Assembly (NCBI GenBank): GCA_963721805.1
Contig: CAVRJY010000001.1
Coordinates: 256,001 to 320,000 of the forward strand
Source: Nitrospirota bacterium
Lineage (GTDB): Bacteria > Nitrospirota > Thermodesulfovibrionia > Thermodesulfovibrionales > JdFR-86
Direction: 5' to 3'
Length of the DNA stretch: 64,000 bases
Shown: in pieces, positions 1 through 64,000 of the stretch
Layout: each line of letters starts with the position of its first letter
How positions within the stretch are numbered: position 1 is the stretch's first letter
The notes under the pieces: generated by a model
Told to the model about the DNA's origin: nothing
The model's input: only the letters and a program-made list of their open reading frames with translations
The model's database searches: none
Made by a program: the position numbers and the translations under genes

Positions 1-803
1 GCGCGGCGAGCTTTGCCTCTACGGCTGCGTTTACGATGGCATCGGCGTCGAGCGCGGAGAGCTTAGCCTCGAGCGCGGAGCGCACGGCAGCCTCGATATC
101 CGCCTCGGCGACCTGCACGGTAACCGAAGGCGGCGCGACCTCCGAGACCTCGGCGGCCTCTATGGCCTCGGCCAGCTCAACCAGCCTCGGCCGGCTCCTC
201 GATCTCGGCGGTTAACAGCTCCTCGGATGTCGGCGCGGTGGCCGCGGCCTCGACCGGCTCCGCCACGTAAGGGAATATGAAATCGAAGCGCTCCTCGGCC
301 TCCGCCTCGGCCTCAGGCTCAGCGGCCTCGGCCGGTTTCTCGGCCTCGGCCATGATGTCCGAGAAGTCGAGGAGTTCCTCTGTGTCTAACAGTATGGGTT
401 TTGCGGGCTGAGGCGCGGCGCGCTTAAGCAGCGCCTCGATCTTCGAGGCGAGTTCCGCGGCCTCGAAGGGTTTAATTATGTGGCCGTCCGCGCCGGACTT
501 GTCCGCAAGCTGCAGGTCGAGGGGCTCGAAGGCCCCGGCGAGCAGGATCACCGGGAGGGACTTCGTTGCCGGGTGCTGGCGGATGTGCTCGGTGAGCTGA
601 TACCCGCTCATGCCAGGCATATGGACGTCCGCGAGCACGATGTCGGGGCCGAATCCCTCCATGGCGAGCAGGGCGTCCTCGCCGGTGTTGACCGACCTGA
701 CCTCATACCCCTTCTCGCTAAGGACGATGTCCACGATCTTCTGGATCGTGACGCTGTCGTCCGCAAGCAGGACCTTTCCAGCCGTAGCCATCTGCTCAGT
801 CAC
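1..803 (-). CDS. Response regulator (REC domain + long acidic Ala/Glu/Pro linker, RomR-like architecture); apparent frameshift near 182; runs off the window
   Basis: KVLLADDSVTIQKIV...PDIVLADVHMPG...IIKPF receiver motifs; past the TGA at 177 an alternative frame continues VELAEAIEAAEVSEVAPP...EAKLAA to base 1. Confidence 0.8.
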
Positions 804-869
804 CCGTGCCTTTCGTAAAGAAGGCGGAGAGGCGGCGTCCGCACTCTCCGCTGATTTTCACCTGTCTAG

Positions 870-899
870 ATTGTATTGATTGATGCAAATGGATGTCAA
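870..899 (-). promoter_or_regulatory. sigma70-like promoter for the response regulator
   Basis: minus strand TTGACA-N18-TACAAT. Confidence 0.6.
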
Positions 900-953
900 G
901 GATTTTTTGTCCGGGCCGAGTCACGCTCAGCAGCCGCAGCCGCGCGAGACGCC

Positions 954-1160
954 TCAGCCGCCACCGCCGCCGCTGCCAAACCCGCCGCCATGGCCGCTGC
1001 CGCCTCCGCTGCCGCTGTCCGAGCAGCAAAACGCGCTGATAAGCTTGCGGACGTTCTTGGAGCCGCAAACGGTGCACGCGGTCTCGGCCGGAGCGCTGCT
1101 GAGCCTCAGGACCGAGAAGGTCTTATTGCAGTCGTCGCAGACGTATTCGTATATCGGCAT
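954..1160 (-). CDS. FmdB-family zinc-ribbon protein
   Basis: MPIYEYVCDDC...CTVCGS...KLIS signature, Gly-rich tail, GGAGG RBS. Confidence 0.9.
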   Translation of the reverse strand: MPIYEYVCDDCNKTFSVLRLSSAPAETACTVCGSKNVRKLISAFCCSDSGSGGGSGHGGGFGSGGGGG

Positions 1161-1231
1161 AGGCGCACCTCCGTGTCATAGGGTTGTCCTATATTGTGCG
1201 CACACCGGGGCATGGCTGTCAAACCGACGAG

Positions 1232-2548
1232 TTATTTGTCACGCGACGTAAGTTTTTCCCTCAGATTCTCCACGGGATAAAACAGCATCTTATTGCCCGA
1301 CTTGCGCATCACAAGCAGGCCCAAGGCCTGAAGACCGAGCAGGTCGTTTCGGCCGGACTGGTAGACAACTCCGTGCACGCGAGAATGCGTCGTGAAGTCA
1401 TAGACTTCATTGGGATTATCAATGGCGCTCGCAAGCAAGGCCCTTTGGCGTGTGTTCAGCGTGGGGTAGCGGCTCAAGAACACTGACGCTTCGCGCTTTT
1501 CGCGCTCCTTGCGGTCGATGTATTCGTTCATGTCATTGACAGCTTCGCGTATAGCGCCGAGGTTGAAGTGCACAAAATAGGTCATGTCATTGTCGTCAGC
1601 TTCGGAGTAGAGGAGCGATTTATAATATTGAATGCGCTTGCGTTTGATGGCGTCAGAGATGGCCAGATACTTAAAAAGCCAGTACCGCTGCCTGAGCATA
1701 TACCAATAAAACAGCGCCCGCGCAACGCGGCCATTCCCGTCCATATACGGGTGAATCCACACGAGCCAGAAATGCAGTATGATCCCCTTAATTGCTGGGT
1801 GAACGAACCCTCCGGAGTTGCTGTCATCATTGGCGAAATTACATAGTCTCCGCATTGCGTCCGGCACCGCATCGGGCCGAGGCGGGGTATATAATACGAC
1901 GTGGTCCTCTATGTCATGGACCTCATTTTGCTCTGTCCTCAGGCGGCCCTCCCACGAGGGGTCATCGAGTGTCCCACGAGATATCTCGGCATGGAGCTGG
2001 TTTATGAGTTCAATGCTCAGTGACTCTCCCTTCATTCTCGTGATCAATTCGATGGTCTTGTAATTGTTGAAGATCATGCGCTCGCCATAGTCCTTTGGAT
2101 CTCGGCCCGAGCGCAGCATTTCCTTTGCTGCCGTGCGCGTAGTCACTGCACCCTCGATCTGGCTTGAGGCTATTGCCTCCTCTGCAAGCGAGCGGATCAT
2201 ATATCTCTCTCGCTCAGCACGAAGGGATTCCGCGTCCTCTGTGAGTACAATCCCTCCAGCATTGCGGTCGATGAGGTGGAGGTTTTCTGCCATAGCTGGA
2301 GTGACTATATAACTGAACGATACGTCACCTGAGAAACTAATATGTTGCCTGTTGGGTGCTCGGTCGATTTTAAGTCTTGCCCAAGATTCCTCGGGTGAAA
2401 ACCCTTCTGGTATCGGTTTATATTTAAAATCGTCCCAGTACAAATAATCGCTGTTTGCCCTAGCTATCAGAGAGTCCAGAGCAGGGGTATCCAATATCTT
2501 CCCCGATACATATTCTGTCCATCTCGGCGGCCGCTCTGGAAGTTTCAT
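1232..2548 (-). CDS. Fic-domain protein with N-terminal inhibitory motif and probable C-terminal winged HTH
   Basis: HPYMDGNGRVAR Fic motif; SSQIEG matches (S/T)xxxE(G/N); GGAGGGAG RBS; visibly lower GC than flanks. Confidence 0.9.
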   Translation of the reverse strand: MKLPERPPRWTEYVSGKILDTPALDSLIARANSDYLYWDDFKYKPIPEGFSPEESWARLKIDRAPNRQHISFSGDVSFSYIVTPAMAENLHLIDRNAGGIVLTEDAESLRAERERYMIRSLAEEAIASSQIEGAVTTRTAAKEMLRSGRDPKDYGERMIFNNYKTIELITRMKGESLSIELINQLHAEISRGTLDDPSWEGRLRTEQNEVHDIEDHVVLYTPPRPDAVPDAMRRLCNFANDDSNSGGFVHPAIKGIILHFWLVWIHPYMDGNGRVARALFYWYMLRQRYWLFKYLAISDAIKRKRIQYYKSLLYSEADDNDMTYFVHFNLGAIREAVNDMNEYIDRKEREKREASVFLSRYPTLNTRQRALLASAIDNPNEVYDFTTHSRVHGVVYQSGRNDLLGLQALGLLVMRKSGNKMLFYPVENLREKLTSRDK

Positions 2549-2624
2549 ACTCCCTCCTGACTATAAAAACTAATTTAATTGGTTTTAGTATTACATGAAG
2601 GCGATGCCAAGGTCAAGGGAGAAA

Positions 2625-2734
2625 TACTAATTTAGTAGATTTTAGTAATAAGTTAGTAGTTCCTTAAAAAACAAGTAGTTGTGGAAGTTAGAACCTCAAT
2701 TACTAATTTTCTACTAAAATCTACTAAATTAGTA
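2625..2734. repeat. Perfect 23-bp inverted repeat built from phased TTAGTA/TACTAA units
   Basis: TACTAATTTAGTAGATTTTAGTA (2625-2647) and its exact reverse complement (2712-2734). Confidence 0.9.
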
Positions 2735-2770
2735 ATTGGTAATCCTGCCCCCGTGCTGTTAATATTATCG

Positions 2771-3208
2771 ATGGACGAGGAGCGAAACCACAAGCTGCCG
2801 CTGACGCCCGAGGCCGAGCGCGCCGAGCGGATCAGGGAGGTGCTTGACAGGCTGATCGAGCTCAATGAGTTCGTCCCGGTCATAGTCGAGGGCAAGAACG
2901 ACGCCTCCGCGCTGCGCTCACTCGGGCTTCAGGGCGAAATCATCACGCTAAACAGGGGCCGGTCGCTGTACGAATTTTCCGAGGAGATTGCCGGTCGCTA
3001 CACTGAGGTCATGCTGCTTACGGACTGGGATCCCGCGGGCGACGCCCTGCGCGAGAGGCTGGGGACCGAGCTTCGGGGGATGTGGGAGGGCTTCGAGCCG
3101 ATCCGCGAGGCCCTGCGCGCGCTCTGTCAGAAGGACATTGGCGCGGTCGAAGAGATACCAGTGCTCTTAAGGAGGCTCGATGATGCTGCGGCTGATCCTT
3201 GGCGATAG
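2771..3208 (+). CDS. Stand-alone Toprim-domain protein (RNase M5/UPF0292-like)
   Basis: VIVEGKND and LLTDWD Toprim motifs; ATG 2771 preferred because the upstream extension runs through the AT-rich repeat. Confidence 0.8.
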   Translation: MDEERNHKLPLTPEAERAERIREVLDRLIELNEFVPVIVEGKNDASALRSLGLQGEIITLNRGRSLYEFSEEIAGRYTEVMLLTDWDPAGDALRERLGTELRGMWEGFEPIREALRALCQKDIGAVEEIPVLLRRLDDAAADPWR

Positions 3209-3542
3209 GGGCGAGCGCATCGCCGCGCGCCACCTAAGATCGCTCGGCTACCGGATCATCAGGCGCAACTATCGCTGCCCGATGGGCGAGATAGACCTGA
3301 TCGCCCTTGACGGCGATACGGTTGTGTTCGTAGAGGTCAAGACGCGCTCGGGGCGGGGCTTCGGGGAGCCGGAGGAGGCGGTGGGACCGCGTAAGCAGCG
3401 GAAGCTCCGCGATGTCGCGGTCAGCTACATCAAATCCACCCGCGGCCCGATGCCGGCGGTGAGGTTTGACGTCGTGAGCATCGTTACCAGAGGGTGGTGG
3501 CGCAGCGAGGTGCAGCACATAAAGGATGCCTTCGAGGTCTAA
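3180..3542 (+). CDS. yraN: YraN/UPF0102 family putative endonuclease
   Basis: GERIA...GYRII.RNYR...GEIDLIA...VFVEVKTR...RFDVV. Confidence 0.9.
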   Translation: MMLRLILGDRGERIAARHLRSLGYRIIRRNYRCPMGEIDLIALDGDTVVFVEVKTRSGRGFGEPEEAVGPRKQRKLRDVAVSYIKSTRGPMPAVRFDVVSIVTRGWWRSEVQHIKDAFEV

Positions 3543-3545
3543 TGC

Positions 3546-3717
3546 AAGCCGTTGACCTTGAGGCGCGGAGGCAGCGGCTGTGCCGCGCACTTCGCAAAGT
3601 GCGATAAATCGCGTCAGACTAGGAGCGGAGAGGAAAACGTCCGACGGTGTACTGTGACGTACTCCGAGGACGGATTTCCGAGCCGTGACAACGTATCACG
3701 CGACTTTAGCGCGCTTT
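3546..3717 (-). mobile_element. Dispersed MITE-like hairpin repeat, copy 1 (core 3596-3717)
   Basis: Aligns by eye with 11354-11512, 33548-33727 and 34431-34620; imperfect terminal inverted repeats and central GTAC-N6-GTAC. Confidence 0.75.
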
Positions 3718-4871
3718 CATTTTCGTACTATATCTATGACCGTGACCTCCGGCGGCGAGAGGATGCGCACCGACGGCCCCCATGTCCCGGTGCCCCGGCT
3801 CACGTACAGCAGCGAGCCCTGGCCGAGGTCATACAGCCCCGCGATGTACTTAAATACCATCCGCACCGGGATGTAAAAAGGGTAGATCTGCCCGCCGTGC
3901 GTATGGCCCGAGAGCTGCAGGTCGAACGTCCCGACGTTCGCCTGATCCACGATCGGCACGTGCTTTAGGACGAGCCTGAACGCATCGGGCGGGGCGGTCC
4001 TGATAAGCCCGGCCTCCGAAAATGGCGTCTTTCTGATCTCCGGCCTCGGCATCGCGTCCCATCCGGCGCGCCTGTAGTCGATCCCGATCACCGAAAGCCC
4101 GGTCCCGGGTATGTTGGCAACCTCGTCTCTGAGCATCCGAAACCCCGCGCCCTCCGTGAACTCTATCGCGTTTTCGATCCCCGCGTACATCTCGTGGTTG
4201 CCGGTGATCGCGAACTTCGCGTAGCGCGCCGTGACCGAGGCCAGCGGGGCCATGTCCGCCGAGATATTGTTCTTGCCGCCGTCGATGAGGTCCCCCGTCG
4301 ATATGAAGACGTCAGGCGAGGCCTCGCGCACGATAGAGAGTATCTTCGCTAGCTTCCCCTGTCCGATCATCAGCCCCAGGTGCACGTCCGAGATCTGCAC
4401 GACGCGCATTCGAGGCACGGTGAGCTTCGCGGTATGGACCTCGATATGCTTGGGCTGGATGTCCCAGGCCGCATAAAACCCGTAAACGTTTAATATGGCG
4501 GCCGAGACCGCAGGGATCAGAAACGCGGCGCGCGCCGGGAGCGTCCAGTGCCATGCTGCTGGCAGCAGGGAGAGCGCCTTCGCCCCATGCACCGCGAGCC
4601 TGTAGCCGTCAAAGAGGACCGCGATGCTGAAAAATACGAGTATCAGGCCCATCCAGGTGTAGCTTAAATACGCGGTCACGCTCGCGGCCCCGTCGTGCCC
4701 CCGGCCCTCAAACGTGTGGACCAGCATCGGCGAGGCGACCATCAGCGTGCACCAGGCCCCGATGAGCGAGGCCGAGACCAGGCCGGGCGAGTATGCCTCT
4801 CGCAGCTTCATCACGAACGCAAGGTTCATGCCCCCGTAAAGGAGCATGTACATAGTGAAGAAACTTATCAT
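3717..4871 (-). CDS. Membrane-anchored metallophosphoesterase (YkuE/YaeI-like)
   Basis: N-terminal TM helices; SDVHLG, TGDLID, GNHE, SGHTHGGQ, VSRGTGTWGP motifs; ATGA overlap with cutA. Confidence 0.9.
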   Translation of the reverse strand: MISFFTMYMLLYGGMNLAFVMKLREAYSPGLVSASLIGAWCTLMVASPMLVHTFEGRGHDGAASVTAYLSYTWMGLILVFFSIAVLFDGYRLAVHGAKALSLLPAAWHWTLPARAAFLIPAVSAAILNVYGFYAAWDIQPKHIEVHTAKLTVPRMRVVQISDVHLGLMIGQGKLAKILSIVREASPDVFISTGDLIDGGKNNISADMAPLASVTARYAKFAITGNHEMYAGIENAIEFTEGAGFRMLRDEVANIPGTGLSVIGIDYRRAGWDAMPRPEIRKTPFSEAGLIRTAPPDAFRLVLKHVPIVDQANVGTFDLQLSGHTHGGQIYPFYIPVRMVFKYIAGLYDLGQGSLLYVSRGTGTWGPSVRILSPPEVTVIDIVRK

Positions 4872-5194
4872 CTGCCCCCGCTCCCCTGCGCTATCCAGGC
4901 CAGGTACTCCGCCGAGCCCTCCGCTATCGGAAGCGCGATGACCTCCGGCACGCTGTATGGGTGCAGGGCCTTCACCCGGCCTTCCACCTGAACATACATC
5001 TCCTGGCGGGTCTTGATAAGCATCAGGACCTCGCGCTCGTCCTCGACCCTGCCCTGCCAGCGGTAGATCGAGCGCAGGGCCGGCACGATGTTTACGCATG
5101 CGGCGAGGGACTCCCCGACCAGCGCTTGCGCTATCGCGGCGGCCACGGCCTCGTCCGGCGCGGTCACGAGCACGACTATGAATTCCGCACTCAC
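4868..5194 (-). CDS. cutA: Divalent-cation tolerance protein CutA
   Basis: LAACVNI...SIYRWQG...HPYSVPEVIALPI...YLAW. Confidence 0.92.
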   Translation of the reverse strand: MSAEFIVVLVTAPDEAVAAAIAQALVGESLAACVNIVPALRSIYRWQGRVEDEREVLMLIKTRQEMYVQVEGRVKALHPYSVPEVIALPIAEGSAEYLAWIAQGSGGR

Positions 5195-6316
5195 GTGAGC
5201 GTTCCCTTTTTAAGCAGGATGCTCTTGTCCCCCGATGGGCCCGTGACCGTGACCGTCGGCTGGAAGAAGACGAAATCCTGATGAAACGGGGTGCGCACGT
5301 GGCCCCCGAAGGAGTGGTTGTCGCCGAGGGCTATGTGGACCGTACCGAGTATCTTCTCGGACTCAAGGATGTTGTCAGGCCTTGTCGCGCGGTCGTTCGT
5401 CCCGATGCCGAGCTCGGCTATGTTGCGGTTTAGGGGCGTGGTCTCGAGCCGCCCGGCGAGTTCCGCGACAAAGGGCTCGTCGCCGTCTATGCGCTCGACC
5501 GAGCCGTCTTTAATCGTGAGAGTCACCGGCGAGGCGAGCTTGCGCGTGGGGGCCCAAAGCAGCACCATGCGTCCGTTCGCGGTGCCCTCGACGGGTGCTA
5601 GAAATACCTCTCCGGCCGGGAGGTTCCCGAAGGCCCCGGCACGTCTCAGGTTCCCGGCGTCCTCGAGCACGCGCCTGCCTTTGATCGAAAACGATATGTC
5701 AGTGCCCTGCGGAGTCGTGATGCGCACCGAGCAGGCCGCCGCGCACACGCCTTGCGATCTCCCTTGTGCGCGACTCGAGGCCGCGCCAGTCGACGGCCAT
5801 AGCGCCTTCAAACATCATGGGGTCAAACAGCGGCATGCTCGCGAAGCGCGTGCCGCAAAGCCCGCAGAGCATCGAGCGGAACGAGGTGTGGCTGGTCGAG
5901 TAGTTCGAGAGCGCGACGACTGCGGCCACGGCGTGGTGGCGGTGGTGCCGGATTATGCCCTCGGCCTCGGCCATGCGCCCGGGCATGAGCCTCTTGGCGA
6001 TGAGCGGCTTGAGCAGCCCTGCCTCGTCGAGCGCGGCTACGGTCAGCGGGCCGAACGCGGCCTCCCAGAGCTTTCTGGGGGGCTCCTTGCCGTGGGTGCC
6101 CGTTGCGGGGTACTCGACGTACGAGACCTCGCGGGCTATCGTGCGCCCGGCCTCGGCCGCAAGCCGCGCTATGTCGCGCAGCCGCTCGCGCCTTGGCATC
6201 TCTGCCGGCGGCACGGTCTCGCGCGCCGAGGGCTTATCCACGAACACGAGCACGCGCTCTGTGGACTTGACTCCCAGATTAACCTTGAATATCGACCAGA
6301 GCGCCCCTGCAAGCAT
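5191..6316 (-). CDS. Aminopeptidase (M29/leucyl aminopeptidase-like), split by an apparent +1 frameshift near 5740
   Basis: GGAGG RBS then ATG 6316 (MLAGALWSIFKVNLG); C-terminal frame has GNLPAGEVF, AELGIGTN, ESEKILGTVHIALG. Confidence 0.8.
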
Positions 6317-6429
6317 GATCGATCCTCCCGGGGCCGGTGCCCAATTACCTTGGTGCTTCGCCCCCGAGGCCGCCCGCACGGGCGTCGGGGGGACGGAGTC
6401 CCCGCTGGAAGGGGGGACCGTGCCCCTAA

Positions 6430-7432
6430 TTATACTCCCTGTCTCAGCCACTTTCATCGGGGTGAGGAAGATCATCAGTTCGCTCTGGGCCACGTCGTCC
6501 GCCCTGTGCTTGAAAAGCCAGCCCAGGACGGGTATGCGCCCGAGCAGGGGGACGCGGTCCTCGGCGTTGGAGTTGCTCTTCGTATAGATGCCGCCAATGA
6601 CCACGGTCTCGCCGTCGCGGACCATAAGGCGGGTGCTGGCGCTGCGGGTGGTCTTCGGGGGGAAGCCGTCTACCGTGCGCGTGTAGTCGAACTCCTCGCG
6701 CCGGGTGTTGATGTCCAGCGCTATGCGGCCTCCCTCGACCAGCCTGGGCGTGACGCCGAGCTCTATCATCGCCGAGAAGTACTGCGCCCCGGCGCCTTGC
6801 GCGCCGTTGTGCCCGTTGAGGATCACGGTGCCGCTGGTCGTCGGGAGCACGAGCTCGGTGCCGCTTGAGATCACGGCCGGCTCGTTCTCGAGCACGACGA
6901 TATGGGGGCTCGACAGCACGTGGGCCGCGTCCGTGCTCTCGAGCGCCTGCAGCTGCAAGTCCAGGGAGAGCTTGTTCGTTATCACCCCGAAGGTGAACGC
7001 GCCGCCCGAATTGGTCAGCGCGGGCAGCGTGACCGCGCCGCCTTCCCTGACCGCGCCGTAGGAGCCGAGCACGTTGCCGGATACGTCGGTATTAAGCGCG
7101 CTCCACTTCACGCCGAGTTCCCTCGAGCGGCCGGTATTGACCTCGACGATGCGGGCCTCGATCGAGACCTGCGCGGGCATCACGTCTATGCGCTCGAGCA
7201 TCTGCCCCACACGGCGGACGCCGTCCTCGTCGTCTCGGACCACGATGAGGTTCAGGGCCTTGATCAGGTCGGCCTTGCCGCCGGGGCCGAGCAGGTCGCG
7301 GACGGTCATGATGAGTTCGTCCGTGGGCCTGAGGTAGCGGAGCCTGAACTCCCTGACCACGGCCTCGGACGCAAACGACGCGGAGCACAGCGCCAGCACG
7401 ACGCAAGACGCGATAAGGACCCTCAGACGCAC
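6430..7432 (-). CDS. Compact secretin (PilQ/GspD-like); stop probably lost through one extra G near 6437
   Basis: QVSIEARIVEV, RELGVKW, VRDGETVVIGG, RVPLLGRIPVLGWLFK, ELMIFLTP; deleting one G gives ...ETGV-TAA at 6432-6430. Confidence 0.8.
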
Positions 7433-7635
7433 CGTTGTTCCCTCCCCCGGATGTGTATATGCCGATGCCTTGCCACAAGATGCAGCCCCGGCGTGCAATT
7501 ATCCGATGCCTGCCCAATGGATAGCAACCAATCGGATGGGGTGCCGGGTAAAATAATATATAACCAAAGTGGCAGGGGATGCAACTGGCTGGCGGTTTCA
7601 GGGGCTGGGTGCGGACTGAAAAAAAGTATTTTCGG

Positions 7636-8259
7636 CTATTCGCCCTCCCGGGCGAGTTTCCCTACGGTGGTGTCCTGAAAGGCCCCGCCGCGGTATATGC
7701 GGACCGGGGTCTCGTCGGGCCGGGCCCGCCCGAGCGCATCCGCCCCGGCCTTGAGCGCGCGGAGGGCCATCACTGATAGCGCCCGCACGAGCGGCGAGGG
7801 GTCGGCGAGGTATTCCTCGGCAACCGGGGCGAACTCCGCTACCAGGTCCGGCCTCACCGAGCCGATGCGGTAGAGGCTCCACAGCGCGCCCGTCCGCAGC
7901 ACCGGCTCGTCGTGAAACGATACGACTATCGGCGCGATGTCCTTAAGCGGCCCGGGGTTGCGGCTGACGATCTCGCCTATGATCTGCCCGGCGGTCCATG
8001 CGTTTGAGCCCGACTCCTCGCGCATCATCCACAGCAGGCGCTGGATGAGCGCCCGCGCGCGCTCCGGGCCGAGCCCGGCCGAGATCAGCCCCAGGGCCTC
8101 GATCGCGCGCCAGCTCCTGACGTCCGTGAGGTCGTAGGTGAGCCCTATCAGCGTCCGCACGACCGCGTGGCGCTTCACCCCGAGGGCGGCGAGGGCCGCC
8201 AGCTCGTTGCGCTCCAGGAGGCCGGTCAGCTCGGCGCGTAATGTGTCTCCGGTGGACAT
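7636..8259 (-). CDS. HEAT-repeat protein (DVU0298-like)
   Basis: WRAIEALG...RLLWMMREESG...W pattern; helical repeats. Confidence 0.7.
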   Translation of the reverse strand: MSTGDTLRAELTGLLERNELAALAALGVKRHAVVRTLIGLTYDLTDVRSWRAIEALGLISAGLGPERARALIQRLLWMMREESGSNAWTAGQIIGEIVSRNPGPLKDIAPIVVSFHDEPVLRTGALWSLYRIGSVRPDLVAEFAPVAEEYLADPSPLVRALSVMALRALKAGADALGRARPDETPVRIYRGGAFQDTTVGKLAREGE

Positions 8260-8363
8260 TCTGGATTATAGCAATTGCTGCGTCGCCAAATCGATTTGCA
8301 TTCCCCTTACAGGTCCCGGCCCCGGCCCGGCGAGCAGCCCGCCCGGTTGTGGCCTGCCGTCGC

Positions 8364-8422
8364 TTGACAAAAATCGCGATTGTTATATATTATATATTTA
8401 CAATTATAAAAATTGTAAATAT
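8364..8422 (+). promoter_or_regulatory. sigma70 promoter with 12-5-12 palindromic operator
   Basis: TTGACA 8364-8369, TATTAT 8388-8393; ATATTTACAATT-ATAAA-AATTGTAAATAT at 8394-8422. Confidence 0.65.
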
Positions 8423-8536
8423 TGTTTTTAATGCGTACCGCTGGTTGCGGGAGTTCAAATCCAACAACCTGAGGCTTGTAGACACGGGGTTGTGGTTTCA
8501 TTAATCTAATAGAAAGTTAAACGGAAAGGTGGAAGA

Positions 8537-8902
8537 ATGGAAAAGGATCTTGGATCTCTCATCAGGCAGATGAGGAAGTCGGCCGGCATGTCTCAGATGA
8601 AGCTCGCCGACAAGCTCGGGGTTTCCTACCAGCAGGTTCAGAAGTACGAGAAGGGCGCAAGCAAGCTCAGCGTGCCGAGGCTGCTTCAGATAGCCGACAT
8701 CTTCAGCGTGCCGGTCACGGCCTTCATCGAGCAGAACAGGACCGCGAAGGCCGCTCAGGCAAGCGCCGCTTACTCCAACCTCAGCGACGACGAGATCAAG
8801 CTCATCATGTACTACCGCAGGCTCAAGCGCAAGAAGCTCAAAGAGAGCTTCATGGGCATGCTGAAGGACATCGTGAAGCTCTCCGAGGGCAACGGAGCTT
8901 AG
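8537..8902 (+). CDS. XRE-family HTH transcriptional regulator
   Basis: MSQMKLADKLGVSYQQVQKYEKG HTH_3 signature. Confidence 0.92.
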   Translation: MEKDLGSLIRQMRKSAGMSQMKLADKLGVSYQQVQKYEKGASKLSVPRLLQIADIFSVPVTAFIEQNRTAKAAQASAAYSNLSDDEIKLIMYYRRLKRKKLKESFMGMLKDIVKLSEGNGA

Positions 8903-8969
8903 GAAAAAGCCCGCATGGCCGCCTTGGGGGAGGCGGTCCCGCGGTGGAACAAGGCAGCTGCATATCGCA

Positions 8970-9425
8970 TCAGGGGGTAACAAGGCTGGATCCCATCAAT
9001 ACAGCATCCTCTGGCGGGGCATCGTAATAAGATACCCTCCTGCCCGTCTCCCTAAACCCGTGCGAGCCGTATAGCGCCCGCGCCGCGCCGTTGGATTCCC
9101 GCACCTCGAGGTGCACCGTCTTTACGCCGCGCGCCCGGAGTTCGTCCATCATGGCCCTCATCAGCGCCGATCCAATGCCGCGCCTCCGCGCCCTGGGCGA
9201 TACCGCTATCCTCAAGATCTCGGCCTCCTCGACGGCGACCACCCGGCATACCGCATAGCCCGCCAGCTCCCCGTCCGAGAGCGCCGCGAGGCAGACCGAC
9301 TCGGCCCGCCCGAGTTCGTCTCGGAACATCCACTCGGTCCATGGCATATGGAATACCGCGGCCTCGATCCCCATGACCTCGCCGAGCAGCGCCCCGTCGA
9401 GCCACTGAACGCTCAGGCTATTCAC
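8970..9425 (-). CDS. rimI: Ribosomal protein alanine N-acetyltransferase RimI
   Basis: EILRIAV...RRRGIG...LEVRESN...LY...GF...R..YY...EDA; directly after tsaB. Confidence 0.9.
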   Translation of the reverse strand: MNSLSVQWLDGALLGEVMGIEAAVFHMPWTEWMFRDELGRAESVCLAALSDGELAGYAVCRVVAVEEAEILRIAVSPRARRRGIGSALMRAMMDELRARGVKTVHLEVRESNGAARALYGSHGFRETGRRVSYYDAPPEDAVLMGSSLVTP

Positions 9426-10114
9426 CGAGCCTCAGCTCCGCCTCGGACTTCCTTATGTACGCCGGGGCGAGACGCTCGCCGTCAGTGAACTCCCCGGCCA
9501 TCGCCCGCATCAGCCCCAGGTGCGCGAGCGCCGAGGGCGAGGGCACCGTCCGGTGCGGGGGCGCGTATACGGCCCTGCCGCCCAGCGCGGACTCAAATAC
9601 ATCCCTGTATATAAGCGCTGCCCTCTCCGGCCAGCACCACCGTCGCGCCGAGCCCCGCGAGCTTGGTCGCGAGCGCCCCGGGCGCATACGCGGCCTCGCC
9701 GATCACGCGCTCCAGGCCGCCCGGCGATACGCGATAGACCGCTGCGTAGACCTCTTTGCGCCGGGCGTCAAACGTAGGGCATACCAGAGCGCTTTCTGCC
9801 GCTCCCCAGGCCAGCGCCTCGAGCGACGAGACCCCGACCACGCGCGCGCCGGTCGCAAACGCTATGCCCTTGACCGTCGCTATCCCGATGCGCAGCCCCG
9901 TGAACGAGCCCGGCCCGACCGCCGCCACGAGGCAGCCGATATCCCCAAGCGTGAGCCCGCAGCGGCCCAGCACCGTGTCGACCTCGGCCATCAGCCGCTC
10001 GGAGTGCGATACGGCCTTGACGTTTAACCGGCTCTCGCCAAGGAGGCCCGCCTCGCTGTCCATTATCGCCACGCCCCCAAGCGTGCTCGACGTCTCTATA
10101 GCCAGCACCCTCAT
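9418..10114 (-). CDS. tsaB: tRNA t6A protein TsaB, apparent frameshift near 9620
   Basis: MRVLAIETS, HSERL, GPGSFTGLRIG, DARRKEVY; C-terminus LAPAYIRKSEAE in another frame. Confidence 0.9.
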
Positions 10115-11322
10115 CCGCTCACTCTCCCTCCGCTGCGTATCCCCCACATTATGATCCCCGACGAGACGAAGCATACCGCCGAGGCTATATGCAGCGCCTG
10201 AACGGTGCCTATCGAGTCAGCGGCCGTGCCCATCACGTAGTTGCCTAACGGCGCCATGCCCAGGAAGGTGAGCGCGAATACGCTCATCATCCGGCCGCGC
10301 ATATTGTCCGGCGTATTGACCTGTATCGTCGTGTTCGCAAGCGCCATGAAGCTCACGACCGCAAACCCGGCCACGACCAGCGCGCAGAGCGAAAGCGCGT
10401 AGCGCGTCGATGACGCAAACGCAAACAGCGCCACCGGGAAGACGAGCGCCGCAATCGACATCGTCCGCCGCGTGTCCTTCATCTGCCCGGCCAGCGCCAG
10501 CGTCACCGCGGCCAGAAACGCCCCGGCCCCCAATGCCGAGGCCATAAACCCAAACCCCTTGGCCCCGACGCCCAGGACCTCCTCGGCCATCACCGGCAGC
10601 ATCGCGGAAAACGGCATCCCAAAGAGGCTGAACGCGCTGATCACGAGCACGGTCTTCCATATCGCGGGCTCACCGCGCATAAACCGCAGGCCGTCAGCGA
10701 TCTCCCCCAGCACGCTTCTGCCCGAGACGTGCGGCTCGCCGCTCGTCTTTATCATCCAGAGCGCGATCACCACGGGCACGAAGCTCAGCGCGTTAAGGTA
10801 AAAGCAGGCCGCAACGCCCATATAGCTTATCGCGAGCCCCGCGATCATCGGCCCTACCATGCGCGCCGCGTTGAATGAGGCCGAGTTCAGCGCTATCGCG
10901 TTCATCAGGTGGTTCTTCGTGACCATCTCGGCCATGAACGACTGCCGCGCCGGGATGTCGAATGCGTTCAGCGTCCCGAACAGCAGTGCCAGGCATATCA
11001 CCTGCCAGACCTGCACCACCCCGAGGCTCGTTAGAATGCCGACCGCTACCGCCGGCACGATCGAGAGCGCCTGCGTCACTAATAGCAGATTGCGCTTCGG
11101 GAGCCTGTCGGCCGCCACGCCGCCAAAGAGCGAGAGCAGCAGCACCGGCAGCGACGAGCAGGCCGCCACGACGCCCAGCCAGTAGGGCGAGCGCGTAAGC
11201 GAATAGACGAGCCAGCCCTGGGCCGTGGAATGCATCCAGGTGCCGGTGACGCTGATCGTCTGGCCCATCCAGAAGAGGCGGAAGTCCCTATACTCCAAGG
11301 CCATGAATTTCTTCTCGGACAT
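10111..11322 (-). CDS. MFS transporter (MFS_3/DHA3-like)
   Basis: FRLFWMGQTIS..GTWM, GGVAADRLPKR, MRGRMMS; many TM helices; start taken at MSEKKF. Confidence 0.9.
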   Translation of the reverse strand: MSEKKFMALEYRDFRLFWMGQTISVTGTWMHSTAQGWLVYSLTRSPYWLGVVAACSSLPVLLLSLFGGVAADRLPKRNLLLVTQALSIVPAVAVGILTSLGVVQVWQVICLALLFGTLNAFDIPARQSFMAEMVTKNHLMNAIALNSASFNAARMVGPMIAGLAISYMGVAACFYLNALSFVPVVIALWMIKTSGEPHVSGRSVLGEIADGLRFMRGEPAIWKTVLVISAFSLFGMPFSAMLPVMAEEVLGVGAKGFGFMASALGAGAFLAAVTLALAGQMKDTRRTMSIAALVFPVALFAFASSTRYALSLCALVVAGFAVVSFMALANTTIQVNTPDNMRGRMMSVFALTFLGMAPLGNYVMGTAADSIGTVQALHIASAVCFVSSGIIMWGIRSGGRVSG

Positions 11323-11353
11323 AAGCTTATATTTTACACCGTTCGCTTTCTTC

Positions 11354-11512
11354 AAAGCGCGCCAAATCGCTTGATACGTCGTTGGGCTTCAAAGACTCGC
11401 CCTCTATGTACGCGCAAGTACACCATCGGACGTTTTCCTCGCCGTTCCTTGTCTGAAGACGATTTCTCGCACTTTAAGGTTCTCATGCATAATCGTGCGA
11501 GCGGTCAACGGC
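11354..11512 (+). mobile_element. Dispersed MITE-like hairpin repeat, copy 2 (core 11354-11475)
   Basis: AAAGCGCGCCAAATCGCTTGATAC...GTACGCGCAAGTAC...CGATTTCTCGCACTTT plus tail ending GGTCAACGGC. Confidence 0.75.
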
Positions 11513-11528
11513 ATGACTGGAAAAGGCA

Positions 11529-11713
11529 TGTTCGGATGCGCTCGCTTAGGTATAGTTACGCACATCGCGCGCGTGCGCGCGCGTTTTTGCCATTTTTGTT
11601 CGGATGTCGAAGACAAAAACGGGACTAACCATGCGGAAAACAATGTTTTATTGATTTGCCCTTGTTCGGATGTTCGGATGTTTTGCCCCAGAATCAGGCC
11701 GTTTGTTCGGATG
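11529..11713 (+). repeat. Five copies of TGTTCGGATG
   Basis: Exact 10-mer at 11529, 11597, 11663, 11671, 11704. Confidence 0.85.
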
Positions 11714-11911
11714 CCGTCAAACGCCCGGCGCAGTCCCGTTTCGTTGCCGCTTCGACCCTCCAAATATGTCCTCACATGCACCATGCCGTATTGAATCACA
11801 GCGCCATACCGGAAGTCGATAGCATTTATAAACACAGGTTTATATGTTTGAAAATAAAGTTTCCGCCCGTGCGTTTTCGACTAACTTTGGTTAGTGATAT
11901 GAGGAGTTCTG

Positions 11912-13198
11912 CTATCGTCTGAGGCGGTTTCGCAGGGCGAAGACGAAAAGGAGGGTTTGTGCGTAGACGAGGAGGAAGAAGAAAACCCTTACAATGCGTC
12001 CAAAGGGATTTGTGGCTGCAATCGTGTAGAGGGGCTCGCGCTGGAGTGTCAGAAACTCTAAAGCCGCAGCTGTAACTGTTGATAAGGTAATTAGTGCAGG
12101 CTGATGAGAAACCGTATGCTCTATGCCTACACAGCCGAAAGCCATCAAGGATATAACAAAAATAATAAGCAAGGCCAAGGCAGCACGAAAGGGGTTTCCC
12201 CCGTATCCGCTTGACAAGTTATAGAGCGAAAGCGTACTCATATCAAAGTATTTCTTGAGAGACCACCATATCTTGCTTGAGCGCTTTATTCCCTCAGGAG
12301 GATTCATCAGACGCGTCCGTTTGGTGAGCATAAGTTTTTCACTGGCATGGAATAGTCCGGCCATGCCTTCATTGTGCATCTCCTTATGCCTCTGTTTCAG
12401 CGTCCTATAAATCTCCTCTGCTTGTTTAATCTGTTTGTCGTTGTTGTATTTAATTAACCTTGGCTCATCACTGATTACTAGGCGACCTTTGTCAGTTTTG
12501 TCATCCCACGAGCAGTGCTCAAACCGCATCTTGTCCATCTCTGCTCCATCGAGAAGAACATGCTTGAAATCTACTCCTTTAAACCTCACCTCTTCGTCAA
12601 CTGTAAGTCCGTTGAGATCCGCCTCGCCAAGGAAGGTATCTCCGAGGAAATGAACTCTCTTGAATTTAGCGCCTAAATCAACGTGGCCTTTGAACTCTGC
12701 CTCTCTGAAATCAGCGTCCTCGCCGAATTTAGCATAATTAAAGTAAACACTTCCTCCGAACTTAGCGAAACTGAAGTCAGCATTTTCGTCGAACTTGGTT
12801 CCAATAAAGTCAGTGTTCTCGCCGAATATGGCCGCAAAGAAGTTAGCATTTTTGCCGAACGTGGCCTCACTAAAGTTACCATACACACCGAACTTGGCCT
12901 CTCTGAAATTAGCGTTCTCAGCAAACTTGGCTTGACCGAAGCTTACAGAAGGAAGTTTCTTGTAAGAGAAATCTATATCGCCCGGGAAAACAGTACCGTC
13001 AAATTCGCATAACGTATTATTTAGCATGGCGTTTTCGAGTTTTTGAAAAACATTTCGATTGAATATCCCAATAGATTTCTCTTGTTTATACTCCCTTGGC
13101 GCATGATAAATACAGTAGTGATTACCACCACAATTATTGTTGACAGGGATATTCTCTTGTCCACACCAATCATACCCAGCGGCGCATTTGTTGCTCAT
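11912..13198 (-). CDS. Pentapeptide-repeat protein with C-terminal membrane region
   Basis: Repeated A(N/D)FxxAKF units; GYG followed by TM helices; low GC. Confidence 0.85.
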   Translation of the reverse strand: MSNKCAAGYDWCGQENIPVNNNCGGNHYCIYHAPREYKQEKSIGIFNRNVFQKLENAMLNNTLCEFDGTVFPGDIDFSYKKLPSVSFGQAKFAENANFREAKFGVYGNFSEATFGKNANFFAAIFGENTDFIGTKFDENADFSFAKFGGSVYFNYAKFGEDADFREAEFKGHVDLGAKFKRVHFLGDTFLGEADLNGLTVDEEVRFKGVDFKHVLLDGAEMDKMRFEHCSWDDKTDKGRLVISDEPRLIKYNNDKQIKQAEEIYRTLKQRHKEMHNEGMAGLFHASEKLMLTKRTRLMNPPEGIKRSSKIWWSLKKYFDMSTLSLYNLSSGYGGNPFRAALALLIIFVISLMAFGCVGIEHTVSHQPALITLSTVTAAALEFLTLQREPLYTIAATNPFGRIVRVFFFLLVYAQTLLFVFALRNRLRR

Positions 13199-13343
13199 GC
13201 TCCCTATTATACCCCACGCGGTTGTGAAGGGTTTTCAGGGGACGGAGTCCCTTGGTGAGCGGGGTCTTGTCCGCGAATAGGAGCCCGGGGGCGCTGCCCC
13301 CCTTTTGTTTGCGGAGGATGGCGGCCCTATGGTAGGCTTAGAC

Positions 13344-13595
13344 ATGAAGGCCGGGCACAAGATAACGCTTGAGATACCTGACGATGTATTTAAGGGCATC
13401 GCGGCATTCAGGGAGCGGGCGCACATAAGCGATGACAAGACCGCTGTGTTCGAGCTTGTGAAGTATGCCCTGACGCTGCCGCCGTATTTTAAGGGGTTCG
13501 ATTGGGAGAAGGCCGAAAAAGAGGCCGATGCGGACATTGCGGCGGGAAGGGTGAAATCGTTTTCGTCGGTCGATGAATTTTTAGCTGATCTTTAG
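13344..13595 (+). CDS. Probable type II antitoxin
   Basis: ITLEIPDD N-terminus and EADADIAAGRVKSFSSVDEFLADL C-terminus resemble antitoxins paired with RelE/YafQ-like toxins. Confidence 0.65.
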   Translation: MKAGHKITLEIPDDVFKGIAAFRERAHISDDKTAVFELVKYALTLPPYFKGFDWEKAEKEADADIAAGRVKSFSSVDEFLADL

Positions 13596-13597
13596 GC

Positions 13598-13702
13598 ATG
13601 AGGGTAGCATCGCCGATTCATTCAAAAAGGACTTGCAATGCCTCTCCGCATTATCTCTTGCGTCGAATCGGCCCGCACGACGATGTCCTGAATAAACCAT
13701 AA
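13598..13702 (+). pseudogene. Internally deleted RelE/YafQ-like toxin remnant
   Basis: MRV..IADSFKKDLQCL (after a frame change) and YLLRRIGPHDDVLNKP* in only 105 nt. Confidence 0.6.
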
Positions 13703-13707
13703 AACAC

Positions 13708-14100
13708 ATGCTTATCCATGCATACATATCGGAGCTTGAGCCTGACAGCATCGTGCTTAGGCTCCTCAACGAGATCGCGATGGTGATTCAGCTTCCGCTG
13801 ACGCCGTATCTTAGCGGGCCTCATAGCATGGTCATCCACTACCTCGAGGACTACAGGGCGCGCAGGGCGATCTCAAAGACGAGCATCGACGCGGTGCCGT
13901 TCTCGAAAGAACTCCTGCTGGCCCGGAAGATAAGCAAGCTCCATGAGACCGAGATTTACACTTTATGCCACGAAATCGCGATGTTGCATGGCTCGGGGGT
14001 CGAGAAAGTCGCGGGCCACACCCTGTATGTCTTCCTCGATCAATACCTCAAAAAGAAAAAGAAAAAGCCGCCAGTTCCGCCCGGATACGCGCTACCCTGA
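13708..14100 (+). CDS. Hypothetical protein
   Basis: 130-aa ORF with host-like codon usage; no family recognised. Confidence 0.6.
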   Translation: MLIHAYISELEPDSIVLRLLNEIAMVIQLPLTPYLSGPHSMVIHYLEDYRARRAISKTSIDAVPFSKELLLARKISKLHETEIYTLCHEIAMLHGSGVEKVAGHTLYVFLDQYLKKKKKKPPVPPGYALP

Positions 14101-14239
14101 TTTAAAAAGCCCCGAAGCCGCCTTAGCCCCTTGCTTTTTTTCTTTATCTTTAGGTATAGTTACCCTCCACTTAACGGGGCGTATTACGTTAGCTGGAGAA
14201 GGGCCAGTTGGCCTTTAGTAAGAGGGCCTCATGGCCCCC

Positions 14240-14269
14240 TTGACAGGGATTATTAATTTCTGTTAGTAT
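14240..14269 (+). promoter_or_regulatory. str operon promoter
   Basis: TTGACA-N18-TAGTAT with TG extension; AAGGAGG RBS before rpsL. Confidence 0.65.
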
Positions 14270-14343
14270 CGTTCTTTGCTCCGCTGACTGGGCGGAGTGG
14301 AACATTTGACAAACGGGCTTCACCCAAGGAGGATGGCAAGACA

Positions 14344-14715
14344 GTGCCTACGATATCACAGCTTGTAAAGTACGGCAGGAAAGCGGTCACGGTTAAGACC
14401 AAGAGCCCGGCCATGAAGGATTGTCCCCAGAAGCGCGGGGTCTGTCTCAGGGTCTACACCACGACTCCGAAGAAGCCCAACTCGGCCCTCCGCAAAGTAG
14501 CCCGTCTCCGCCTCACCAACCAGATAGAAGTCACCGCATACATCCCTGGCGTCGGTCACAATCTCCAGGAGCACTCCATAGTAATGATCCGCGGCGGCAA
14601 GGTCAAGGACCTTCCCGGCGTGCGCTATCACATAATCCGAGGCACCCTCGACGCGTCCGGCGTTGCCAACCGTCGCAGGGGCAGGTCGAAGTACGGAGCG
14701 AAGAGGCCCAAGTAA
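14344..14715 (+). CDS. rpsL: 30S ribosomal protein S12
   Basis: [19 protein letters not shown]. Confidence 0.99.
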
Positions 14716-15185
14716 TGCCAAGAAGAAGAGTAGTCGCCAAGAGAGAGATACTGCCCGATCCGAAGTTCGGAAGCGTGGTCGTCAGCAAGTTCATCAACAT
14801 AATGATGGAAGACGGCAAGCGCGCCACGGCCGAGGCCATATGCTACGACGCCCTGGACGCCCTGGCCGAGAAGACCGGCGGAGACCCGCTTAAGTCCTTC
14901 AAGACCGCCCTTGACAACGTCAAGCCCGCGATCGAGGTCAAGCCCCGCCGCGTCGGCGGCGCGACCTACCAGGTACCGGTCGAGATCAGGCCCACGAGGC
15001 GCACCGCGCTGGCCTTCAGGTGGCTCATCACCTACTCGCGCGCACGCGCCGAGAAGACCATGAGCAAGAAGCTCGCTGGCGAGCTCATCGACGCGTTCAA
15101 CAACACCGGCTCTTCTGTCAAGAAGCGCGAAGACACCCATAGAATGGCCGACGCCAACAAGGCGTTCGCGCACTACAGGTGGTAG
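14715..15185 (+). CDS. rpsG: 30S ribosomal protein S7
   Basis: MPRRR...[11 protein letters not shown]...[10 protein letters not shown]. Confidence 0.99.
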
Positions 15186-15191
15186 GCAGAA

Positions 15192-17275
<2,084 letters not shown>

Positions 17276-17308
17276 CCCCGGCAGGCATATAACAGGAGGA
17301 CTGTTACT

Positions 17309-18508
<1,200 letters not shown>

Positions 18509-18524
18509 GCGAAGAAGAAGGCGG

Positions 18525-18826
<302 letters not shown>

Positions 18827-18830
<4 letters not shown>

Positions 18831-19441
18831 CCGGCATAGTGGGAAAGAAACTGGGCATGACCCAGATATTCGCCGAGGACGGCACTGTGGTACCGGTGAC
18901 CGTTATCGAGGCGCAGCCAGGCTGTGTCGTTCAGGTGAAGACCAAGGTCAAGGACGGCTACGAGGCCGTCCAGATCGGGTTCTTCGAGGAGAAGAGGGAG
19001 AGCCGCATGAACAAGCCCGCGCTCGGGACTTTCAAGAAGCGCGGCTTAAAACCCTACCGCAAGCTCGTGGAGTTCAAGATGGAGGGCCTCGCCCAGGGCG
19101 ATGCGCTCACCGTCGAGAGGTTCCAGAAGGGCGACATGGTTGACGTCACCTCGACCTCGATAGGCAAGGGTTTCCAGGGCGTCATGAAGCGTCACAACTT
19201 CAGGGGCGGCCCCGGCGGCCACGGTTCGATGTTCAACCGCGCCCCCGGCTCCATCGGCGCGAGCTCGTATCCCTCGAGGGTATGGCTCGGGCAGAAGATG
19301 GCCGGCCACATGGGATGCGACACCGTGACGGTGAAAAACCTTAAGATCGTCGACGTCAGGCCGGACCAGAACCTCATCCTCATCCGGGGTGCGGTGGCGG
19401 GCTCGCAGGGCGCGATCGTCGAAATCAGGAAGGACGGTTAG
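18827..19441 (+). CDS. rplC: 50S ribosomal protein L3
   Basis: [21 protein letters not shown]. Confidence 0.99.
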
Positions 19442-19448
19442 AGGGGAC

Positions 19449-20081
19449 ATGCCTGAGATCGTCATAAAAGATAAAAAGAATCAGGACGCCGGCAGGATGA
19501 CCGTAAGCGACGAGCGCTTCGGGCTTCTCGGCAAGGGCTCGCTCGTGCACGGCTCGGTCATAAATTTCCTGGCCAACCAGAGGCAGGGCACCCACGCCAC
19601 GAAGACCAAGGGCCTCGTAAGCGGCGGCGGCAAGAAGCCCTGGAAGCAGAAGGGCACCGGGCGCGCCCGAAGCGGCAGCAGCCGTTCCCCGATATGGCGC
19701 GGCGGCGGCACGATGTTCGGCCCCCAGCCCAGGGACTATTCGTACGAGATGCCCAAGAGGCAGCGCAAGCAGGCCCTTTACGCGGCCCTCTCCGAGCGGC
19801 TCAACGCCGGTGACATCGTCGTGGTGGACTCCATCGCGGTCGACGCCCCAAAGACGAAGAGCGTCATCGAGGTGCTAAGCGGGCTCGGACTTAACGGGGT
19901 CGTGAGCATACTCATGGTCGTCGACAAGGCGGACAAGAACCTTCTTCTGTCGGCCCGCAACATACCGGGGCTGACGGTGCGCTCGGCCGGCGAGCTTAAC
20001 GCATACGACGTGATGGCCCCCCGCAAGATGGTCGTCACGAAGGCCGCCGTCGAGGCGCTGGAAGCAGGGGTGCAGGCATGA
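19449..20081 (+). CDS. rplD: 50S ribosomal protein L4
   Basis: RQGTHATK...KPWKQKGTGRARSG. Confidence 0.99.
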   Translation: MPEIVIKDKKNQDAGRMTVSDERFGLLGKGSLVHGSVINFLANQRQGTHATKTKGLVSGGGKKPWKQKGTGRARSGSSRSPIWRGGGTMFGPQPRDYSYEMPKRQRKQALYAALSERLNAGDIVVVDSIAVDAPKTKSVIEVLSGLGLNGVVSILMVVDKADKNLLLSARNIPGLTVRSAGELNAYDVMAPRKMVVTKAAVEALEAGVQA

Positions 20082-20368
20082 AGAGCGTATACGACGTGAT
20101 AAAGGGCCCGCTGTTTACCGAGAAGGGCACCCAGATGAAGGAGACCGACAACAAGGTCCTCGTATCGGTCGCTACGGGCGCGAACAAGCAGGAGATAAAG
20201 CAGGCCGTCGAGGCTATCTTCAAGGTCAAGGTCGAAGGCGTGGCGACCATTAACGTCCGCCCGAGGGACAAGAGATACGGGAAGTTCACGGGCAAGACGG
20301 CCAGGTCAAAGAAGGCCATCATAACGCTTAAGCCGGGCGAAAAGCTCGAATTCATAGAGGGTGCATAG
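20078..20368 (+). CDS. rplW: 50S ribosomal protein L23
   Basis: PLFTEK, ANKQEIKQAVE, KKAIITL. Confidence 0.98.
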   Translation: MKSVYDVIKGPLFTEKGTQMKETDNKVLVSVATGANKQEIKQAVEAIFKVKVEGVATINVRPRDKRYGKFTGKTARSKKAIITLKPGEKLEFIEGA

Positions 20369-20370
20369 AG

Positions 20371-21196
20371 ATGGGCGTAAGGAAATTTAAACCGACATCA
20401 CCAGGCAGAAGGTTCCAGTCTTGCGTCGGACTTCTCGGAGGTAACGACCGACAAGCCGTACGCGCCGCTTTGCGTCCCCAACAAGAAGGACCGGCGGCCG
20501 CTGCAACACCGGCCGCATCACCGTCAGGTTCCGTGGCGGCGGCACCAGCCCCGCATACCGTATCGTTGACTTCAAGCGCGACAAGGCCGGCATACCGGCC
20601 AAGGTCGCGACGATCGAGTACGACCCGAACCGCTCGGCGCGCATCGCTCTGCTGAACTACGCCGACGGCGAGAAGCGCTACATACTCGCCCCGGTCGGGC
20701 TCGGCGTGGGCGACACGGTGCTTTCGGGCCCCGGCTGCGAGATCAAGGCCGGGAAACTCGCTCCCGCTTAAGCGAGATGCCACTCGGCACGTTCATACAT
20801 AACATCGAGCTCCGCCCCAACGGCGGGGCCAAGATAGCACGCGCCGCGGGCACGAGCGCACAGCTCGTGGCCAAGGAAGGCACGTGGGCGCAGGTCAAGC
20901 TCGGCTCCGGCGAGGTCCGCAAGGTCCCCGTCGAGTGCAAGGCGACTGTCGGACAGGTCGGCAACGCCGAGTACGAGAACATATCGCTCGGCAAGGCCGG
21001 ACGCACGCGCTATAAAGGTCACAGGCCGCACGTCAGGGGCGTCGTCATGAACCCCGTCGACCACCCTCTGGGCGGCGGCGAGGGCAAGAGCTCCGGCGGA
21101 CGTCCGCCGTGCTCGCCCTGGGGCAAGCCCGAGGGAGTCAGGACCCGCAAGAACAAGCGGACCGACCAGTTCATAGTCAAGAGAAGAAAGAAGTAA
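20371..21196 (+). CDS. rplB: 50S ribosomal protein L2, about four apparent +1 frameshifts (~20421, 20489, 20755, 20770)
   Basis: [38 protein letters not shown] spread over different frames. Confidence 0.95.
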
Positions 21197-21211
21197 GGAG
21201 GGTTTTCCAAG

Positions 21212-21488
21212 GTGCCTAGGTCTCTAAAAAAAGGTCCGTTCGTGGACGAGAAGGTCATGAAGAAGGCCACCAAGATGGTCGAGTCCGGTGAGAAGAAGAT
21301 CATCAAGACGTGGTCGCGCCGCTCCACCGTGTTGCCGGACTTCATCGGCCTTACATTCGCCGTCCACAACGGCAAGAAATTCATACCGGTCTATGTGACC
21401 GAGAACATGGTCGGGCATAAGCTCGGGGAGTTCTCGCCGACCCGCACGTTCAGAGGGTCACGCGGGCTCCGAGAAGAAAGGGAAGTAA
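21212..21488 (+). CDS. rpsS: 30S ribosomal protein S19; apparent extra G near 21457 fuses it to L22 in the ORF track
   Basis: [10 protein letters not shown]...[13 protein letters not shown]; removing one G gives [11 protein letters not shown]. Confidence 0.95.
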
Positions 21489-21490
21489 CC

Positions 21491-21820
21491 GTGCTCTCTA
21501 AGGCGATACATAAATATGCGCGGGTGACCCCCAGGAAGGCCCGCAGGGTCGCGGACCTCATCAGGGGCAAGCACGCCGGCGAGGCGATGCTCTCGCTAAG
21601 GTTCATGCCGTACAGGGCCGCCAGGCTGCTGGAGAAGGTCCTTAAGTCCGCCATGAGCAACGCGGAGAACAAAAAGACCGTGGACGCCGAAGGGCTCCGC
21701 ATATCGGCCGTGTTCGTCGACTGCGGCCCTTCGATGAAGCGGATGATGCCGCGGGCCATGGGCCGCGCGACCGTCATCAAAAAGCGGACATCGCACATAA
21801 CGCTTCAGCTTTCCGAATAG
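21491..21820 (+). CDS. rplV: 50S ribosomal protein L22
   Basis: [28 protein letters not shown]. Confidence 0.97.
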
Positions 21821-21846
21821 CGCGAACAGGGAGAGGAGATCTAGCC

Positions 21847-22498
21847 TTGGGGCAGAAGACGCATCCGATAGGAAACAGATTAGGGCATAACCCGCACGTG
21901 GGACTCCCGCTGGTTTGCGAAAAAGGACTTCGCCAATTTCCTGGTCGAGGACTTCAACATTCGCAAATACATCAAGCGGAGGCTTTACCACGCCGGCGTC
22001 AGCAAGATCGACGTCGAGCGCATGGGCCAGAAGGTCCGCGTGGCGATATTCACGGCGAGGCCGGGCATCGTGATCGGCAAGAAGGGCGCCGAGGCCGAGA
22101 AGCTCCGCAAGGAGATCGAGGCATACACGGGCAAGGAAGTCGCCGTGGACATAAAGGAAGTCAGGAAGCCCGAGATCGACGCGCAGCTCGTGGCCGAGAA
22201 CATAGCGATGCAGCTTGAGAAGCGCGTCGCGTTCCGCCGCGCCATGAAGAAGGCCGTCGCATCTGCCCAGCGTTTCGGCGCCCAGGGCATCAAGGTCATG
22301 TGCTCAGGCCGCCTGGCCGGGGCCGAGATAGCGCGCACCGAGTGGTACCGCGAGGGCCGCGTGCCCCTGCACACCTTCCGCGCCGACATAGACTACGGCT
22401 TCGGCGAGGCGCGCACGACGTACGGGGTCATCGGCGTGAAGGTATGGATCTACAACGGCGACATCCTGCCCGAGGGCAGCACCGCCGTGGGGGTATAG
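21847..22498 (+). CDS. rpsC: 30S ribosomal protein S3, apparent +1 frameshift near 21884
   Basis: [13 protein letters not shown] then ITRTWDSRW in the shifted frame; [14 protein letters not shown]. Confidence 0.96.
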
Positions 22499-22504
22499 TT
22501 CGCC

Positions 22505-22915
22505 ATGTTGATGCCAAAGAAGGTCAAGTTCCGCAAGATGATGAAGGGCAACATGAACGGCAAGGCCTACACCGGCGCCGAGATGTCTTACGGCGAGTTC
22601 GGCATAAAGGCCATGGAGCCCGGATGGGTGACCAGCCGCCAGATAGAGGCCGCGCGTATCGCGATCAACCGCCACGTCAAGCGAGGATGCAAGGTCTGGA
22701 TCCGGATATTCCCGGACAAGCCGATCACCAAGAAGCCTGCCGAGACCCGTATGGGCAAGGGCAAGGGCGCCCCGGAGTACTGGGTGGCGGTCGTCAGGCC
22801 CGGACGCATAATGTACGAGATGGCCGGGGCCTCCGAGGACATATCGCTCGAAGCCCTGCGCCTGGCGACATACAAGCTGCCGATCAGGACCAGAATAATA
22901 AAGAGGGAGGGCTAG
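22505..22915 (+). CDS. rplP: 50S ribosomal protein L16
   Basis: [22 protein letters not shown]. Confidence 0.99.
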
Positions 22916-22920
22916 AGACA

Positions 22921-23121
22921 ATGAAAGCAGCAGAGCTTAAGGACCTCTCGCCCGAGGCCCTCGCCGAGAAGGAAAATGACCTCCGCAGGGAGCTGTTCAA
23001 CCTGAGATTCCAGAGGTCGACTGGCGAGATCCAGAACCCGATGCGCATCCGCGCCGTACGCAAGGACATCGCCAGGGTGCTGACCGCCGTCACCGCAAAC
23101 GCGAGCAAGGGGAAGGGCTGA
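22921..23121 (+). CDS. rpmC: 50S ribosomal protein L29
   Basis: MKAAELKDL...ELFNLRFQ...RKDIARVLT. Confidence 0.97.
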
Positions 23122-23128
23122 GATAGAG

Positions 23129-23371
23129 ATGGCCAAGAAGGAATACACTGGGAAAGTCCTCAGCGACAAGATGGACAAGACGGTAGTGGTGGGCGTCTCA
23201 AGGCTCTACCAGCACCCGGCTTACAAGAAGATCGTCAAGAGGCTGATAAAGCTCAAGGCCCACGACGAGGGCAACGAGTGCAAGGCCGGCGATACGGTCT
23301 CGATAGTGGAATCAAGGCCGCTCAGCAAGGAAAAGCGGTGGGTAGTCCTGAAGATAATAGAGAGGGGATAG
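23129..23371 (+). CDS. rpsQ: 30S ribosomal protein S17
   Basis: [21 protein letters not shown]. Confidence 0.98.
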
Positions 23372-23378
23372 CCAGGCC

Positions 23379-23747
23379 ATGATCCAACAGATGAGCAGGC
23401 TTGACGTCGCCGATAATTCCGGCGCAAAGAAGGTAATGTGCATCAAGGTCCTGGGGGGCTCGCGCAAGCGTTACGCCCGCCTCGGGGACATCATAGTGGT
23501 GTCGGTCAAAGAGGCCGATCCGGACGGCACCGTGAAGAAGGGCGCCAAGGCCAAGGCCGTCGTGGTGCGCACGCGCAAGGAGACCCGCAGGGCGGACGGC
23601 TCCTACATAAGGTTCGACAACAACGCCGTCGTGCTCGTAACCGCCGACCGCGAGCCTGTCGGCACCCGCATATTCGGCCCCGTGGCCAGAGAGCTGCGCT
23701 GGAAGGAATTCATGAAGATCATATCACTTGCGCCGGAGGTTCTGTAG
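23379..23747 (+). CDS. rplN: 50S ribosomal protein L14
   Basis: [20 protein letters not shown]. Confidence 0.99.
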
Positions 23748-23748
23748 C

Positions 23749-24063
23749 ATGGGACTGGGGCTTAAGAAAGAAGACACGGTCGTAGTCACGACCGGCAGGG
23801 AGAAGGGCAAGAAGGGCCGCGTGCTGCAGGTCACAAAGGGGCGCGTGCTGATCGAGAAGATCAACATCATAAAGAAGCACATGAAGCCCAACCAGATCAA
23901 CCAGCAGGGCGGGATTATCGAGAAGGAGGCACCGGTGCACGTCTCAAACGTGAGGCTGGTATGCCCCAAGTGCGACAAGCCCACCCGCATCGGCAACCTG
24001 GAACTCGGCGACGGCCGCAAGGTGCGCGTCTGCATGAAGTGCAAGGAGGTCATGGACCGCTGA
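23749..24063 (+). CDS. rplX: 50S ribosomal protein L24
   Basis: KOW motif [23 protein letters not shown]. Confidence 0.98.
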
Positions 24064-24608
24064 TGGCAACTCCAAGGATGAAAGAGAAATACGTGAGCGC
24101 GGCAGTCCCGGCGCTCCAGACCGAGTTCGGCTACAAGAGCCCGATGCAGGTGCCGCGCATACAGAAGATAGTGCTCAACGTGGGCCTCGGCGAGGCCGTG
24201 CAGAACGTAAAGCTCCTCGACGCCGTGCAGAAGGAGCTGGCCGCCATAACCGGGCAGAAGCCCGTGGTCACGAAGGCCAAGAAGGCGATCGCCGGTTTCA
24301 AGCTCAGAAAAGGGCTGCCGATCGGCTGCATGGTGACGCTCCGCGGGGCGCGGATGTACGAGTTCCTCGACAGGCTCATCAGCCTCGCGCTTCCGCGCAT
24401 CAGGGACTTCCGCGGCATACCCAGGAAGTCCTTCGACGGCAACGGCAACTACGCCCTTGGGCTCAAGGAGCAGTTCCTGTTTCCGGAGATCAATCCCGAT
24501 AAGGTCGAACTCGTCCATGGCATGGACGTCGTGATATGCACGTCCGCGAGGACGGACCAAGAGGCGAGGGCGCTCCTGACTCACATGGGAATGCCTTTCG
24601 TAAACTGA
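24063..24608 (+). CDS. rplE: 50S ribosomal protein L5
   Basis: [27 protein letters not shown]. Confidence 0.99.
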
Positions 24609-24621
24609 AGGAGTACGGACT

Positions 24622-24807
24622 GTGGCCAAGAAGTGCATGATGATCAAGGCGAGTCGTGAACCCAAGTTCGGGGTTCGGGCGTCGAACAGGTGCAGGCTCT
24701 GCGGGAGACCGAGGGGCTACATGCGGAAGTTCGGTATTTGCAGGATCTGCTTCCGCAATCTGGCCCTTAAGGGACAGATACCGGGCGTAACGAAATCAAG
24801 CTGGTAG
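24622..24807 (+). CDS. rpsN: 30S ribosomal protein S14, short zinc-binding type
   Basis: 61 aa; CRLC...[13 protein letters not shown]. Confidence 0.98.
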
Positions 24808-24821
24808 GGGTGGCATAGACT

Positions 24822-25214
24822 ATGTGGAGCGATACGATCGCGGACATGCTTACTAGGATCAGGAACGCGGCGCGCATGAAGGCCGACAAGGTCGACATAC
24901 CGGCGTCGAGGATGAAGCTGGAGATCGCCAAGATCCTGAAGGAAGAGGGCTTTATCCGCGCCTACAAGATAATCAAGTACAAGAAGCAGGGCATCCTCAG
25001 GGTGAACCTCAAGTACGTCGAAGAGACATGCGTGATCAGCGGGCTTAAGAAGATCAGCAAGGGCGGCCGCCGCGTCTACGTCGGCTGCAAGGAGATCCCG
25101 AAGGTCCAGGGCGGCGTCGGCATATCGATCCTCTCGACCCCCCGCGGCGTCCTGAGCGACCGCACCTGCAAGACCGAAAACGTGGGCGGCGAGCTCATCT
25201 GCACGGTCTGGTAA
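24822..25214 (+). CDS. rpsH: 30S ribosomal protein S8
   Basis: IADMLTRIRNA, GGELICTVW. Confidence 0.99.
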   Translation: MWSDTIADMLTRIRNAARMKADKVDIPASRMKLEIAKILKEEGFIRAYKIIKYKKQGILRVNLKYVEETCVISGLKKISKGGRRVYVGCKEIPKVQGGVGISILSTPRGVLSDRTCKTENVGGELICTVW

Positions 25215-25224
25215 GGGAGACGAC

Positions 25225-25767
25225 ATGTCAAGGATAGGCAAGAAACCGATAGAGCTGCCCAAGGGCGTGGACATAAAGATCGACGGCCGCAACATCTCCG
25301 TGAAGGGCCCTAAGGGCTCCCTCTCGTGGGAGCACCCCGAGCGCCTGAGCGTCAAGGTCGACGCCGGGGTCATGACGGTCGAGCGCGCCGACGAGACGAA
25401 GCAGGTCCGCGCTCTGCACGGGCTTTCAAGGAGCCTTCTTAACAACATGGTCCTCGGCGTATCGGCCGGCTACCAGAGGGTGATGGAGCTGGTAGGCGTC
25501 GGGCTTCGCGCCACGGCCGTCCCCGGCAAGCTTAACCTCGCGCTCGGCTTTTCGCACCCGGTGGAGTTTAACCTCCCCGACGGCGTCACGGCCGAGGTCG
25601 ACAAGAAGCAGACCACGATCACGCTAAACGGCATCGACAAGCAGAAGCTCGGGCAGACGGTCGCGGACTTGCGGTCCCTCAGGCCGCCCGATGCGTACAA
25701 GGGCAAGGGCATCAGGAACCAGGGCGAGCGCATCAAGCTCAAAGCCGGCAAGTCTTCGAAGAAGTAA
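25225..25767 (+). CDS. rplF: 50S ribosomal protein L6
   Basis: MSRIGKKPI, RPPDAYKGKGIR. Confidence 0.99.
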   Translation: MSRIGKKPIELPKGVDIKIDGRNISVKGPKGSLSWEHPERLSVKVDAGVMTVERADETKQVRALHGLSRSLLNNMVLGVSAGYQRVMELVGVGLRATAVPGKLNLALGFSHPVEFNLPDGVTAEVDKKQTTITLNGIDKQKLGQTVADLRSLRPPDAYKGKGIRNQGERIKLKAGKSSKK

Positions 25768-25794
25768 TTATAAACAGGAGGCGTAGAAAACAAA

Positions 25795-26160
25795 GTGGCT
25801 TCCAAGATTGACATATCCCGCCAGAGGCGGCACGACAGGCTCCGCAAGAAGGTGAAGGGCGACCCCGAGAGGCCGCGCCTTTGCGTCTACAGGACCGCCT
25901 CGAACATTTACGCACAGATAATCGACGACACCAAGGGCAGCACCCTCGTGGCGGCATCGACCGTCGCGAAGGAGTTCACCGGGGACTATAAGGGCCACAA
26001 GGGCAACGTCGCGGCCGCCAAGCGCGCGGGCGAGCTGATAGGCAAGAAGGCGCTCGCCGCCGGGATCAAGAAGGTAGTGTTCGACCGCGGCGGCTATCCG
26101 TACCATGGCAGGATCAAGGCCCTGGCCGACGCAGCCCGCGAGGCCGGGCTGGATTTCTAG
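25795..26160 (+). CDS. rplR: 50S ribosomal protein L18
   Basis: [21 protein letters not shown]. Confidence 0.99.
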
Positions 26161-26193
26161 ACGATGATCACTGGGACAAAAACAGGAGGCGTA

Positions 26194-26742
26194 GTGGGAA
26201 AGATCGACCCCGAAGGGCTGACGCTAAAGGACAAGGTGGTTTTCATTAACAGGGTTGCCAAGGTCGTCAAGGGCGGCCGGAGGTTCTCCTTCAGCGCGCT
26301 GGTAGTGGTCGGAGACGGCGCAGGCACGGTAGGGATGGGCAAGGGCAAGGCGACCGAAGTGCCCGAGGCCATCAGGAAGGCCGTCGAACAGGCCCGCAAG
26401 TCGCTCTTGAAATTCCCCCTGAGGGAGGGCACTGTCCCCCACCAGACGATAGGAAAATACAGCGCAGGCATTGTGATTATCAACCCGGCCGTCAAGGGCA
26501 CCGGCATAATCGCAGGCGGCGCGGTCCGCGCGATATTCGAGGTCAGCGGCCTGCAGGACGTCGTGGCCAAGAGCCTCGGGGGCCACAACCCCTTCAACAC
26601 CGTGCGCGCCACCCTCGACGGGCTCATGAAGCTCCGCGACCCCGAGGCAGTCCTGAAGCTCAGGGGCAGGGGCGAGGGCGAAGAGGCAGCAGCAGTAGCA
26701 GTTGCGGCGGCTCCGGCGGCCGCACCGGCCGAAAAGGCCTAG
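26194..26742 (+). CDS. rpsE: 30S ribosomal protein S5 with Ala-rich C-terminal tail
   Basis: [25 protein letters not shown] before GTG 26194. Confidence 0.98.
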
Positions 26743-26771
26743 TTTTTTAAAATTACGGGAGAACGCAGACA

Positions 26772-27209
26772 GTGAACATAACTGATATAAAGCCTGCAAA
26801 GGGAAGCAATAAAGCACCGAAGCGCGTAGGGCGGGGCTTCGGCTCCGGCCACGGCAAGACCTCGTGCAAGGGCCACAAGGGACAGAAGGCCCGCTCGGGC
26901 GGCAGCATACCGCCGGGGTTCGAGGGCGGGCAGATGCCGATGCAGCGCCGCCTCCCGAAGCGCGGCTTCACGAGCACCTTCGGCACCGAGCTCGCGATCA
27001 TCAACCTCTCGGACATCGAGCGGAGCGGCCTGACGGTCGTCGACCCCGAGACGCTCATCCAGAAGGGCATGCTCAAGAGCCTCCTGGACGGGCTCAAGGT
27101 TTTGGGCACCGGCACGCTGAGCCGCGCCGTAACGGTCAGGGCCAGCGCCTTCAGCGCCTCGGCCGCCGAGAAGATCAAGAACGCTGGCGGAAGCGCCGAG
27201 GTCATATAG
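26772..27209 (+). CDS. rplO: 50S ribosomal protein L15
   Basis: GFEGGQMPMQRRLPKRGF. Confidence 0.99.
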   Translation: MNITDIKPAKGSNKAPKRVGRGFGSGHGKTSCKGHKGQKARSGGSIPPGFEGGQMPMQRRLPKRGFTSTFGTELAIINLSDIERSGLTVVDPETLIQKGMLKSLLDGLKVLGTGTLSRAVTVRASAFSASAAEKIKNAGGSAEVI

Positions 27210-28514
<1,305 letters not shown>

Positions 28515-28565
28515 CCCCGGCATGCAACGCGCTATGGCCGCCTCAGCGGGGTCGCTCGCGGACTG

Positions 28566-29327
28566 ATGATATTCGTCAAGTCCGAAGACGAAATCAAGCG
28601 GATGGCCGAGGCCTGTGAGATCACGGCCGAGGTCCTCGAAGAATTAAGAGGGGCCGTGGCCCCTGGGATCACGACCGCGGACCTTGAGCGGATCGCCAGC
28701 GACGGGATACTCCGCCGCGGGGGAGTACCGGCCTTCAAGGGCTACCGGGGATACCCGGCATGCATATGCGCGTCGGTCAACTCCGAGGTCATACACGGCA
28801 TCCCCTCCGAGCGGACGAGGCTTAAAGAAGGCGACATAATAGGGATCGACCTTGGGGTCAACTACAAGGGCTACTTCGGCGATTCCGCGATAACGGTGGC
28901 GGTGGGCGCGATATCCCCCGAGGCCCAGAAGCTCATGAGGGTCACGGAGGAGTCGCTTTACGCAGGCATAAAGATGGCGCGCGACGGAGGGCGAGTCTCG
29001 GACATCTCGCACGCAGTGCAGTCCTACGTCGAGGCGCACGGGTTCTCCGTGGTCCGGAGCTTCGTGGGGCACGGCATCGGCAAATCGATGCACGAGGACC
29101 CGCAGGTCCCGAATTACGGCCTGCCGGGCCGGGGGCCGAGGCTCAAGCGCGGCATGACGATCGCGATAGAGCCGATGGTCAACGCCGGCCGCAGCGAGGT
29201 CAAGGTGCTAGAGGACGGCTGGACGGCGGTGACCGTCGATGGGAGCCTCTCGGCCCACTTCGAGCACACCGTGGCCATAACCGCGGACGAGCCGGTGATA
29301 CTTACGAGGGTCGCGGCGAGGGCCTGA
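28566..29327 (+). CDS. map: Type I methionine aminopeptidase
   Basis: IHGIP, DSAIT, GHGIG, AIEPM, SAHFEHT. Confidence 0.98.
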   Translation: MIFVKSEDEIKRMAEACEITAEVLEELRGAVAPGITTADLERIASDGILRRGGVPAFKGYRGYPACICASVNSEVIHGIPSERTRLKEGDIIGIDLGVNYKGYFGDSAITVAVGAISPEAQKLMRVTEESLYAGIKMARDGGRVSDISHAVQSYVEAHGFSVVRSFVGHGIGKSMHEDPQVPNYGLPGRGPRLKRGMTIAIEPMVNAGRSEVKVLEDGWTAVTVDGSLSAHFEHTVAITADEPVILTRVAARA

Positions 29328-29484
29328 CCACGGCGCAGCGGGCTGTATGCGGGCCATGGGTGGCGGCGCCGGGCGTTAAGTTTGCGGTGGATGATGTTTC
29401 AGCGATGGGCAGCCGGGCTGCGCCAGCGAGGCCTGGGAGTGTACGGGCCGAGCTGTAATAAGGGGCGCGTGAAATGCGCCTATC

Positions 29485-29514
29485 TTGACGGAAAGGTATT
29501 AATTTATATATAAT
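29485..29514 (+). promoter_or_regulatory. Promoter for infA-rpmJ-alpha operon
   Basis: TTGACG-N18-TATAAT, 10 nt before the infA ATG. Confidence 0.7.
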
Positions 29515-29524
29515 TAGCGGTTAA

Positions 29525-29743
29525 ATGTCAAAAGAAGACACAATAGAGCTTAACGGTACGATCGTAGAGACCCTGCCGAACGCGCAGTTCAAGGTCGAGC
29601 TTGAGAGCGGGCAGGTGATACTGGCATACATATCCGGCAAGATGAGGATGAACTTCATCAAGATCCTGCCGGGCGACAGCGTTTTAGTGGAAATGTCCCC
29701 TTATGACCTCACCAAGGGGCGGATAACATACAGGTACAAGTAG
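29525..29743 (+). CDS. infA: Translation initiation factor IF-1
   Basis: [16 protein letters not shown]...[13 protein letters not shown]. Confidence 0.99.
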
Positions 29744-29756
29744 AAGGAGACGGCAG

Positions 29757-29870
29757 ATGAAGGTACGTTCGTCGGTTAAGGCAATATGCCCCAAATGCAA
29801 GGTGATCAAGCGCAAGGGTGTCGTGCGCGTGATTTGCGAAAACGCGCGCCACAAGCAGCGTCAGGGATAG
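29757..29870 (+). CDS. rpmJ: 50S ribosomal protein L36 (below ORF-track cutoff)
   Basis: Translated by hand: [37 protein letters not shown]. Confidence 0.98.
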
Positions 29871-29891
29871 AAAGGGAGACAGGCAAACACT

Positions 29892-30260
29892 ATGGCCAGA
29901 ATCGCGGGCGTTGATTTACCCAAGAACGAGCGCGTCGAGATCGGGCTTACGAGGATATACGGCATAGGCCGCACGGCCTCGCTCAAGATCCTCACCGAGT
30001 CCGGCATAGATACAAACATCAGGGTCAAGGACCTCACGGACGACCAGATCCTGAAGATACGTACGATCATCGAGCGCGACCACAAGGTCGAGGGCGACAA
30101 GCGCCGCGAGCTCGCGAACGACGTTAAGCGCCTTATGGACATAGGTTGCTACCGCGGGCTCAGGCACCGCAGCGGCCTCCCGGTACGCGGGCAGCGGACC
30201 AAGACCAACGCACGCACCCGCAAGGGGCCGCGCAAGGTCGTCACGGGCAAGAAGAAATAA
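29892..30260 (+). CDS. rpsM: 30S ribosomal protein S13
   Basis: [27 protein letters not shown]. Confidence 0.99.
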
Positions 30261-30275
30261 AATGAGGGACGGTAG

Positions 30276-30668
30276 ATGACAGTAAAGAAGAAAAGCAGCA
30301 AGGGGAAGCGCGAGAAGAAGAACATCGCCACGGGCTCGGCCCACATACAGGCGTCGTTCAATAACACCATCGTGTCGATAACCGACCCGATGGGCAATGT
30401 CGTCTCATGGTGCAGCGCCGGACAGATGGGCTTTAAGGGCTCCCGCAAGGGCACGCTCTACGCGGCCCAGATGGCGGCCGACGCCGCCGCCAAGCGCGCG
30501 ACCGAGCACGGCATGAGGCAGGTCGACGTATACATCAAGGGTCCGGGCTCCGGCCGCGAAAGCGCGATCCGCGCGCTTCAGGCCGCGGGGCTTGAGGTCA
30601 CGATGATCAAGGACGTCACCCCCGTTCCCCATAACGGCTGCCGCCCGCCTAAAAGGAGAAGGGTGTAG
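30276..30668 (+). CDS. rpsK: 30S ribosomal protein S11
   Basis: [26 protein letters not shown]. Confidence 0.99.
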
Positions 30669-30670
30669 CC

Positions 30671-31297
30671 ATGGCAAGATATAGAGAAGCCATATGCAGG
30701 CAGTGCCGCCGCGAGGGCGAGAAGCTCTTCCTCAAGGGCGACAGGTGTTTTACCGAGAAATGCGCTGTGGAGCGCCGCAAGTACCCGCCCGGGCAGCATG
30801 GCCAGAGGCGCGGGAAGCTCTCCGACTATGGCATACAGCTGCGCGAGAAGCAGAAGGTGCGCAACAGCTACAGCGTCCTGGAGAAGCAGTTTAAGAAGTA
30901 CTTCTTCATCGCCGAGGGCAAGAAGGGCGTCACGGGCGAGGTCCTGCTCCAGCTCCTGGAGCTCAGGCTCGACAACGTAGTGTTCCGCATGGGCTTTGCG
31001 GCCAACCGCCGCCAGGGCCGCCAGCTGGTGGGCCACGGCTTCTTCATCGTAAACGGCGTGCGCGTCACGATACCCTCGTACATCGTCCGCTCCGGTGACG
31101 TCGTCACTCTGAGCGAGACCGGCAAGAAGCTCGCGTCGGTTGGCGACAGCATCGCGAAGGCCGGCCACCGCGGCCTGCCAGCGTGGGTCGAGGTCAACGC
31201 CGCCCAGTTTACGGGCAAGGTCATCCACCTGCCCACGCGCGAGGAGATCGCATTGCCGGCCAACGAACAGCTGATCGTCGAGCTATATTCGCGCTAA
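30671..31297 (+). CDS. rpsD: 30S ribosomal protein S4 (Cys-containing type)
   Basis: CRQCRREG, LELRLDNVVFRMG, IVELYSR. Confidence 0.99.
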   Translation: MARYREAICRQCRREGEKLFLKGDRCFTEKCAVERRKYPPGQHGQRRGKLSDYGIQLREKQKVRNSYSVLEKQFKKYFFIAEGKKGVTGEVLLQLLELRLDNVVFRMGFAANRRQGRQLVGHGFFIVNGVRVTIPSYIVRSGDVVTLSETGKKLASVGDSIAKAGHRGLPAWVEVNAAQFTGKVIHLPTREEIALPANEQLIVELYSR

Positions 31298-31384
31298 GCA
31301 TGACACGACCGCCCGCCGCGCTGCGGCTGGCGTTTTTAGATAAGATACGAGAATACATAGAAAGTTTCTTCAAGGAGGTCTTTG

Positions 31385-32404
31385 ATGGACCTGAAAAAAC
31401 GGGGATTCCAGCTTCCCGAGAAGATGAGGTTCGATGAGGATACCCTCACGGACACATACGGCAAGCTCATTGCCGAGCCGCTCGAGCGCGGCTTCGGCAT
31501 AACTATAGGCAACAGCCTCAGGAGGGTTCTGCTCTCCTCAATAGAGGGCGCGGCGGTCACCGCTGTGCGCTTCGGCAGCGTCATGCACGAGTTCACCCCG
31601 ATACCGGGCGTGAAGGAGGACGCGGTCGACATAATCCTCAACGTCAAGGGCCTCGAGTTCGCGATGGACGGGCTGGCGCGCTCCAGGACCGCGACCGTAA
31701 AGGTCAAGGGCCCGGCCGTCGTCACCGGCGCGGACTTCCAGCTCGACCAGGCCGTGAGGCTCCTTAACCCCGAACGCCATGTCGCCACCGTGGACAAGGG
31801 CTCGGTCTTCGAAGGCGAGCTCTACATCGAGAAGGGCACCGGGTACGTCGAGGCCGAGTTCAACATGGACGAGGAGTACCCCGTCGGCGTCATCCCGATC
31901 GACAGCAACTACAGCCCGGTCAAGAAGGTCAATTTCACGGTCGAGAAGGCCCGCGTCGGCCGCTCCACCGACTTCGACAAGCTCATCCTGGAGGTCTGGA
32001 CCAACGGGGCCATAACCCCGAAGGCCGCGATCTCTCAGGCCGCATCGATCATCATCGAGCACATGGGATTTTTCGTGTTCGAGCACGGCGAGGAGGGCGC
32101 GGAGCCCGATATGCTCGTCTCGAAGGGCATGCACCAGGAGGCGATCTTCAACGAGAACCTGCTTAAGAGCGTCGAGGAGCTCGAGCTCTCCGTGCGCGCC
32201 CACAACTGCCTCAAGAACGCCGACATAAAGACCATCGCCGACCTCGTCGAGAAGAGCGAAAACGAGATGCTCCGCACCAAGAACTTCGGCCGCAAGTCGT
32301 TAAACGAGATCAAGGAGATCATCAACGGCATGGGCCTGGACTTCGGGATGCGCGTGGACCGCGAAGCCCTCGAAAAATACAAGGAGAAAACCAATGCGTC
32401 ATAA
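31385..32404 (+). CDS. rpoA: RNA polymerase alpha subunit
   Basis: EPLERGFGITIGNSLRRVLLSS, LSVRAHNCLK, NFGRKSLNEI. Confidence 0.99.
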   Translation: MDLKKRGFQLPEKMRFDEDTLTDTYGKLIAEPLERGFGITIGNSLRRVLLSSIEGAAVTAVRFGSVMHEFTPIPGVKEDAVDIILNVKGLEFAMDGLARSRTATVKVKGPAVVTGADFQLDQAVRLLNPERHVATVDKGSVFEGELYIEKGTGYVEAEFNMDEEYPVGVIPIDSNYSPVKKVNFTVEKARVGRSTDFDKLILEVWTNGAITPKAAISQAASIIIEHMGFFVFEHGEEGAEPDMLVSKGMHQEAIFNENLLKSVEELELSVRAHNCLKNADIKTIADLVEKSENEMLRTKNFGRKSLNEIKEIINGMGLDFGMRVDREALEKYKEKTNAS

Positions 32405-32798
32405 AGTGGCCGGAAAGCTGTTCCACAGGACGGCCAACCAGAGGAAGGCCCTGCTGAGGTGCCTCGTCTCGAGCCTGTTCGAGCACCAGAGGATCGAGAC
32501 CACGGTCTCGAAGGCACGCGAGACCCGCAAGATCGCCGAGCGCCTCATCACGCTGGGCAAGCGCGGCGACCTTCACGCGAAGCGCACCGTAATGGCATCG
32601 ATCCCGAACCGCAAGCTCATGGTAAAGCTGTTTGACGAGATCGCGCCGCGCCTCATGGACCGTCCGGGCGGCTACCTGCGCATCATCAAGACCCGCGTGC
32701 GCGTCAACGACTGCTCCGAGATGGCCGTGCTCGAGTTCGTAGACTTCGAGAGCATCCGCGAGGCCGCCGCCAAGCCCGCCGCCAAGAAGGAAGCCTAG
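32394..32798 (+). CDS. rplQ: 50S ribosomal protein L17
   Basis: MRHK, IETT, RPGGYLRI. Confidence 0.98.
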   Translation: MRHKVAGKLFHRTANQRKALLRCLVSSLFEHQRIETTVSKARETRKIAERLITLGKRGDLHAKRTVMASIPNRKLMVKLFDEIAPRLMDRPGGYLRIIKTRVRVNDCSEMAVLEFVDFESIREAAAKPAAKKEA

Positions 32799-32800
32799 AG

Positions 32801-32971
32801 CTGAATACCAACGACCTCGTAACGATTCTCTTAGTCGTGGGCGTGTACATCGCGATGAGGGTCGTGCTCAGGAAGATGGGAGTGCCGACCTGAGGCGCGA
32901 GCACGGGGCCGGTCGGCCCCTCAGGTAAGGGCAATAAAGGTTGCTGCCCGATGCCGCCCAGCAAGAAATAG
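32801..32971 (+). CDS. Candidate small single-TM selenoprotein (in-frame TGA 32891-32893); 30 aa if TGA is a stop
   Basis: (M)NTNDLVTILLVVGVYIAMRVVLRKMGVPT-TGA-GASTGPVGPSGKGNKGCCPMPPSKK-TAG; hairpin 11 nt after TGA; terminator only after the TAG; start codon uncertain (CTG). Confidence 0.5.
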
Positions 32972-32990
32972 CTTAATCAGCCGCTCTACG

Positions 32991-33018
32991 GCCGCTCCCG
33001 CAAGGGGGCGGCTTTTTT
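32991..33018 (+). terminator. Rho-independent terminator of the alpha operon
   Basis: GCCGCTCCC-GCAA-GGGGGCGGC-TTTTTT. Confidence 0.85.
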
Positions 33019-33085
33019 GTTGAGTGAGCGGCTTAACTCAGCAGGCCGGAATCTGGTATATTATCCCTTAAAGGAGACACGAGAA

Positions 33086-33529
33086 ATGAACTGCAGGATA
33101 TCCCTTATAGGCGCCATCATTTTAGCCGCAGCGGTCCTGTCCGCAGCCGGTGCGTCCGCGCAGGACAAGGCCAATTTCAAGGACGGGATGTGGGAGATCA
33201 CCTCTACGATGACGATGGAGGGGATGGCCATGGGCTCGCAGACCAGCACCGTCAAGCAGTGCATGAAGTCCGACAACCCCGTGCCAGCGAACAAGAACAG
33301 CAACTGCAAGATCGACAGCCTCAACATAAGCGGCAATACCGTGGCATGGAAGATGACCTGCGATAACCCGCAGGGCGGCAAGGTCCAGAGCAACGGCAAG
33401 ATGACGTACGAAAACGGGACGAGCTTCTACGGGACGATGGAGACGAGCTTCGCCGGAGCCCAGCAGGAGATGAAGATGCAGAGTGACATGCGGGGGCACT
33501 ACGTCGGGCCCTGCACGAACGGGAAGTAG
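33086..33529 (+). CDS. Exported DUF3617-like protein
   Basis: Signal peptide; GMWEITST...QC...C...WKMTC...G.YVGPC; AAGGAG RBS. Confidence 0.8.
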   Translation: MNCRISLIGAIILAAAVLSAAGASAQDKANFKDGMWEITSTMTMEGMAMGSQTSTVKQCMKSDNPVPANKNSNCKIDSLNISGNTVAWKMTCDNPQGGKVQSNGKMTYENGTSFYGTMETSFAGAQQEMKMQSDMRGHYVGPCTNGK

Positions 33530-33547
33530 GGTTCGGTAACCTTTTTC

Positions 33548-33727
33548 AAAGCGCACCAAATCGCTTGATACGTTGTCGCGGCCTCGGAAATCCGTCCTCG
33601 ATGTACGCCCAAGTACACCGTCGGACGTTTTCCTCGCCGCTCCTAGTCTGAAGCCGATTTGGGCGCGCTTTCGGGGGTTGGTCGCGGCTCCGCCGCTGGA
33701 CCCCCGCGCCCCCGTGGTCAACGGCTT
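33548..33727 (+). mobile_element. Dispersed MITE-like hairpin repeat, copy 3 (core 33548-33671)
   Basis: AAAGCGCACCAAATCG...GTACGCCCAAGTAC...CGATTTGGGCGCGCTTT plus tail ending GGTCAACGGCTT. Confidence 0.75.
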
Positions 33728-33786
33728 TAACCAAAACTTAACCCCCGCTTCATCATGCCTGAACGGCCCGTGTTGTAAAGTCAATT

Positions 33787-33984
33787 ATGGACAAAGAAAG
33801 ACAGAAGAGCATTGGCACGGGCCAGTGCGCCGATTATCAGAAGGGCGTGAGGCGGTGCGTCAAGGGCATGGGCGTGACGCCGCTTTACAGACTGTATTTC
33901 TGCGAGTCGATGCCCGAGCGATGCCCGCTTCGGCGGGGCATGAAGGCCGATAACCGCGTATTGGAATCCGGAGGTATGCAATGA
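33787..33984 (+). CDS. Small four-cysteine protein
   Basis: C-x9-C-x14-C-x6-C; ATGA overlap with next gene; -10-like box 5 nt before the ATG. Confidence 0.6.
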   Translation: MDKERQKSIGTGQCADYQKGVRRCVKGMGVTPLYRLYFCESMPERCPLRRGMKADNRVLESGGMQ

Positions 33985-34427
33985 CCGATACATGCATGGC
34001 GCTTAACCCCGCGGATTCGCTGGCCGCCCGGGTGATCGGGAGGCGCGCATCCGCGCTGGCCGAGATCAGCGCCGGGTTCGCGGCTGCGATCCGAGAGGGG
34101 CTCTGCAAGTATGTCGTGCGGGGCGTCGTCTCTGAACTCGAAAGGCACGCGGCCGAGGGCCTTTCATACGAAGAGCTGTGCATGGCGCGAATCGACCGCA
34201 ATGAGATAGACCGCCATTTAACAGAGCACGAGCGCTTCAGGGACGAGCTCGCGAGGCTCCGGGCGGACCTTGGCTGCCTGCGGCCCGACCGCTCCAACGC
34301 GTCCTATGAGCTCTCGGTCGAGATCAACCGGCTCCTGGCCGACTGGCTGAGGCAGCACGTCGGCCGCATGGACGCGAGCCTCGTCGAATCGCTCCGCAAG
34401 GGGGCGAGCGACCCATACCCGCTCTAA
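33981..34427 (+). CDS. Degenerate hemerythrin-like protein
   Basis: YEELCM, HLTEHERF, WLRQHVGRMD match bacteriohemerythrin spacing; N-terminal His ligands absent. Confidence 0.7.
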   Translation: MTDTCMALNPADSLAARVIGRRASALAEISAGFAAAIREGLCKYVVRGVVSELERHAAEGLSYEELCMARIDRNEIDRHLTEHERFRDELARLRADLGCLRPDRSNASYELSVEINRLLADWLRQHVGRMDASLVESLRKGASDPYPL

Positions 34428-34430
34428 TTA

Positions 34431-34620
34431 AAGCCGTTGACCGCTCGCGCGATTAGGCATAGGCAACATTAAAGCGCGCCCAAATCGTCTTCAGACAAGG
34501 GGGCCGGTTGGCCCCTCTCCTTGGAAAGAGGTGCCCGTGGCACCCCGATGGTGTACTGTGACGTACATAGAGGGCGAGTCTTTGAAGCCCAACGCAGTAT
34601 CAAGCGATTTGACGCGCTTT
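34431..34620 (-). mobile_element. Dispersed MITE-like hairpin repeat, copy 4 (core 34471-34620, with GC-hairpin insertion)
   Basis: Reverse complement aligns with copy 2 over the left arm and tail. Confidence 0.75.
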
Positions 34621-34672
34621 GTAGAAGCAATCTCCCCTTGATTAGGGTCGACGCGTAACTGTACAATTTTAA

Positions 34673-34846
34673 ATGGCCGGTAGAGAGCTGTTTATTTTCT
34701 TGTTCGCGTTCGGGCTGGTCCTTTTCGACTGGCCCGCGCTCCTGATATTCCGCGACTCGCTGCCGGTAAGCCTTTTTGCGTGCTGGGGCGTCTTCATCGC
34801 CGCGCTCGGGTTCCTCTCCAGCCGCATAGCCTCGCGGAAGGGCTGA
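34673..34846 (+). CDS. Small two-TM protein upstream of the SLC5 kinase (CbrX-like position and size)
   Basis: Translated by hand: MAGRELFIFLFAFGLVLFDWPALLIFRDSLPVSLFACWGVFIAALGFLSSRIASRKG* (57 aa); stop 2 nt before the kinase ATG. Confidence 0.75.
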   Translation: MAGRELFIFLFAFGLVLFDWPALLIFRDSLPVSLFACWGVFIAALGFLSSRIASRKG

Positions 34847-34848
34847 GC

Positions 34849-37806
34849 ATGTTTCAGGGCTGGCACCTCTTCATGATCACGGCCGGGTATCTCACGCTCC
34901 TGTTCGCAGCGGCCTATCTGGCCGAGATGAAGAAGGCCAGCGGCCGCAGCATCGTCGCGAACCCCTACGTCTACTCGCTCTCGATGGCGGTTTACTGCAC
35001 TTCCTGGACGTTCTATGGCAGCGTGGGCAAGGCCGCCACCTCCGGGCTCTCGTTTCTGACGACGTATCTAGGCCCCACGCTGATGGCCGCGCTGTGGTGG
35101 GTTGTGCTCCGCAAGATCGTGACCATATGCCGCGAAAACCGGATCACCACGATCTCGGACTTCATAGGCTCCAGATACGGCAACTCGCTGCTGCTCTCGG
35201 CGCTCGTGACGGTCGTCGCCGCGGTCGGCATCTCTCCGTACCTCGGCCTGCAGATCAAGGCGATCATCACGACCTTTACGATCCTCTCGGGCGAGCCGCG
35301 CGAGGGCGCGGCCTCGGGCATGTTACTGACGGTAATGGTCGGGATATTCGCGATGATCTTCGGCGCGCGGAGGCTCGGCCTGCGCGAGAAGCACGAGGGG
35401 CTCGTCTTCGCGGTTGCGCTGGAGTCGGTAATCAAGCTCGCGGCGTTTCTGGCGGTTGGGATATATGTGACATACGGCCTGTTTAACGGTTTCGGGGACA
35501 TCCTGGGCCGCATCGGGCAGAGCCAGTGGCATTCGCTGCTGCGGCTCGGCGAGGGATCGGCCACCGGGTATTCCGAGTGGGCCTCGCTGATGTTCATGTC
35601 GATGATGGCGATCATGTTCCTGCCCCGGCAGTTCCATGTCGCGGTGGTCGAAAACCACGACGAGCGCCACATCTTAAAGGCGATGTGGATGTTCCCGCTC
35701 TATCTCCTGCTGATAAACGTCTTCGTGCTCCCGATTGCGTTCGGCGGGCTGCTGCTGGGCGGCGACCCGAAGGCCGCCGACTCCTTCGTGCTCTCGATCC
35801 CGATGTCGCAGGGCAATGCCATGATCACGCTGCTCGTGTTTCTCGGGGGATTTTCCGCCGCGACCGGGATGCTGATAGTCGAGTCGCTCGCTATCAGCAA
35901 CATGGTGATGAACAACCTGATAACGCCGTTTATGTTCCGCTACCGCTTCGAACGGCTGGACGATTTCCCGACGGTGCTGATCAACATAAAGCGCGTCGTG
36001 ATATTCCTGTTCGTATTCGCCGGGTACGTTATCGCGGTGAATATAGGGGAGTTCTACTCGCTCGTGGACATGGGGCTTAAGTCCTTCGAGGCCGTGACGA
36101 TATTCGCCCCGGCAGTATTCTTCGGGCTCTACTGGAAGCGCGGCAACCGCTGGGGCGCGATGGCCGGCGTGCTCGGCGGGTTCGTCGTATGGCTTTACAT
36201 GCTCCTGCTGCCTGCGATGGTGAAGTCCGGCGTGGTAGCCCCAGGCGGGATCGTGGCCTACTTGATGGGCTCCGAGCACCTCAACCCGCTGGCCTTCATG
36301 GGCATGACCGGGTTGGACCGCTGGAGCCACTCATTGTTCTGGGGCCTCTCGGTGAACATCACGCTATTCGTGGGAATATCGCTCCTGACGCGCCGCGACG
36401 AATCGGAAGAACGCCAGGCCCTGCTGTTTGTGGAGTCTTTCTCGCCGACGGTGCTGCACGCAAAAAATACCGTCGACGACATCAGCGATGCGATAGGCCA
36501 GTTCATCGGCCGGCCGGAGGCCCAGCGCGTGATCGAGGAGTTCATGGACCGGGAGGGGATCGACCCGAAGGCCGTGGACTCCACCGCCATGATGAAGCTG
36601 CGCGAGGAGGCCCGCCGCGTGCTCTCCGGCGCGCTTGGCTCCCCTATCGCGGCCCTCGTGCTCGAAGACCACCTCGCGCAGACGACCGAGGAGCGCGCCG
36701 CGGTGCTCGAGAGCATACGCCAGATGACGCGCACGCTGAGGCTCTCGCGGCAGGAACTGGCCGAGACGAACCGCCAGCTCGCGTTTTTAAAGGAATTCTC
36801 CGAAAACATCATCGAGAGCATACCGCTGGGGGTGGCCACGGTCGACACCTCGTCGCGCGTCACCTACTGGAACGGCACGATGAGGCGCATCACCGGCACG
36901 GACAGAAACGACGCGATGGGGCTGCACGCCGACCGGCTGCTCCGCCCCCTGATGCCGGAGCTCATCGGCCCCTCGGGCGGCATAGAGCGCGAGGGCGGGC
37001 TCGTATGCTCCTCTCCGGGCAAGGTGCTCTCGGTCTATGTCACGAGGCTGATGGGCGGCAGGCAGGGCCGCGTGGTCGTGGTCGAGGACATCACCGAGAA
37101 GCGCAAGATCGAGGAGGAGCTGTTTCGCACGACCAAGCACGCCAGCATCGGCAGGCTCGCGGCAGGCGTCTCGCACGAGATCGGAAACCCGCTGGCCTCC
37201 ATATCGTCGCTCGTGCAGGAGATGATCGCGGAGGACACGACGCCCTTCGTCGGCGAATCGCTCGATACGATCCACCACCACGTCGACCGCATAGCGCGGA
37301 TCGTCCGGAGCCTCGGGGACTTCGCCCGCCTGCACCCGCGCGAGAAGGCCCCGGCGGACCTCGCGGTCGTGCTCGAGACCACGATGCGCCTCGTGCGCTA
37401 CGACAAGAACTTCAGGAAGATCAACCTGCACGTCAACCTCTCCCCGGTGCCCCCGGTCGTGGTCGACACGGACCAGATGCAGCAGGTATTCCTCAATTTA
37501 TTCCTCAACGCCAGCGACGCGATGCCCGATGGCGGCGACCTGACGGTCACGCTGCACCCCTCGGCCCCGGGCGGCGTCGAGGTCGAGTTCGCCGACACCG
37601 GCAAGGGGATCGACGAGGCCGTGATGGACAAGATATTCGACCCGTTTTTCAGCACCAAGGGCCCGGCGCGCGGCACCGGCCTTGGCCTCAGCATCAGTTA
37701 CAGTATAATAAAAGACCACGGCGGCACGATCTCGGTCCGCCCCGGGAGGCAGCGCGGGGCGAGCTTCGTCATAACGCTTCCTGCGGCAAAGGGGGAACTC
37801 ATTTAA
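34849..37806 (+). CDS. SLC5/sodium:solute symporter-PAS-histidine kinase (CbrA/CrbS-like)
   Basis: YSLSMAVYCTSWTFYGSVG, FLPRQFHVAVVEN, VSHEIGNPL H-box, FDPFFSTK...GTGLGL. Confidence 0.92.
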   Translation: MFQGWHLFMITAGYLTLLFAAAYLAEMKKASGRSIVANPYVYSLSMAVYCTSWTFYGSVGKAATSGLSFLTTYLGPTLMAALWWVVLRKIVTICRENRITTISDFIGSRYGNSLLLSALVTVVAAVGISPYLGLQIKAIITTFTILSGEPREGAASGMLLTVMVGIFAMIFGARRLGLREKHEGLVFAVALESVIKLAAFLAVGIYVTYGLFNGFGDILGRIGQSQWHSLLRLGEGSATGYSEWASLMFMSMMAIMFLPRQFHVAVVENHDERHILKAMWMFPLYLLLINVFVLPIAFGGLLLGGDPKAADSFVLSIPMSQGNAMITLLVFLGGFSAATGMLIVESLAISNMVMNNLITPFMFRYRFERLDDFPTVLINIKRVVIFLFVFAGYVIAVNIGEFYSLVDMGLKSFEAVTIFAPAVFFGLYWKRGNRWGAMAGVLGGFVVWLYMLLLPAMVKSGVVAPGGIVAYLMGSEHLNPLAFMGMTGLDRWSHSLFWGLSVNITLFVGISLLTRRDESEERQALLFVESFSPTVLHAKNTVDDISDAIGQFIGRPEAQRVIEEFMDREGIDPKAVDSTAMMKLREEARRVLSGALGSPIAALVLEDHLAQTTEERAAVLESIRQMTRTLRLSRQELAETNRQLAFLKEFSENIIESIPLGVATVDTSSRVTYWNGTMRRITGTDRNDAMGLHADRLLRPLMPELIGPSGGIEREGGLVCSSPGKVLSVYVTRLMGGRQGRVVVVEDITEKRKIEEELFRTTKHASIGRLAAGVSHEIGNPLASISSLVQEMIAEDTTPFVGESLDTIHHHVDRIARIVRSLGDFARLHPREKAPADLAVVLETTMRLVRYDKNFRKINLHVNLSPVPPVVVDTDQMQQVFLNLFLNASDAMPDGGDLTVTLHPSAPGGVEVEFADTGKGIDEAVMDKIFDPFFSTKGPARGTGLGLSISYSIIKDHGGTISVRPGRQRGASFVITLPAAKGELI

Positions 37807-37809
37807 CCT

Positions 37810-39188
<1,379 letters not shown>

Positions 39189-39192
<4 letters not shown>

Positions 39193-41072
39193 TCAAGGCC
39201 GACATAATCAGGTTTCTGAAGGCCACGCCGCCATTTCACTTTCTCAAGGATTCGGAGCTCGACCTTATCGCCGATGACATAGCGATAGAGTTCTATCCCA
39301 GGGGGACGAAGATTCTCGTGCAGGACGGCCCGCCGAGCGATTTTCTGAGGATCATAAAAAAAGGCGGGGTCAAGGTCTTCGTCTCATCCGAGACCGGCGA
39401 GGAGTTAGATATCGACTTCAGGGGCGAGGGCGAGCAGTTCGGGTTCCTCTCGGTCGTCGGCGCGGACCGCTCGAGGGCGAACGTGCTCGCGGTCGAGGAT
39501 ACGATCTGCTACCTCATCCCGCGCGATAAGGTCTTTAAGGTGCTCCAGAAAAACTCCGAGGTCAACGAGTTTTTCATGCGCTCGTTTTTTTTAAATTTCA
39601 TCGACAAGACATACGACGAGACCAGGCGCAACATGACCGGCCTGGGCGACGTGGACCGGCAGCTCTTCATCACCCCGGTCGGGCTCATCCTCAAGAAGGC
39701 CCCGATGACCACGGCCGGGACCGCCTCGATACAGGACGCCGCGCGGCTGATGTCCGCTGAGCGCATCAGCTCGCTGATCGTGACAGGCCCCTCGGGCGAG
39801 CCTGCCGGTATCATCACCGACCGCGACTTGCGGGCCAAGGTCGTGGCCTCGGGGCGTTCTATCGGCGACCCTGTCAGCTCGATAATGAGCGCGCCGCTTA
39901 TCACAGTAAACGCCGAGGAGAACTGTTTTGAGGCCCTGCTTCGCATGATCCGCCACAAGATCCACCATATAATAGTGGTCGAGGCAGGCAGGTTCAAGGG
40001 GATAGTCACGAACCACGACTTCATGGTCCTGCAGGGCTCGGCCCCCACGGCGCTCGTCAAGGAGATGGACGACATGAAGGGCGTGGACGAGCTTGCGGGC
40101 GTGGTGCCCAAGCTATACAAGAACGTCTCAAACCTGATGCGCGAGGGCGCGCGCGCGGCGAACGTCACGGGGCTTATAACCGAGGTCATCGAGAAGCTCC
40201 TGATCCGGCTGATAGAGTTCGCCGAGCGCAAGCTCGGGCCCGCTCCGCTGCCATACACCGTGGCGATGATCGGCGCGGGCGGCAGGCGCGAACTCACGCT
40301 CGGCCTCGACGTCCGCCTCGCGATCATATTCGCCGACAGCCCCAACCTCTCGCTCGTCAGGGAGACGTGCAAGTACTTCGAGGGCTTCACTGACGAGCTC
40401 GGCGCGGGGCTGATTGCGTGCGGCATACGCTCGTGCACCGACCGCCTGAGGTCCGAAAACGTCCTGAGCCTCGCGGACTGGACCGTGCGGTTTGCGAAGC
40501 GGATAACCGATCCCGGGCAGAACTCCCCTGACCTCGCGCTGTTTGATATCAGGGCCATACACGGCGACGAGGCGCGCGTGGAGCAGCTCAGGGCCGCGTC
40601 GTTCAGCCTCGGCTCGTCGAGCCCGAAGTTCATCGACCACGCCTCGGAGCTTACGCTCTCTAACAGGCCGCCCCTTGGGTTCTTCGGAAAGTTCGTGGTC
40701 GAGAAGTCCGGCGAGCACCGAAACGAGCTCGACCTGTACGACAAGGGCGTCCGTCCGATAGCGGACGTGGCCCGGCTCTTCGCGTTTCATTACGACGTGC
40801 GCGACTACTCGACCACCCGCCGGCTCGCTACGCTTCGGGACCGCTACAAGTTCGAGGAGGCCGAGAACCTCCAGCACGCCTTCGACTACCTGATGACGCT
40901 CGCCGTGCATTTACAGCTCAGCCAGATCGAGAAGGGCTACGAGCCGGACGAGTTCGTAAACCCCGAGGCGCTCTCCGCGTTCGAGCGCCAGACGCTCAAG
41001 GAGTCGTTCCAGATGCTGACGAAGATCTACGCCCTGATCGAGAAGCGCGAAGCTGTAGAAAGACCCCAGTAG
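39189..41072 (+). CDS. cNMP-binding/CBS/DUF294 nucleotidyltransferase-like protein
   Basis: cNMP domain, GIITDRDLR CBS pair, PPLGFFGKFVVEKSGEH, INP-like VNPEALSAFERQTLKE; GTGA overlap with the regulator. Confidence 0.9.
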
Positions 41073-41073
41073 G

Positions 41074-41790
41074 ATGATACTCCCGCGCCCCCTGGCATGC
41101 CTGTTCGGCACCGGCTCAGCCGACATGCCCGAGGCGCTCCGCCGCCACAGGGGCGCGAACAAGCGCCTCCGGCCCGACTTAGCGCTCGAGGAGGCCGAGT
41201 TCGTGGTCTTCGACACCGAGCTCACCGGGCTGTCGTACAAAAACGACTCGATAGTCTCGATAGGCGCGATCAGGATGCGCGGCGGGGCGATACTGGCCTC
41301 GACCGAGTTTTATCGGCTCGTCCGGCCCGAGACCGAGCTTCGCGGCGAGAGCGTCTGCATACACGAGATCACGCCCGACGAGCTCGCCTCTTCAGCGATG
41401 GAGCCCAAAGACGCGCTCGCGGAGTTCCTCGACTATGCCGGGGACGCGGTGCTCGTCGGGCACTTCGCCGAGATAGACGTGACGTTCGTAAGCCGGGCGA
41501 TGCGGCGGCACTTCTGCCTCCCGCTTCAGAGTCGTGCGGTAGACACCGCGCTCCTGCACGCATGGCTCCTCGCGCGCGGCTCTTCGCTAAGCCGCCACTT
41601 CGGCGGCTGGTGCCTCGATCAGAACCTCTTTACCATGGCTCGCCACTACGGGATCGAGCCGGGGGGCCAGGCGCACAACGCCCTGCTCGACGCGTTCGTC
41701 ACCGCGCAGCTCTTTCAGCGGCTGCTGGCGTTCCTGCCCGAGAGCGGCATAAAAAGCGTGGGCGGGCTACTTAAGGCGGGTGGGTTGTAA
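41074..41790 (+). CDS. DEDDh 3'-5' exonuclease (DnaQ-like)
   Basis: VVFDTELTG, LVGH, AHNALLDA. Confidence 0.9.
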   Translation: MILPRPLACLFGTGSADMPEALRRHRGANKRLRPDLALEEAEFVVFDTELTGLSYKNDSIVSIGAIRMRGGAILASTEFYRLVRPETELRGESVCIHEITPDELASSAMEPKDALAEFLDYAGDAVLVGHFAEIDVTFVSRAMRRHFCLPLQSRAVDTALLHAWLLARGSSLSRHFGGWCLDQNLFTMARHYGIEPGGQAHNALLDAFVTAQLFQRLLAFLPESGIKSVGGLLKAGGL

Positions 41791-41983
41791 TTGCCGATTG
41801 CCGTTGGGGAAGAGGGGTCCGTGACCCCCCGTGGCACCCTCTTGCTTTTATGGGATTGCTTATGCCATACTCAAAACTAGTTGCAGGAGTATTTTTAAGG
41901 AACACCACAGAGTACACCAAGCTATGCGGTTTCAGTAGAAGTTCTCCTTAGCACAATATCAGAGAAGAAAGGAGAACATTCAC

Positions 41984-42184
41984 ATGGCAAACGGCACTGT
42001 AAAGTGGTTCAACGAGTCCAAGGGTTTCGGCTTCATCACCGAGGACAATGGCACCGACGTTTTCGCGCATTTTTCAGCGATCAAGGGCGACGGCTTCAAG
42101 ACCCTTAACGAAGGCGATCGCGTCAGCTTCGAGATCGTAAACGGCGACAAGGGCCTCAAGGCTCAGGACATCGTCAAGATCTAA
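41984..42184 (+). CDS. Cold-shock protein
   Basis: [22 protein letters not shown]. Confidence 0.97.
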
Positions 42185-42200
42185 GTTTCGCACAAACCAA

Positions 42201-42233
42201 AAAGGCGGACCCGCAAGGGCCCGCCTTTTTTTT
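42201..42233 (+). terminator. Rho-independent terminator, probably bidirectional
   Basis: AAAGGCGGACCC-GCAA-GGGCCCGCC followed by a T-run, between convergent genes. Confidence 0.85.
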
Positions 42234-42261
42234 ATTTCCAAATAGGATGTGAGCCGCTTCT

Positions 42262-43263
42262 TCAGCGCGGCATATTTGCTATCCCGCGCGGCCCGTGCTG
42301 CTGCCTCTGATCCTCACCCTCATGCCTCGGCTGCACCTGCTGAGGCTGAACCTCACGCCTGATCCGCTTGGGCTGCTCTAGCGGCTGGGGCTGCGCCTGC
42401 TGAGGCTGAACCTCGCGCCTGATCCGCTTGGGCTGCTCTAGCGGCTGGGGCTGCGCCTGCTGAGGCTGAACCTCGCGCCTTATCCGCTTGGGCTGCTCTA
42501 GCGGCTGGGGCTGCGCCTGCTGAGGCTGAACCTCGCGCCTGATCCGCTTGGGTTGCTCTAGCGGCTGGGGCTGAATCTTCTGTGGCTGTTGCGGTTGGAA
42601 CTCGCGTTTAGGCCGCTCGGGCTGCGGCGGCTGCCCGCCCCCGTGCCTCGGACGGTCCCATCTCCGCTCATGTTCCCAGGTGCGCCAGTGCTCGAGCATG
42701 TCGCGTTCCCCTATGCGCTCTCCTGTGAAGGCCCGCCTGCGGTAATCGTGCGGCATCGTCATCACCGGCCGAGGCATCATGCCGAAGCGCACGTAGTCCC
42801 ATGGGCCTGAGTATGCATGCGAGCGGTACCACCTGTGCTCATACGGCCGGTACCACCACCCCTCATAGAAAAACAGGCCGTCGACGTCCGGGACGAAATA
42901 AACATATGTCTCCTCGTACTCGACGACCGGGGGCGGCTCGGGAAAATCGAACGGTGGCGGCGGTGGCGGAGGGACTTCATATACCGGCTCTTCCTCCGGT
43001 ATAGGCGGGATCGCGTACTCGTCGCTCACAGCGGCTTCGCCCTCGGGGACCTGCTCTAAAGCGGGTGCGGGCTCCACGGCAGGGGCCTGCTCCGGGGCTG
43101 TCGTAACCTCGGGCAAAGGTGCCGGGGGAGGGGCCGCTGGGGGCGTTGCGGAGACGGTGTTTTCGATGGCCGGCGGAGCGTTCGTGATCGCCGTCTTGCC
43201 GCGCTTGCACGCAACGAGCGCCAGCAGGCAGCACATTATAATGGCTATAAGCCTCGCGTTCAT
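42262..43263 (-). CDS. Putative lipoprotein with Pro-rich linker, aromatic domain and 20-aa tandem repeats
   Basis: LVAC lipobox-like; FFYEGWWY...WY...GPW; repeated PQQAQPQPLEQPKRIRREVQ. Confidence 0.75.
   Translation of the reverse strand: MNARLIAIIMCCLLALVACKRGKTAITNAPPAIENTVSATPPAAPPPAPLPEVTTAPEQAPAVEPAPALEQVPEGEAAVSDEYAIPPIPEEEPVYEVPPPPPPPFDFPEPPPVVEYEETYVYFVPDVDGLFFYEGWWYRPYEHRWYRSHAYSGPWDYVRFGMMPRPVMTMPHDYRRRAFTGERIGERDMLEHWRTWEHERRWDRPRHGGGQPPQPERPKREFQPQQPQKIQPQPLEQPKRIRREVQPQQAQPQPLEQPKRIRREVQPQQAQPQPLEQPKRIRREVQPQQAQPQPLEQPKRIRREVQPQQVQPRHEGEDQRQQHGPRGIANMPR
42329..42573. repeat. About 4 x 60-bp tandem repeat in coding sequence
   Basis: Lines at 42361, 42421 and 42481 are nearly identical. 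Confidence 0.95.
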
Positions 43264-43421
43264 CTCTCCTCCTTGCTTTCATCATAATATACCACCGCCC
43301 GGCCCGGTTTGCTAGATGGCCGGTTCCCATCAAATGTATGCTTTTGCTTGCGCTCAGAGGCAAAAGTGTGGTATATTTCAGGTTAAGTTTTAAAGATCAA
43401 GTCAGTTCCGGTTCAAAACGT

Positions 43422-43940
43422 ATGCTGAGACAACGAATCATAACGGTGGTCTTGGTGCTTGTAGTCGGGTGGACCGGCGGGTACCTTCACCACTCCCTCC
43501 AGAGCCTGCGGCAGGCCGAGTCCCTCACGCGCGAGGTCGCGGACCTCAGGGCGGACAACGAAAGCTACAGCCTGCAGCGCGATCTCGTCCGCAAGGTCTA
43601 CTGCAAGATCACCGCGTACTCCCGTGATGCCATATCGATCAACCGCCCCGAGTGGCTCGAGGACGGCGCGACCGCATCGGGCAAGATGGCCAGGCGGGGC
43701 CGCATTGCGGCCGACTGGGACTTCTTCCCGCCCGGCACGCGCATCTACGTGCCCGGCTACGGCGAGGCCGTCGTGGCCGACCGCGGCAGCGACGTCCAGG
43801 AAAACCACATTGACCTTTTCATGGACTCATACGACGAGGCCAAACGCTGGGGCGTGCGGAACATCGAGGTCTACGTGATCGAGATGGGAAAGCCAGTTAC
43901 GAAGGACGCATCGCGCGGCGGCTCAGGCGCGCAGGGCTAA
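43422..43940 (+). CDS. 3D-domain protein (cell-wall associated)
   Basis: ITAY, TASG, IAAD...PPGTRIYVPGYG...DRG...IDLFM...WG. Confidence 0.9.
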   Translation: MLRQRIITVVLVLVVGWTGGYLHHSLQSLRQAESLTREVADLRADNESYSLQRDLVRKVYCKITAYSRDAISINRPEWLEDGATASGKMARRGRIAADWDFFPPGTRIYVPGYGEAVVADRGSDVQENHIDLFMDSYDEAKRWGVRNIEVYVIEMGKPVTKDASRGGSGAQG

Positions 43941-45028
43941 GCCCCGCCTGATATCTCACCCTTGCCCTCAAGCAGTTCCATCGCTGCGCCAAGCACGGTC
44001 TTGACGTCCATCGCGGCCAGGCACGCGAAGTCCTCTCCGCGGCGGCATCTCTGCGGTATCGGCGAGTAGCGGAAGCACGGGGGGCAGCCCGGCATGCGCA
44101 GGACGCGGCTGGGGGTGCGCCAGGGCGCCAGCCACTGCGGGTTGGTTGGGCCAAAGAGCGCGACGGTCGGAACGCTCAGCGCAGCCGCCAGGTGCATAAG
44201 CCCCGAGTCGTTGGTGACGAAGACGCGGCACAGGCCCATGAGCGCCGCGCTCTGACGGATGGATGCGGTGCTCACCGCGATCACGCGCCCCGCCCCAAGC
44301 CCTGCAAGCTGGATTATCTCATGTTTGAGCGGGTCTTCCTCCGGGCCGCCGAAGAGCAGAAACGCGGCATCCCCGGCCGCTCCCGAGAGCTCGTGTATCA
44401 GTGCGGCGTATTTCTCCCTGGGCCAGCGTTTTTTGGCGTGCTCCTTAAACAGGCTGCTGCCGGGATGAAACCCGAACAGCACGCGCCCGCCCAGGCCGTG
44501 GCCGTCAGCCCACCCGTCGGCCCATGCCCGCTCCTCGTCGCTTAGATATATGCCAAGCGGGTAAGGCTCGGGGTCCTCGATGCCGAGGAACCGGAGCAGC
44601 CGCAGGTTTTCCTGCACGTTATGCAGCGAGTCGTCCTCGCGGAGCGTCCGGTTTTTCAGGAAGTTCAGCTCGCGGACGTCGCGCAGCGCATACCTGTGGC
44701 CGATCCGCACCGGCGCGCCTACTAGCATCGCCGAGAGGTTGTAGTCCCGCCGGTTGGAGGGATAGAGGTTTATCGAGGCATCGAAGCCCCGGCCCCGGAA
44801 CTTAAGCAGAAACCTGATCCCCTCCATCTTCGGCCGCGTGAGGAACGGGAAGAGGTGGTTTTCGTCTACGTGAGGGTTGCCGATCATGACGTCGCGCGTC
44901 GAGCCGAACATGTGGAGGCAGACCACGCGAGCCCCGAGCCGCTCCTTGATGTTGCGCAGCGCGGGGGTCGCCATCAGCATGTCGCCGATGCCATAAACCG
45001 GCATGGTTATGATCCGCTTGAAGCTCAC
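43937..45028 (-). CDS. Glycosyltransferase family 9 (heptosyltransferase-like)
   Basis: IGDMLMATP, KRWP, VTNDSGLMHLAAAL...ALFGPT. Confidence 0.92.
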   Translation of the reverse strand: MSFKRIITMPVYGIGDMLMATPALRNIKERLGARVVCLHMFGSTRDVMIGNPHVDENHLFPFLTRPKMEGIRFLLKFRGRGFDASINLYPSNRRDYNLSAMLVGAPVRIGHRYALRDVRELNFLKNRTLREDDSLHNVQENLRLLRFLGIEDPEPYPLGIYLSDEERAWADGWADGHGLGGRVLFGFHPGSSLFKEHAKKRWPREKYAALIHELSGAAGDAAFLLFGGPEEDPLKHEIIQLAGLGAGRVIAVSTASIRQSAALMGLCRVFVTNDSGLMHLAAALSVPTVALFGPTNPQWLAPWRTPSRVLRMPGCPPCFRYSPIPQRCRRGEDFACLAAMDVKTVLGAAMELLEGKGEISGGA

Positions 45029-46107
45029 CGGCCCTCCTTCAGTATGCGCAGAAGCAGGGCCTCGTAATCCTCCGAGATCCGCTCCCATGTGTATCCCTGC
45101 ACGTACTTAAGCGCGCTCACTCCCATGCGAAGGCGCGAGGCGGCATCCGATAGCGCGGCCGAGAGTTTCGCGGCGCAGTCTTGGGCGTCGCCCGTCTTAA
45201 ACGCGAGCCCGAAGCCCCCCTCGAGCGCGAAGCAGAGCTCCGGGATGTCGCTTACGATTACAGGGCGGCCGCAGGCCGCGGCCTCGAGCACGACTATGCC
45301 CCAGCCCTCGAACCTCGAAGGCAGCACGAACAGTTTAGCCCGCCTCATCAGGTCGAGCTTTTGGGCCTCGTCCACGAAGCCCCTGAACTCTATATCGAGC
45401 CCTTTCGCCATTTCCTTTAGCTTATGTTCATCAGGGCCGCGCCCGGCGATCACGAGTTTTGCTGGTTGCGCCAGCAGCCGCATCGCGCCGATCAGGGTGT
45501 CGAGTCCCTTGTTCGCAATAGCCAGCCGGCCTACGTAGAGTATGAAGTCCTCCTCCGGAGCCGGGCTGGCGAGGATCGTATCGGCGTTGATGCCGGCGGG
45601 TATTACGGCGACGTCGCTGCGCCCGATCTTCCGGCGCGTGCCTTCCGAGAGCGCCGTGACGTGGCGGAACATGCGAGGGTAGACGGACTCGAGCAGGAAA
45701 AACGGCAGCCCCGCGAGCATGCCCTTGCGTCTCAGTATGCCCCGGCCCTCTATGTGGTTTAGGTGCAGCACCGAGGGACGCCCCGAGAGCAGCCGGGAGA
45801 ATACCGGGTTCCAGGGGGCGAAGTCCTCGACCACTATGTCAAACTCGCGGCCGTGCCTCAGCACGAAGGCCGCGCCCGCCGCAGCGAACCCGAACGTGCT
45901 CGCCACGTATCCGGACGAAGGGCCGACGAACTTGTATGAGAGCCTGCCCTCGGTGTAGTCACGCGCGCCGGGGTATGAGCCGCTTACGACCGTGACCTCG
46001 TGGCCTCGGCCTGCCAGGCGGCGGTTAAGCTCGAGCACGCGCACCGCGCCGCCGCCGCCGACCCACGGGTTGGAGGGATGGTCGTATATCAGGTGCAGGA
46101 TCCTCAG
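45025..46107 (-). CDS. Glycosyltransferase family 4
   Basis: GGGA, YVGRL, PSRFEGWGIVVLEAAACG; apparent CTG start overlapping the gmd stop. Confidence 0.9.
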   Translation of the reverse strand: MRILHLIYDHPSNPWVGGGGAVRVLELNRRLAGRGHEVTVVSGSYPGARDYTEGRLSYKFVGPSSGYVASTFGFAAAGAAFVLRHGREFDIVVEDFAPWNPVFSRLLSGRPSVLHLNHIEGRGILRRKGMLAGLPFFLLESVYPRMFRHVTALSEGTRRKIGRSDVAVIPAGINADTILASPAPEEDFILYVGRLAIANKGLDTLIGAMRLLAQPAKLVIAGRGPDEHKLKEMAKGLDIEFRGFVDEAQKLDLMRRAKLFVLPSRFEGWGIVVLEAAACGRPVIVSDIPELCFALEGGFGLAFKTGDAQDCAAKLSAALSDAASRLRMGVSALKYVQGYTWERISEDYEALLLRILKEGR

Positions 46108-47117
46108 GCCGCGCTCTCGATCTCGAAGCGCACCATCAAAGAGACGAGCGCATGAAAGCGGGTGCGGGCGGACCAGCCCAGCACGGCACGCGCCTTCGAC
46201 GGGTCTCCGGTGAGGTCGTCTATGTCCGAGGGCCGCATGAAACGCGCGTCGACCGAGACCAGCGCCTTGCCGGTCGCGGCGTCGATCCCGCGTTCGCCGA
46301 TCCCGGAGCCCTCCCATCCGAGCGTGAAGCCCGCCTCCTGAAACGCCGCCTCCACGAACTCGCGCACGCTATGCGATTCTCCGGTGGCGATCACGTAGTC
46401 GTCGGGCGCTGCGGCTTGCAGCATCTCCCAGGCCGCCTCGACGTACTCAGGGGCATAGCCCCAGTCGCGGCGGGCCGAGAGGTTGCCGAGCACCAGCGGC
46501 CCGGTGCGCGCGCCGCGCGAGAACTCGGCCGCGGCGCGCGTGATCTTGCGCGTGACGAACTCCTCTGGCCTGAGCCTGGACTCGTGCGGGAAGAGTATGC
46601 CCGAGCAGACGAACAGCCCGTGCGAGCGCCTGTATATCCCGGCCATGCGATGCGCCATGAGCTTCGATGCGGCATACGGGCTAAGGGGACTAAACCCGGT
46701 GCCCTCGTCCCTGCGCCCCCTGATGTTGCCGAACATGTCCCCTGAGGATGCGTTAAAGAACCGGGCATGGGGAGAGTGTTTTCTCGTCGCTTCCATAAGC
46801 GCCGTCGCGCCGAGCGCATTTACGCGGATCGTGCCTACGGGGTCCTCGAACGAGCGGGCGACGCTGCTTTGCGCCGCGAGGTTATAGACCTCGTCAGGGG
46901 CGGTATCGGCAATGAGCCTCTCGAGCGCATCCGCATCCGTGATGTCGAGGCTGCGGAGCGTCACGCGCTCTTTAATGCCGAGGGCAATCAGCCCCGGCGT
47001 GCCGTCGCGGCCGGGCATCAGGGTGCCGACGACGCGGTAGCCCTTCTCAAGCAGCAGCCGGGCGAGGAACGCCCCGTCCTGCCCCCCGGCGCCTGTTATA
47101 AGAGCGGTCTTGGACAT
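46104..47117 (-). CDS. gmd: GDP-mannose 4,6-dehydratase
   Basis: ITGAGGQDG, YNLAAQS, SPYAASK, HES, FVTRKI, RDWGYA. Confidence 0.9.
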   Translation of the reverse strand: MSKTALITGAGGQDGAFLARLLLEKGYRVVGTLMPGRDGTPGLIALGIKERVTLRSLDITDADALERLIADTAPDEVYNLAAQSSVARSFEDPVGTIRVNALGATALMEATRKHSPHARFFNASSGDMFGNIRGRRDEGTGFSPLSPYAASKLMAHRMAGIYRRSHGLFVCSGILFPHESRLRPEEFVTRKITRAAAEFSRGARTGPLVLGNLSARRDWGYAPEYVEAAWEMLQAAAPDDYVIATGESHSVREFVEAAFQEAGFTLGWEGSGIGERGIDAATGKALVSVDARFMRPSDIDDLTGDPSKARAVLGWSARTRFHALVSLMVRFEIESAA

Positions 47118-47210
47118 CCATGATTATATACGGTAATTGCGGCGGGAGGCTACCGGGGCGGCCGGCCCGCTTCTACATTGCAGGGCCGCGCGCGTATGAT
47201 AGAATTCTGG

Positions 47211-49526
47211 ATGGGCACGGACGGCACGAAGCGGCTGCGGCTTACGGTCAGAGGCACGGTGCAGGGCGTCGGGATGAGGCCGCGCGTGCACAGCCTCGCA
47301 ACCGGGCTCGGTCTTTCGGGATTCATCGCTAACACCGAGGACGGCGTCGTGATCGAGGTCGAGGGCAGGGTGGTTGCGGGGTTTGAAAAAGCCCTGAGAG
47401 AGGTCATGCCTCCGCTTGCGAGAATCGAGTCTATCGAGGCAGCGGATATACCGCTTCAAAATGCGGAAAGTTTTGAGATAAGAGACAGCGTGAAGGCGCA
47501 GGCCTTCGCGCTCGTGCCGCCTGATACCGCGACGTGCCCGGCATGCATCGCGGAGTTCAACGACCCGGCTGACAGACGATACCGGTATCCGTTTATCAAC
47601 TGCACCGACTGCGGCCCGCGATACAGCATCACGGTGCGCATCCCCTACGACCGGCCCAATACGACGATGTCAGGATTTTTGATGTGCGCGGAGTGCGAGG
47701 CCGAGTACCGCGACCCCTCCTCCCGCAGGTTTCACGCCGAGCCCAACGCATGCCCCGCATGCGGCCCGCGCCTGACATTAATGCCCGGCGGGCCACAGCC
47801 CGAAGGCCATGGAGGGCTGGTGAAAATTGCCGGGGACGCGCTGGAAGAGGCGGTGTGCATGCTCCAGGAGGGGCGCATCGTCGCGGTCAAGGGCATCGGT
47901 GGGTTTCACCTCGCCTGCGACGCGATGAACCCCGGCGCGGTGCGCACATTACGCGAGCGCAAGCGCCGGAGCAACAAGCCCTTCGCGCTCATGGCCCGCG
48001 ATATCGAGACGATACGCGGCCATTGCGAGGTAAGCGATGCAGAGGCCGGGGTACTGCTGAGCGCTGCCCGCCCGATTGTATTGCTAAAGAGGGGGACCCC
48101 GTCCCCGCTGCCAGAAGCGGTCGCCCCAGGCGCGCCCTATCTGGGCTTCATGCTCCCGTACGCGCCGCTGCACCACCTGCTGCTGGAGCGGATACCAGTC
48201 CTCGTGATGACGAGCGCCAACCTCGCTGAAGAGCCTATAGTCATAGACAACGAAGATGCGGTCTCAAGGCTCGGCGGGATATGCGATGCCTTCTTGCTGC
48301 ATGACCGCCAGATATTCATGCGCTGCGACGACTCGGTCGTGCGCGTGACCGGGCGGGGAGAGACCTTGATGCTCAGGCGGGCGCGCGGGTTCGTGCCCTC
48401 GCCGATAATGCTGCGCGAGGGCGGCCCGGACGTCCTGGCCGCGGGCGCCGAGCTCAAAAACACCCTCGCGCTCACGGCCGGCCGGATGGCCGTAGTGAGC
48501 CAGCACATCGGGGACATGGAAAATATAGAGACGCTCGAGTTCTTCGAAGAGACGCTCCGCAATCTCAAGGCCGCTTACGGGGCCGCCCCTGTCGCTCTCG
48601 GCCATGACCTGCACCCCGGATACCTGAGCACCAGATGGGCGCTCAGGCAGAAGCTAAGGCCCATCGCGGTGCAGCACCACCACAGCCACGTAGCCTCGGT
48701 GATGGCCGAGCACGGACTTGGCGGACGCGGCCTCGGCATAGTGCTGGACGGCGCTGGCTATGGCACAGACGGCACGCTATGGGGCGGCGAGTTTCTGGTC
48801 ACGGACGGGGCGATGTTTGAGCGCGCCGGGCATCTGCTGCCCGTCCCGCTTCCGGGCGGGGATACCGCCGTTCGCGAGCCCTGGCGGATGGCGGTGAGCT
48901 ATATGCACCAATCTAGCGGTAGGGACGAGGCCGCGACGATCCCGCTGCTTCAGAGGCTCGGGTATATGGACCGCTACGGAGAGACGCTGGTGCGTAACGT
49001 GCTTACGGTCTGCGCCATCGCGATCCCCAGCTCCGGAACTGGCAGGCTCTTCGATGCCGTGGCCGCGCTTTCGGGCGTATGCGACCGCAACACCTTCGAG
49101 GGCGAGGCCCCGATAGCGCTCACAGCGGCCGCGATGCGCGCATGGGGCAGGCCGCATGGGCCATATCCATACTCCATAACCGGCAGCGCCCCGGCGATCC
49201 TGGATTTTTCAACGGCTATAGCCGGTATAATTAATGATAGACTTTCACATATGGGCCGGGACGAGATCGCGGCCAGATTTCACCGCACCGTAATCGATGC
49301 CGTGGTCGCGCTGGGCGGCCGGATTTATGGCTCGCGCGATTTAAGGTGGGCCGCGCTTAGCGGCGGGAGCTTTCAAAATCCGCTGCTCCTAGACGGAGTG
49401 CGCGAGGGGCTTGAGGCCCTCGGGATCGAGGTCCATATCAACGAGCGCGTGCCGTTAAACGACGGGGGAATTTCACTCGGTCAAGCGTACATTGCACGGG
49501 AGGTTTTAAAACAACTTGCTCCCTGA
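47211..49526 (+). CDS. hypF: Carbamoyltransferase HypF
   Basis: GTVQGVG acylphosphatase, NCTDCGPRY zinc fingers, VQHHHSH, NDGGISLGQ. Confidence 0.97.
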   Translation: MGTDGTKRLRLTVRGTVQGVGMRPRVHSLATGLGLSGFIANTEDGVVIEVEGRVVAGFEKALREVMPPLARIESIEAADIPLQNAESFEIRDSVKAQAFALVPPDTATCPACIAEFNDPADRRYRYPFINCTDCGPRYSITVRIPYDRPNTTMSGFLMCAECEAEYRDPSSRRFHAEPNACPACGPRLTLMPGGPQPEGHGGLVKIAGDALEEAVCMLQEGRIVAVKGIGGFHLACDAMNPGAVRTLRERKRRSNKPFALMARDIETIRGHCEVSDAEAGVLLSAARPIVLLKRGTPSPLPEAVAPGAPYLGFMLPYAPLHHLLLERIPVLVMTSANLAEEPIVIDNEDAVSRLGGICDAFLLHDRQIFMRCDDSVVRVTGRGETLMLRRARGFVPSPIMLREGGPDVLAAGAELKNTLALTAGRMAVVSQHIGDMENIETLEFFEETLRNLKAAYGAAPVALGHDLHPGYLSTRWALRQKLRPIAVQHHHSHVASVMAEHGLGGRGLGIVLDGAGYGTDGTLWGGEFLVTDGAMFERAGHLLPVPLPGGDTAVREPWRMAVSYMHQSSGRDEAATIPLLQRLGYMDRYGETLVRNVLTVCAIAIPSSGTGRLFDAVAALSGVCDRNTFEGEAPIALTAAAMRAWGRPHGPYPYSITGSAPAILDFSTAIAGIINDRLSHMGRDEIAARFHRTVIDAVVALGGRIYGSRDLRWAALSGGSFQNPLLLDGVREGLEALGIEVHINERVPLNDGGISLGQAYIAREVLKQLAP

Positions 49527-50616
49527 CGAACAGATAAGGGCGGCCGGGCAGCTCAGCCGGGCGATCGCCACGCTCAGCGCCAAGATAGGCCGCCCGCTTA
49601 ACCTGATGGAGGTCTGCGGCACGCACACGGTCGCGATCTTCCGCCACGGAATACGGAGCCTCCTGCCCCAGGAAGGCATCACGCTTCTGAGCGGGCCGGG
49701 CTGCCCGGTATGCGTCACCGCGACGCGCGACATCGACACCGCGCTTGCGTATGCCGCGCTGCCTTCTGTTGTGCTCGCTACGTTCGGAGACATGATGCGG
49801 GTGCCGGGCTCCGAGCGCTCGCTCATGGAGGCTAAGGCGCGCGGCGCTGACGTCCGCGTCGTGTACTCTCCGCTTGAGGCCCTGCGCATCGCGAAGGCCG
49901 AGCCGCAAAAGACGGTCCTGTTCTTCGCGACCGGGTTTGAGACGACCTCGCCGCTCGTTGCGGCAACGCTGATCGAGGCAGACCGCACCGGCGTTGGCAA
50001 TCTCTATATCCTCCCGGTGCACAAGCTCGTCCCCCCGGCGCTGCGCGCCCTGGTCGGGACCCCGGGGCTCAAGGTCGACGGCTTCATCCTGCCGGGCCAT
50101 GTCTGCACCATTACAGGCACAATCCCGTACCGGTTCCTGAGCGCGGATTACGGCATACCGGGCGTTGCGACCGGCTTTAGCGCGCTGGACATCCTTGAGG
50201 GCATCCTTATGATACTGATGCAGATAGAGGGCGGAGCGCCCCGGATCGCGATACAGTATAAGAAGGTCGTGCGTGAGGGGGGAAACCCGAAGGCCGTCGA
50301 GACGATCAACCGCTGCTTCGACGCGGCGGACGCCGAGTGGCGCGGCATAGGCGTGCTGCCCCTAAGCGGGCTCGTGCTTAAGCCGGAATACGCCCACCGC
50401 GACGCGCGCACGGCACTTGGGGAGGTCGTGGTCGAGGCGAGGCCTGACCCCAAGGGCTGCTCCTGCGGCAGCGTGCTTAGGGGCATCATGCTCCCCCCGG
50501 ACTGCCCGCTCTTTGGGAAGGGCTGCACCCCGGAGCGTCCTGTCGGGCCGTGCATGGTTAGCGCCGAGGGCAGTTGCGCGGCATACTATAAATACGGGGG
50601 CTACGGATACAAGTGA
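49516..50616 (+). CDS. hypD: Hydrogenase maturation protein HypD
   Basis: MEVCGTHT, GPGCPVC, GFETT, PGHV, GPCMVSAEGSCAAYY. Confidence 0.97.
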   Translation: MLPDEQIRAAGQLSRAIATLSAKIGRPLNLMEVCGTHTVAIFRHGIRSLLPQEGITLLSGPGCPVCVTATRDIDTALAYAALPSVVLATFGDMMRVPGSERSLMEAKARGADVRVVYSPLEALRIAKAEPQKTVLFFATGFETTSPLVAATLIEADRTGVGNLYILPVHKLVPPALRALVGTPGLKVDGFILPGHVCTITGTIPYRFLSADYGIPGVATGFSALDILEGILMILMQIEGGAPRIAIQYKKVVREGGNPKAVETINRCFDAADAEWRGIGVLPLSGLVLKPEYAHRDARTALGEVVVEARPDPKGCSCGSVLRGIMLPPDCPLFGKGCTPERPVGPCMVSAEGSCAAYYKYGGYGYK

Positions 50617-51623
50617 ACTCAGACGAACGCATACTTCTAGGCCACGGAAGCGGGGGGCGGCTTATGCACGAACTCATCCGCACCTGCTTCGGCTCGCGCT
50701 TCGGGATAACGCAGGTCACGGACGCCGCGCTGCTGGACTTCCCGCATAGCGGGCGGCTCGCGTATACGACCGACTCATACGTCGTCTCGCCCTTGTTCTT
50801 CGAGGGCGGCTCGATCGGGGACCTCGCGGTAAACGGCACCGTCAACGACCTGGCGGTCTCCGGGGCGCGGCCGCTTTACCTCACCGCCGGGTTCGTGATC
50901 GAGGAGGGCTTCCCGCTTCGCGACCTTACACGCATAGCCGACGACATGGCCGCGGCCGCGCAAAAGGCCGAAGTTCGCATCGTGGCCGGGGACACGAAGG
51001 TCGTCGAGCGCGGGAAGGCCGACGGGCTCTTCATCAACACCTCCGGCGTCGGCGTCGTATCGGAGGACGTTGCGCTTTCGGTCGAGGCCATCTCGGCCGG
51101 GGACGCGGTAGTCGTGAGCGGCCCGATAGGGAGCCACGGGATGTCCGTGATGGCAAGCAGGAGCGGGCTGCACTTCGAGCCCAGGCTCCGGAGCGACTGC
51201 GCCCCGCTATGGCCGATGGTGCGGGCGATGCTCGAGGGCGACGCGCCCAGCGTGCGCGTGATGCGCGACCCCACGCGCGGCGGGCTCGCGACCACGCTTA
51301 AGGAATTTACGGAGGCCTCCGGCCTGGCCATAGAGCTCTGGGAGGGCAACGTCCCGGTGCTCCGGCAGGTCACCGGTGCGTGCGAGCTACTCGGGCTCGA
51401 CCCCCTCTACGTGGCCTGCGAGGGCGTACTCGTTGCCGTGGTAAGGGCCGATATGGCAGAATATCACATAGCGCGCATGCGGGAGTTCCCCGAGGGGAGG
51501 CTCGCGGTGCAGATCGGCGTGGTTAAGGCCGCGCCTGCAGGGGCCGTGGCGCTCAGGACGACGCTGGGCGGCTCAAGGCTCCTAGACATGCTCCAGGGCG
51601 AGCAGCTTCCGCGCATCTGCTGA
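50613..51623 (+). CDS. hypE: Hydrogenase maturation protein HypE
   Basis: HGSGG, GTVNDLA, GDTKVV, DPTRGG, C-terminal LPRIC. Confidence 0.97.
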   Translation: MNSDERILLGHGSGGRLMHELIRTCFGSRFGITQVTDAALLDFPHSGRLAYTTDSYVVSPLFFEGGSIGDLAVNGTVNDLAVSGARPLYLTAGFVIEEGFPLRDLTRIADDMAAAAQKAEVRIVAGDTKVVERGKADGLFINTSGVGVVSEDVALSVEAISAGDAVVVSGPIGSHGMSVMASRSGLHFEPRLRSDCAPLWPMVRAMLEGDAPSVRVMRDPTRGGLATTLKEFTEASGLAIELWEGNVPVLRQVTGACELLGLDPLYVACEGVLVAVVRADMAEYHIARMREFPEGRLAVQIGVVKAAPAGAVALRTTLGGSRLLDMLQGEQLPRIC

Positions 51624-51657
51624 TTCATATCAAGGCGCTCAAACCGCATCGGGAGGT

Positions 51658-52566
51658 ATGGCATTGAGGAAGATCACAATCGCGTTTATGGCTGCACTGC
51701 TCATCGTGGCCGCAGTTGCATGCTCGGTCAGGCAGCAGTCCGGCAAGACAGCCGCCACGGTCGACGGGGTCGCTATACCCGAGGCCGCCGTCAAATGGGG
51801 GATGAGGGGCCATATAGCCCAACACGCCGCCGCCAATGTCAACGAGTCCGCGATGCGCACCGCGGTCCTCAACCAGTACGTCGCCAACAGGCTGCTGGCC
51901 GAGGGCGCGAAGGAGAAGGGCCTCTCTGTCACGGATTCCGACCTCAAGGTCCATATGGACGCCGAGAGCAGTTCTGCGGGCGCCGAGAAGTTCGCCCAGT
52001 CGCTCAGGGACGCCGGGCTCACCGAGAAGCAATACCAGGATATCCTCCGGGACCGCATACTGGCCTCGATGTTCACCCAGACGCTTTATAACGACGCGTC
52101 GATTACGGACGGGATGCTCAGGGACGTCTACATGAAGCTCCCGAAGCCGATGATGATGCCCGAGACGGTCACGATACGCTTCATGGAGTTTAAGGACGAG
52201 GCCTCGGCCGCCAGGGCCGCCGCGAAGGTAAAGGCAAGCGGGTTTGACAAGGTTGCCGACGCATACAAGAGGGACAACGCCGCGACCGTGAGCGGGTACG
52301 GCGAGATCGCGCCGTCGTTTTTCGACCCTGAGGCCGCCAAGGCGGTCAGCGCGCTGGCCCCAGGCGGCTGGACCGGGCCGGTGAAGGGCAGGAGCGGCTT
52401 TTACCTGATACGCCTCAAGCAGCACAACCCGCCCAGGCCCAAGACGTTCGACGAGGCCAGGGGCGAGCTGCGCGGCATGCTCGCAACACAGCTTAAAAAC
52501 CAGAGCGTCATGTCATGGCTTGCCGCTCGCAAGGGAAGTGCGAAAATTGTCATCAACAGCAATTAG
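51658..52566 (+). CDS. SurA/PrsA-like periplasmic chaperone with parvulin-like domain
   Basis: Signal/lipobox, ATVDG..I, GPVK...GFYLI, KTFDEAR, SAKI. Confidence 0.8.
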   Translation: MALRKITIAFMAALLIVAAVACSVRQQSGKTAATVDGVAIPEAAVKWGMRGHIAQHAAANVNESAMRTAVLNQYVANRLLAEGAKEKGLSVTDSDLKVHMDAESSSAGAEKFAQSLRDAGLTEKQYQDILRDRILASMFTQTLYNDASITDGMLRDVYMKLPKPMMMPETVTIRFMEFKDEASAARAAAKVKASGFDKVADAYKRDNAATVSGYGEIAPSFFDPEAAKAVSALAPGGWTGPVKGRSGFYLIRLKQHNPPRPKTFDEARGELRGMLATQLKNQSVMSWLAARKGSAKIVINSN

Positions 52567-53491
52567 GGGCGTCCTGCTGCTCATGCTCGCGCTGTGCGCG
52601 GCCGCGCTCCTGCCGCGGCAGGCCGCCGCGGACGACAGCATCCTCCTTGACCGCGTCGTCGCGGTCGTCAATAAGGAGGTCATAACGTGGAGCGAGCTGT
52701 ATGCAGCCATGGATAGCGAGTTCGGCAAGGCCCTCTCCGCGATGAGCGACAAAGACAGGCTCGCCTTCCTGAAGTCCCGCGAGGGCGTCTACCTGGATGC
52801 GATGATCAACAACCGCCTTCAGATGCAGAGCGCGAAGAAACTCGGCATCACGCCCGCGGAGGACGAGATCGACGAGGCCATAGACGGCATTCGCAAGAAA
52901 AACAACCTCACCCCCGGGCAGTTCGAATCGGAGCTCAAGGACGCCGGCTACACCAAGGACACGTACCGCAAGAGCATCACAGAGCAGATGACCATCTCGA
53001 GGCTCGTAGACCGCGAGGTCAGGCGCAACGTGAAGGTTACGGACGAGGACGTGAAGGACTATCTAAAGGCCAGCAACCTGCCCGCGGACGGCAAGTTTTA
53101 CCATATCACGCAGGCCTACTTCAAGCTTCCGACCGAGGACAACGTCGAGGAGACCAAACAGAAGATCGCCAAGTTCATGGCCGAGGCCAACGGCGGGGCG
53201 AACTTCCGCGAACTCTCGGCCAAGTACTCAGAGAGCGCCATCGCCGAAAACGGCGGCGACATGGGCTATATACACGAGAGCAAGCTCTCGGACGAATTCA
53301 AGCACGCGGTGCAGGACCTCAAGCCCGGCGACGTGAGCCGCCCCTTCCAAAGCTCGATGGGCGTGCACATCATAAAGCTCGAGGACGTACGCACGGCCCG
53401 GCAGATGCTCGAGGCCGAGCGCTTCAGTGCGGCGTACCGCGACTGGCTCAGGGCGCTGCGCGAAGACGCGCTCGTAGAGGTCAGGCTCTAG
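52538..53491 (+). CDS. SurA-family peptidyl-prolyl isomerase
   Basis: DRVVAVVNKEVITWSEL, GGDMG, LKPGDVS, GVHIIKL; start uncertain. Confidence 0.88.
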   Translation: MRKLSSTAIRGVLLLMLALCAAALLPRQAAADDSILLDRVVAVVNKEVITWSELYAAMDSEFGKALSAMSDKDRLAFLKSREGVYLDAMINNRLQMQSAKKLGITPAEDEIDEAIDGIRKKNNLTPGQFESELKDAGYTKDTYRKSITEQMTISRLVDREVRRNVKVTDEDVKDYLKASNLPADGKFYHITQAYFKLPTEDNVEETKQKIAKFMAEANGGANFRELSAKYSESAIAENGGDMGYIHESKLSDEFKHAVQDLKPGDVSRPFQSSMGVHIIKLEDVRTARQMLEAERFSAAYRDWLRALREDALVEVRL

Positions 53492-53611
53492 AGAGCCCCG
53501 CCGCTCTTGTACGCCAAACGGTTTTTCGATCTGGAGGGGCCGCGGCCCCGCATTGACCCCGCGCCGCAAATATCGTAAAATCAATTGCTGAATTCAAGGA
53601 GGGCTGATCGG

Positions 53612-54076
53612 ATGAAGGTAATACAGGGCGACCTGCAGGCCAAGGGCCTGAGGTTCGGCATAGTCGTCAGCAGGTTTAACGATTTCATCACCTCGAGGCT
53701 CCTGGAAGGGGCCGAGGACGCCCTCGTGCGCCACGGGGCCAAGGGCGAGGAGATCGAGGTAGTGAAGGTCCCCGGCGCGTTCGAGATCCCGATAGCCGCG
53801 AAGAAGCTCGCCGCGACCGGCAGGTACGACGCCATCATATGCCTGGGCACGGTGATACGCGGCGCCACGCCACACTTCGACTATATAGCCTCCGAGGTCT
53901 CCAAGGGCATAGCCGCAGTGAGCCTCGAGCACTCGGTCCCTGTGGCGTTCGGCGTGCTCACGACCGACACGATAGAGCAGGCGGTCGAGCGCGCTGGCAC
54001 CAAGAGCGGCAACAAGGGCTGGGACTCCGCGGTCACCGCGATCGAGATGGCACAGCTCTTCAAGAAGCTAGGCTGA
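53612..54076 (+). CDS. ribH: 6,7-dimethyl-8-ribityllumazine synthase
   Basis: [26 protein letters not shown]. Confidence 0.98.
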
Positions 54077-54092
54077 CGGGCGGCCCGCGCCT

Positions 54093-54491
54093 ATGAAGCG
54101 CAGGAGGGCACGCGAGTACGCCCTGCAGCTGCTTTTCCAGCACGATTTCGCCCCTGGCGTCGATATCGACTACGAGAGTTTCTGGGCCGACAAGGACGAG
54201 GACGACTCGGTGAAGGCCTTCGCGCGCTCGATCGTAGTGGGCACGCTAGGGCACCTCGCGGAGATCGACGCCGCGATATCGGCCGCGGCCGAACACTGGG
54301 AGATGAGCCGCATGGCCGCTGTGGACCGCAACATCCTGCGCGCCGGGGCCTACGAGCTGATGTTCGCCCCGGACATCCCTCCGAAGGTCGCGATCAACGA
54401 GGCCCTCGAGGTAGCCAAGAAATTTTCTTCGCAGGATTCCGCCCCATTCATCAACGGCATCCTTGACAGGATCGCCAACAGGAACAGGTAA
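54093..54491 (+). CDS. nusB: Transcription antitermination factor NusB
   Basis: RRRAREYALQ, DRNILR, VAINEALE, FINGILD. Confidence 0.97.
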   Translation: MKRRRAREYALQLLFQHDFAPGVDIDYESFWADKDEDDSVKAFARSIVVGTLGHLAEIDAAISAAAEHWEMSRMAAVDRNILRAGAYELMFAPDIPPKVAINEALEVAKKFSSQDSAPFINGILDRIANRNR

Positions 54492-55225
54492 TGAGCGGCG
54501 CCGCCATCCTGACCGCGGTGCTCTCCGACGTCCATTCAAACCTCTCCGCGCTGACCTCGGTGCTCGATGACGCGCGGTCGCGCGGGGCCGGGCGGTTCTG
54601 GTTTCTGGGCGACGCGGTCGGATACGGCCCCGACCCCAACGAGTGCGTGGACCTGCTTTTCCATACGGCCTCGGTGATGGTGCTCGGCAACCACGACGCC
54701 GCGGTGCTCAGGGCCGAGGAGGCCGCGCGCTTTAACCGCTACGCGGCCGAGGTCGTCGACTGGACGCGCAACGAGCTCGACTCGAGCAATATCGCCGTGC
54801 TGCACTCGATGCGCCTTACCGCATCCGTCGAGGACGTGCTGTTGGTGCACGCCTCCCCCGACGAGCCCGGGATGTGGTACTACCTCACCGGCGCGCCGTC
54901 GGTCGCCTCTGTCGCGAACAGTTTTATAGAGCGCATCTGCATGGTCGGCCACACTCACGCCCCGTTCATCGTCGAACTCAGGGCCGACGGCCGGTTGTTC
55001 ACACACCAGAAGGCCGTCGCGTTCGCCGAGGGTTCGAGGTATGTCATCAACGCAGGGAGCGTCGGGCAGCCCCGCGACGGCGACCCGCGCGCCGCATACG
55101 TCCTGATGGGCGCCGGGCATGCCGAGGTCGTACGCGTCTCGTACGACATAGCCGAGTGCAAGCGCAGGATGCGCGAACGCGGACTTCCGGAGCCGCTTAT
55201 ACGGCGGCTCGCGATGGGGGTGTGA
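54491..55225 (+). CDS. Metallophosphoesterase family protein
   Basis: SDVHSN, GDAVGYG, GNHD, GHTH, GSVGQPRDGD. Confidence 0.92.
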   Translation: MSGAAILTAVLSDVHSNLSALTSVLDDARSRGAGRFWFLGDAVGYGPDPNECVDLLFHTASVMVLGNHDAAVLRAEEAARFNRYAAEVVDWTRNELDSSNIAVLHSMRLTASVEDVLLVHASPDEPGMWYYLTGAPSVASVANSFIERICMVGHTHAPFIVELRADGRLFTHQKAVAFAEGSRYVINAGSVGQPRDGDPRAAYVLMGAGHAEVVRVSYDIAECKRRMRERGLPEPLIRRLAMGV

Positions 55226-55908
55226 TGCTCCAGCTTCAGCTCGGGCTTCCCTTCCAGTCATACGAGGGCCCGGATGCGATAAGGGCCGCGCTCGAGCGCG
55301 TATACGGCAGGCAGCTCTCTTTGGTCCTGACCGAGAACGTCCGGAGCCTGCTGTCTCTGAGACCGGGGCGCGAGGGCGTGCCGGAGGTGCGGCTGCACAG
55401 GATGTTTCTCACAGCCCCCTCCGAGGTGATCGAGGAGGTCGGGCAGTACATAAAATGCCGCAAGGGCCGGACCCCGCTTTTCTGGAGGTTCGTCAAGGGC
55501 AACGAGCACCTGATCGGACAGCCCGCGCCGAGGCGCGTCGCGATGCATACCGAGGGACGCTACCACGACCTCTCGGAGATGTTCGATGAGATCAACGCCG
55601 AGATGTTCCAGGGCAGGCTCCGCTGCGGCGTGACCTGGGGCCATGGCGTGAAGGGCCGCGTCAGGCGGCGTACGCTCGGGAGCTATTCCCCGGCCGCCAA
55701 CACGATACGCATCAACTCCATGCTCGACCGGCGGGACGTGCCTTCATACTACGTGGGCTATGTGCTCTACCACGAGATGCTGCACGCGGACATGGGCATC
55801 GGCGATATCGGGGGCAGGAGGGTCATACACCCGAGGGAGTTCAGGGAGCGCGAGAAACAGTACCCGCACCATGCGCGCGCGGTCGCTTACGAGGGCAGAA
55901 GGCCGTAA
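55225..55908 (+). CDS. SprT-like zinc metalloprotease
   Basis: YVLYHEMLH...H..EFR motif. Confidence 0.8.
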   Translation: MLQLQLGLPFQSYEGPDAIRAALERVYGRQLSLVLTENVRSLLSLRPGREGVPEVRLHRMFLTAPSEVIEEVGQYIKCRKGRTPLFWRFVKGNEHLIGQPAPRRVAMHTEGRYHDLSEMFDEINAEMFQGRLRCGVTWGHGVKGRVRRRTLGSYSPAANTIRINSMLDRRDVPSYYVGYVLYHEMLHADMGIGDIGGRRVIHPREFREREKQYPHHARAVAYEGRRP

Positions 55909-55991
55909 GAGAGAGAGAGAGGGGCCGGTCTGGAATTTTTTCTGAGTTGTGCCGCTGCAAATTCAAGCGCAGCGAGAATTTGCAGCGCTTT

Positions 55992-58636
55992 CTAGTGGGC
56001 CTTGGCCCAGTTCGGGCCGATTCCCAGATCAACCTTTATCGGCACGCTCATTTCCACCGCGCCCTCCATCTCCTCGCGCACCAGCTCCGCCAGCTTATGC
56101 GCCTCGTCCTTCGGCGACTCGCACAAGAGTTCGTCATGCACTTGAAGGATCATGCGGCCCGAGAGGTGCTCTTTCTTAATCCGCCTGTCGAGGTTGATCA
56201 TCGCGATCTTTATGACCTCCGCTGCCGAGCCCTGCACCGGCGTGTTCACCGCGAGCCGCTCACCTGCCTGACGGGTCGATGCGTTAGAGCTTTTAAGCTC
56301 CGGCACAGGGCGGCGGCGCCCGGCTATCGTCGTGACATACCCGCGTTCGCGCGCCTCGGCTATCGTGCGGTCGATGTACTCGCGCACTCCGGGGTGGCGC
56401 TCGAAGTACCGCTTTATGTAGTCGTCCGCCTCCTGCCGCGAGATGCCGAGGCCCTCTGAGAGGCCGTATGCGGTCTGGCCGTAAATCACGCCGAAGTTCA
56501 CGGTCTTTGCTGCGCGCCTCATATCGGCCGTCACGCGCGAGGCAGGGACGCCGAATATCTCGGAGGCGGTCTTGGCATGGACGTCCGCGCCGTGTGCGAA
56601 GGCCTCCTTGAGCGTGGCGTCGCAGCTCAGGTGCGCCAGTATCCTTAGCTCGATCTGGCTGTAGTCGGCCGAGATGAGCAGGCTGCCTCCCTCGGCTATA
56701 AAGGCCTCCCTGATGCGCCTGCCCCAGTCGCCGCGGATCGGGATGTTCTGGAGATTCGGCTCCGAGCTCGATAGCCTGCCGGTCGCGGTCGAGGCCTGAT
56801 TGAACGAGGTATGCACGCGGCCCGTGGCCGGGTTTATCAGGCCGGGCAGGACGTCGACGTATGTGTTTTTTAGCTTGCTTAAGGTGCGCCATGAAAGCAC
56901 CTCGGCCGGGAGCTCATGTGTCTTCGCGAGCTCCTCGAGCACTGCCATGTCGGTGGAGTACCCGGTCTTTTTCTTCTTCCCGGGCTTGAGCCCGAGGCGA
57001 TCAAAGAGCACCTCGCCCAGCTGCTTGGGGGAGTTAATGTTGAACTCGCCCCCGGCGATGAAGTATATCCTGCCCTTGAGGGATTCGAGCTCTCGCTCGA
57101 GTTCGCGGCCTATGCCGTGGAGCACATCGGGCGCGACCTTCACCCCGGCGGTCTCGATATTGACGAGCACCGGCACGAGCGGCATCTCGATCTCGTTAAA
57201 CACGACCGCCAACCCCTGCGCGTCCATCAGCGGCAGCATCGCGGCCTTAAGCGAGAACGCGAGCTCCGCGTCCTCGGCGGCATACGGCACCGCATCTTCG
57301 AGCGAGACGTGCTCGAACCCCCGATTGCCGCCCGCGACTTCCTTATAAGGCCTTTTCGCGCGGCCGAGGTGCTCGAGCCCGACGCTCTCGAGGGAGTGCT
57401 CGGCGCGGTTTGGGTTAAGGAGGCTGGAGGCGACCATCGTATCGAACAGCGGGCCGCGCAGCGTGACGCCCGCTGAGTTCAGCACGATCATGTCAAACTT
57501 GATGTTATGGCCGATCTTCGTGATATGCCGGTCGGACATCACGCGGCCGAGAAGCTTAAGCGCGTCATGCGCCGGGATCTGGCCTTCTAGGCCCTCGTGG
57601 GCGAGCGGGACGTATACCGCATGGCCCTTTTCGGCGCATAGCGAGAACCCCACAAGAGAGGCCCTCATCGGGTCGAGCCCTGTGGTCTCGGTATCGAGCG
57701 CGACCTCGCCCTTTATCGACGAGAGGAATTTCTCAAGCTCGGCCTCGCTTAATATCGCCTTATACTTCCGGGGGCCAGCGGCCCCTCTTCTTCGCGGGGG
57801 ATGAGCTTCATGAGCGAGGTAAATCCGAGCTCGCGGAATATCCCGGCGAGCTCGTGCCAGCGCGGGGGGAGGAGCTTGAAGGTATCCTTCTTGAGGTCGA
57901 GCGGGACCTTGTGGTTGATCTCGGCAAGCTGCTGGCTCAGCCTCATGCTCTCCCGGCCCTCGACGATGAGCGTCCTAGTGCGCTCGCGCTTTATGCGCTC
58001 GGGGTGAGCGAGCATCTCATCAAGGCTGTGAAACTCGGCCAGCAGCTCGCGGGCGGTCTTCTCGCCTATGCCCTTGACGCCGGGGATGTTGTCCGAGGCG
58101 TCGCCGACGAGCGCCATGTACTCGGTGACGCGCTTTGGAGGCACGCCTATCTTATCCTCGACCGCGCGGCTGTCTAATTCGATGTCCTTCATCGGGTCGT
58201 AGACTCTGATGTGCGGCCCGACGAGCTGCATCATGTCCTTGTCGCTCGTGACGATAAAGGCGTCCGAGCCGTGGCGGACCGCCTCGTCCGCGAGCGTGGC
58301 CAGCACGTCGTCGGCCTCGTATCCTGGCATCTCGAACGTGCGTATGCCCATCGCGCTTATGATCTGCTTGATATGCGGGACCTGCGCGATAAGGTCGTCC
58401 GGGGTCTCCGGGCGCTGGGCCTTGTAGTCTTCGAACAGGAGGTGGCGTTCGGTCGGGTGCGGGGTGTCGAAGGCGACGATCACGGCCTCGGGCCTGCGCT
58501 CGCGGATGATCTTTAAAAGCATGTTCGTAAAGCCTAATATCGCTCCGGTGGGGCGGCCTTGCGAGTCCGTGAGACCGCGTATCGCGTAGTATGCGCGGTA
58601 TACGTAGGAGTTGCCGTCTATGAGATAGATGGCCAT
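55992..58636 (-). CDS. polA: DNA polymerase I, apparent frameshift near 57770
   Basis: LIDGNSY 5' nuclease; ALDTETTG 3'-5' exonuclease motif in the second frame; DYSQIELR, LQVHDEL. Confidence 0.96.
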
Positions 58637-58765
58637 TAACCAGAGTTTAACACAGCGCATGCGGCCGCGTTAACGCCAGCCGCGCCGGGCCGCTTCATTT
58701 GAGATCGCGGAAAGTGGTAAATTAGATGTGTCTTAACGATCAGCCTGGATTAAGGAGGACAGCGT

Positions 58766-59239
58766 ATGGAACGGGTTCCAATGACGCCCGAGGGACATAA
58801 AGCCATGCAGGTGGAGCTCGAACGCCTGCTGAAGGTCGACCGGCCGGCCAACGTGCGGGCCATCGCCGAGGCGCGCGCTCACGGCGACCTCTCCGAGAAC
58901 GCGGAGTACCACGCGGCCAAGGAGAAGCAGAGTTTCATGGAGGGCCGCATACAGGAGCTGCAAGACAAGCTCGCGCGCGCGCAGGTCATCGACGCCTCGC
59001 AGGTCAACCACGACAAGGTCGCCTTCGGCGCGCGCGTCACGGTGCTCGACCTCGCAAGCGACGTGGAGTACGTCTTCAGGATAGTCGGCAGCGAGGAGGC
59101 GGACCTAAAGAAAGGCAGCATCTCTCTGACCTCCCCGGTGGGGAAGGCCTTAATCGGCAAGACCATCGGCGACAGCGCGATCATAAAGGCCCCGGCAAAG
59201 ACTATCGAATACGAGATCATGGGCATAGCATACGACTGA
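58766..59239 (+). CDS. greA: Transcription elongation factor GreA
   Basis: HGDLSENAEY, SPVGKALIGK. Confidence 0.97.
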   Translation: MERVPMTPEGHKAMQVELERLLKVDRPANVRAIAEARAHGDLSENAEYHAAKEKQSFMEGRIQELQDKLARAQVIDASQVNHDKVAFGARVTVLDLASDVEYVFRIVGSEEADLKKGSISLTSPVGKALIGKTIGDSAIIKAPAKTIEYEIMGIAYD

Positions 59240-59997
59240 TGGAATCGCGCTCGTTTCAGGCCGAGGTCACGGGACAGAGGCAGGTCAGCCCCGGCCAGTT
59301 CGTGCTCTCGCTGAAATCGCTCTCGGAGGCACCCGAGCCCAGGGCCGGACAGTTTTATATGCTCGGCGTGGGCGACGGGTACGACCCGCTTTTGAAGCGT
59401 CCGTTTTGCATGTTCGGGTATGAGGGCGGAATCATACGCATACTCTATGCGGTGCGCGGCCGCGGGACGCGCCTGCTAAGCACGCTTAAGCCCGGCGCGG
59501 TGATCCCGGTGCTCGGGCCGCTCGGCAACGGCTACCCCGCGCCACGTCGCGGCTCTGACCCGCTGATCATAGCCGGGGGCACGGCCATAGCCTCGGTCTA
59601 CCCGCTCATCATGCAGCTTAAGAAGAAATGCCGCGTGGTATACGGCGCGCGGAGCCTTGCCGAGCTCCTGATGGTCGAGGATATAACGGCGGCCGCACGC
59701 GAGGTCCATACCTGCACCGAGGACGGCTCATGCGGCGCCCACGGAAACGTGATCGACGTCCTCGGCTCTCTCGATCTCGCTCCCTCGACGATGATTTATG
59801 CCTGCGGCCCGCGCGGGCTGGTTGACGCGGTGCAGGCCTTTGCGAAGGCTCGCGGGCTCGCGGGCGTGGTATCGCTCGAGGAGTTCATGGCATGCGGCAT
59901 CGGGGCGTGCATGGGCTGCGTCTGCAAGACAGCGCACGGATACAAGCGCGTCTGCAAGGAGGGCCCGGTGTTCCCGCTCGATGAGGTGATAATGTGA
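59239..59997 (+). CDS. pyrK: Dihydroorotate dehydrogenase electron transfer subunit
   Basis: LKRPF, GPLGNG, YACGP, MACGIGACMGC...CKEGPVF. Confidence 0.93.
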   Translation: MESRSFQAEVTGQRQVSPGQFVLSLKSLSEAPEPRAGQFYMLGVGDGYDPLLKRPFCMFGYEGGIIRILYAVRGRGTRLLSTLKPGAVIPVLGPLGNGYPAPRRGSDPLIIAGGTAIASVYPLIMQLKKKCRVVYGARSLAELLMVEDITAAAREVHTCTEDGSCGAHGNVIDVLGSLDLAPSTMIYACGPRGLVDAVQAFAKARGLAGVVSLEEFMACGIGACMGCVCKTAHGYKRVCKEGPVFPLDEVIM

Positions 59998-60926
59998 ACA
60001 TGCGGGCGAGTGTGAACATGCGGGTGAAGATCGGCCCGATGGAGCTTAAAAATCCGGTCATGACCGCATCAGGCACGTTTGGGTACGGGGAGGAGTTCTC
60101 GGAGTTCTTCGACCTCGCCCGCCTGGGCGCGGTAGTGATGAAGGGCATATCGGTCAATCCCAGGGAGGGGAACCCTCCGCCGCGGCTGTACGAGACGCCG
60201 TGCGGGATGCTCAACTCCATAGGGCTCCAAAACGTCGGGCTTAAAAGGTTTCTTAAAGAGAAGCTCCCATTCATCAGGCAGTTCGATACCTTGGCGATCG
60301 CGAACATACTCGGAGGCACGCCTGCGGAATTCACAAAGCTCGCGCGTGCGCTAGACGATGCCGGTCTTGACGGCATCGAGCTTAACGTCTCGTGCCCGAA
60401 CGTTAAGAAGGGCGGGCAGGTCTTCTGCTCGGACCTGCGCATGCTCGCGAGGCTCATCGCCAAGGTGCGCGCGGAGGTCAGGCACGCCGCGCTTATAGTG
60501 AAGCTCTCACCGGCGGTCGGGGACATCCGGCCGGGGGCGCGCGTGGCGGAGGCGGAGGGCGCTGACGCGATCTCGCTCATCAACACCCTGCCCGGACTCG
60601 CGGTGGACCTCGACGCGCGCCGGCCGGTTTTAGCGAACGTCGTAGGCGGGCTCTCCGGCCCGGCCATTCGGCCCGTGGCGCTCCGCATGGTATGGGAGGC
60701 CGCATCGACCGTGAAGATCCCGATTATCGGGATGGGCGGGATAACCAGCGGCCGCGAGGCGCTGGAGTTCATGCTATGCGGCGCGACGGCGGTCGCGGTC
60801 GGGACCGCCAATTTTATCGAGCCGATGTCGGCTGTGAGGGTCGTCGAGGAGATCGAAGGGTATCTGCAGGCCAAGGGCATCGGGGACGTGCGCGAACTCA
60901 TAGGCGCGCTGGAGGTGACGACTTGA
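59994..60926 (+). CDS. pyrD: Dihydroorotate dehydrogenase 1B catalytic subunit
   Basis: ASGTFG, NSIGLQN, ELNVSCPN, GGLSG, IIGMGGI. Confidence 0.96.
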   Translation: MNMRASVNMRVKIGPMELKNPVMTASGTFGYGEEFSEFFDLARLGAVVMKGISVNPREGNPPPRLYETPCGMLNSIGLQNVGLKRFLKEKLPFIRQFDTLAIANILGGTPAEFTKLARALDDAGLDGIELNVSCPNVKKGGQVFCSDLRMLARLIAKVRAEVRHAALIVKLSPAVGDIRPGARVAEAEGADAISLINTLPGLAVDLDARRPVLANVVGGLSGPAIRPVALRMVWEAASTVKIPIIGMGGITSGREALEFMLCGATAVAVGTANFIEPMSAVRVVEEIEGYLQAKGIGDVRELIGALEVTT

Positions 60927-61705
60927 TCGCACTGCTGACGGACTTCGGGACGCGCGACCCCTTCGCAGGGATATTGAAGGGCATCATAGCCGGGATCAAC
61001 GCCGGTGCGAACGTCATGGATATTACGCACGAGATCCCGCCGCAGGACATACGCCGCGCCGCGCTCGTGCTCGGTGACTCGTACCGCTACTTCCCGAAGG
61101 GGACGATCTTCGTCTGCGTGATCGACCCGGACGTGGGCTCCGGCCTGAGGCGGCCCCTTTGCGTGCAGGCCGGGGAGCACTTCTTCATAGGCCCGGATAA
61201 CGGGACGTTCACCGTGCCGATCACCGAGCACCCGAACGCCACGCGGCTGTGGGAGATCACGAGCAGCAAGTACCTCCTGCCGGTGCGCGGCAGCACGTTT
61301 CATGGCCGGGACATCTATGCCCCTGTCGCGGCATGGCTTTCTAAGGGCATCGAGCCATGGGAACTCGGGCCTGAGGCCGGCTGCCCGGTTCTGATCGAGC
61401 TGCCCGTGCCCGTCCGGCGCGGAGGCGTGACGACCGGCGAGATCGTGATGATCGACCGCTTCGGAAACGCGATCACGAACATCAGGGCACGCGATATCGA
61501 GGGCTCGGAGATTGTGGTCACGGTCAAGGGCAGGGCCGTCGGCATGGTAAAGCACTACTCGGACGCCACGGACGGGAAGCCGCATGCGCTGCTAAACAGC
61601 GAGGGAAGGCTCGAGGTATTCGTCTATCTTGGGGATGCGGTGGCCGCGCTGGGGCTTGGGCTTGGCGACGAGGTTACGGTAACGTCAGGCGCGGACGCGG
61701 CGTGA
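60923..61705 (+). CDS. SAM hydroxide adenosyltransferase family (DUF62, chlorinase/fluorinase-like)
   Basis: LLTDFG, DITH, IDPDVG, GPDNG, TFHGRDIYAP, IDRFGN. Confidence 0.92.
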   Translation: MIALLTDFGTRDPFAGILKGIIAGINAGANVMDITHEIPPQDIRRAALVLGDSYRYFPKGTIFVCVIDPDVGSGLRRPLCVQAGEHFFIGPDNGTFTVPITEHPNATRLWEITSSKYLLPVRGSTFHGRDIYAPVAAWLSKGIEPWELGPEAGCPVLIELPVPVRRGGVTTGEIVMIDRFGNAITNIRARDIEGSEIVVTVKGRAVGMVKHYSDATDGKPHALLNSEGRLEVFVYLGDAVAALGLGLGDEVTVTSGADAA

Positions 61706-62692
61706 GGATTCCCTTGCGCCAAGCTCGCTAAACGGGGTGAGCCGCTCGTAGTCATAGAGCACGGCCATCGCCGTGCTCTCGGTGTGTATCCCGGATTCCT
61801 CAAGCGCGGCCACAGGGTTGAGCCCGCCCACGATAACCATCCCCGCGCGGTCCATCCCGACCGGCATCTCCAGAAGCGGCTGGTTGGGGTTGCCCATCGT
61901 GAGTATCCCGCCTATGCCGATTTCGGCGAGACGGCGCTGCACGTCCTGCGCGGCGGCGAGGCTCATGACCGGTATCTCGCGAAAGCTCCCGAGGATCTTG
62001 CCCCGGCCCTCGGTGACGGCCGAGCCGACCGAGGTCATCCGCCCCCGGATGAACAGCACAAGCGGGTCTATCGAGGAGCCGTCGTAGCTCAGTATCGCGG
62101 TGAAGCGCGAAGGCCTGCCCTCGTCGACCTCGATCACGCCGCCGAAGCGCGAGACGACAGGGATCCCGTTTTTGAGGAAGACGCCGTTGATCGTGACGCT
62201 GCATACAGTGCCTATGGCGACCATGCCCTCCGGCACCACAGTGTCGCCGATCTGGTCGCCCTCGCGGACGAGGATCAGCTTGTCGGACATTATATAGGGC
62301 GAGCCGAAGACGCGGCCCATTACCTTGATCGCGGCCTTGACGTCGCGCGCGGGGAAAAGCGTCACGTTGAGGATGACCTTGCCCTCGCGGCGGTCGAGGT
62401 CGAACGTCGTCTGAAACGCGAGGTTCTCGATCTTGCTTATGATGAACCCCACACGGTCCGAGACGACCGCGTTTCTGAGCTCCTCGCGGCCCTTCTCGGT
62501 GATCTGGCGGCCTTCCTTGCCGAAGACCCTCGTGAAGCCGCGCTCGTCGAGCATCTTCATGTGGTAGCGCACCGTGCGCTCCGTAAGCTCGACCCCGAGG
62601 AGCGTCAGCTGCCTCGATAGCTCCCGCGAGCCTACGATCGCCTCGGGGTGCTGGTTTAGGACCTTCAGTATCGCGAGCATCTGCTTGTTCAT
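61685..62692 (-). CDS. NrpR-family regulator (wHTH + one NRD/DUF128 domain)
   Basis: GSRELSR...TERTVRYH, TVCSVTINGVFL, GSSIDPL, VGGLNPVAA. Confidence 0.88.
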   Translation of the reverse strand: MNKQMLAILKVLNQHPEAIVGSRELSRQLTLLGVELTERTVRYHMKMLDERGFTRVFGKEGRQITEKGREELRNAVVSDRVGFIISKIENLAFQTTFDLDRREGKVILNVTLFPARDVKAAIKVMGRVFGSPYIMSDKLILVREGDQIGDTVVPEGMVAIGTVCSVTINGVFLKNGIPVVSRFGGVIEVDEGRPSRFTAILSYDGSSIDPLVLFIRGRMTSVGSAVTEGRGKILGSFREIPVMSLAAAQDVQRRLAEIGIGGILTMGNPNQPLLEMPVGMDRAGMVIVGGLNPVAALEESGIHTESTAMAVLYDYERLTPFSELGARESSRRVRA

Positions 62693-62732
62693 AACGGTAA
62701 TTATTATAACATTTATGTATTGTGGCTCCATT

Positions 62733-62762
62733 TTGAGCCCGCCAACCCTGATCTGGTATTAT
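62733..62762 (+). promoter_or_regulatory. sigma70-like promoter for metY
   Basis: TTGAGC-N18-TATTAT with TGG extension. Confidence 0.55.
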
Positions 62763-62817
62763 ATGTATAGATAGATAATAATTTCTTATAATCCATCCTA
62801 ACGGGGGTGACGGGCAG

Positions 62818-64000
62818 ATGAAAGACAAGGCGTATCGCTTCGAGACTCAGGCCCTGCATGCCGGGCAGGTGCCGGACCCGACCACGCTATCGCGTGCGGT
62901 GCCGATCCACAGGACGACCTCATACGTCTTTAAGAACACCGAGCACGCGGCGAACCTCTTTGCGCTTCGGGAGCTCGGGAACCTCTATACGAGGCTCACT
63001 AACCCGACGACCGCGATCCTTGAGGAGCGCATAAGCGCGCTTGAGGGCGGCGCGGCCTCGGTCGCGCTGGCATCGGGCACGGCCGCGATATTCTATGCGG
63101 TCATAACCATCGCGGAGGCCGGAGACGAGATAGTATCGGCCTCGAACCTCTACGGCGGCACTATCACGCAGTTCGACTCGATACTGCCATCGCTCGGGAT
63201 CAAGACCACGTTCGTGGACCAGAGAGACCCGGCGAGCTTCGAGGCCGCGATCACGGAGCGGACTCGCGCAATCTTCATCGAGACTATAGGCAACCCCGTG
63301 CTGGATTTCACGGACGTCGCCGCTATCGCCGGGGTCGCGCACCGAAACGGCCTGCCGCTGATCGTGGACGCGACGTTTACGACGCCATACCTGCTTAGGA
63401 CTATCGAGCACGGCGCGGACATCGTGGTCAACTCGCTCTCGAAGTGGATCGGGGGCCACGGCACCGCCATAGGCGGGAGCGTGACCGACGCCGGAACGTT
63501 CAACTGGGCCGGGGGGCGGCACCCGCTCTTTACGCGGCCCGATCCGAATTACCACGGCCTGCGGTGGGCGCAGGACCTCCCTCCGGCGCTCGCGCCCATA
63601 GCGTTCGCGTTACGCGTGCGCACCGTGCCGCTTAGGAACCTCGGGGCCTGCATAGCGCCCGACAACTCCTGGATCTTCCTGCAGGGCACCGAGACCCTGT
63701 CGCTTCGGATGGAGCGCCACTGCCAAAACGCGCTCGCTGTGGCCAAACACCTGAGCTCTCACCCGAAGGTCGCGTGGGTGCGCCATCCGGGCCTCCCAAG
63801 CGATCCGGCATACGCCACCGCGAGCCGGTACCTGAAGCGCGGCTACGGGGGCATGGTCGTCACCGGGCTTAAGGGCGGGTATGACGCGGCGGTGAAGGTC
63901 ATAGACAGCATCGAGCTGTTTTCGCACCTCGCCAACGTGGGCGACGCCAAGAGCCTGATTCTGCACCCGGCCAGCACCTCGCACTCGCAGCTCACCGACG
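62818..64000 (+). CDS. metY: O-acetylhomoserine aminocarboxypropyltransferase, truncated by the window end
   Basis: Translated by hand: MKDKAYRFETQALHAGQ...YTRLTNPT...LEGG...SLSKWIGGHG...HLANVGDAKSLILHPAS. Confidence 0.93.
   Translation, partial: MKDKAYRFETQALHAGQVPDPTTLSRAVPIHRTTSYVFKNTEHAANLFALRELGNLYTRLTNPTTAILEERISALEGGAASVALASGTAAIFYAVITIAEAGDEIVSASNLYGGTITQFDSILPSLGIKTTFVDQRDPASFEAAITERTRAIFIETIGNPVLDFTDVAAIAGVAHRNGLPLIVDATFTTPYLLRTIEHGADIVVNSLSKWIGGHGTAIGGSVTDAGTFNWAGGRHPLFTRPDPNYHGLRWAQDLPPALAPIAFALRVRTVPLRNLGACIAPDNSWIFLQGTETLSLRMERHCQNALAVAKHLSSHPKVAWVRHPGLPSDPAYATASRYLKRGYGGMVVTGLKGGYDAAVKVIDSIELFSHLANVGDAKSLILHPASTSHSQLTD

Follow-up and report, generated by a model that had tools for sequence, protein, structure and literature searches.

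A conserved in-frame TGA downstream of rpoA-rplQ points to a widespread family of single-pass membrane micro-selenoproteins

Positions 32801–32971 of the window (the whole 64,000-nucleotide stretch that was analysed, C1:256001–320000 of a 2.78 Mb genome in 9 contigs) probably encode a single-pass membrane selenoprotein of 56 residues, a divergent representative of a large family not yet catalogued; we put the probability of this reading at roughly 0.8. A sequence-only reading of the DNA had proposed a selenoprotein here, and comparative data now support that proposal: the TGA is conserved, coding conservation continues past it, a hairpin follows it, cysteine forms exist and the family co-occurs with SelA. 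At the level of sequence, the data support a new and very widespread family of micro-selenoproteins that would be decoded by the canonical SelB/SECIS route. The locus comprises the following features.

32394..32798, + strand: rplQ (ribosomal protein L17), from the ORF table, which closes the rpoA-rplQ unit; stop codon TAG at 32796–32798
32786..32793, + strand: putative Shine-Dalgarno-like GAAGGAAG, read from the sequence, 7 nt upstream of the CTG
32801..32890, + strand: codons 1 to 30 of the small gene, with a CTG start, an acidic N-terminus, a single hydrophobic helix and RKMGVPT
32888..32926, + strand: SECIS-like element, from the fold, the bSECIS constraints and the covariance model match
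32891..32893, + strand: in-frame TGA, read as selenocysteine; relatives have TGA or a Cys codon at the aligned position
32894..32968, + strand: 25-codon tail GASTGPVGPSGKGNKGCCPMPPSKK with Cys47-Cys48, by translation; a tail Cys is common among relatives in the order
32969..32971, + strand: TAG, read from the sequence as the true stop codon
32990..33019, + strand: intrinsic-terminator-like hairpin (32990–33013; 10 pairs, 8 of them G-C) and T-run TTTTTGTT

The frame opens at a CTG separated from the rplQ stop by 2 nt (AG) and runs through LNTNDLVTILLVVGVYIAMRVVLRKMGVPT, the TGA, the 25 codons of the tail and the TAG. The helix, the RKMGVPT-TGA junction, the 25 further open codons and the terminator-like hairpin with its T-run all lie where the sequence-only reading had placed them. 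Taken alone the terminator scan is weak, because shuffled sequences average 0.9 such sites in that region. The small gene would be co-transcribed with rpoA-rplQ, with the end of the transcript at this terminator. The Cys-Cys pair to which the same reading had drawn attention is present in the window but is not a conserved feature of the family: relatives keep a single Cys, at +5 or close to the C-terminus, and the U-x16-CC arrangement of the window tail is unlike their conserved spacings.

When the window peptide was searched against the translated DNA of relatives, weak matches emerged that have in common the hydrophobic helix, a P-[RK]-[LM]-G-[VI]-[PS]-T motif and, at the corresponding position, an in-frame TGA. 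From its 39 match rows, 11 from other genomes with both motif and TGA were carried forward, and two matches (L021 and L032) were dropped on inspection as not homologous. The 12 sequences of alignment A1, all with motif and TGA, served as the family profile and define its common plan, a single helix followed by P-[KR]-[LM]-G-x-x-T and the in-frame TGA. Applied to 251 sampled genomes from the window's order, this profile finds the family in 189. Among the 29 order loci placed by tblastn of the rplQ product, 21 lie directly downstream of rpoA-rplQ and 8 elsewhere, one of these exceptions (L055) after tpiA-secG.

The family extends far beyond the order. A word-indexed protein search returned 111 hits, of which about 95 distinct ones are ORFs of 29–30 residues ending in ..G-x-x-T, so that the gene callers evidently stopped at the TGA; one hit, P0087, is 62 residues long and has Cys in place of the TGA. 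An exhaustive profile search of a library of 1.84 billion proteins found 704 representative proteins or clusters at E ≤ 0.001, and the family HMM matches the window peptide itself at E 2.3e-16. These matches bear on one alternative, a chance ORF and a chance hairpin in the 3′ region of rplQ. The shortness of the ORF and a modest fold statistic for the single sequence (z = -2.2) would leave room for it; the comparative data refute it.

Twenty-two longer database homologues were fetched, and at the TGA position they carry Cys (16), Trp (3), Gly (2) or Ser (1); where Trp appears, the source pipeline may have translated a TGA with a different genetic code. C-x4-C is present in 12 of the 16 full-length Cys forms. 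An alignment of Cys forms (A2), used to scan one genome per species, matched 468 stretches, 356 of which encode relatives, and the best 80 of these 356 make up our set of loci outside the order. The metagenome-assembled genomes among them are labelled Deltaproteobacteria/Desulfobacterales, Candidatus Obscuribacterales/Melainabacteria, Acidobacteriota, Planctomycetota and Syntrophales, and one locus (L119), which has a U-x4-C form, comes from an isolate, Desulfatitalea alkaliphila M08but. The common form of the family reads ..LQxxxLP[KR]LG-x-x-T-U-x4-C. Adjacency to rplQ was found at none of these best 80 loci.

The codon at the position in question is almost invariably TGA. It is TGA in 150 of 150 among the matches listed for the order (43 further match rows lie beyond these), and in the best 80 of the 356 relatives it is TGA at 77 loci, TGC at two and TGT at one; neither TAA nor TAG occurs at this place in either set. 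The three Cys-codon loci outside the order are L071, L121 and L128, the last at the edge of a contig. For the class of G254, 34 of 35 match rows have TGA and 26 of 151 sampled genomes contain the family; for the class of G406 (Acidobacteriota) the figures are 67 of 68 match rows and 64 of 151 genomes. The genome tallies for the family and for SelA (below) in the class of G406 include one genome flagged as unpublished (G540), without which the family is in 63 of 150 and the outcome is the same.

Could the TGA nevertheless be a genuine stop, with a product of 30 residues (29 in relatives) and a hairpin that serves RNA stability or regulation? The roughly 95 gene-caller forms ending in ..G-x-x-T would agree with this, and a hairpin 3′ of a stop codon could have other roles. 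Against it stand the absence of TAA and TAG from the sets above, the Cys codons that replace the TGA with homology continuing beyond them, and the behaviour of the codons that follow. The TGA is followed directly by x4-Cys in 76 of the 77 TGA loci among the best 80 of 356. In the 75 distinct sequences tallied past the TGA, Ser at +2 is encoded by TCN (24) or AGY (11), Ser at +4 by AGC (15) or TCN (14), Arg by both CGN and AGR, and Cys at +5 by TGC (46) or TGT (28). Such switches between synonymous codon families argue that selection acts on the protein and not on the RNA.

Outside the order, the frame past the TGA remains open for 11–65 codons in the best 80 of 356. Within the order it is open for 13–25 codons in 28 of 29 loci, and the remaining one (L067) runs off the end of the locus; the frames close with stops of all three kinds. 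In the order the tails contain Cys in 28 of 29 loci, compared with 11 of 58 control frames, and in 24 of the 28 the first Cys falls at +13 or +14, usually as the last or next-to-last residue. In the window's order, then, the partner Cys has moved to the C-terminal end.

The genome carries the machinery for selenocysteine insertion. The sequence-only reading had noted that the window holds no sel genes and had made the proposal dependent on finding them elsewhere; selA, selB, selC and selD are all present in the genome, as follows.

C2: selA, SelA match at E 1.7e-146
C1:575289: selB, SelB match at E 7.8e-114
C1:1484881: selD, with an in-frame TGA of its own
C1:1472357–1472453: tRNA-Sec, predicted by aragorn, anticodon tca

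Across genomes, the gene tracks SelA where SelA varies. Of the 151 genomes in the class of G254, 25 contain the TGA form and 31 a SelA that scores above the cut-off; SelA is found in 24 of the 25 TGA-form genomes (the exception is G391), 7 SelA-positive genomes are without the family, and the TGA form occurs in 1 of the 120 SelA-negative genomes. No Cys form was found in the SelA-negative genomes of this class. SelA was also found in 7 of 7 other Sec-form genomes tested, and was not found in 2 of 3 Cys-form genomes tested, which are possibly incomplete. In the window's order (59 of 61) and in the Acidobacteriota class of G406 (145 of 151) SelA is nearly universal, and its co-occurrence with the family is therefore uninformative there. 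All of these counts are descriptive and are not statistical tests, since related genomes are not independent. Considered together with the coding conservation, they make termination at the TGA very improbable, and the family's TGA almost certainly specifies selenocysteine, as judged from sequence comparison.

The RNA immediately downstream of the TGA folds in a manner consistent with this decoding. Exactly 11 nt past the TGA, as the sequence-only reading had noted, an upper stem pairs GGGGCC (32905–32910) with GGCCCC (32915–32920) around the loop GGTC (GGUC in the RNA; 32911–32914). In the minimum-free-energy fold ACCUGA (32888–32893) pairs with UCAGGU (32921–32926), so that the UGA sits in a lower stem. 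The SECIS of E. coli fdhF has a GGUC loop and an 11-nt spacing. SelB with Sec-tRNA(Sec) would bind the window hairpin and insert selenocysteine at the UGA, after which the 25 further codons would be translated up to the TAG. The 56-nt fold has an energy of -27.5 kcal/mol, with 7 of 200 shuffles folding equally well; alone, the single window hairpin is weakly beyond chance, and with the comparative data it is far beyond chance.

The window satisfies the bSECIS constraints as they are given in the accessible text of a 2026 review (PMC13188914), with a 4-nt loop that has G first, a 6-bp stem, a UGA-to-loop spacing of 17 nt (published range 16–37 nt) and a bare-hairpin energy of -12.5 kcal/mol. 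We evaluated all four constraints on the upper hairpin by itself, a tighter demand than the published energy, which refers to the whole element (PMC13188914). In this form they hold in 54 of 107 loci, compared with 2.7 in shuffles (maximum 6). More generally, a stem of at least 5 bp that begins 8–16 nt past the TGA and closes a loop of 3–8 nt is present at 97 of 106 TGA loci, where mononucleotide shuffles average 19.4 and reach at most 33. All 97 of these hairpins have a G in the loop (GGUC in 27, AGGU in 14, GGG in 10), and they comprise 60 distinct stems.

A covariance model was built from 12 seeds of identical geometry, the window among them. Over 481 kb of loci it gives 56 matches at E ≤ 1, of which 53 fall at the expected TGA; the window, itself a seed, scores 34.7 bits. 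In the model-fitted alignment 97.1% of cells pair, compared with 73.6% in shuffles (0 of 500 reach 97.1%) and 28–55% in slid controls; both-side, compensatory changes occur in 5 of the 6 pairs, and double changes in 73 cells against 22.4 in shuffles, all figures that the model fit inflates somewhat. The 60 distinct stems are independent of the model. The residues that follow the Cys differ by clade (SVEQ, QVT, DVGSRR), because the hairpin is formed by those codons. Rfam, searched with window positions 32700–33100, gave sub-threshold unrelated hits only and no family match, and in the selD of the same genome, taken as a positive control, a simple hairpin of matching geometry was not found, so that it could not act as a template.

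The protein architecture is uniform across phyla. In an alignment of 45 sequences (A3) the core aligns without gaps and runs from an acidic residue close to the N-terminus through an aromatic one and an invariant Leu-Gln, Pro and Gly to Thr, U or C, x4 and C. The N-termini read M-[SNT]-[DE], giving a short and acidic N-terminal flank, and the C-terminal flank is basic, with a net charge of +2.4 over the 7 residues before U and the first 12 residues of the tail. By the positive-inside rule, this basic C-terminal flank suggests an N-out/C-in topology. From this we infer that the acidic N-terminus lies outside and the basic side in the cytoplasm, which would put Sec at the cytoplasmic face of the membrane, at its interface with the cytoplasm, ahead of a charged and probably disordered, flexible tail that bears the partner Cys. 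A complex prediction for two copies of the Cys form (A2) scored 0.02 against a mark of 0.42, which carries no weight for or against pairing.

Within this family the window copy departs from the common plan at several points. Its helix reads ..AMR-VVLRKMG.. and is without the otherwise invariant Gln and Pro; the copy shares with that of the nearest genus (G006) an Arg in place of Gln, the absence of Pro and a helix one residue shorter. Relatives in the order start at the equivalent place with ATG, GTG or TTG, and in G008 and G005, which belong to the window's own family, the ATG and the rplQ stop overlap (ATGA), an arrangement absent from the window. In the window copy, no canonical start (ATG, GTG or TTG) that keeps the helix was found: in-frame GTG/ATG codons lie at 32837, 32843 and 32855, and the use of any of them would remove the helix, so the caveat about the CTG start that accompanied the original proposal stands. 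Of the 10 genomes that represent the window's own taxonomic family just 3 match the profile, and no homologue was found 3′ of rplQ in one of them (G001), so the gene is dispensable or decaying in the window's lineage.

These departures are what would be cited for the view that the family is real and the window copy is poorly expressed or decaying, with little or no protein made without a canonical start. We regard this as unlikely, although it is the foremost of the alternatives. The frame is intact on both sides of the TGA, and the SECIS is the strongest in its geometry class, with six G-C pairs, the GGUC loop and the 11-nt spacing exactly. The same divergent helix is retained in the nearest genus, there with a TTG start. 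In addition, the position of GAAGGAAG relative to the CTG, and of the CTG relative to the rplQ stop, would favour coupled re-initiation. Given its CTG start and divergent sequence, then, the window copy is still probably made, as far as can be judged from these sequence features.

The family appears to have escaped cataloguing. NCBIfam (release 20.0) leaves the window protein and 11 Cys forms unmatched except for chance-level hits to unrelated models (for example nanA, E 0.018), and its curated small selenoproteins (KCU-star, UXX-star, SaoC, the Tso families, GOS_B/C and DG/DW/DF) likewise gave no model match. A 2025 copy of Pfam holds no relevant match for the window protein, the 11 Cys forms or 45 family members, and the ESM Atlas yielded nothing beyond a nameless cluster of 123 members. 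Full-text searches of the literature turned up no paper on the family. A single-helix U-x4-C family is absent from the 119 families and subfamilies of Table 1 of the 2026 review, as far as its accessible text goes (PMC13188914). The hypothetical-protein families in that table, each of which has a Pfam or NCBIfam identifier in the accessible text (PMC13188914), can be set apart because those libraries did not match. Nor was the family found in the accessible parts of deep-Sep, BSepDB and the Haft preprint, and it may appear under another name in the supplementary tables (BSepDB Table S2, deep-Sep Table S2).

In its decoding the family resembles canonical SelB/SECIS genes such as fdhF and those described by the bSECIS model: an in-frame UGA, a hairpin directly downstream with a small loop that begins with G, Cys homologues, and Sec machinery in the genome. 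Unlike fdhF, it constitutes a new protein family and is far smaller, at about 44–60 residues. Very small selenoproteins with Sec in the tail include KCU-star/DUF466 (NF033934), UXX-star (NF041114, NF041211) and SaoC (NF040734), according to the accessible parts of the review and the Haft preprint (PMC13188914; Haft preprint). Like the present family these are tiny, have Sec near the C-terminus and are truncated in databases, but they are not described in those parts as single-pass membrane proteins, and their motifs are CU and UXX-COOH rather than T-U-x4-C. Membrane selenoproteins in the accessible text of the review include the MerT-like mercuric transport protein (PF02411), the SO_0444 Cu/Zn efflux transporter (NF033936) and YeeE/YedE (PF04143) (PMC13188914). 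As described there, they share with our family a Sec in or at the membrane and gene contexts of sulfur or soft metals; they are, however, multi-helix transporters, whereas the present family has one helix, and homology is not detectable.

Three further membrane proteins invite comparison. The YgaP-like TM domain (PF11127, formerly DUF2892) is also a small, rhodanese-linked membrane module with Cys or Sec; identity with it was rejected, as hhalign with such a neighbour gave a probability of 0.2% and none of 45 family members matched at E ≤ 10. The FeoB-associated Cys-rich membrane protein (PF12669) has an N-terminal helix and a short Cys-bearing cytoplasmic tail, and we know of no report of it as a selenoprotein. 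The helix-then-Cys-tail layout is shared, but the motifs differ, and the Pfam profile is unmatched, so this identity was rejected too. SELENOK and SELENOS have a single-pass anchor and a disordered cytosolic tail with Sec near the C-terminus, and in SELENOS the Sec and its partner Cys are about 14 residues apart, a distance close to the U-x12/13-C of the window's order. In contrast to these two proteins, the present family has Sec first and Cys last, belongs to another domain of life and has its SECIS in the coding region and not in the 3′ UTR. The likeness is architectural, and we claim no sequence relationship.

If confirmed, the family would add a very common member to the bacterial selenoproteome, present in 189/251, 64/151 and 26/151 of the genomes sampled from three groups. 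Few selenoproteins would be smaller and, as far as the accessible part of the 2026 inventory goes, it would be the first bacterial single-pass membrane-anchored one. Pipelines skip the gene or trim it to 29 residues, and selenoproteomes are therefore likely to be undercounted for whole phyla, namely in the Nitrospirota-like order, Acidobacteriota, Melainabacteria, Planctomycetota and Desulfobacterota.

Clues to function come from outside the order; within it the context is uninformative, because the gene there adjoins rplQ or secG. At the best 80 of 356 loci, the closest flanking ORF was considered in both directions, which gave 153 ORFs in all. A rhodanese-domain protein is an immediate neighbour at 19 of the 80, in records labelled as three different phyla, in the following forms.

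Metallo-beta-lactamase + rhodanese: L079, L093, L104, L112, L127
Pyr_redox_2 + dimerisation domain + rhodanese: L088, L100, L108, L109, L111, L120, L143, L150
Rhodanese + YgaP-like TM: L111, L115
Rhodanese alone or doubled: L074, L082, L106, L140, L149

The fusions are presumably of the persulfide dioxygenase and CoA-persulfide reductase types found in sulfide-detoxification operons. Their proximity to the gene favours a membrane-tethered selenol/thiol for sulfane sulfur, and our tentative preference, somewhat short of even odds, is that the Sec/Cys pair accepts and relays sulfane sulfur. Such a relay would proceed through selenenylsulfide or seleno-persulfide chemistry, with rhodanese-type sulfurtransferases and sulfide- or persulfide-oxidising enzymes as the proposed partners. 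A bolder and more doubtful version would make this one of the most widespread selenoprotein families of bacteria, hitherto overlooked: a membrane-tethered peptide of 45–60 residues with Sec and Cys, SELENOK/SELENOS-like in architecture, acting as an obligatory selenol relay at the inner membrane face. It may link the sulfide-oxidising enzymes of the membrane with rhodanese-fusion enzymes by carrying sulfane sulfur (or selenium) between them. On that version cysteine would be inadequate for the task, given the near-exclusive use of Sec (77 of the best 80 of 356, and no Cys form found in SelA-negative genomes of the G254 class). The same exclusivity, together with the linkage to rhodanese, persulfide-dioxygenase-like and CoA-disulfide-reductase-like fusions, would make the family an entry to the handling of reactive sulfur and selenium at the membrane.

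The neighbour themes are mixed, and they include metal genes (P-type ATPase, ArsA, NicO and chromate transporter). Soft-metal binding would be the next most likely function, at somewhat lower odds, and the peptide may also be a small subunit that regulates or assembles a membrane complex. The remaining recurrent neighbours are listed below.

DUF302: L096, L127, L136, L148
TauE: L089, L136, L144
ArsR-type regulator: L076, L090
Pyr_redox_2 protein of about 400–420 residues: L072, L077
Part of DsbD: L071, L104, L120
AhpC/redoxin: L097, L103, L144
P-type ATPase: L114, L148
ArsA: L088, L128
NicO: L085, L124
ECF sigma factor, directly downstream: L078, L110, L119, L122

The small gene lies directly 3′ of rplQ in locus L151 of the same-family relative G008, where its ATG overlaps the TGA stop of rplQ. 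At this locus the Thr preceding the in-frame TGA is replaced by Cys (..LPRLGVRC-U-GSG..), a substitution that, as read from the sequence, would produce a Cys-Sec dipeptide. Three database homologues, P0129, P0175 and P0218, carry Trp at the position occupied by Sec or Cys in other homologues; this Trp may be a TGA translated by the source pipeline under a TGA=Trp table, rather than a true TGG.

Within the order, one family has the small gene elsewhere than 3′ of rplQ. At L055 the small gene comes after tpiA-secG, likewise a housekeeping unit, the last gene of which encodes a small membrane protein.

L055, about 1522–2759, minus strand: small-gene region, with the small gene 3′ of tpiA-secG
L051–L053, L058, L059, L064, L065: the other order loci without rplQ (n = 7)

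In the window, the gene next after the small gene encodes a DUF3617 protein and is probably outside the alpha operon, because it has a promoter-like site of its own.

33033–33062: promoter-like site of the DUF3617 gene
33086–33529, plus strand: DUF3617 protein gene, product with a signal-peptide-like start

In L152, from the relative G003, rplQ is extended at its C-terminal end by a long stretch of repeats rich in K/Q/D/E/T/P (..KKQDAKKPDAKKQETKK..).

Four Desulfobacterales-labelled records have an ECF-type sigma factor gene that begins at or within the end of the tail encoded by the small gene, with a start that may be over-extended by the ORF rule used. This arrangement hints at a regulatory link between the two genes in that clade.

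L078, L110, L119, L122, from about 2628: ECF-type sigma factor gene

Elsewhere in the genome holding the window (G000), the selD product is itself a selenoprotein. A simple hairpin of the small-gene geometry was sought past the selD TGA, and none was seen. A further TGA-containing stretch, ..GKELQKSPGA-TGA-DQGPVQWG.., occurs genome-wide in at least seven identical copies with a hairpin past the TGA.

C1:1484881–1485801 (L002): selD, ..LASCSG-U-AAKYS..
C1:387799, 627133, 786989, 897302; C2:367655, 397603; C6:59151: copies of the repeated stretch, outside the window

These copies probably represent a repeat or an insertion-sequence end, rather than a selenoprotein.
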